Translations under genes and position numbers: made by a program
Shown here: positions 1-24,731 of the stretch, one piece after another
How the letters are laid out: every line of letters begins with the position of its first letter
How positions within the stretch are numbered: the first letter of the stretch is position 1
Assembly: GCA_963558405.1 (NCBI GenBank)
Contig: CAUWGC010000021.1
Span: 1-24,731, forward strand
Direction of reading: 5' to 3'
Source of the DNA: an uncultured Clostridia bacterium
Lineage (GTDB): Bacteria; Bacillota; Clostridia; TANB77; CAG-508
DNA: 24,731 nt
Notes under the pieces: generated by a model
Told to the model about the DNA's origin: nothing
Databases searched by the model: none
What the model saw: the letters and a program-made list of their open reading frames with translations, nothing else

Positions 1-68
1 TTCTATCAATTTTATTTTGAATTTTTCTATCAGTTTTATTTTAACATTTACAGATTTTGAAAAAGAGT

Positions 69-101
69 TATAAAATAGAGGGCTAAGCTCTCTATTTTAT
101 A
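69..101. terminator. Hairpin, probable bidirectional intrinsic terminator
   Basis: tataaaatagagggc-taa-gctctctattttata. Confidence 0.6.
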
Positions 102-184
102 GAGAAATTACAATTTTTCAATAAGATTCAGAGTAATCTTTTAACTTGAATATTTTCCTTTTAGTATATTTGTCTACATAATTA

Positions 185-213
185 TTTACAATTTATTACA
201 TTTATGCTATAAT
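185..213 (+). promoter_or_regulatory. sigmaA-like promoter of the ASCH-GNAT gene
   Basis: TTTACA-N17-TATAAT with TG extension; an 8-bp inverted repeat (220-238) follows. Confidence 0.55.
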
Positions 214-284
214 AACAATATACTGTAGATTACAGTATGTTGTAGTTTTAAGAACATATACTTTATGAAAGAACGGTTGATGTT

Positions 285-1097
285 ATGGCTAAAAACTATA
301 ACTGGAGAATCAAGCGGGAATACTACAACCTTATTAACAAGGGGACTAAGACACTTGAAGTAAGGGTTGGATATCCTGATATTAAAAGGGTTCGACAAGG
401 TGATACCATCACTTTTAAGGACTATTCTAATATCAGGTTCGAGGTTGTCCGTGTAACTCGTTATGATGATTTTCCTGAAATGCTTGACAATGAAGATTCT
501 GCTAAGGCAATTCCTGGTGTTACCAAGTATAAAGCTTTGGATATGTATCAGGAAATTTACCCCGAGGAAAAAGAAGCCTTGGGTGTTTATGTCTTTGAGC
601 TTCGGAAGCAAACAAATCAGAGGAAACTCTACACCTTAAGTTCTCTTATTGGCAATCATAAGCTTTTCAGTAAATTTGCCTACCTCTCTTATTGCCTTAC
701 GGATCATATTTGCAAAGATTATCCTAAGCATTTTGAGTGGTACTGGACAAAAGAGATTCCTAGAGTGCTTAACGGTACAGGTGATGTTATTATCTGTACA
801 ATCGATAATAATGTTGCTGGGGTTGTATTCCTGAAAAAGGATGAAATCGAGAGTAAAATTTGTACTATCTTTGTTGCTGAGGGATATCGTGGAAAGCATA
901 TTTCAACAATACTGTTGGAACAAGCTTTCAAATATCTCGGAACTACAAAACCTCTCATCACAATTGCAGATTATAAAATCTCAATGTTTGAGCATATCAT
1001 CAAGAAATACCAATGGGAGTTAACACAAACTATGAGTAAAGGCTATTATAACAATACCTCTCGTGAGTTGGTGTTTAATGGAAAACTTCCTAATTGA
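285..1097 (+). CDS. ASCH (PUA-like) domain fused to a C-terminal GNAT acetyltransferase
   Basis: N-terminal ASCH motif GxKxxExR (GTKTLEVR); C-terminal GNAT motif A-like KICTIFVAEGYRGKHISTILL. Confidence 0.8.
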   Translation: MAKNYNWRIKREYYNLINKGTKTLEVRVGYPDIKRVRQGDTITFKDYSNIRFEVVRVTRYDDFPEMLDNEDSAKAIPGVTKYKALDMYQEIYPEEKEALGVYVFELRKQTNQRKLYTLSSLIGNHKLFSKFAYLSYCLTDHICKDYPKHFEWYWTKEIPRVLNGTGDVIICTIDNNVAGVVFLKKDEIESKICTIFVAEGYRGKHISTILLEQAFKYLGTTKPLITIADYKISMFEHIIKKYQWELTQTMSKGYYNNTSRELVFNGKLPN

Positions 1098-1126
1098 TTC
1101 TCTACCTGTCAAGACACAACAAAAAG

Positions 1127-1164
1127 AGCACACTCTTAAATTCGATTGAATTTTAGAGTGTGCT
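1127..1164. terminator. Long hairpin between the convergent ASCH genes
   Basis: agcacactct-t-aaattc gatt gaattt-t-agagtgtgct. Confidence 0.65.
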
Positions 1165-1168
1165 TTCA

Positions 1169-1510
1169 TTATATCTTCTCAATGCGTATTCCTACAACAC
1201 CATATTGCTTTTGTTTTTCTGGTGTATAAAATTCTTCTAATACATTTAATAATTCTTGCTTTGTCATTGATTTATCAGATAATATTCCTATATCAAAATC
1301 TTCAAATAAATCTTCAAATGTATTATATCTTAATATACCTATAACTTTTACTTTCATTGTAATTTCTAATTCAGGTTCTTTTTGAAAAATTATTGTATCT
1401 CCTATATTAATTTTTTGTCTTTTTTCATCATATAATCTTAATTCTATCCTTTTTGTTCCATTATTAATATAGTCGAAGTATTTAGGTTGTAATTTTAATA
1501 TATGTTCCAT
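1169..1510 (-). CDS. Stand-alone ASCH domain protein
   Basis: GTKRIELRL...INIGDTIIF motif; GGAGG RBS upstream. Confidence 0.85.
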   Translation of the reverse strand: MEHILKLQPKYFDYINNGTKRIELRLYDEKRQKINIGDTIIFQKEPELEITMKVKVIGILRYNTFEDLFEDFDIGILSDKSMTKQELLNVLEEFYTPEKQKQYGVVGIRIEKI

Positions 1511-1583
1511 TTTTTCTACCTCCAGTTAGTATTGTAACATAAATACTTTTTTTTGTAAATAACATTAACATTTACATTTCAAA

Positions 1584-1928
1584 TTACATCTTATTATTAT
1601 ATTTATCTAAAAATTCTTTCATTGCTATATTTACTAATCTTGTAAGTGAAATTCCTGTTTCTTGTGTTATCTTATTTAAAGCCTCTACATTTTCTTTTCT
1701 AATCATTACACTTCTATAAATTGTTATCTCATCTTCTGGTTTGGCATAATATTTTACATTTCCAGTAGATAGTAAATCTTCAATACAAACATTTATCATA
1801 TCACTAATTGTTGCGTCATAATCTTTATCTACTATTTCTTTTAATCTTGTATATAATCTATCTTCTAAATTTATACTCTTTTGAACAGTATAATTTGATT
1901 TTTTATACAACCTATCTATTGCACTCAT
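1584..1928 (-). CDS. Tandem ribbon-helix-helix DNA-binding protein (114 aa)
   Basis: Two RHH-like units (QKSINLEDRLYTRLK...TISDMINVCI and YRSVMIRKENVEAL...SLTRLVNIAM); start moved to ATG 1928 after AGGAGG. Confidence 0.65.
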   Translation of the reverse strand: MSAIDRLYKKSNYTVQKSINLEDRLYTRLKEIVDKDYDATISDMINVCIEDLLSTGNVKYYAKPEDEITIYRSVMIRKENVEALNKITQETGISLTRLVNIAMKEFLDKYNNKM

Positions 1929-2091
1929 ATATCCACCTCCTATTACTCGTTTTACAACCATTTGAATTATATAAAATTTTATTTTTAAATAATACTTGTT
2001 ACAATTCCTTATAGACGAGCATAAACAGGTTTGTATTTAGTGTGCATTTGCATAAAATAAGAGAGTATAGCAACTCTCTTTATACAAATTA

Positions 2092-3063
2092 TTATTTTTT
2101 CTTTTTTAATTTTTTTATTATTTCATTAGATAATTCTTCACTTGGTGTTACTTTTACAGTTAGCCCATTCTTTGTTTTTATTACATTTGAACTTAATCTT
2201 GCTCTACTATTATAAACATTTTCTTGGTTTTTACAACTAAATGTATCATATAGTGCCTTTGGGTTATTTGCAATAAATGCTTTTCCACAATGCTTACAAA
2301 ACTTTAAATATTTCTTTTCTTGTATTATATATAATTTAAAGTTTTCATCTATGTATTCTTTTAAACTCCTAATATGTATTGTTAGTCCGTCATATTCTAA
2401 ATTAACTCTTATATGATTAGATTCTAATTTATTTATTTCTCCTACATTTATATATTCATCATTAGCTTTGCTTAATTCTTTTAATGTGTTATACATAAAT
2501 TGAGCATATTTTATTATCATATCTACTTGTTCATAATATTTTTCATTTTTAAAGAACAACTTATTTATTTCTGGAGAAATAAATTTTTCCATACTATGTT
2601 CATATATATTTTTGTTTACTTTCTCCAGTAATTCTTTTATTTCTTCATCAGTAACAGTAGGAAAGAATATTTTAAAATAATCAACTATTTTTATTGTGCT
2701 AAAGCAATCACTATTATTAATATAATTAAATTCTTTTAATAGTATTTCCTTGTCTAAAGTGTAATATCTATTTACTGGAAAATCGTGTATAAGTCCTAAA
2801 AGTCCATATTTATTTACATATTCAAGCAATAACTTGTCAGCATCTTCTTTTTGTTCTAAAGATAATTTTCCTAAATTGATAAAATCTATTAACGGTTTAT
2901 CATTTTCTCTATAATCATCAAAATCAATTAAAGAATAGTTTGTTCTATTTTCTTTTAAAATTTTAGGAACAACATATTTAATGTTGTTTAGTTCCTTTAT
3001 TTCATATTCTTCAAACTTTGGCATTGACTCATTGTTAAAGCCATATTCTAAATTCATTTTCAT
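2092..3063 (-). CDS. Hypothetical protein with C-terminal CGNR-like zinc finger (mobile-element type)
   Basis: CKHCGKAF...YDTFSCKNQENVYNSR; AGGAG RBS. Confidence 0.6.
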   Translation of the reverse strand: MKMNLEYGFNNESMPKFEEYEIKELNNIKYVVPKILKENRTNYSLIDFDDYRENDKPLIDFINLGKLSLEQKEDADKLLLEYVNKYGLLGLIHDFPVNRYYTLDKEILLKEFNYINNSDCFSTIKIVDYFKIFFPTVTDEEIKELLEKVNKNIYEHSMEKFISPEINKLFFKNEKYYEQVDMIIKYAQFMYNTLKELSKANDEYINVGEINKLESNHIRVNLEYDGLTIHIRSLKEYIDENFKLYIIQEKKYLKFCKHCGKAFIANNPKALYDTFSCKNQENVYNSRARLSSNVIKTKNGLTVKVTPSEELSNEIIKKLKKKK

Positions 3064-3111
3064 AGTATTCTCCTATTCATAAAAATTCTTCAAAAAGTTT
3101 ATTGTAATCTA

Positions 3112-3140
3112 TTGACATTTAAAAAGTATTACCTTATAAT
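3112..3140 (+). promoter_or_regulatory. Consensus sigmaA promoter (rightward)
   Basis: TTGACA-N17-TATAAT. Confidence 0.75.
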
Positions 3141-3216
3141 AGAAATGTAATCTATTTTATATTATAAAATATTAACATTTGTTTTGTGTTAATTTTAATA
3201 CTTTCTTTATAATAAT

Positions 3217-3245
3217 ATATTACAATAAATATTTATAATTGTCAA
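3217..3245 (-). promoter_or_regulatory. sigmaA-like promoter (leftward, facing the 3112 promoter)
   Basis: Minus strand TTGACA-N17-TAATAT. Confidence 0.55.
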
Positions 3246-3338
3246 ATGATGTATATAAATTACGAGTTGTACTTTATGTATATGGTATTTTTATACCTAA
3301 AAAAGTGCAAGTAAAAAATATAAGTAAAGGAGAACAAA

Positions 3339-3806
3339 ATGGATAAAAAAGAAAGAATTTTACAAATGTATTTTGAAGAACACCAGAAACAAGACATTAT
3401 TGCTGAAACTGTTGAGGTTTCTCAAAGTTATATTTCTCAAGTAATTCAGAAAGATACAAGATATACTAGTGAAAAAGAAATAAGACATAATGAATCAATG
3501 CAGAAAAAGGCTGAATATAATAAAGAGTATAGTAAAACTTATATTAGAAAAAGGAAAAATAATTTAATAGAAGAATATTATGCTTTACTTGAATTGCTAA
3601 AAAAAGATAACAAGTTTCTATCAACAAAATCTGAAATGTCAGATATTGCATTTGCTAAATGGAATAGATCAATTTATCAATATGCCAAAAATTCTAGCAA
3701 TTTAGTTTTAAGAAAAGGAATAAATGTTACAAAAGATGTACCAAGAGTAGTAAAAAATATTGTGAGAGCAAGTAGTATAAAAAGTTCAAAGATATATTCA
3801 AGATAA
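3339..3806 (+). CDS. Helix-turn-helix DNA-binding protein
   Basis: KQDIIAETVEVSQSYISQVI HTH-like segment; AAGGAG RBS. Confidence 0.65.
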   Translation: MDKKERILQMYFEEHQKQDIIAETVEVSQSYISQVIQKDTRYTSEKEIRHNESMQKKAEYNKEYSKTYIRKRKNNLIEEYYALLELLKKDNKFLSTKSEMSDIAFAKWNRSIYQYAKNSSNLVLRKGINVTKDVPRVVKNIVRASSIKSSKIYSR

Positions 3807-3836
3807 TCACTTTGTTAAGTCAAAGTGAATTTTTTT
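3807..3836 (+). terminator. Intrinsic terminator
   Basis: tcactttg-ttaagt-caaagtga followed by a T run. Confidence 0.55.
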
Positions 3837-3838
3837 AG

Positions 3839-3867
3839 TAATATTTTTAGAACTTTAATAATAGTAT
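3839..3867 (+). promoter_or_regulatory. Putative sigmaE-type promoter of the 55-aa ORF
   Basis: TAATATT-N14-AATAGTAT; same -35 (AGTAATATTT) and spacing as upstream of bofA; AT-rich background weakens the call. Confidence 0.35.
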
Positions 3868-3890
3868 TGAAAAGAAAGTAGGTGAGAATT

Positions 3891-4058
3891 TTGAAAAAGT
3901 CTTTAAATATTACATTTTATAATCCTAATACAGAAGAACAAATAGTACAAGCATTTGCTGGAGTTTTGGCGTATAACTTGGCAGAGAATAATGAAAAGAT
4001 AAAATTTGATTATAATTTTCAAAATTCTCACTGTATAGAAGATGAAATTGAGATATAA
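3891..4058 (+). CDS. Small 55-aa protein (MKKSLNITFYNPNTEEQIVQAF...), candidate recombination directionality factor
   Basis: Not in the ORF track; TTG start after AGTAGGTGA RBS, open to TAA 4056-4058; function is inference. Confidence 0.6.
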   Translation: MKKSLNITFYNPNTEEQIVQAFAGVLAYNLAENNEKIKFDYNFQNSHCIEDEIEI

Positions 4059-4178
4059 AATTTAATAATATTAATTGAATAAAATAATCATATATGTTAA
4101 AATCGAAACAGATAATATTTTTCTTATATATAGATAAATACGATAAAATGTAGTATAATAGAAAGAGAGGTTGATTTT

Positions 4179-4619
4179 ATGCTAAAATTATATTTAGATA
4201 CTTGTTGTTATAATAGACCATTTGATGATTTAGAACAAGAAAAAATAAACCTAGAGGCAAATGCAATAGAGAATATATTTAGAAAGCATATAAATAAAGA
4301 AGTAGAAATTTATAAAAGTATGGTAATAGATTTTGAAATATCCAAAATCAAATTAGATAATAAAAGACGACAAGTAGAAGATTTATATGACGCAATGGAA
4401 TTATCACAAATTACTTATACACCAGAAATTAAACAAAGAGCATTAGAATTAAAGCAATTTAATATAAAAGATATGGATGCATTACATTTATCTTTTGCAG
4501 AGAGTGCAGATATAGATTATTTTATTACAACTGACAGGTTGTTAATAAATGCTTCAAAAAGAGCAAATTTAAGAATTAAAGTTATAAATCCAATAGAATT
4601 TATTATGGAGGTGATTTAA
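4179..4619 (+). CDS. PIN-domain (VapC-like) protein
   Basis: LYLDTCCYNRPFDD...DMDALHL...YFITTD acidic PIN motifs. Confidence 0.85.
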   Translation: MLKLYLDTCCYNRPFDDLEQEKINLEANAIENIFRKHINKEVEIYKSMVIDFEISKIKLDNKRRQVEDLYDAMELSQITYTPEIKQRALELKQFNIKDMDALHLSFAESADIDYFITTDRLLINASKRANLRIKVINPIEFIMEVI

Positions 4620-4820
4620 ATGGCTGTAACAGTAAGAGAGTTAGAAAGAATAAGACGAGAAGGTCTTAAAGCTTTAAAAGATAAATTAGGTGTTGAAGGT
4701 ATGATAAAATTTATACAAATGTATAGTGATGGAAAAGGAGATTATACAAAGGAAAAATATGAAAACAATGAAGAATTGACAATAGAAGATTTTGAAAAAT
4801 ATTTAGCTGAAAACAACTAA
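4620..4820 (+). CDS. Small putative antitoxin partner of the PIN protein
   Basis: Abuts the PIN stop (TAA-ATG), GGAGGTG RBS inside the PIN gene; 66 aa with acidic tail. Confidence 0.65.
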   Translation: MAVTVRELERIRREGLKALKDKLGVEGMIKFIQMYSDGKGDYTKEKYENNEELTIEDFEKYLAENN

Positions 4821-4838
4821 TCAAATGTTAATCGCAAC

Positions 4839-4920
4839 CCTATTTGCGTAATATAAATGCATAGGTGAACAGATGTAACTCTTTGGCTCTACTTGCGACA
4901 AATAAATGCGTAGATGAACA
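4839..4920. repeat. Two 33-nt imperfect direct repeats, each forming a hairpin
   Basis: 4839-4871 and 4888-4920, 26/33 identical. Confidence 0.75.
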
Positions 4921-4926
4921 AATTAT

Positions 4927-4961
4927 AAAAAGCTATTCCTAAATGCAGGAGTAGTTTTTTT
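4927..4961 (+). terminator. Intrinsic terminator between the TA pair and the recombinase
   Basis: aaaaagctattcct-aaatgc-aggagtagttttttt. Confidence 0.7.
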
Positions 4962-4971
4962 ATGCGTTTTA

Positions 4972-5000
4972 TTGCTTTTTTATAACTTATATGCTAAAAT
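4972..5000 (+). promoter_or_regulatory. sigmaA-like promoter of the recombinase
   Basis: TTGCTT-N17-TAAAAT with TG extension. Confidence 0.55.
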
Positions 5001-5063
5001 GTAACAGAACGGATATGAAGTTACCGACATAAAACAACATATAAGAAAGTGAGAAATTAAGTT

Positions 5064-6653
5064 ATGAAAATTGCAGCATATTGTAGAGTTTCAACTGAAA
5101 AGGAAGCACAAATAGACTCTCTTGAAAAGCAAATAGAGTTTTTTAATGAATTTACAAAAAAGAATGGCTATGAGTTGTACAAGCTATATGCAGATGAAGG
5201 AATTTCTGGAAAACAAATAAAACACAGAAAGCAATTCCAACAAATGATGAAAGACGCAAAGGCAAAAAAATTTGAAAGAGTAGTTGTAAAAGATGTAAGC
5301 CGTTTTGCAAGAAATACAGTAGATTTATTACAAAGTATAAGAGAATTAAAATCTTATGGAATACAAGTAGACTTTTTAAATAATGGCGAAGTTATGGAAG
5401 GTGGATCTGAATTTATACTAACAATTTTAGGTGCAATGGCACAACAGGAAAGTGCCAATATGTCTAAAAGAGTTAAATTTGGAAAAGACATTACTGCTAA
5501 AAAAGGAAGAGTACCTAATTTGGTATTTGGTTATGACAAAATACCAGGTGAAAAATATACATTAAAAATAAACGAAGAAGAAGCAAAAATTGTAAAAGAA
5601 ATATTTGAAAGCTATGTATATAAAGGTACTGGTACAACAAAAATTGCTTGGGAATTAAATGATAGAGGAATAAGAACAAAGAAAACAAAGTCAAAATGGG
5701 TCCAAACTTCTATTGTAAGAATGCTAAAAAATCCAATATATACAGGCAGAGTAACAAATAAGAAATCAGAAATTACTGACTTTATAACAGGAGCAAGAAA
5801 AGAGCTACCAGAAGAAGATTGGCTTATTTCTGACAAACCAGAAATGAGAATTATATCAGATGAATTGTTTAATAGAGCACAAGATATTTTAAAACAAAGG
5901 TCAAATGAATTTAAACTAAACAATAAAAGAGAAAAAACAGAATATGTATTTAGTACACTTATCTATTGTAAACATTGTGGTTATTCATTTAGAAGGATAA
6001 GAAGGAAATATACAGAAGAAGGTAAAGAATATATAAGATGGGTATGTAGTGGAAGAAACTCAATGGGTGTAAATCATTGTCCGAATACAACTGTTATAGA
6101 TGAAGAAGAACTTTTAAATGCTATTAAAGAATATCTTAAAAGTATAATTTCTAATAAAAAGAACTTTATGAAAGCAGTTGAAAAAGAATTTGAAAAAATA
6201 ACAGCTTTAAGAGAAAGCAATGAAAGAAGTGAAGAAAGCCTACTTAAAGAAATAGAAAAAGTAACAGTTAAAAAACAAAAATATATGGAAATGTTCCAAA
6301 ATGAAGTAATCAATATGCAAGAACTAAAACAATATACAAATCCATTAAATGAAGATATAGCAAGATTAGAAAGAGAACTAAAGCTAATTACTTCTGAAAT
6401 AAAGGAAAAAGATGTATTAGAAAAAGAACTAACAAAAACAATAAGTACAGTTGATGATATTTTAAATAATGAAACAATTACAAATGCTATGCTTAAAACA
6501 ATAATAGATGCTATTTACGTAGATAGCGAAGGAAATGTAGAAGTAAGACTAAAATTATTAAATGAAATTGGAAGTCAGCCTACAGTAATTACAAATTTTG
6601 AAGATATTAATTCTACCGTTACGAAAAGTAACAACGGTACACAAAGATGTTAG
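5064..6653 (+). CDS. Large serine recombinase (SpoIVCA/CisA-like architecture)
   Basis: YCRVST catalytic Ser, DEGISG, KDVSRFARN, recombinase domain, CKHC...C...C zinc ribbon, coiled coil. Confidence 0.93.
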   Translation: MKIAAYCRVSTEKEAQIDSLEKQIEFFNEFTKKNGYELYKLYADEGISGKQIKHRKQFQQMMKDAKAKKFERVVVKDVSRFARNTVDLLQSIRELKSYGIQVDFLNNGEVMEGGSEFILTILGAMAQQESANMSKRVKFGKDITAKKGRVPNLVFGYDKIPGEKYTLKINEEEAKIVKEIFESYVYKGTGTTKIAWELNDRGIRTKKTKSKWVQTSIVRMLKNPIYTGRVTNKKSEITDFITGARKELPEEDWLISDKPEMRIISDELFNRAQDILKQRSNEFKLNNKREKTEYVFSTLIYCKHCGYSFRRIRRKYTEEGKEYIRWVCSGRNSMGVNHCPNTTVIDEEELLNAIKEYLKSIISNKKNFMKAVEKEFEKITALRESNERSEESLLKEIEKVTVKKQKYMEMFQNEVINMQELKQYTNPLNEDIARLERELKLITSEIKEKDVLEKELTKTISTVDDILNNETITNAMLKTIIDAIYVDSEGNVEVRLKLLNEIGSQPTVITNFEDINSTVTKSNNGTQRC

Positions 6654-6792
6654 TGAAAGACTACTTAAGATAAATCCAGCTTTAGCTCATGAAGTAAGAG
6701 AAATCTTAAATGAGAATAAAGCAGAAAGACATATAAGAGGAGGAATGGCTACAAAATTAAAATATAGTCATCAACATGAAAATGTAGGTTAA
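6634..6792 (+). pseudogene. spoIIID: 3' half of spoIIID (split gene; N-terminal ~35 codons absent)
   Basis: TVHKDVSERLLKINPALAHEVREILNENKAERHIRGGMATKLKY matches the SpoIIID C-terminal signature; upstream in-frame residues do not match. Confidence 0.88.
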
Positions 6793-6795
6793 AAT

Positions 6796-6840
6796 AAAAC
6801 ACACATAGTTTTATATAAAATAAAACTTTTGTGTGTTTTT
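6796..6840. terminator. Bidirectional terminator between spoIIID and yabG
   Basis: aaaacacaca-t-agttttat...ataaaact-tt-tgtgtgtttt. Confidence 0.6.
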
Positions 6841-6860
6841 ATATATATTAAAAGTTATTT

Positions 6861-7724
6861 TTAAGAAGTAAAAATAACTTTTTTCTTTCCCATTGCACCA
6901 GTTCCTCCAATTCCTTTTGTTCCATCACGTAATTCGGAAGCTACATCAGAAATAGTTACATATTTACTTATGTCTGTAGTAGCTATTTTTTCGGCAATTA
7001 TTAAAGGATCTGCAAAATCAATTAATACTCTAGCAGGTGATGAAGCAAAATTAGAACCAGCCGACATTATTGCTTCAAAATAACTTTGACAAGCACCAGC
7101 AAAGATTACTAAATCTTTATTATTAGAATAAGACCATTTACGTGCAATTTTAACACTATCTATAAAATATTTGGAATTTCTATAATTATAAATATTATTG
7201 TAGTCTGTTCCATTTTTTATCATTCCATCATGACCAGTTAATACTAAAATATCTGGCTGATAGTGATTTAATAAATTTTCTATCATATAAGGTTGTTTAT
7301 TTTCTGCAATATTTTTAACAATAGCATTTAGACCTAAATTTTTATAATGTTTAGCAGATTTATCACTGTATTTTTTGTCACCATCTACGTGTAAAATTTT
7401 TCCTGTGTATGTCATATTTTCACTTCGATTATTTAAAGAAAAAACATTTTTTAAAGAGGAAATGGTGTTTTTTGAATAATGAGGACATTGTACAATACGA
7501 TTTTTTAATTTTGAATCTAAGTTTCTTAAGTTTTTATCTACTATAACAGAATCTACAAGTTCTAAATCGGAAACAGGGCTGTCCGCCTCAATACGAATTG
7601 TTAAGCCTTTAAGAATTGCAATATCATTACCATTATTACCTCTTATAATTCTTGTTACAATAAAGAGGATGTCTTTTCCATAAGATTTTCTACCAACAAT
7701 GTCACCTTTTTTGATTTTTTCCAT
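6861..7724 (-). CDS. yabG: Sporulation peptidase YabG
   Basis: GDIVGRKSYGKDILF, PDILVLTGHDG, FAGACQSYFEAI, GSNFASSPARVLI. Confidence 0.92.
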   Translation of the reverse strand: MEKIKKGDIVGRKSYGKDILFIVTRIIRGNNGNDIAILKGLTIRIEADSPVSDLELVDSVIVDKNLRNLDSKLKNRIVQCPHYSKNTISSLKNVFSLNNRSENMTYTGKILHVDGDKKYSDKSAKHYKNLGLNAIVKNIAENKQPYMIENLLNHYQPDILVLTGHDGMIKNGTDYNNIYNYRNSKYFIDSVKIARKWSYSNNKDLVIFAGACQSYFEAIMSAGSNFASSPARVLIDFADPLIIAEKIATTDISKYVTISDVASELRDGTKGIGGTGAMGKKKVIFTS

Positions 7725-7901
7725 TACTTTTTAATCACCTCTTTTTTAGCAATACTCAATATATTGTATGTTAGAAAAGCAAAAAACGACACTGTAATAC
7801 AAAAGAAATAATAATGTAATATAAATGTAACATTATAAGAAAAAACAGAGAAATCCTTACAGCTCCAGGAGAAACAAGCAATTTACAAAACCTTCCTTTT
7901 T

Positions 7902-7930
7902 TTGACATTTATGTATGATTATGATAAAAT
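7902..7930 (+). promoter_or_regulatory. sigmaA promoter of veg
   Basis: TTGACA-N17-TAAAAT with TG extension. Confidence 0.7.
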
Positions 7931-7958
7931 TGGACTAGCTTAAAGGAGTGGATGAATT

Positions 7959-8258
7959 ATGGCTATTTGGAAAAATGATATAATGAGCCTTAAAGAAAAC
8001 ATCGACGGAAGGATTGGGCAAAAGATAATAGTAAAAGGAACTTTAGGAAGAAATAAACCTTTTGAAAAAGAAGCTACAATAGAAAAAGCTTATCCATCAG
8101 TATTTAGTGTTAAATATAGTGATGAGCAAAGAGATTTTACAACTTATAAATATACAGATGTCTTAACAAGAGTAGTAGAAGTATGTGTTTTTGATGGTCA
8201 AAATTACAGTTCTATTATTCCTGAAATGCCAGAGACTAAAAGGCATCATAGACTATAA
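7959..8258 (+). CDS. veg: Veg family protein
   Basis: IGQKIIVKGTLGRNK...IEKAYPSVF...YKYTDVLT; adjacent to yabG. Confidence 0.85.
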   Translation: MAIWKNDIMSLKENIDGRIGQKIIVKGTLGRNKPFEKEATIEKAYPSVFSVKYSDEQRDFTTYKYTDVLTRVVEVCVFDGQNYSSIIPEMPETKRHHRL

Positions 8259-8260
8259 AT

Positions 8261-8291
8261 AAAAAAACAGTGAAAACACTGTTTTTTTTTT
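8261..8291 (+). terminator. Intrinsic terminator
   Basis: aaaaaaacagtg-aaaa-cactgttttttttt. Confidence 0.75.
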
Positions 8292-8292
8292 G

Positions 8293-8320
8293 TCATATTT
8301 TTACTAAAACAAAATACAAT
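8293..8320 (+). promoter_or_regulatory. sigmaE-type promoter of the SPOCS/LysM gene
   Basis: TCATATT-N13-AATACAAT. Confidence 0.6.
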
Positions 8321-8353
8321 TATCTTAAAGATAAAATATAAGGAGGTAAAAAA

Positions 8354-9904
8354 ATGATAGATGCAGAAAAAGACAATCTATGTATTAATAGAATAATTGG
8401 AGAAAAAGTAGATAATACAATAGTAGAAGGAGATGTTATAGTTCCAGATATTAAACCAGATTGTTTGAGTATTATTCATACAAGTGGAAATGTATGTATT
8501 TATAAAAAAGAAGTATTAGACGGAAAGGTAAAAATAGAAGGAAGCATTAATACTTATATTATTTATTTAGCAGATGATGAAAAAAATAGTATAAGATCTT
8601 TAAATACTAACATAGATTTTACAGAGATGTTTAATATAGAAGAAGCAAAAATAGGTATGAGTTTAGAAGAGCAAACTTTAATAAAACAAATGGATTGTAA
8701 TATTTTAAATGGAAGAAAAGTAAATGTTAAAATAAATATGGAAGTAAAAACAAAAGTATATTCTAATGATACAATAGAATTTATAAAACAAGTAAAAGGA
8801 GAAGAGGACATTCAATTGTTAAATAAAGCTTTTAATATTAATTCTTTAAAAGGTGAAGGAAAATCTAATGTATATGCAAAAGATACTTTAATATTAGATA
8901 ATGTAGATAATTTAGCAGAAATATTAAAGGTAGATTTAAAACTTATTAATAAGGATACAAAAATAAGTTACAACAAAGTATTGGCTAAAGCAGATGCTGT
9001 CATAAAAATTTTGTATTTAACAGAAGATAATAGGATTAACAGTATAGAAGGAAATATTCCTGTAATGGGATTTATTGATATTCAAGATGTTACAGATGAA
9101 AATATTTGTGATATGAGGTATGAATTAAAAAATATATTAGTAAAACCAAATAGTGTTGAAGAACATTCTATATATGTAGAAGCAGAAATAGAAATTTCTT
9201 GCAAAGTATATGAAAATAAACAAATAGAAATTATTCAAGATTTATATAGTATAACAGGAGAAGCAGAATTTACTCAAAAAGAAGTAGAAACAATGACAGA
9301 AAAATTAAATATTAAAGATGTATGTAGCATTAGACAAAGTAGTCTTATACCAGAAATAAATGGAAATAAAATATATGATGTGGAAGTAAATCCTGCTATA
9401 ATAAAGCAAAATATATTAAAAGACAGAGTTGTATATGAAGGAGAAGTAACACTAAAGTTTATTTTTTCATCAGATATTCAAGGAAGAATGGATAGCAAAA
9501 TAATAACATTACCATATGAATTTAGTGTAGATATAGCAGGAATTAATCAATCATCAGAAATTATGACTAGTATTGATGTAAATATGGATACTTTTGTACT
9601 TATGCCAGATGGAAATATGGATATAAAGATAGATTTAGGATTTGAAATAAGTGTATCTAGAAAAGTAAAATTATCTATGATTCAAGAAATTAATTTAAAA
9701 GAAAGTAGAGATATAAAAATTTATAGTGTTATTATATATTTTGTAAAACCAGGAGATACTTTATGGAATATTGCAAAAAAATTTAGAAGCACAGTAGATG
9801 CTATTGCAAAATTAAATAATATAGAAGATGTTAATAATTTAAAAATAGGACAGCAGTTATTTATTCCTAAATATGTTGGAGGAAGTAAAGAGGCAACTGC
9901 TTAA
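8354..9904 (+). CDS. sipL: SPOCS (DUF3794) repeats plus C-terminal LysM; SipL-like spore coat morphogenetic protein
   Basis: EGDVIVPDIKPD start, three repeated domains, YFVKPGDTLWNIAKKF LysM. Confidence 0.8.
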   Translation: MIDAEKDNLCINRIIGEKVDNTIVEGDVIVPDIKPDCLSIIHTSGNVCIYKKEVLDGKVKIEGSINTYIIYLADDEKNSIRSLNTNIDFTEMFNIEEAKIGMSLEEQTLIKQMDCNILNGRKVNVKINMEVKTKVYSNDTIEFIKQVKGEEDIQLLNKAFNINSLKGEGKSNVYAKDTLILDNVDNLAEILKVDLKLINKDTKISYNKVLAKADAVIKILYLTEDNRINSIEGNIPVMGFIDIQDVTDENICDMRYELKNILVKPNSVEEHSIYVEAEIEISCKVYENKQIEIIQDLYSITGEAEFTQKEVETMTEKLNIKDVCSIRQSSLIPEINGNKIYDVEVNPAIIKQNILKDRVVYEGEVTLKFIFSSDIQGRMDSKIITLPYEFSVDIAGINQSSEIMTSIDVNMDTFVLMPDGNMDIKIDLGFEISVSRKVKLSMIQEINLKESRDIKIYSVIIYFVKPGDTLWNIAKKFRSTVDAIAKLNNIEDVNNLKIGQQLFIPKYVGGSKEATA

Positions 9905-9914
9905 AGGTAGAAGT

Positions 9915-10652
9915 ATGGATAAAATCTATTCAAGAAATAGAATTAAATTTCATAATAAAATGCCTAAAATAAATTTTTTCTTTAAGAAATCTAATTTACC
10001 CGAAAATAACAAAGTGGCAAAAAAAGTAATTACTATAGTAATAATTTTATGTATTGCTTTTTTAGTAGCAAAAACAATATTACAAGCAATATATCCAATT
10101 TTTGAAACTTTATGTGAAAATAGAGCAATGGCAATAGCTACTAGAATATCTAATGAACAAGCAACTAATGTAATGGCTAATTATAAATATCAAGATTTGT
10201 GTACTGTAACTAAAGATGTTAATGGAAATGTAACAATGATAAAATCAAATATTATACCAATTAATGAAATCATATCAGATATAGCAGTTCGTATACAAAA
10301 AGAGTTAGATAAAGAAAGTAGTACATCATTTGATATTAGATTAGGAAGTTTTACAGGAAGTAAATTGCTTTCAGGAATAGGACCAGAAATACATTTTAAA
10401 ATGTCTAGTGTAGGCAATGTAGAAACAGATTTAAGATCAGAATTTTCTTCTGCAGGAGTTAATCAAACATTACATAAAATTTATCTGCAAGTAGAATGTA
10501 ATGTACAGATATTAACACCATTTAATATTATAGAAAAAAGAATTTCAAATCAAGTACTTTTAGCAGAAGCGGTAATTATAGGAACAGTACCAGATACTTA
10601 TTATAATTTAGAAGGAATGACAAAAGATAATGCAATAAACCTAATAGAATGA
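9915..10652 (+). CDS. yunB: Sporulation protein YunB
   Basis: N-terminal TM segment; LSGIGPEI...SEFSSAGVNQTLHKIYL...IIGTVPDTY; start moved to ATG 9915. Confidence 0.88.
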   Translation: MDKIYSRNRIKFHNKMPKINFFFKKSNLPENNKVAKKVITIVIILCIAFLVAKTILQAIYPIFETLCENRAMAIATRISNEQATNVMANYKYQDLCTVTKDVNGNVTMIKSNIIPINEIISDIAVRIQKELDKESSTSFDIRLGSFTGSKLLSGIGPEIHFKMSSVGNVETDLRSEFSSAGVNQTLHKIYLQVECNVQILTPFNIIEKRISNQVLLAEAVIIGTVPDTYYNLEGMTKDNAINLIE

Positions 10653-10673
10653 AGACCTAAAAGGTCTTTTTTC

Positions 10674-10702
10674 TTGCCTTTTTATATTACCTATGGTAAA
10701 AT
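10674..10702 (+). promoter_or_regulatory. sigmaA-like promoter of lepA
   Basis: TTGCCT-N17-TAAAAT with TG extension. Confidence 0.55.
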
Positions 10703-10728
10703 AATTAACAGAAAAAGGAGAGAAATAG

Positions 10729-12543
10729 ATGGAAAAATCAAAACAACAAAACATTCGTAATTTTAGTATTATTGCACATATTGACCATGGAAAATCAACA
10801 TTAGCAGATAGATTAATAGAAATGACAGGTGTACTTACAGATAGAGAAATGGAAAGTCAAGTACTAGATAATATGGAATTAGAAAAAGAAAGAGGAATAA
10901 CAATTAAATCCCAAGCAGTACGTATGAAATATAAATCTTCAGATGGTGAAGAATATATTTTAAATTTAATAGATACTCCAGGACATGTGGACTTTAATTA
11001 TGAAGTATCAAGAAGTTTAGCAGCTTGTGATGGGGCCGTTTTGGTAGTAGATGCAAGTCAAGGTGTAGAAGCTCAAACTTTAGCTAATGTTTATTTAGCA
11101 TTAGATAATAATCTAGAAATAATACCAGTTATAAATAAAATAGATTTACCTAATGCAAGACCAGATGAAGTAAAAAAAGAAATAGAAGATATTATTGGAA
11201 TAGATGCTGAAGATGCACCATGTATTTCTGCAAAATCAGGTTTAAATGTTGAAAAAGTATTAGAAAAAATAGTAAAAGATTTGCCAGCTCCACAAGGTGA
11301 TGAGAACAAACCTTTAAAGTCACTTATTTTTGATTCATATTATGATAATTATAAAGGTGCAATTGCATATGTTAGAGTGGTTGACGGAACAGTAAAAGAG
11401 GGCGATGAAATTTTATTAATGGCAACAGGGAAAAAATTTGTAGTAACAGAAGTAGGTTACTTTGAGCCTGGTATTTATAAAAAAGCTGATGAGTTATCAG
11501 CAGGAGAAGTAGGATATATAGCAGCTAGTATTAAAAATTTGGAAGATTTACACGTAGGGGATACAATTACTAAAAGTGAAGAACCAGCAAAAGAACCTTT
11601 AGAAGGATACAAAGCTGTAAATCCAATGGTATATTGCGGAATATATCCAATGGATGGAAGCGATTATGAGAATTTAAAAGTTGCTTTAGAAAAATTAAAG
11701 CTTAATGATGCAGCACTTACATTTGAAGCAGAAACATCTGCTGCATTAGGTTTTGGATTTCGTTGTGGATTTTTAGGGTTATTACACTTAGAAATTATAG
11801 AAGAAAGATTAGACAGGGAATATGGTTTAAGTTTAATTACAACATCACCTTCTGTTATTTATCATGTACATAAAACAAATGGAGAAGTAATAGAATTATA
11901 TAACCCTTCAGATTTACCACCTCAATCAGAAATATCATTTATGGAAGAGCCTTTTGTAACTGCAGAAATATTAACACCTAAGGAATATGTAGGAAATATA
12001 ATGGAAATATGTCAAAACAGAAGAGGAATTTATAAAGATATGAAGTATTTAGACCAAAATCGTGTTACATTATATTATGAAATGCCTTTAAACGAAATTA
12101 TATATGACTTTTTTGATAATTTAAAATCAAAAACAAAGGGATATGCTTCTTTTGATTATGAATTTAAAGAATATGTAAAATCAGATTTAGTTAAACTTGA
12201 TATATATGTAAATGGTGAAAGTGTTGATGCATTATCTTTTATTGTACATAAGGATAATAGTTATACAAGGGGCAAAAAAATGGTAGAAAAATTAAAAGAA
12301 GTAATACCAAGGAAATTATTTGCAATTCCTCTTCAAGCTGTTATAGGCGGAAAAATCATAGCCAGAGAAACAATTTCAGCAATGAGAAAAGACGTACTTG
12401 CAAAATGCTATGGAGGAGATATAACTAGAAAGAAAAAATTACTAGAAAAACAAAAAAGAGGAAAGAAAAAAATGCGTGAAATTGGAAATGTAGAAATGCC
12501 TCAAGAAGCATTTTTATCAATATTAAAATTAGATGAGGAGTAA
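10729..12543 (+). CDS. lepA: Elongation factor 4
   Basis: [52 protein letters not shown]. Confidence 0.98.
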
Positions 12544-12545
12544 AA

Positions 12546-13310
12546 ATGGAAAAATCAAAAAAAGAAAATAAAATATTTGAAGATCAAGTAGAAGGAAGAA
12601 ATGCTGTTATGGAACTATTATTATCTAAAAGAGATATTAATAAATTGTTAGTAGCAAAAGGCGAAAAACATGGTTCTATATACAAAATTATAGCATTAGC
12701 AAAAGAAAGAAAAATACCAATAGCTGAAGTAGAACGTAATAAAATAAATCAAATGTCACAAACCGAAAACGCACAAGGTGTTATTGCAATAGTTCCACCT
12801 TTTAATTATCAAACAGTTGACGAAATGTTAGAACTTGCAAAACAAAGAAACGAAGATCCATTGTTATTATTATTGGATGGTATAGAAGACCCACATAATT
12901 TAGGTTCAATTATAAGAACAGCAGAAACAGCAGGAGTTCACGGAATTATTATACCTAAAAGAAGATCTGCTTTGGTTAACAGTACAGTAAGTAAAACCTC
13001 AGCAGGAGCAGTAGAACATATGAAAATAGCAAGAGTAAATAACTTAAATGAAACTATTCGTGATTTAAAAGAAAAAGGACTATGGATAGTAGGAACAGAT
13101 ATGAATACAGAGACATATTATTATAAACAAGATTTAAAAGGACCTATTGCTATTGTAATAGGAAGCGAAGGATTTGGAATGAGTGAACTTGTTAAAAAGA
13201 ACTGTGATTTTATTGTAAAAATTCCTATGAAAGGAAAAATAACATCACTAAATGCATCTGTATCTGCCGGAATTATAATGTATGAAGCTGTAAGGCAAAG
13301 GAATAAATAA
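12546..13310 (+). CDS. rlmB: 23S rRNA Gm2251 2'-O-methyltransferase (SPOUT/TrmH family)
   Basis: DGIEDPHNLGSIIRTA, GSEGFG, SLNASVSAG. Confidence 0.92.
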   Translation: MEKSKKENKIFEDQVEGRNAVMELLLSKRDINKLLVAKGEKHGSIYKIIALAKERKIPIAEVERNKINQMSQTENAQGVIAIVPPFNYQTVDEMLELAKQRNEDPLLLLLDGIEDPHNLGSIIRTAETAGVHGIIIPKRRSALVNSTVSKTSAGAVEHMKIARVNNLNETIRDLKEKGLWIVGTDMNTETYYYKQDLKGPIAIVIGSEGFGMSELVKKNCDFIVKIPMKGKITSLNASVSAGIIMYEAVRQRNK

Positions 13311-13312
13311 AC

Positions 13313-13344
13313 AAATAGTCACGTTTTACTACGTGGCTATTTTT
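13313..13344 (+). terminator. Intrinsic terminator
   Basis: aaatagtcacgt-tttact-acgtggctattttt. Confidence 0.7.
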
Positions 13345-13405
13345 GATAACAAAAGACTTGAATAATAAGGTAAAAAAAGGAAATAATAAAAATAAAGGTG
13401 ATTAA

Positions 13406-14254
13406 ATGTTTTTAGAAATAATTAAATTTTTAATATATTCATTTTTAATTGTTATAATAGCAAAATATGTACTGGTAAAATTACTAAGAAAATTAGCAGA
13501 AAACTTAAATTTAAAGCCAAAAACAGTAGGAAATATAGCTGGTTTTGCAACATCTGTTCCAGAGCTTCTAACAATATCATTTTCTTCTGCTACAGGTTTT
13601 ATTTCAACTAGTATATTTAATGTTCTTAGTTCAAATGTAATTAACTTTATACAATACATTTTGTCTATTTATCTTAATAAAAATGCAAAAGTATTAAAAA
13701 ATACAGCTATTAGAATAGATATTATAATGGTATTGTTTACAATATTAATTCCTGTTTTTTTAGTATGGAGTAATATAGAAACAAGCATAGGAATTATACC
13801 AATCTTTATATTATTATTTCTACTATGTTATATGATAAATAATAATACTCATAAATTATATCTAAAAAAGCAAGAAACTATAATAGAAGAAGAAATTATA
13901 GAGGAAGAAAAGTGGATAAAAGGGAAGAGAAAAATTACTATTACTTACTCAATATACTTAGTTTTAACAGGAATATTATTATTTATTATAGGAAATTTAC
14001 TTAGTAATACTTTAGAAAATTTAGCTACTTTGTTTAATATACCTCAGTCAATTTTGGGTGTAGTTTTAGGAATAATAACAAGCATACCAGAGCTTATTAC
14101 ATTTATAGAATCACAAAAACATTATCGTAATAAAAATAAAACAAATAGCGAATTAGGAGTAGTAGAAGCAACTAATAATTTGCTGACATCAAATATATTA
14201 AATCTATTCTTTATTCAATCTATTGGTATTTTTATTTATTGGATAGTAACTTAA
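13406..14254 (+). CDS. Cation/Ca2+ exchanger (sodium:calcium antiporter) family membrane protein
   Basis: Two alpha-repeat motifs ATSVPEL and ITSIPEL; many TM segments. Confidence 0.75.
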   Translation: MFLEIIKFLIYSFLIVIIAKYVLVKLLRKLAENLNLKPKTVGNIAGFATSVPELLTISFSSATGFISTSIFNVLSSNVINFIQYILSIYLNKNAKVLKNTAIRIDIIMVLFTILIPVFLVWSNIETSIGIIPIFILLFLLCYMINNNTHKLYLKKQETIIEEEIIEEEKWIKGKRKITITYSIYLVLTGILLFIIGNLLSNTLENLATLFNIPQSILGVVLGIITSIPELITFIESQKHYRNKNKTNSELGVVEATNNLLTSNILNLFFIQSIGIFIYWIVT

Positions 14255-14346
14255 AAAGTTGCTATCTTTTTTTAATTTCCTATTTTTGTATAAAAAAAAT
14301 AAAATGGAATATAATAGTAATAATAATAAAAGAAGAGAGGTATAAA

Positions 14347-14619
14347 ATGAATCCTGAATATTTAAAAGAAACAAAAATGGTTGAAAAATCTAATGAACAA
14401 AAAAGAATGGAATTAATATTAAGCATTATAAAAAGTAAAAGAGAATTAGATGCTGCAAATCGTAATTTTGAATATGCAGAGTCAGAATTAATAGACTATT
14501 ACACATATCAAATAAAAGCAATGCGCTCAAAATTAGATTACTTATTAAAAAAAGCTAAAAAAAACGGTATTGTATTAGATATGATAAGTGAAATAGAAAT
14601 TAGATTAAATGAAGCGTAA
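14347..14619 (+). CDS. yaaL: YaaL/DUF2508 family protein
   Basis: AANRNFEYAESELIDYYTYQIKA...LDYLLKKAK; precedes bofA; start moved to ATG 14347. Confidence 0.8.
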   Translation: MNPEYLKETKMVEKSNEQKRMELILSIIKSKRELDAANRNFEYAESELIDYYTYQIKAMRSKLDYLLKKAKKNGIVLDMISEIEIRLNEA

Positions 14620-14623
14620 AAAG

Positions 14624-14652
14624 TAATATTTGTCCTACTTATTTCATAAAAA
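14624..14652 (+). promoter_or_regulatory. sigmaE-type promoter of bofA
   Basis: TAATATT-N14-CATAAAAA; bofA is sigmaE-dependent in B. subtilis. Confidence 0.45.
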
Positions 14653-14675
14653 TGAAATAAGGGTAGGTGGAAATT

Positions 14676-14936
14676 ATGGAGATGAACAATGTTCTAATTT
14701 ATTCTGCTTGTATAATTTTATTATTTATTTTTGGAAGAATATTTGTATTACCATTAAAAAGTGTTTTAAAACTAGTTTTTAATTCTATATTAGGAGGACT
14801 TGTTATTTGGATTATTAATATAATAGGAGGAGCATTTAATTTTCATATAGGACTTAATATAGTAACTTCTATATTAATAGGAATATTAGGAATTCCTGGT
14901 GCAATTTTATTAATAATTTTAAAATTATTTATATAG
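14676..14936 (+). CDS. bofA: Pro-sigmaK processing inhibitor BofA
   Basis: NSILGG...IINIIG...HIGLNIVT...GILGIPG. Confidence 0.88.
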   Translation: MEMNNVLIYSACIILLFIFGRIFVLPLKSVLKLVFNSILGGLVIWIINIIGGAFNFHIGLNIVTSILIGILGIPGAILLIILKLFI

Positions 14937-15052
14937 AATACAAAATTAGAAGAAATGTTATATAGGAATCTTAATTTATAGTTAAAAAATAGTAGTAAAT
15001 TTATAATAGGTGTGATAAAATAGAGATATATATAGTAAGAAGGAGATTTAAT

Positions 15053-15229
15053 ATGAGCGATAAACAATTAGTTTTAAATACAGTTCAAAATATAGATGAC
15101 ACAACAAGTTATGAAGAAATTCTTTACACTCTTTACACACAATTAGAAGTAAAAAAAGGAATAAAAGACATGGAGGAAGGAAATACAAAAACAAGTAAAG
15201 AAGTAAAGGAGATAATAGATAAATGGTAA
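15053..15229 (+). CDS. Putative antitoxin, 58 aa (MSDKQLVLNTVQNIDDTTSYEEILY...KGIKDMEEGN...DKW)
   Basis: Not in the ORF track; AAGGAG RBS; overlaps the start of the toxin gene. Confidence 0.75.
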   Translation: MSDKQLVLNTVQNIDDTTSYEEILYTLYTQLEVKKGIKDMEEGNTKTSKEVKEIIDKW

Positions 15230-15540
15230 TTTGGACAGATAATGCAATATCACATATTACAGAATTTATAGATGAAGCGAGAGAAGATACAGAAGAAACC
15301 GCTAAATCATATATGAGAAAATTAGTTGATTATGTTGATATTTTAGAAACAATTCCAGAGTTGGGAAAAAACATGGAATATATTATATCTGATTATGAAA
15401 TAAGACAATTAATTTATAAGAAATATAGAATTATTTATTATATTAAAGGAAATGATATTGTAATTTTATCTGTTTTACATACGAGATTAGATTTAGGAAA
15501 AGCATTAAGAAAATTAAAAAGAGATATAAATAATAATTAA
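15223..15540 (+). CDS. RelE/ParE family toxin
   Basis: VIWTDNA...LETIPELGK...IRQLIYKKYRIIYYI...ILSVLHTR. Confidence 0.85.
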   Translation: MVIWTDNAISHITEFIDEAREDTEETAKSYMRKLVDYVDILETIPELGKNMEYIISDYEIRQLIYKKYRIIYYIKGNDIVILSVLHTRLDLGKALRKLKRDINNN

Positions 15541-15550
15541 TTATAAAAAA

Positions 15551-15595
15551 ATAAAAGCCCCACTTTGTACTTTAACAACATAGGGGGGCTTTTAT
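15551..15595. terminator. Bidirectional terminator between the toxin gene and glmS
   Basis: ataaaagcccc...ggggcttttat. Confidence 0.6.
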
Positions 15596-15618
15596 GATAA
15601 ATAAAAAATGTGTATAAA

Positions 15619-17460
15619 TTATTCAACAGTAACGGATTTTGCAAGGTTTCTTGGTTTATCTACATCTAATCCCTTTTCTTTAGAAATATAGTAAGATAGT
15701 AATTGTAAAGGTATAACAGAAAGAACAGGTGAAATTAGTGAATCTGTTTTTGGAATATTAAATATAAAATCAAATCCTTTATTTTCAAATTCCTGGTTTG
15801 TAACTATCATTGTCTTAGCACCACGTGTAATAACTTCTTGAATGTTACTAATTGTTTTAGGTGCTAAGTCTTTATTTGTAATCATACTAATAACTGTAAT
15901 TCCGTTTTCTATAAGAGCAATAGGTCCATGTTTTAATTCACCAGCAGCATAAGCTTCTGAATGAATATATGAAATTTCTTTTAATTTTAAAGAACCTTCT
16001 AATGCAACTGCATAATCTGTTCCTCTTCCTAAAAAGAACATATCAGATTCTTTGTAGATCTTTTTTGCAAAATCTTGTATAGGTTTTGTATCTTTTAAAA
16101 TTTCTTCGACTTTAGAAGGAAGTTCTAAAATTTTAGATTTTAATTCTTCTATTTTTTCAGTAGTTTCTTTTTGTAAAACTTCTGCAAAATATATAGCTAA
16201 AATACTTAAAAGTACTAATTGAGAAGTATAAGCTTTTGTAGATGCTACCGCAATTTCTGGACCTGCATGTGTATAGATAGAGTAGTCAGCTTCTCTTGTA
16301 ATACTACTTCCTATTACATTAGATATTGCAAGAGTTTTAGCTCCTTTAGATTTAGCAAGTTTAACTGCTGCAATAGTATCAGCTGTTTCACCAGATTGAC
16401 TAATATAAATACATAATGTTTTTTCATCTATAATAGGGTCACGATAGCGAAATTCTGATGCAATATCAACTTCTGTTGGGATTTTGCAATATTTTTCAAA
16501 AATTGCTTTTGTTCCAAGACCTGCATGCATAGCTGTACCACAAGCTACAATAAATATCTTATTAATAGACTCTAAATATTCTTTGGTAATACAAAGGTCA
16601 TCAAAAACTATTTTCTCGTTTAATTTTAATTTAGCACCAATAGTTTCTCTAATAGATTTAGGTTGTTCAAAAATTTCTTTTAGCATGTAATCTTCGTATC
16701 CATCTTTTTCTGCACTGCTAGCATCCCATTCAATATTCTTAACATTTTTTTCTATTGGTTTTAAATCTTTATCATAAAAACTAGCATTATCACGGTTAAG
16801 TACTACATATTCATAATCATTTAAAAGATAAAAATCTCTTGTAAATGATAATATAGCTGGAATATCAGAACAAATATAATATTCATTTTTTCCTTTTCCA
16901 ACAACAAGAGGACTATCTTTACGAACAACAATCATTGTATCTGGATATAATGAAGAAATTACTTCAATAGCAAAACTTCCATGTAATGAGTTACAAGTTT
17001 TTTGAACTGCACGTAAAAATTTTAAATTATCATTATTTAAATCTTGATTAATATAATAATGAATTAAATTAGGAATAACTTCTGTATCTGTTTGAGAACG
17101 GAAATTATATCCTTTTTCTGTAAGAAAAGTCTTAAGTTCTGTATAATTTTCTATAATTCCATTATGTACAACAGAAAATGTATTACTATTATCCATATGA
17201 GGATGAGAATTTTCTTTACAAGGCTTTCCATGGGTAGCCCATCTAGTATGAGCAATACCAATAGAACCATTTAAATCATCAATGCCTTCTAAATCATATA
17301 AATTCATTACTCTTCCTTTATTTTTCATTAAAGATACATATCCATCCTCAACTGTAGAAATTCCAGCTGAATCATATCCTCTGTATTCTAATCTAAGTAA
17401 TCCATTAATTAAAATTGGGCACGCTTTTTTTGTACCAATATAACCTACTATTCCACACAT
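15619..17460 (-). CDS. glmS: Glutamine--fructose-6-phosphate aminotransferase
   Basis: MCGIVG, HTRWATHG, SQSGETADT, PRNLAKSVTVE. Confidence 0.98.
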   Translation of the reverse strand: MCGIVGYIGTKKACPILINGLLRLEYRGYDSAGISTVEDGYVSLMKNKGRVMNLYDLEGIDDLNGSIGIAHTRWATHGKPCKENSHPHMDNSNTFSVVHNGIIENYTELKTFLTEKGYNFRSQTDTEVIPNLIHYYINQDLNNDNLKFLRAVQKTCNSLHGSFAIEVISSLYPDTMIVVRKDSPLVVGKGKNEYYICSDIPAILSFTRDFYLLNDYEYVVLNRDNASFYDKDLKPIEKNVKNIEWDASSAEKDGYEDYMLKEIFEQPKSIRETIGAKLKLNEKIVFDDLCITKEYLESINKIFIVACGTAMHAGLGTKAIFEKYCKIPTEVDIASEFRYRDPIIDEKTLCIYISQSGETADTIAAVKLAKSKGAKTLAISNVIGSSITREADYSIYTHAGPEIAVASTKAYTSQLVLLSILAIYFAEVLQKETTEKIEELKSKILELPSKVEEILKDTKPIQDFAKKIYKESDMFFLGRGTDYAVALEGSLKLKEISYIHSEAYAAGELKHGPIALIENGITVISMITNKDLAPKTISNIQEVITRGAKTMIVTNQEFENKGFDFIFNIPKTDSLISPVLSVIPLQLLSYYISKEKGLDVDKPRNLAKSVTVE

Positions 17461-17529
17461 ATATAAAAAACCTCCTTAAATTACATTAAAAAGGCTCGCA
17501 AACATAATTACACAATAAATAAACCTACA

Positions 17530-17676
17530 TATAATTTTCTTTGTTCTAATATTACTATTAGTTTTTAAAAAATTACTTAATGACAGTAAGCATGCCATAG
17601 GACCATCCGCCGAATATTTCGATAAGTCCTAATCCTCGTCAACAATAAAATAGTTTTATTGTCCAGGCGCTATTAT
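17530..17676 (-). ncRNA. glmS ribozyme (GlcN6P-activated)
   Basis: Minus strand AGCGCCTGGAC-P1 hairpin-GTTGACGAGG...ATCGAAATATTCGGCGGATG upstream of glmS; 3' end approximate. Confidence 0.92.
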
Positions 17677-17773
17677 ATAAAACAAAATTAACCTCCTTTA
17701 ATAAAATGTTGTTTACGAATGTCTTTTTAATTTCACTATAATATATTACAACAAATTTAATAATGTGACAATA

Positions 17774-17813
17774 TGTTACAAGAAAAAAATCCACATCATT
17801 TTTTCTTGTAACA
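17774..17813. repeat. Perfect 15-bp inverted repeat between the divergent glmS and uvrC
   Basis: tgttacaagaaaaaa-N10-ttttttcttgtaaca. Confidence 0.7.
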
Positions 17814-17853
17814 GTTAATCCAAAATGTTATAATTGAAAAAGGAGGGGATTTT

Positions 17854-19647
17854 GTGTTTGATATTGAAGAAGAATTAAAAAAATTACCCAATAAACCAGG
17901 TGTATATATTATGCATGATAAAGATGATAACATAATATACGTTGGAAAAGCTGTTGTTTTAAAAAATAGAGTAAGACAATATTTTAGAAAAAACAACAAA
18001 ACAGCTCGTATACAAAAAATGGTTTCATTAATTGACCATTTTGAATATATTGTTACAGATAACGAAGCAGAAGCTCTTATATTAGAATGTAATTTAATAA
18101 AAAAGAATAGACCAAAGTTTAATGTATTATTAAAAGATGATAAAACATATCCATATATAAAAATAGATGTAAAATCAGATTATCCCAATATATATACTAC
18201 AAGAAGAATAGTAAATGATGGAGCAAAGTATTTTGGACCATATGCTAATAGTGGTAGTGCAAAGGAAATGGTAAATTTTATTAGAGAAAAGTTTAAAGTT
18301 AGACAATGCAAAAATTTTAAATCAACTGTAAGGGCTTGTTTAAATTATCATATTAAACGTTGTCCAGCTCCTTGTGTTGGATATATAACAAAAGAAGAAT
18401 ACCAAGAACAAATAAAGCAGATTATAGATTTACTAGAAGGTAAAACAGAGGAAATATTAAAAAAATTAAAACAAGAAATGTATGAAGCATCTCAAAAGCA
18501 AAATTATGAGCAAGCAGCATACTTAAGAGATAAAATAACAGCAATTCAAAATGTATCAGAAAAACAAAAAGTATCTAATATTTCTGAAAATGATATAGAT
18601 GTAATAGGTTTATATAAAAATGAACTAAAAATATGTATAGAAATATTCTTTGTACGTTCTAGTAAAATGATTGGAAGAGAACATTACTTTTTAGAAAATA
18701 TGCAAGATGAGGAAGATAAAGAAGTATTAGCCGAGTTTATAAAACAATATTATATGGATAGACCTAATATTCCAAACAAGATAATGCTAAGGGAAGAATT
18801 AGAGGAAAAAGAATTAATAGAAGAATGGTTAGGTAAAATTGCACAAAGAAAAGTAGAATTACGTTCACCAAAAAAAGGAGAAAAATTACGTTTTGTAGAG
18901 ATGGCAGAACAAAACGCCAAAATAACATTAGAAAATAGTTATCAAGAAAAATATAATATAGTAAAAGAATTAAAAGAAGTATTAAAAATGGAAAAACTGC
19001 CAAGAAAAATAGAAACATACGATATATCAAATATATCTGGAACAAATATGGTAGCTGGAATGTGTGTAATGCAAGATGGTGTAATAAAAAAGAATTTATC
19101 AAGAAGATTTAAAATAAAAACAGTATTAGGACAAGATGATCCAAGGTGTATGGAAGAAGTTGTAAAAAGAAGGTTAAAACATTCTATAGAAAATCCAAAA
19201 GGTGCTTTTGGAGAACTGCCAGATACTATATTTGTAGATGGAGGAATTACAGAACTAAGAGCAGTAAAAAGGGCTTTACAAGAGTATAACTTAAACATAC
19301 CTGTATTTGGAATGGTAAAAAATGATAAACACACAACAAGAGCATTAATAGACGAAAATAGGAATGAACTTCCTTTATCAGAAAATTTAAAAAATCAAAT
19401 AACACTATTTCAAGATACTGTACACAATACAGCAATAGAATATCATAAAAAGTTAAGAGATAAAGAAATAACAAAATCAGCACTAGATGAAATAGAAGGA
19501 ATAGGAGAAGTAAAAAAACAAGCTTTATTAAAAGAATTTGGAAGTGTAGAAAAAATAAAACATGCAACAGTAGAAGAACTAACAAAAATAAAAGGTATTA
19601 ATGAGAATTTGGCAACAAAAATAAAAGAAGAACTAGAAAATGGTTAA
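17854..19647 (+). CDS. uvrC: Excinuclease ABC subunit C
   Basis: GIY-YIG N-terminus (PGVYIM...IIYVGKA), Cys cluster, RKIETYDISN, C-terminal HhH. Confidence 0.96.
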   Translation: MFDIEEELKKLPNKPGVYIMHDKDDNIIYVGKAVVLKNRVRQYFRKNNKTARIQKMVSLIDHFEYIVTDNEAEALILECNLIKKNRPKFNVLLKDDKTYPYIKIDVKSDYPNIYTTRRIVNDGAKYFGPYANSGSAKEMVNFIREKFKVRQCKNFKSTVRACLNYHIKRCPAPCVGYITKEEYQEQIKQIIDLLEGKTEEILKKLKQEMYEASQKQNYEQAAYLRDKITAIQNVSEKQKVSNISENDIDVIGLYKNELKICIEIFFVRSSKMIGREHYFLENMQDEEDKEVLAEFIKQYYMDRPNIPNKIMLREELEEKELIEEWLGKIAQRKVELRSPKKGEKLRFVEMAEQNAKITLENSYQEKYNIVKELKEVLKMEKLPRKIETYDISNISGTNMVAGMCVMQDGVIKKNLSRRFKIKTVLGQDDPRCMEEVVKRRLKHSIENPKGAFGELPDTIFVDGGITELRAVKRALQEYNLNIPVFGMVKNDKHTTRALIDENRNELPLSENLKNQITLFQDTVHNTAIEYHKKLRDKEITKSALDEIEGIGEVKKQALLKEFGSVEKIKHATVEELTKIKGINENLATKIKEELENG

Positions 19648-19751
19648 AATAAGTAAAAATAACGCTAAATAAGACGAACGATTTTTAACATAAAACTAAT
19701 CCTAAAAGCATATATATGTACTATAGAAAATAAAAAGGGGGATTTTAGGGT

Positions 19752-19958
19752 ATGGAGCATGCAAAGGATGAAATTTTTGAGGTACGTTATTATGAGGAGG
19801 AAAATCGTTTAGAGGTGCAAAAAAGAAAAATAAGTAAAATACAACGTTTTTTAAGACAAAACAAAGCATTTTCAGGGATTATATTTTTAACTATTCTTAT
19901 GGGATTTGTAAATACAGTACTTATATCTAATTTTGTTATGTTATTAAGCAGAATGTAA
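19752..19958 (+). CDS. Small membrane protein of unknown function
   Basis: 68 aa with C-terminal hydrophobic helix, followed by a terminator. Confidence 0.6.
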   Translation: MEHAKDEIFEVRYYEEENRLEVQKRKISKIQRFLRQNKAFSGIIFLTILMGFVNTVLISNFVMLLSRM

Positions 19959-19968
19959 TATATTTATT

Positions 19969-20006
19969 AAAAGAGCAAGTGATAGGAAATATACACTTGC
20001 TTTTTT
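19969..20006 (+). terminator. Intrinsic terminator
   Basis: agcaagtg...cacttgct followed by a T run. Confidence 0.65.
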
Positions 20007-20047
20007 ATTTATAACAATAAAAATTTTCAAAAAAGCAAAAAAACTTA

Positions 20048-20086
20048 AAACTTTTGTTTGACAATTAAACATTTGTGTGATAATAT
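20048..20086 (+). promoter_or_regulatory. lexA sigmaA promoter with overlapping SOS-box-like site
   Basis: TTGACA(20058)-N17-TAATAT with TG extension; AAAC-N4-GTTT at 20048-20059. Confidence 0.6.
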
Positions 20087-20120
20087 GTTGTCAAATAAAG
20101 AAATTAGGAGTGGTGTTATT

Positions 20121-20774
20121 TTGAGAAAAAAAGATCCAAATGTGCTTAGTAAAAGAGAAAAAGCGATTTTACGTTTTATAGAAAAACAAGTTAAAGAAAA
20201 TTCTTATCCACCTTCTGTAAGGGAAATCGGAAAGGCTGTTGGTTTAAGTTCAACAGCTACAGTGCATGGATATTTAGCAAAGTTAGAGGAAAAAGGATAT
20301 ATTAAAAAAGAAAATCAAAAAGGAAGAACTTTAAAATTATTAAAAGGAGAAAACGGTAAAACACCAGAAAAAGAAGGAAAAGATTTTTATACAGGTAAGG
20401 AATTAGTAGAAGTACCAGTTATTGGTAAAATAACAGCTGGTGCACCTATTTTAGCGGTGGAAAATGTAACAGATACTTTCCCAATTCCTGTTGATTTTGT
20501 AGGAAATAGTGAATGTTTTATGCTAACTGTACGTGGAGAAAGTATGATAGAAGCAGGTATTTTAAATGGTGACTATATTTTAGTAAAAAAACAAAATGTA
20601 GCAAATAACGGAGAAATAGTTGTTGCATTAATTGAAGATGAAGCAACAGTTAAAACATTTTATAAAGAAAAAGACCATATACGTTTACAACCAGAAAATA
20701 GTACTATGGACCCTATAATTGTACCAAACTGTGATATATTAGGAAAAGTAGTTGGTGTATTCAGAAAAATGTAA
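20121..20774 (+). CDS. lexA: SOS repressor LexA
   Basis: [15 protein letters not shown] cleavage site, GESM, EATVK; start moved to TTG 20121 after AGGAG. Confidence 0.96.
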
Positions 20775-20840
20775 CTATTTACAAATTATGTACACTTGTA
20801 GTATAATATTGATAGATTACCAAGAAATGGAGATATATTT

Positions 20841-21326
20841 ATGAATAAAACATTAAAACTTTTTTTACAATTTGGAGCAATTTTTATTATACTATATTTT
20901 TTCTTAGATTTTTTAACATTTGCATATGTAAAATCAACGTATAGGCCGATTAATGATTATGAAATAGAGATTAATTCTCCTAAAATAGAGATAACAGAAG
21001 CTAAAGCTACATATATTAATGGTTTTGTAAAAGGAAAAGTAACTAATAACACAGGGGAAGATATTGATAACTTATATGTTAAAATAAATTTTTATTCCGA
21101 AAGAAATGTTGATTTAGGTACAAGATTTGCAAAAATAGAAAATTTAAAACAAGGAGAAACTAAAGATTTTGAAGTAAAATTCAAATTTCAAGAAGTAAAA
21201 AACTTTAAAGTAAATGTAACAAAAGAAGCAGTAATAAATGATGATGAAGGAACCCATATGTTTGATGGATTTACAGGAATTGCCGTTATATTTGCTAGCT
21301 TGATTTTTATAAGATACTTTTTATAA
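20841..21326 (+). CDS. Membrane-anchored FxLYD-like domain protein
   Basis: N- and C-terminal TM segments; GKVTNNTG...VKINFYS...IENLKQGETKDF. Confidence 0.6.
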   Translation: MNKTLKLFLQFGAIFIILYFFLDFLTFAYVKSTYRPINDYEIEINSPKIEITEAKATYINGFVKGKVTNNTGEDIDNLYVKINFYSERNVDLGTRFAKIENLKQGETKDFEVKFKFQEVKNFKVNVTKEAVINDDEGTHMFDGFTGIAVIFASLIFIRYFL

Positions 21327-21395
21327 AGACAAAAGTATGTCAAAAGGGACTTAGTATATAGACATTATTAAAGTAGTAAAACTTGTTTGAGAATG

Positions 21396-21428
21396 AAGAT
21401 AGACTATTAAAAGTAGCCTGTCTTTTTT
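21396..21428 (+). terminator. Intrinsic terminator
   Basis: aagatagactat-taaaa-gtagcctgtctttttt. Confidence 0.55.
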
Positions 21429-21525
21429 CATATTATAAAATTTTATAATGTTAAAAAATGTATTCAAAAAAAGGCAATTTCATGCTATACTATAAATAGT
21501 ATAAAAGAGAAAGAGGTGTATAAAT

Positions 21526-21765
21526 ATGCAACTATTAACAAATATTCAAGAAATAGAAAAAGCAGTTAATCAATATGGAGAAATAGTAATAAGTAAAAAT
21601 AGTAAAAATGATGTTATTGTTATGAGTATGGAAGAATATAACCAAAAAAGAATTAGAGAAGATATAATAAAAAAATTAAAACAATCAGAAAAAGAAATTG
21701 AAAAAGGTGAAGGCATAGAGTCAGATGTAATGTTCAGGGAGTTGAGAGAAAAATATGGATATTAG
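21526..21765 (+). CDS. Phd/YefM family antitoxin
   Basis: EIVISKN...VIVMSMEEY; overlaps the downstream toxin gene. Confidence 0.8.
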   Translation: MQLLTNIQEIEKAVNQYGEIVISKNSKNDVIVMSMEEYNQKRIREDIIKKLKQSEKEIEKGEGIESDVMFRELREKYGY

Positions 21766-22078
21766 CAAATATAAGGTGATAGTAACTCCTACAGCATATA
21801 AAGAAATGAACAAAATATATGATTACATAAGCGATAATTTATATGCTAAAAATGCAGCAAAAAGTTTAATGAATAAAATTGAAGAAGAAGTACAAAGATT
21901 AAAATACGCACCTAAATTATATCCAGAAATAAATAAAATTGATGAATTAAAAAGAACATATAGAAGAATAGTTATAAAAAATTATGTAGTATTATATACC
22001 ATAGATGATAATAATTGTAATGTTTATATTTCACATATATATTATAGTGGTAGAAATTATATGGAATGTGAATTATAG
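21755..22078 (+). CDS. RelE/ParE family toxin
   Basis: YKVIVTPTAYKEM...IYDYI...YRRIVIKNYVVLY. Confidence 0.85.
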   Translation: MDISKYKVIVTPTAYKEMNKIYDYISDNLYAKNAAKSLMNKIEEEVQRLKYAPKLYPEINKIDELKRTYRRIVIKNYVVLYTIDDNNCNVYISHIYYSGRNYMECEL

Positions 22079-22110
22079 TAATGAAATTAATATTTTTTTA
22101 AAAAAAAACA

Positions 22111-22156
22111 TTGCTATTTTGAATTTGTTGTAATATAATTGTAACAAAAATGTAAT
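22111..22156 (+). promoter_or_regulatory. sigmaA promoter overlapped by three TGTAAH hexamers at 11-bp spacing (WalR-box-like)
   Basis: TTGCTA-N17-TATAAT; TGTAAT-N5-TGTAAC-N5-TGTAAT at 22129-22156. Confidence 0.6.
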
Positions 22157-22187
22157 AATATAATTAGTAATAAATTTTGGAAGGAAG

Positions 22188-23198
22188 ATGTGCATGTTTG
22201 GCTTTGGTCAGGATATAGGAATAGATTTGGGAACAGCAACTGTTATTGCTTATGTTAAAGGAAAAGGTATTGTTCTTCGTGAGCCTTCTGTTGTTGCAGT
22301 TGATAATACTACAGGAAATGTTTTAGCAGTTGGACAAGAGGCTAGAAGAATGCTTGGTAGAACACCTGGAAATATAGTTGCAACAAGACCTTTAAGAGAG
22401 GGTGTAATTTCTGATTATACTGTTACAGAGAAAATGCTAAAATATTTTATAAATAAAGTATGTGGAAAATTTATTTTTTCTCCTAGAATTATGATATGCA
22501 TTCCTTCACAAGTAACAGAAGTAGAAAAAAAGGCTGTTATAGATGCTGCTACACAAGCAGGAGCTAGAAGGGTATATTTAATAGAAGAACCAATTGCTGC
22601 TGCTATTGGTGCAGGAATTGATATTTCTAAACCATGTGGAAATATGGTGGTAGATATTGGTGGAGGAACAACAGATGTAGCTGTTATTTCTTTAGGTGGA
22701 AGTGTTGTTAGTACTTCTTTAAAAGTTGCTGGAGATAAATTTGATGAGGCAATTGTTAGATATATTAAGAAAAAACATAATATGATGATAGGTGAAAGAA
22801 CTGCAGAAGATTTAAAAGTAAACATTGGTTGTGTTTATCCTAAAATTCAAGATATGGAAATGGATATAAGAGGAAGAGATTTAATTACAGGTCTTCCAAA
22901 AACTATAACTGTATATTCTAGTGAAATGATGGAAGCTTTACTAGAACCTGCTATGCTAATTGTTGATGCTGTTCATTCTGTTTTGGAAAAAACACCACCA
23001 GAGCTTGCCGCAGATATTAGTGATAAAGGTATTTACATGACAGGTGGAGGATGCTTAGTAGATGGTCTTGATAAGCTTTTACAAGAAAAAACAGGAATAA
23101 ATGTTATGATAGCACAAGACGCAGTGTCTTGTGTGGCATTAGGAACTGGAAAAGCATTAGATAATTTAGATTCTTTGGAAAATAAAAGAAGAAGATAA
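22188..23198 (+). CDS. mreB: MreB/Mbl family rod shape-determining protein
   Basis: DIGIDLGTA, EPSVVA, VVDIGGGTTD, MTGGG; paralog identity (mreB vs mbl) uncertain. Confidence 0.9.
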   Translation: MCMFGFGQDIGIDLGTATVIAYVKGKGIVLREPSVVAVDNTTGNVLAVGQEARRMLGRTPGNIVATRPLREGVISDYTVTEKMLKYFINKVCGKFIFSPRIMICIPSQVTEVEKKAVIDAATQAGARRVYLIEEPIAAAIGAGIDISKPCGNMVVDIGGGTTDVAVISLGGSVVSTSLKVAGDKFDEAIVRYIKKKHNMMIGERTAEDLKVNIGCVYPKIQDMEMDIRGRDLITGLPKTITVYSSEMMEALLEPAMLIVDAVHSVLEKTPPELAADISDKGIYMTGGGCLVDGLDKLLQEKTGINVMIAQDAVSCVALGTGKALDNLDSLENKRRR

Positions 23199-23201
23199 AA
23201 C

Positions 23202-23229
23202 AAAAAAGAGCTTGTAGGCTCTTTTTTTT
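23202..23229 (+). terminator. Intrinsic terminator
   Basis: aaaaaagagct-tgta-ggctctttttttt. Confidence 0.7.
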
Positions 23230-23280
23230 GAAAAAAATTCATGTTACAATATAATACAAATAATAAAAGGAAGATGAAAA

Positions 23281-24588
23281 ATGGATAAAAAATTAAAAGT
23301 AGCTTTTTATACATTAGGTTGCAAAGTAAATCAATATGAAACAAATGCAATGGCACAAAAGTTTTTAGAAAATGGATATGATGTAGTTTCTTTTGAAGAA
23401 AATGCAGACATATATATAATAAATACTTGTACAGTAACTAACATGTCAGATAAAAAATCAAGGGAAATTTTAAGAAGAGCAAAAAAGCAAAATAAAGATA
23501 GTATATTAGTTGCTGTAGGATGCTATGCACAGGTAAATAAAGAAAAATTAGAAGAGATAAAAGAAATAGATCTTATTTTAGGTACTAATGAAAAAAATGA
23601 TATAGTGAATTTTATAGAAAAATATATTAAAGATAGAACAAAAGAAGAAGTTGTTACAGATGTAATGAAACAAATTAATTTTAAAGATTTTGGAACAATT
23701 ACATATACAGATAAAAATAGAGCTGCTATAAAAGTACAAGATGGTTGTGACCGCTTTTGTTCATATTGTATAATACCATATGCTAGAGGAAGAGTAAGAA
23801 GCAGGAAAATAGAAAGTGTTGTAAAAGAAGCAGAAGAAATTAGTAAAAGAGGAATTAAAGAAATAGTAATTACAGGAATACATATAGCTTCTTATGGTAA
23901 AGATTTTAAAGAAGATATTACACTTATAGACTTATTGGAAGCTTTAAATAAAATACCAACTATAGAAAGAATTAGATTAGGCTCTTTAGAACCTAAATTA
24001 ATGACAGAGGAATTTATTAAAAGACTTGTAAAATTGGAAAAAGTATGTGATCATTTTCATTTATCATTGCAAAGTGGATGTAATAGTACATTAAAAAGAA
24101 TGAACAGAAGATATACAACCGAAGAATTTTATGATGTAGTAACACTTTTAAGAAAATCTTATCCAAATGTGGCGTTAACAACAGATATTATTGTAGGATT
24201 TCCAGGGGAAACAGATGAAGAGTTTGAAGAAACATATAAATTTTTAGAAAAAGTAGATTTTTATAAAATGCATGTTTTTAAATATTCTCCAAGAAGCGGA
24301 ACAAAAGCAGCAGAAATGGAAAATCAAGTAGATGGAAATAAAAAAGAAGAAAGAAGTAATAGATTATTGGAGTTATCTGATAAAAATGGAATAAATCAGA
24401 ACAAACAATATATAGGTAAAATAGTTGATGTGTTATGGGAAGAAAAAAAGGGTGAATGGATGATAGGACATACAACAAACTATATAGAAGTAAAAGCAAA
24501 GTCTAACAACAATTTAGAAAATGAAATTTCAAAAGTAAAAATAGATAATACAGATAATTTAGAATTAATGGGAAATATTGTAAAATAG
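23281..24588 (+). CDS. mtaB: tRNA t6A37 methylthiotransferase
   Basis: TLGCKVNQYE, NTCTVT, radical SAM CDRFCSYC, HVFKYSPRSGT. Confidence 0.94.
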   Translation: MDKKLKVAFYTLGCKVNQYETNAMAQKFLENGYDVVSFEENADIYIINTCTVTNMSDKKSREILRRAKKQNKDSILVAVGCYAQVNKEKLEEIKEIDLILGTNEKNDIVNFIEKYIKDRTKEEVVTDVMKQINFKDFGTITYTDKNRAAIKVQDGCDRFCSYCIIPYARGRVRSRKIESVVKEAEEISKRGIKEIVITGIHIASYGKDFKEDITLIDLLEALNKIPTIERIRLGSLEPKLMTEEFIKRLVKLEKVCDHFHLSLQSGCNSTLKRMNRRYTTEEFYDVVTLLRKSYPNVALTTDIIVGFPGETDEEFEETYKFLEKVDFYKMHVFKYSPRSGTKAAEMENQVDGNKKEERSNRLLELSDKNGINQNKQYIGKIVDVLWEEKKGEWMIGHTTNYIEVKAKSNNNLENEISKVKIDNTDNLELMGNIVK

Positions 24589-24731
24589 AAAAACACGTAA
24601 TAAAGCTGTAATAAAATTGTAATAAAAAAAAATCTTAAATTAGCTTGATAAATTAAAAAAAATGTAGTATAAGTATTATCTCGAGTTTGACAGTTTGAAA
24701 ATAAAAAAATCTTGAAACTGATTGATATTAG

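Follow-up and report, generated by a model that had tools for sequence, protein, structure and literature searches.

The window, that is, the whole stretch of DNA that was analysed, comprises one entire contig of 24.7 kb (24,731 nucleotides) from an assembly of 1.58 Mb with a G+C content of 27%. A mobile element occupies the left 6.6 kb with its right-hand portion. A search of the assembly for the 5′ half of spoIIID was negative, so that the contig must begin within the element. The following genes and sites were located:

Further upstream of the 55-aa ORF: genes for a 323-aa protein and a ribbon-helix-helix protein, and ASCH/GNAT genes
3339-3806, upstream of the 55-aa ORF: gene for a 155-aa protein carrying a weak helix-turn-helix (HTH) of the sigma-70 region-4 type
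3880..3885, plus strand: ribosome-binding site AGGTGA, 5 nt 5′ of the TTG start
3891..4058, plus strand: 55-aa acidic protein (pI 4.5, 6.4 kDa), candidate recombination directionality factor (RDF)
4179-4820, between the 55-aa ORF and the recombinase gene: PIN-domain gene and gene for its 66-aa partner (the latter at 4620-4820)
5064..6653, plus strand: large serine recombinase of 529 aa (Resolvase, Recombinase and Zn_ribbon_recom domains; coiled coil at about residues 360-480)
6614..6665, plus strand: attR, with the crossover in or beside CACA at 6640-6643 and ACCGTTAC in the element-side half site
6631..6792, plus strand: 3′ half of spoIIID (SpoIIID profile positions 34-81, E 1e-21)
Right of spoIIID: yabG, veg, sipL (SipL domain match), yunB and, further on, bofA (BofA confirmed)

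The 3′ end of the recombinase gene runs into the 3′ half of spoIIID. The attR site was delimited by comparison with attL and attR of a complete relative (L037) and with the intact spoIIID of L004, and a loose end at position 6643, observed among the contigs of the sequencing runs, agrees with the crossover. In complete relatives both spoIIID halves flank the element, which thus interrupts a sporulation gene; the halves have CACA in common at the joint, and the predicted excision would join them and restore the sequence ...STVHKDV.... Contigs from an RNA library (X16) span the 55-aa ORF (3687-4010 and 4005-4751); they carry neither start, strand nor level, and carry-over of DNA is possible.

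An initial annotation of this DNA had described a TTG-start ORF of 55 codons with a good ribosome-binding site and had proposed it as the RDF of the recombinase, made in the mother cell during sporulation. The ORF is present as described, with TTG at 3891 and the stop codon at 4056-4058; the ORF listing gives a longer form with a GTG start (3882-4058, 58 aa). In a six-frame search of 201 genomes of the same family (E<1e-5), 25 proved to contain homologues, the genome of the window included. At order level, the profile of the protein family was detected in 24 of the 175 further genomes searched from this family and in none of 125 genomes from four sister families. In a large protein collection, 958 clusters were obtained at E up to 0.01, all short, unnamed or "hypothetical" and derived from metagenome-assembled genomes (MAGs) of gut Clostridia; homologues in public MAG records likewise carry the label "hypothetical protein". 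Clustering at 50% left only 53 representatives, so that the family is a tight one, with lengths of 38-113 aa except for one weak match within a 776-aa protein. The TTG start is found in all 22 copies, each time behind a conserved GGTGAG that overlaps the ribosome-binding site. The frame is open in all 21 full-length copies, in which length differences are in-frame, and the median dN/dS of these copies is 0.18 (calculated from the 197 of 210 pairs whose dS exceeds 0.1; a copy truncated at a contig end was excluded). The alignment shows a conserved core, ITF(I/Y)NPNTEEQIVQAMAGVLAYNLAEN, and behind it an acidic tail that varies. Since it is conserved and under purifying selection, the ORF is more than a chance frame: it is a real gene.

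Databases offered no name for its product. No family was detected in Pfam or in PHROGs (E up to 0.1), the Atlas offers "hypothetical protein" only, and tblastn gave no match in phage genomes. A profile built from 14 members of the family was compared with all PDB chains (E up to 10), and the sole match was the unrelated 2aby_A (E 0.46).

To describe the surroundings of the small gene, up to 10 kb on each side of 21 homologues were inspected, and the genes of the window were located there by tblastn. Both genes occur on one contig at 17 loci, and at each of these the small gene is located upstream of a recombinase gene that has the same orientation and abuts the 3′ half of spoIIID; the genomes being kin, this count represents co-inheritance through much cargo turnover and not independent events. 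The distance between the two genes ranges from 152 nt to 3.7 kb and the cargo between them differs: a PIN pair is found at five loci, with further fragments at three, and other genes occur elsewhere. At the other five loci the contig stops either within the small gene or no more than about 360 nt downstream of it. A spoIIID half was present on the same contig at 21 of 22 loci. Searching the same 201 genomes for the recombinase yielded 25 positives, 20 of which have both genes. Five genomes showed the recombinase only; in four of these it is cut by, or at most 430 nt away from, a contig end, and the fifth (G034) contains a distant pair described below. In a further five genomes only the ORF was found, four times at a contig end and once (G036) as a decayed fragment beside an intact spoIIID. 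The co-occurrence of the homologues with serine recombinases, which the initial annotation had suggested examining, is thus seen at every informative locus, and the discordant genomes are accounted for by contig ends, a decayed remnant or the distant pair.

Ten complete elements were available, with 8.0-14.1 kb between the spoIIID halves. When all their ORFs were clustered, the small gene and the recombinase proved to be the sole genes common to all ten; further clusters present in eight to ten elements represent antisense shadows within the recombinase gene. Next commonest is a Mob_Pre (MobV-type) relaxase, encoded by seven of the ten. Since most carry this relaxase, the elements are integrative mobilizable elements and not prophages.

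In genome G034 spoIIID is split by another element, whose recombinase is 49% identical to that of the window. Its gene order is the same as in the window: HTH gene (product 34% identical to the 155-aa protein), small gene, recombinase gene and spoIIID 3′ half. The small gene is a 48-aa ORF (MKSNLNFKIIDPNTKTQLENAL...) with about 30% identity to the family, and its product keeps the invariant residues L5, P12, N13, T14, Q17, A21 and L30. Location on the same element as the recombinase and inheritance together with it, as is typical of RDFs, were therefore observed at the 17 loci, in the ten complete elements and in the synteny of G034. A second module in the genome of the window, on contig C7, also consists of an HTH gene, a short ORF (44 aa) and a serine recombinase gene. 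This 44-aa ORF was rejected as a homologue (hhalign probability 0.2%); as it has no detectable homology, the resemblance is positional only. A record from a phage collection, MT838016.1, contains a 47% identical recombinase beside a spoIIID 3′ half, and no look-alike of the small gene was seen just upstream of it; the record is a fragment and therefore says little.

The initial annotation had further claimed that a terminator insulates the small gene from the gene upstream, that the small gene and the recombinase gene have promoters of different types, and that the match of the former to sigma-E promoters is weak in such AT-rich DNA. The following signals were identified:

3807..3836, plus strand: hairpin with T-run resembling an intrinsic terminator (stem 3807-3814/3821-3828, 8 pairs including 3 G-C, loop of 6, tail ATTTTTTTAG)
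3838..3845, plus strand: -35-like element GTAATATT (GTAATA at 3838-3843, TAATATT at 3839-3845)
3860..3867, plus strand: -10-like element AATAGTAT, 16 nt after GTAATA
4927..4960, plus strand: terminator-like hairpin upstream of the recombinase promoter, conserved in the alignment
4972..5000, plus strand: recombinase promoter TTGCTT-N17-TGcTAAAAT with extended -10 (TTGCTT at 4972-4977, TG at 4992-4993, TAAAAT at 4995-5000)

The hairpin at 3807-3836 closes the upstream 155-aa HTH gene, in agreement with the claimed insulation, and the region contains three terminator-like sites compared to 0.3 ± 0.5 in shuffled sequences. Upstream of the small gene, the site reads TAATATT-N14-AATAGTAT or equally GTAATA-N16-AATAGTAT, from which a transcript start at about 3873-3877 and a leader of about 15-18 nt are predicted. 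The sites to which it had been likened were both found, namely GTAATATT-N14-CATAAAAA before bofA, with which -35 element and spacing are shared, and GTCATATT-N13-AATACAAT before sipL; it also resembles sites before spoIVA and spoIIP of the same genome. Among 19 distinct upstream sequences of the small gene, GT[AT]ATA is present in 16 and ATAGTATT in 18. The spacer differs at several positions, the leading C of the -10 element is absent in most copies, and homology among subgroups begins at the -35 element, the DNA beyond being unrelated. Two copies read GTAATATT-N13-AATACAAT, which is near the sipL site of the window genome. Three copies (L046, L049 and L050) have a different -35 region, GTACTAAAAG...CATAGTATT, which we read as the -35 form and spacing of the mapped promoter of Clostridioides difficile spoIIIAG (Table S7 of PMC3789822). 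The distant element in G034 (L057) carries GTAATA-N16-AATATACA in otherwise unrelated surroundings; -35 hexamer and spacing are those of the window, and the -10 octamer AATATACA also precedes spoIVA of the window genome.

These sites were compared by eye with the promoters in Tables S6 and S7 of PMC3789822. GTAATA-N15/16-(C/A)ATAnnnT is a common form in the set of 47 sigma-E promoters mapped in C. difficile, and the mapped sigma-E promoter of CD1319 has the -10 octamer AATAGTAT, identical to that of the window (Table S7). Sigma-K promoters of this organism carry AC at -35 (PMC3789822). A sigma-F/G promoter fails on spacing, as it needs the -35 element about 3 bases further from the -10 element (Table S6), and a housekeeping promoter was likewise discarded for the small gene, at most three of six positions matching at -35 and the site being absent from the list of a sigma-70 scan. 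A genome-wide scan for the sigma-E-like consensus was dropped as support because no enrichment over the reverse-orientation control was observed: three versions of the regular expression matched 13, 6 and 7 of 1286 upstream regions in forward orientation versus 18, 3 and 6 in the control, and the motif occurred 90 times in the genome versus 81 times in the reversed sequence. The 11 genes with the strict motif upstream include sipL and genes for a DacB-like carboxypeptidase, a StoA/ResA-like oxidoreductase and a PdaA-like deacetylase. With a chance match upstream of about one gene in 100, the scan adds nothing, and the caution about AT-rich DNA was justified. We infer the promoter of the small gene from its conservation, and sigma-E as its sigma factor from its form and from the logic of the system.

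For the recombinase gene, the housekeeping-type promoter claimed at 4972-5000 is readily recognized, and 15 of 17 distinct upstream sequences conserve the hairpin followed by TTG...-N17-TGcTA(A/C/T)AAT. It had been missed by a simple sigma-70 scan because its -35 element matches at only three of six positions. The contrast between a housekeeping-type promoter for the recombinase and a non-housekeeping promoter for the small gene is thus conserved. On balance, we lean slightly towards the view that the small gene is driven by sigma-E and mother-cell-specific.

The relaxase in seven of the ten complete elements raises the question whether excision serves transfer instead of, or besides, sporulation. 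The small protein might be an RDF whose promoter is vegetative or responds to a transfer signal, excision would then release the element for conjugative transfer, and spoIIID would be a mere landing site. The unspecific sigma-E-like consensus in this genome fits such a model, as does the RNA-library contig 3687-4010, which spans the end of the upstream gene, the terminator and most of the ORF, DNA in the library being possible. Nevertheless, we consider the model unlikely: a spore-former with a permanently split spoIIID should fail to sporulate, yet about one in eight of the genomes sampled carries the insertion, in a family whose sporulation genes are retained. Moreover, the promoter of the small gene lacks a housekeeping -35 element and fits the mapped sigma-E promoters in both boxes and in spacing, and the same layout of two promoters operates in the skin element of C. 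difficile, as described in PMC5025042.

Large serine recombinases are described as integrating alone and as requiring their cognate RDF for excision (PMC5595907, PMC12286644). For the verified RDFs covered in PMC12286644, binding is predicted throughout at the junction of zinc-ribbon domain and coiled coil; most add a strand to the sheet of the domain and many touch the proximal coiled coil, and according to cryo-EM work on SPbeta cited there, RDF binding locks the hinge. The initial annotation had proposed co-folding the small protein with the coiled coil of the recombinase. The monomer model of the 55-aa protein is poor (pLDDT 61.5), with a single helix at residues 15-32. The protein was then modelled together with residues 285-510 of the recombinase, that is, the zinc-ribbon domain with the coiled coil, each with its own shallow alignment (15 and 14 rows). 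The complex score, which expresses the confidence of the model, was 0.73 (runs 0.77, 0.73 and 0.65), whereas three controls all scored 0.00; in the calibration of the tool the mark is reached by 116 of 157 solved complexes and by 2 of 215 mismatched pairs. The three runs agree on at least 67% of contacts, with a partner pLDDT of at least 52. In the model, residues 4-13 of the small protein form a strand that pairs with recombinase residues 490-500, the last strand of the zinc-ribbon domain, and the helix (15-31) sits on residues 343-383 and 456-480, the outgoing and returning arms of the domain-proximal coiled coil. The proposed co-fold thus yields a predicted interface at the junction and, as a model, speaks for binding of the 55-aa protein there, although the result may partly reflect memory since a like complex has been solved (9dxd, SPbeta integrase fused to YotN).

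Whether such binding would confer directionality has to be considered separately. The small protein might be a conserved accessory factor, such as a regulator of recombinase expression or stability, or have another partner, the interface being a false positive. Predictions of this kind do fail, as four of 11 tested RDF predictions in the virtual-pulldown paper were false positives (PMC12286644), and the monomer is mostly disordered except for its one helix, but the predicted interface coincides exactly with the junction at which verified RDFs bind, and the controls scored 0.00. The missing sequence link to any known RDF carries little weight, as known RDFs likewise have no family in common in the account given in PMC12286644. 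Furthermore, the gene is found in all ten complete elements while everything except the recombinase varies, and no other universal candidate is available for the RDF that a large serine recombinase requires to excise (PMC5595907, PMC12286644). We therefore regard a purely accessory role as quite unlikely. That the conserved stretch encodes no protein at all but serves the recombination module as a regulatory element (DNA or RNA) with an incidental frame is highly improbable, for even though the ORF is short, starts with TTG and lies in AT-rich DNA where short open frames are common, the low dN/dS, the in-frame length changes, the invariably open frame with its conserved TTG and ribosome-binding site, and the residue pattern kept by the distant homologue at about 30% identity all argue for translation. 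Hence, the 55-aa protein is very probably the RDF of the recombinase encoded at 5064-6653. The full reading, in which this RDF is made under a sigma-E-type promoter in the mother cell and spoIIID is rebuilt, is probable.

The arrangement resembles that of the skin element of C. difficile, skin(Cd), for which Serrano et al. 2016 (PMC5025042) described a large serine recombinase with a housekeeping promoter (CD1231) and a small acidic protein without family (CD1234; 72 aa and pI 5.5, compared to 55 aa and pI 4.5 here). According to the same source, CD1234 has a sigma-E-type promoter with a very short leader (14 nt, compared to the 15-18 nt predicted here), a mother-cell regulatory gene is split, and the recombinase gene lies at one end of the element beside the 3′ half of that gene. 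The likeness is one of description, and no Pfam or PHROGs family links CD1234 to the 55-aa protein. In contrast to skin(Cd), the target is spoIIID and not sigK, and the elements are small (8-14 kb) and mostly carry a relaxase. CD1234 expression also needs SpoIIID (PMC5025042), which is impossible here as spoIIID itself is split. A second parallel is gin in gerE of Bacillus cereus ATCC 10987, a non-phage intervening element with the recombinase GirC and the 42-aa GirX (Abe et al. 2017, PMC5595907). GirX is presented there as a tiny protein without conserved motif, and was recognized, by the argument also used here, as the one small gene conserved besides the recombinase among related elements. 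Target gene and host clade differ, girC is induced during sporulation whereas a housekeeping-type promoter precedes the recombinase gene here, and GirX activity was shown in vitro (PMC5595907), whereas the activity of the 55-aa protein is predicted.

In SPbeta, the recombinase SprA (YokA) is paired with the RDF SprB (YotN), which anchors the proximal coiled coil to the zinc-ribbon domain by a strand and a helix (9dxd; PMC11722253, PMC12286644). The predicted binding mode of the 55-aa protein matches this. The promoter of the SPbeta RDF is sporulation-controlled, and a sporulation gene is split by the element. Even with E up to 10 allowed, the family profile gave no match to the fusion chain of YokA and YotN, 9dxd_A, so that any likeness to SprB is one of binding mode and not of sequence, and the recombinase of the window shows no more than a distant relationship to YokA (E 5e-13). 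SPbeta itself, 134 kb in size, is an active phage. In Ruminiclostridium cellulolyticum, spoIIID is likewise split, by a skin-like, recombinase-bearing element, again alike by description; the one sentence devoted to it in the text of Galperin et al. 2022 (bioRxiv 10.1101/2022.02.25.481979) mentions neither directionality factor, promoter nor distribution. No published RDF for a spoIIID element was found in the literature searched. As the kind of system is established, the small gene very probably represents a new protein family in a known role at a barely described target.

Based on these data, the following mechanism is considered the most likely. The recombinase would be made constantly from its extended -10 housekeeping-type promoter and, alone, would catalyse integration only. 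The trigger for excision cannot depend on SpoIIID or on downstream factors, since the split gene is spoIIID. In the cascades of Bacillus subtilis and C. difficile, sigma-E is the mother-cell factor ahead of SpoIIID. It is also described as the one mother-cell factor upstream of SpoIIID in PMC5025042 and PMC3789822. The small gene, placed behind a terminator and provided with a poor TTG start, would be read from a mother-cell promoter of sigma-E type independent of SpoIIID; sigma-E dependence, cell specificity and stimulation of excision are presumed properties of the gene and its product. The small protein would add a beta strand to the last zinc-ribbon strand and lay its helix onto the domain-proximal coiled coil, which would redirect the coiled coil and make recombination of attL with attR possible. 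After crossover in or beside CACA at 6640-6643, the element would leave the mother-cell chromosome and spoIIID would be rebuilt, while forespore and spore would retain the element. The presence of a relaxase in most elements suggests that the same excision may also feed horizontal transfer. The control logic, with sigma-E alone, would have to be simpler than that of skin(Cd).

Known targets of intervening elements include sigK, spsM, gerE and a small number of further late genes. Compared to these targets, spoIIID acts one step earlier in the cascade. Small mobilizable elements may conceivably act as a developmental switch at the earliest mother-cell point, SpoIIID and all that follows it, sigma-K included, hinging on a tiny sigma-E-driven protein of a new family that would release a constitutive recombinase for excision, and horizontal transfer still being possible, although this broader view is tentative. 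If true, excision would constitute a checkpoint, lacking in the model organisms, between sigma-E and SpoIIID, and in about one eighth of the genomes sampled from a single family of gut Clostridia this step would be gated by a mobile element; the relaxase found in most elements would tie developmental excision to horizontal mobility. From a practical point of view, most tools based on large serine recombinases still lack their other half, the RDF, and as RDFs have no family in common, each of them has to be discovered afresh. The 55-aa candidate comes together with its recombinase and att sites and is testable within a day's cloning.

A relaxase of the Mob_Pre (MobV) type with a length of 415 aa is encoded near the left end of seven out of the ten complete spoIIID-splitting elements (L034, L037, L041-L044 and L047), as exemplified by the gene in the complete related element L034:

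L034 11280-12527, minus strand: Mob_Pre (MobV-type) relaxase

This relaxase marks the elements as integrative and mobilizable and not as remnants of prophages. For the element in the window, the left end and thus the expected position of the relaxase lies outside the assembled sequence.

An attP-like joint was detected in one contig of a single run, a chicken-gut RNA library (X15). This contig starts within the recombinase gene, reaches window position 6643 and then continues with CCGAAGTAACATTCCAGAACGGTAA...; 29 of 30 bases match the sequence that, in the complete related element L037, comes after the 5′ half of spoIIID at the element's left end. The joint would originate either from an excised circle or from two tandem elements.

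The small gene, the candidate directionality factor, shares the window with the following features:

285-1510: two ASCH-domain genes, of which one is a fusion with a GNAT acetyltransferase; part of the cargo in the left part of the contig
3339-3806: protein of 155 aa bearing a weak HTH of the sigma-70 region-4 type, immediately upstream of the small gene
4131-4159: TATAAT promoter-like site of the PIN/66-aa pair
4179-4820: PIN-domain gene (146 aa) and 66-aa ORF, the stop of the former overlapping the start of the latter
4820-4930: imperfect direct repeats of ~20 nt, AAATGC(G/A)TAG(G/A)TGAACA..., in the spacer that separates the 66-aa ORF from the terminator preceding the recombinase

The PIN-domain gene and the 66-aa ORF look like a toxin-antitoxin-like pair. 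Of the 22 loci carrying the small gene, only 5 have the complete pair, which is therefore cargo and does not belong to the core of the element. Positions 4826-4967 are replaced or skipped in contigs derived from other runs. Homologues of the 155-aa HTH protein were found at the equivalent position in nine related loci, in the distant spoIIID element of genome G034 and in a second module on contig C7, and are absent from about half of the elements; the protein may act as an element regulator.

The C7 module is located in the same genome as the window and shows the same layout (C7 9387-11695, locus L075):

C7 module: HTH protein, 36% identical to the 155-aa protein of the window
C7 9874-10008: 44-aa ORF
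C7 module: serine recombinase of 549 aa with a DUF4368 tail
C7 module: 317-aa ORF following the recombinase, its start resembling a hydrophobic pilin-type helix

No relationship was detectable between the 44-aa ORF of C7 and the 55-aa family of the small gene.

Two loci are decayed or compound forms. On G036:C31 (L056), spoIIID is intact, and after it come a small-gene fragment and another copy of the 5′ half of spoIIID; on G007:C7 (L040) the 5′ half is present twice, both copies being located upstream of the small gene and 2.5 kb apart.

In the G034 element (L057 10235-11992), the recombinase frame continues past attR without a stop and enters the 3′ half of spoIIID, resulting in a frame of 586 aa with the SpoIIID C-terminus at its end. 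In the window, the recombinase and the spoIIID 3′ half are in different frames. Finally, a human-faecal record of 6.4 kb (MT838016.1, L074), filed as 'Bacteriophage sp.', contains a recombinase 47% identical to that of the window, with two polyphosphate-kinase-2-like ORFs upstream; the recombinase is followed by a 3′ half of spoIIID and by a YqfD-like gene. The record looks like a fragment of a bacterial chromosome carrying another spoIIID-splitting element.

What the first reader, a model, noticed from the sequence alone, without database searches (positions are those of the whole stretch)
5064..6792. spoIIID split by a large-serine-recombinase element: candidate skin-like developmental excision element
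Seen: the 64-aa ORF at 6598-6792 matches SpoIIID only from ~6634 on (TVHKDVSERL...NKAERHIRGG.ATKLKY). It has no stop or frameshift and ends at a terminator. The N-terminal part, including most of the HTH, is missing and a serine recombinase sits in its place. No 5' half was found in the window. Established: serine-recombinase elements interrupt mother-cell genes and excise during sporulation (skin in sigK of B. subtilis and C. difficile, SPbeta in spsM). SpoIIID is itself needed for skin excision and sigK expression. Inference: here the rearrangement acts one step earlier, on spoIIID itself, so excision cannot depend on this SpoIIID. Intact-looking yabG, sipL, yunB and bofA nearby suggest sporulation is retained. 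I cannot confirm from memory whether spoIIID-interrupting elements have been reported.
Basis: partly seen in the sequence, partly recalled or inferred. Interest (0 to 1): 0.92.

Follow-up and report, generated by a model that had tools for sequence, protein, structure and literature searches.

The report
Mobile element splitting sporulation gene spoIIID
A small mobile DNA element carrying its own cut-and-paste enzyme sits inside spoIIID, a key spore-formation regulator gene, at the same spot in many uncultured gut Clostridia, and clean removal would restore the gene, as in the known 'skin' elements.

Summary
Window 5064-6653 encodes a large serine recombinase (LSR). From 6640 to 6792 lies an intact 3' part of spoIIID (Pfam SpoIIID positions 34-81 of 82). 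The window is a whole contig that starts inside the element. The 5' half is in none of the 34 contigs.

Relatives show the full picture. Elements of 4.9-12 kb sit at one crossover, the CA in the His codon of STVHKDV. Both halves lie on one strand, and joining them gives an in-frame gene. About 100 of 375 sampled family genomes have only half-size matches. The LSR was followed directly by an intact 3' half in 75 of 80 loci. All 15 LSR-bearing genomes checked had both halves.

The element is not a prophage. It resembles Tn4451 (Mob_Pre and TnpV in the closed-genome copy) and moves between species: 91-95% DNA identity against 66-72% for host flanks.

Two findings are new. The 5' half runs in frame into a conserved 40-codon element-encoded tail. 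A conserved 58-aa gene accompanies the LSR.

Mother-cell-specific excision is plausible but untested; no read or junction evidence could be obtained. A spoIIID-interrupting element was already noted in one sentence for Ruminiclostridium cellulolyticum. Verdict: a real new member of a known kind, of moderate to high interest.

The parts
1..6641 (.). Right-hand part of the intervening element. The contig begins inside it; the left end (attL, with mob and tnpV if it matches the relatives) is not in the assembly.
   Evidence: Window 1570-6783 is 91-95% identical to the elements of G181 and G306, while host flanks are 66-72% identical. Window 43-96 matches the stretch just 3' of the Mob_Pre gene in those elements.
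285..1097 (+). Cargo gene: ASCH + GNAT acetyltransferase domains (270 aa)
   Evidence: Pfam ASCH E 1e-9, Acetyltransf_1 E 6e-6. Absent from the G181 and G306 elements.
1169..1510 (-). Cargo gene: ASCH domain protein (113 aa)
   Evidence: Pfam ASCH E 4e-16
1584..1961 (-). Ribbon-helix-helix protein (125 aa), shared with the G181 and G306 elements
   Evidence: Pfam RHH_3 E 4e-5; DNA match
2092..3063 (-). 323-aa protein of no known family, shared with the G181 and G306 elements
   Evidence: No Pfam or NCBIfam hit. A near-identical ORF lies in L031 8986..9957.
3339..3806 (+). p155: 155-aa helix-turn-helix protein with weak similarity to sigma-70 region 4; possible element regulator
   Evidence: Pfam Sigma70_r4 E 1e-3, below the cut-off. 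46% identical to the G008 element's 153-aa protein. A paralogue sits beside another LSR on G000:C7.
3807..3828 (+). Terminator-like hairpin between p155 and p58
3839..3881 (+). Upstream region of p58, conserved in all 7 elements aligned; promoter type undecided
   Evidence: Alignment. The sigma-E-like motif match is post hoc and the motif is not specific.
3882..4058 (+). p58: small acidic protein that travels with the LSR; candidate recombination directionality factor or regulator
   Evidence: Present in all 7 elements aligned, including the 4.9-kb minimal element. Found within 2.5 kb upstream of the LSR in 50 of 81 loci. No family hit; no match in phages or plasmids.
4179..4820 (+). PIN-domain protein (146 aa) plus a 66-aa partner: toxin-antitoxin-like module in a variable slot
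   Evidence: Pfam PIN E 4e-5. Other elements carry an unrelated 168-182-aa gene in this slot.
4927..4960 (+). Terminator-like hairpin ahead of the LSR transcription unit
4972..5000 (+). Conserved promoter-like site of the LSR: TTGCTT, 17 bases, then TG-extended -10 (TGCTAAAAT)
   Evidence: Conserved in 6 of the 7 elements aligned. Not listed by the simple scan because the -35 matches only 3 of 6.
5064..6653 (+). Large serine recombinase. Its last codons and its stop lie beyond the crossover, in spoIIID DNA.
   Evidence: Pfam domains. 87% identical to the G008 copy. 80 loci share at least 85% identity.
6614..6641 (+). attR: P arm TACCGTTACGAAAAGTAAC (6614-6632) and the crossover dinucleotide CA (6640-6641) within GTACACA
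   Evidence: attL/attR comparisons in G008, G181 and G306 bracket the exchange to this CA. It is also the centre of the TACCGTT / AACGGTA dyad of the inferred attP.
6640..6792 (+). 3' part of spoIIID (His codon to TAA; 50 codons), intact
   Evidence: Pfam SpoIIID positions 34-81. Open frame, 81-96% identical to relatives.
6796..6842 (+). Inverted repeat plus T-run after spoIIID (long-loop hairpin)
   Evidence: Read; not called by the scan.

Best explanation
A 5-12 kb integrative, in most copies mobilizable, element is integrated in the coding sequence of spoIIID. It carries a large serine recombinase (LSR), a small conserved 58-aa protein and variable cargo. The copies with their left part fetched and scanned also carry a Mob_Pre relaxase and TnpV. 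Integration is at the CA of the His codon in the recognition helix STVHKDV.

Shown: the LSR-proximal junction in this window; the same junction in many species; both halves on one strand in relatives; a short shared core; and restoration of an in-frame spoIIID by in-silico recombination at that core. Also shown: the element moves between species.

Inferred: the LSR is made constitutively from a conserved TG-extended -10 promoter. Excision is switched on in the mother cell by an element-encoded factor made under sigma-E. The best candidate is p58. An alternative is the chimeric protein that the spoIIID promoter produces from the 5' half plus a conserved element tail. The gene would then be rebuilt only in the terminal cell, while the forespore keeps the element. 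This copies the Clostridioides difficile skin logic (constitutive recombinase, sporulation-controlled directionality factor) but needs sigma-E only, not SpoIIID.

In this genome the 5' half, attL and about 2.6 kb of the element most likely lie in an assembly gap.
For: Junction in the window.

Both halves with an element between them: G008, about 9.7 kb. Two closed genomes, G181 and G306, plus G130 and G107: 10-12 kb. Six of 15 further genomes have the halves on one contig, 4.9-11 kb apart.

The crossover is bracketed to one CA, and the join reads K-S-T-V-H-K-D-V-S-E-R in frame.

Frequency: 7 of 18 family genomes with a match have split-type matches, against 0 of 11 in four other families of the order. 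About 100 of 375 (hand count 101) have only half-size matches in the wider family sample.

75 of 80 LSR loci are followed at once by an intact 3' half: 74 by script and L092 by eye. These give 71 distinct sequences.

15 of 15 LSR-bearing genomes have one N part and one C part and no full-length copy.

The sigma-E-type promoter (GAATACAAT -10) and the ribosome-binding site are kept in all 8 split genes and all 9 intact genes aligned.

Only 2 frameshifts were seen: L105 among the 76 3' halves that could be read to their end or to a frameshift, and L120 among the 25 5'-half junctions read.

G000 keeps SpoIVA, Spo0A, SpoVAC/EB, SpoIIP, YabG, SipL, YunB and BofA.

The LSR promoter is conserved. p58 and its upstream region are conserved in every element examined, including the minimal one.

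Mobility: element DNA is 91-97% identical where host flanks are 66-83%. LSRs 99-100% identical lie next to different host spoIIID sequences. Mob_Pre and TnpV are present in the G181 copy.

Precedent for the logic: abstract of PMC5025042.
Against: No evidence of excision of any kind. No attP junction was found in 401 family genomes or in viral contigs with a validated pattern. The metagenome scans for it were void through my own pattern error.

The 5' half is absent from this assembly.

Element copies are more alike than their hosts. Insertions may therefore be recent, and the intactness of the halves is weaker proof of selection than it looks.

No sporulation promoter could be assigned to p58 or the LSR. 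My sigma-E-like motif was drawn up after seeing the p58 site, and most of its 44 genome hits do not precede genes.

Relatives of this element type (Tn4451; recalled, not tested here) excise with the recombinase alone and without developmental control.
Confidence: 0.55

Rival explanations
1. A plain selfish mobilizable element. Its recombinase happens to recognise a very conserved stretch of spoIIID. Insertion simply knocks the gene out. Excision is spontaneous and rare, as for other serine-recombinase transposons, with no tie to the mother cell. Carriers sporulate poorly or not at all, and the element persists by frequent horizontal transfer.
For: The element is far more alike between hosts than the hosts are to each other. 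LSRs 99-100% identical occur in different species. The fuller copies carry a Mob_Pre relaxase and TnpV. The LSR promoter looks vegetative. No sporulation-type promoter could be shown. No phage genes are present. Some decay is seen: frameshifts in L105 and L120, remnants in G007 and L068.
Against: About a quarter of sampled species in a spore-gene-rich family carry the insertion. Almost all halves, the promoter and the ribosome-binding site are intact. No carrier among the 15 checked has a spare intact copy. The other sporulation genes checked in G000 gave matches without internal stops; SpoIIP came as two adjacent matches in separate frames, which was not followed up. A knock-out of a gene needed for transmission by spores should be purged.
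Confidence: 0.25
2. The integrated state is not a null. The 5' half is fused in frame to a conserved 40-codon element tail. This gives a 76-90-aa chimeric protein that keeps the SpoIIID helix-turn-helix and replaces or modifies SpoIIID function, so excision is not needed for sporulation.
For: The tail is present and open in 8 of 10 attL junctions and in 12 of 15 further ones. It always ends at the same stop. For codons 14-40, dN/dS is about 0.17, like the N part (0.15), whereas the codons over the P' arm give about 1.0. In several elements the recognition helix STVHKDVT is kept whole. Tails in remnant junctions have decayed (G007 second copy, L068).
Against: The tail has no similarity to the native C part and matches no family. 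The native 3' half would then be useless, yet 75 of 80 are intact. An antisense frame that shares third codon positions is also open, with dN/dS 0.31, so coding is likely but not proven. The sample is 7 sequences of 27 codons, and the pairs are not independent.
Confidence: 0.08
3. In this particular genome the fragment is a dead remnant. The 5' half and the left end of the element were deleted, so nothing can be rejoined.
For: No 5' half, attL arm or tail was found anywhere in the 34 contigs of an assembly rated 100% complete. No mob or close tnpV copy was found.
Against: The contig ends inside the element, right where relatives have the mob gene's 3' flank. The 3' half, the LSR and p58 are all intact. 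The same-genus relative G001 has both halves, each at a contig end. All 15 other carriers tested have both parts. Completeness scores count marker genes, not every 3-kb stretch.
Confidence: 0.1

Closest known systems
skin element in sigK (Bacillus subtilis; Clostridioides difficile skinCd with recombinase CD1231 and directionality factor CD1234)
   Same: An LSR element lies inside a mother-cell regulator gene. The recombinase sits at the element's edge next to the 3' gene part. Precise excision would rebuild the frame. As in skinCd, the recombinase promoter looks constitutive, so control would rest on a small accessory protein (abstract of PMC5025042; passages of 10.1101/2022.02.25.481979).
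   Different: The target is spoIIID, one step upstream of sigK, so control cannot use SpoIIID. There are no phage genes. The fuller copies carry a relaxase and TnpV. The element is actively shared between species. The 5' half is fused to a conserved element tail. Excision has not been observed.
spoIIID-interrupting 'skin-like element' of Ruminiclostridium cellulolyticum (Galperin et al. 2022; one sentence plus Table S3)
   Same: The same host gene is reported as interrupted by a skin-like element (passage read).
   Different: I could not see Table S3, because supplements are closed. I could not compare the site, the recombinase or the content. That note concerns one genome. Here the insertion is seen in about a quarter of sampled species of one family and at 75 of the 80 best of 165 related LSR loci.
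gin element in gerE of Bacillus cereus ATCC 10987 (Abe et al. 2017, PMC5595907)
   Same: A non-prophage element with serine recombinase(s) splits a very small (225 bp) mother-cell transcription-factor gene. Excision there needs a recombinase plus a small extra factor, GirX (abstract and passages).
   Different: gin is 28.6 kb with three recombinases and is shown to excise during sporulation. Here there is one LSR in a 5-12 kb element with mobilization genes, and no experiment.
Tn4451/Tn4453-type mobilizable transposons (TnpX, TnpV, TnpZ). My description of these rests on recall, not on a call.
   Same: A large serine recombinase plus TnpV (PF14198) and a Mob_Pre relaxase (PF01076) in the G181 copy.
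   Different: Here there is one fixed target site inside spoIIID. No resistance gene was seen. A conserved p58 and a conserved tail are present. The minimal copy lacks mob and tnpV.

Membership tests
Sporulation gene-intervening element (skin-like) | The element interrupts the coding sequence of a mother-cell sporulation gene | tested here: met
   SpoIIID profile positions 34-81 directly follow the LSR. N and C parts flank the element in relatives.
Sporulation gene-intervening element (skin-like) | A site-specific (serine) recombinase is encoded in the element, at its edge | tested here: met
   Pfam Resolvase + Recombinase + Zn_ribbon_recom. The ORF ends 12 bases beyond the crossover.
Sporulation gene-intervening element (skin-like) | attL and attR share a short core, and recombination there restores one intact in-frame gene | tested here: inconclusive
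   Met in relatives: G008, G181, G306, G130 and G107. It cannot be tested in G000 because attL and the 5' half are not in the assembly.
Sporulation gene-intervening element (skin-like) | Excision happens during sporulation, in the mother cell | not testable with these tools
No attP was found in assemblies.
Sporulation gene-intervening element (skin-like) | The recombinase or a directionality factor is under a sporulation sigma factor | tested here: inconclusive
   The LSR promoter looks vegetative. The p58 upstream region is conserved, but the sigma-E-like match is post hoc and the motif is unspecific.
Tn4451-type mobilizable transposon / integrative mobilizable element | Large serine recombinase plus Mob_Pre relaxase (and TnpV) | tested here: inconclusive
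   Met in the G181 copy. A 415-aa relaxase-like ORF is in the G008 copy (not scanned). The window lacks that part of the element. The 4.9-kb copy of G420 has neither.
SpoIIID (PF12116), as a complete gene | Match over the whole 82-position profile in one frame | tested here: not met
   Only positions 34-81 match.
NCBIfam equivalogs XisF (NF041201) and CcrB (NF047343) | Score at or above the curated cut-off | tested here: not met
   160 bits against a cut-off of 375, and 169 bits against 900. The protein is related to these but is a member of neither.

The most novel reading that the evidence does not exclude
The element times its own removal by promoter capture. When sigma-E fires the spoIIID promoter in the mother cell, the first product is not SpoIIID. 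It is a chimera of the SpoIIID helix-turn-helix and a conserved 40-residue element tail. This chimera, alone or through p58, turns the constitutively made recombinase towards excision. Excision then rebuilds spoIIID. The host's earliest mother-cell regulator gene would thus serve as the sensor, the switch and the product of one DNA rearrangement. The element would be a widespread, horizontally moving passenger of spore-forming gut bacteria.
Probability: 0.12. Interest if true: 0.85.

Novelty: new member of a known kind. Interest (0 to 1): 0.6.

Why it matters
SpoIIID is the first mother-cell-specific transcription factor after sigma-E, and in the model organisms it is needed to reach sigma-K. 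If this element is excised on schedule, the known series of rearranged sporulation genes (sigK, spsM, spoVFB, spoVR, gerE, yabG) extends to the top of the mother-cell cascade. It would do so in a large, uncultured, small-genome family of gut Clostridia, where roughly one sampled species in four carries the insertion.

The case also shows that a mobilizable, non-phage element can use this niche and spread between species while doing so.

Two practical points follow. Split spoIIID genes in such genomes should not be scored as loss of sporulation. The recombinase, with its well-defined att sites, is a ready candidate for in vitro tests of directionality control. If excision is not developmental, the element would instead be a widespread, reversible off-switch for sporulation in gut communities, which would also be worth knowing.

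Tried and rejected
Search for the 5' half in G000. I used a Pfam search of the genome, tblastn with 8 full-length relatives at E up to 10 and motif searches for the core, P arm and P' arm. I also looked for the G008 neighbour genes, other element proteins and contig-end overlaps. Nothing was found. The best weak hit (C15, E 0.078, 30% identity) is an unrelated helix-turn-helix. The end of C29 looked promising through synteny with G001 (a DUF45-like gene and a tRNA), but the order is rearranged and it does not run into spoIIID.

Read evidence. The look-up of sequencing runs listed 20 runs that hold part of window 5800-7600, 10 of them with half or more of the sampled words. Labels include pig gut and chicken gut metagenomes.

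Exact 56-base stretch of the window in metagenome contigs: 0 hits.

attP junction searches. My first pattern had three instead of four free bases between the P arm and the core, so it could never match. A second pattern also hit attR of hosts with Thr after Val. The third pattern hits only L068 among 129 loci. It found 0 matches in viral contigs and in 0 of 401 family genomes.

Complex prediction of the LSR with the chimeric protein gave no verdict (score 0.00; controls not run). This is no evidence either way.

Sigma-E promoter idea for p58. The motif I used was drawn up after seeing the p58 site. It hits two places in the window (p58 and sipL), but 44 places in the genome, and only 11 of those precede an ORF by my crude rule. 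I rejected it as evidence.

p58 in the phage and plasmid collections: no match.

My guess that the 168-182-aa gene next to the LSR in G420 and G008 is AbiQ/ToxN-like found no Pfam support and was dropped.

Selection on the halves. Because element copies are younger than the host splits, between-species dN/dS of the halves does not test selection after insertion. I did not use it for that.

Supplementary Table S3 of Galperin et al. could not be read because supplements are closed; it may name the R. cellulolyticum site and recombinase.

Literature searches found no other report of a spoIIID-interrupting element. The library holds only open-access papers and preprints.

The count of about 100 of 375 split-type genomes is my hand count of best E-values weaker than 1e-22 in the table. 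It can include genes cut by contig ends or frameshifts (such as G058), and I did not check it genome by genome.
Full report
WHAT IS IN THE WINDOW

The window is the whole 24,731-base contig C21 of a 34-contig, 1.58-Mb genome.

ORF 5064..6653 encodes a 529-aa protein with Resolvase, Recombinase and Zn_ribbon_recom domains, so it is a large serine recombinase (LSR). The 64-aa ORF 6598..6792 matches Pfam SpoIIID only over profile positions 34-81 of 82 (E 1e-21). From the His codon at 6640 to the stop at 6790-6792 the frame is open. The product is 81-96% identical to the same part of relatives' SpoIIID.

The LSR frame overlaps the spoIIID-derived DNA, and its stop codon lies 12 bases past the junction. 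YabG, SipL, YunB and BofA are intact downstream.

THE MISSING HALF

No 5' part of spoIIID is in the window or in any other contig. I searched with the Pfam profile, with tblastn using eight full-length relatives and with junction motifs.

The contig starts inside the element. Window bases 43-96 match the stretch just 3' of the relaxase gene in two closely related element copies. About 2.6 kb of element plus attL would therefore be expected to the left. I could not recover it.

WHAT RELATIVES SHOW

- Among 18 family genomes with a SpoIIID match, 7 have split-type matches: an N part ending near profile position 41-43 or a C part starting at 34-35. None of 11 genomes from four other families of the order does.
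- In G008 both parts lie on one contig and one strand, about 9.7 kb apart, with an LSR 87% identical to the window's next to the 3' part.
- Two closed genomes (G181, G306) and two others (G130, G107) have the parts 10-12 kb apart.
- In a wider sample of 401 family genomes, 375 have a match. By my hand count, 101 of those have only half-size matches.
- A scan of one genome per species found 165 loci that encode a relative of the LSR. The best 80 all share at least 85% identity. They come from uncultured Clostridia genomes whose record titles name human, mouse, rabbit, chicken, deer and sheep gut sources.
- In 75 of those 80 loci the LSR is followed at once by an intact spoIIID 3' part: 74 by script and L092 by eye. 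These give 71 distinct sequences.
- The other five: a frameshift (L105), a contig end (L045), an attP-like junction with a decayed tail (L068), a junction with unrelated DNA (L113) and a different LSR 3' end (L114).
- All 15 LSR-bearing genomes that I searched whole have one N part, one C part and no full-length copy. In six, both parts lie on one contig, 4.9-11 kb apart.

THE SITE

attL and attR share GTACACA and little else.

In G181, attL differs from attR at the third base of this heptamer. In G306, attR differs from attL at the sixth. The exchange must therefore lie at the CA in between, which is the start of the His codon of S-T-V-H-K-D-V.

That CA is also the centre of an inverted repeat, TACCGTT ... 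AACGGTA. The repeat would flank the joined element ends.

Joining the left of attL to the right of attR reads K-S-T-V-H-K-D-V-S-E-R in frame. In the window the CA is at 6640-6641 and the P arm at 6614-6632.

WHAT KIND OF ELEMENT

No phage genes were seen.

The closed-genome copy (G181) carries TnpV (E 3e-34), a Mob_Pre relaxase (E 5e-45), a sigma-70-like gene and several unknown genes. It then has the same right-hand block as the window: a ribbon-helix-helix protein, a 323-aa protein, p155, p58, a PIN module and the LSR.

The smallest copy (G420, 4.9 kb) has only the tail, a 227-aa protein, p58, a 168-aa protein and the LSR.

The window adds ASCH and GNAT genes as cargo.

The common core is therefore the LSR, p58 and the tail described below.

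The element moves between species. Element DNA is 91-95% identical between G000 and G181 or G306, where host flanks are 66-72%. Within one genus, the element is 92-97% identical against 75-83% for the flanks. LSRs 99-100% identical to the window's sit beside clearly different host spoIIID sequences.

A CONSERVED CHIMERIC FRAME

At attL the spoIIID frame does not stop. It runs on for exactly 40 codons into the element and ends with ...IPESIEIKKVFLAEKNPVVKLGLVIK.

- This tail is present in 8 of 10 attL junctions first examined. One exception is cut by a contig end and one is a decayed second copy.
- It is present in 12 of 15 further junctions. Of the other three, one has a different tail, one runs off the contig and one has a frameshift in the N part.
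- Over codons 14-40, dN/dS is about 0.17, like the spoIIID N part (0.15). The first 13 codons, which overlie the recombinase-binding arm, give about 1.0.
- An antisense frame that shares third codon positions is also open, with dN/dS 0.31. Coding in the sense frame is therefore likely but not proven.
- The tail matches no family.

The spoIIID promoter (a -10 of GAATACAAT, like the sigma-E type as I recall it) and the ribosome-binding site are kept in all 8 split genes and all 9 intact genes aligned. A chimera of 76-90 residues should therefore be made when the promoter fires.

REGULATION

Upstream of the LSR, six of seven elements share TTGCTT, 17 bases, then TGCTAAAAT, a TG-extended -10. The simple scan does not list it because the -35 is weak.

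This suggests constitutive expression, as reported for CD1231 of skinCd, where a sigma-E and SpoIIID-dependent small protein (CD1234) gives direction and timing (abstract of PMC5025042).

p58 is small, acidic and always present, and about 50 bases upstream of it are conserved. It is preceded by a terminator-like hairpin.

I could not assign its promoter type. My sigma-E-like motif was post hoc and unspecific.

The complex prediction for the LSR with the chimera gave no verdict.

HOW IT MOST LIKELY WORKS

Shown: site-specific integration of a mobile LSR element in spoIIID at one dinucleotide, in many species, with both gene parts and the promoter kept.

Inferred:
- The LSR can reverse the reaction precisely.
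- This reversal happens in the mother cell under sigma-E control through an accessory factor, p58 or the chimera.
- The forespore keeps the element.

The main rival is a transposon-like element with no developmental control. The recent spread of the element and the vegetative-looking LSR promoter fit that rival as well. It fits less well with the high share of carrier species, the lack of spare copies and the low rate of decay: L105 among the 76 3' halves that could be read to their end or to a frameshift, and L120 among the 25 5'-half junctions read.

KNOWN OR NEW

Intervening elements are established for sigK, spsM, spoVFB, spoVR, gerE and yabG (passages read).

Galperin et al. 2022 state in one sentence that a skin-like element interrupts spoIIID of R. 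cellulolyticum.

Three full-text searches found nothing further.

The finding is thus a new member of a known kind. Its new aspects are scale, mobility between species, a relaxase-bearing non-phage element and the conserved chimeric frame.

LIMITS

- No experiment and no read-level evidence.
- This genome lacks the 5' half in its assembly.
- Three of my junction searches were void through a pattern error.
- The family-wide share is a hand count.

Noticed in passing
L027 (G007:C7:1-8000), N parts at about 4208-4321 and 1577-1690 of the contig: One genome has two different spoIIID 5' parts on one strand, 2.6 kb apart. Each is joined to a P' arm. The second has a decayed tail, and no 3' part is in the assembly. 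This could be a tandem or remnant insertion, or a 5' fragment carried along by an element.
   Followed up: partly
L068 4060-4200: The LSR is followed by P arm, core and P' arm (an attP-like junction), and then by a tail with stop codons. This is the only such junction among the 129 loci; it looks like a tandem insertion or a remnant.
   Followed up: partly
L113 about 4040-4200: An LSR about 88% identical to the window's is followed after the core by unrelated, more GC-rich DNA instead of spoIIID. This could be a secondary site or a chimeric contig.
   Followed up: no
window 6641-6653 and loci L039, L043, L051, L055, L064, L067, L103, L112: The last two or three LSR codons and its stop are host DNA. 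Where the host uses CAT for the His codon, the LSR ends three codons earlier at a TAA. The recombinase C terminus therefore changes with host and with excision.
   Followed up: partly
window 5001-5025: Just after the LSR -10 lies GTAACAGAACGG, followed by an inverted GTTAC. It resembles the P' arm (GTAACA..CAGAACGGTA). It may be a recombinase-binding site for autoregulation.
   Followed up: no
G000 contigs C1, C4 (two), C5, C7, C15, C26: Seven more LSR-like genes (26-33% identical) lie in this 1.58-Mb genome. The one on C7 has a p155-like gene just upstream. The ones on C1 and C15 lie near contig starts with TnpV-like genes nearby.
   Followed up: no
G000 C24 end, C13 end, C5 start: Three contig ends match the same ORF of about 1 kb, which in G306 lies inside the spoIIID element (93-100% identity). 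It is probably a repeated insertion sequence that breaks the assembly.
   Followed up: no
G000:C5:25464-26310 (-): The SpoIIP match comes as two adjacent pieces in separate open frames. This could be a frameshift or an assembly error.
   Followed up: no
table, genus g37: Many genomes of one genus have two SpoIIID matches with best E near 1e-26, between the half-size and full-size classes. The arrangement was not examined.
   Followed up: no
G058:C19:25782-26013: spoIIID matches positions 4-30 and 24-80 side by side in different frames. This is a frameshifted gene rather than an element insertion.
   Followed up: no
L121 (G422:C22:7700-8450): One attL has the usual P' arm but a different short, basic tail (26 codons) instead of the conserved 40-codon tail.
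   Followed up: no
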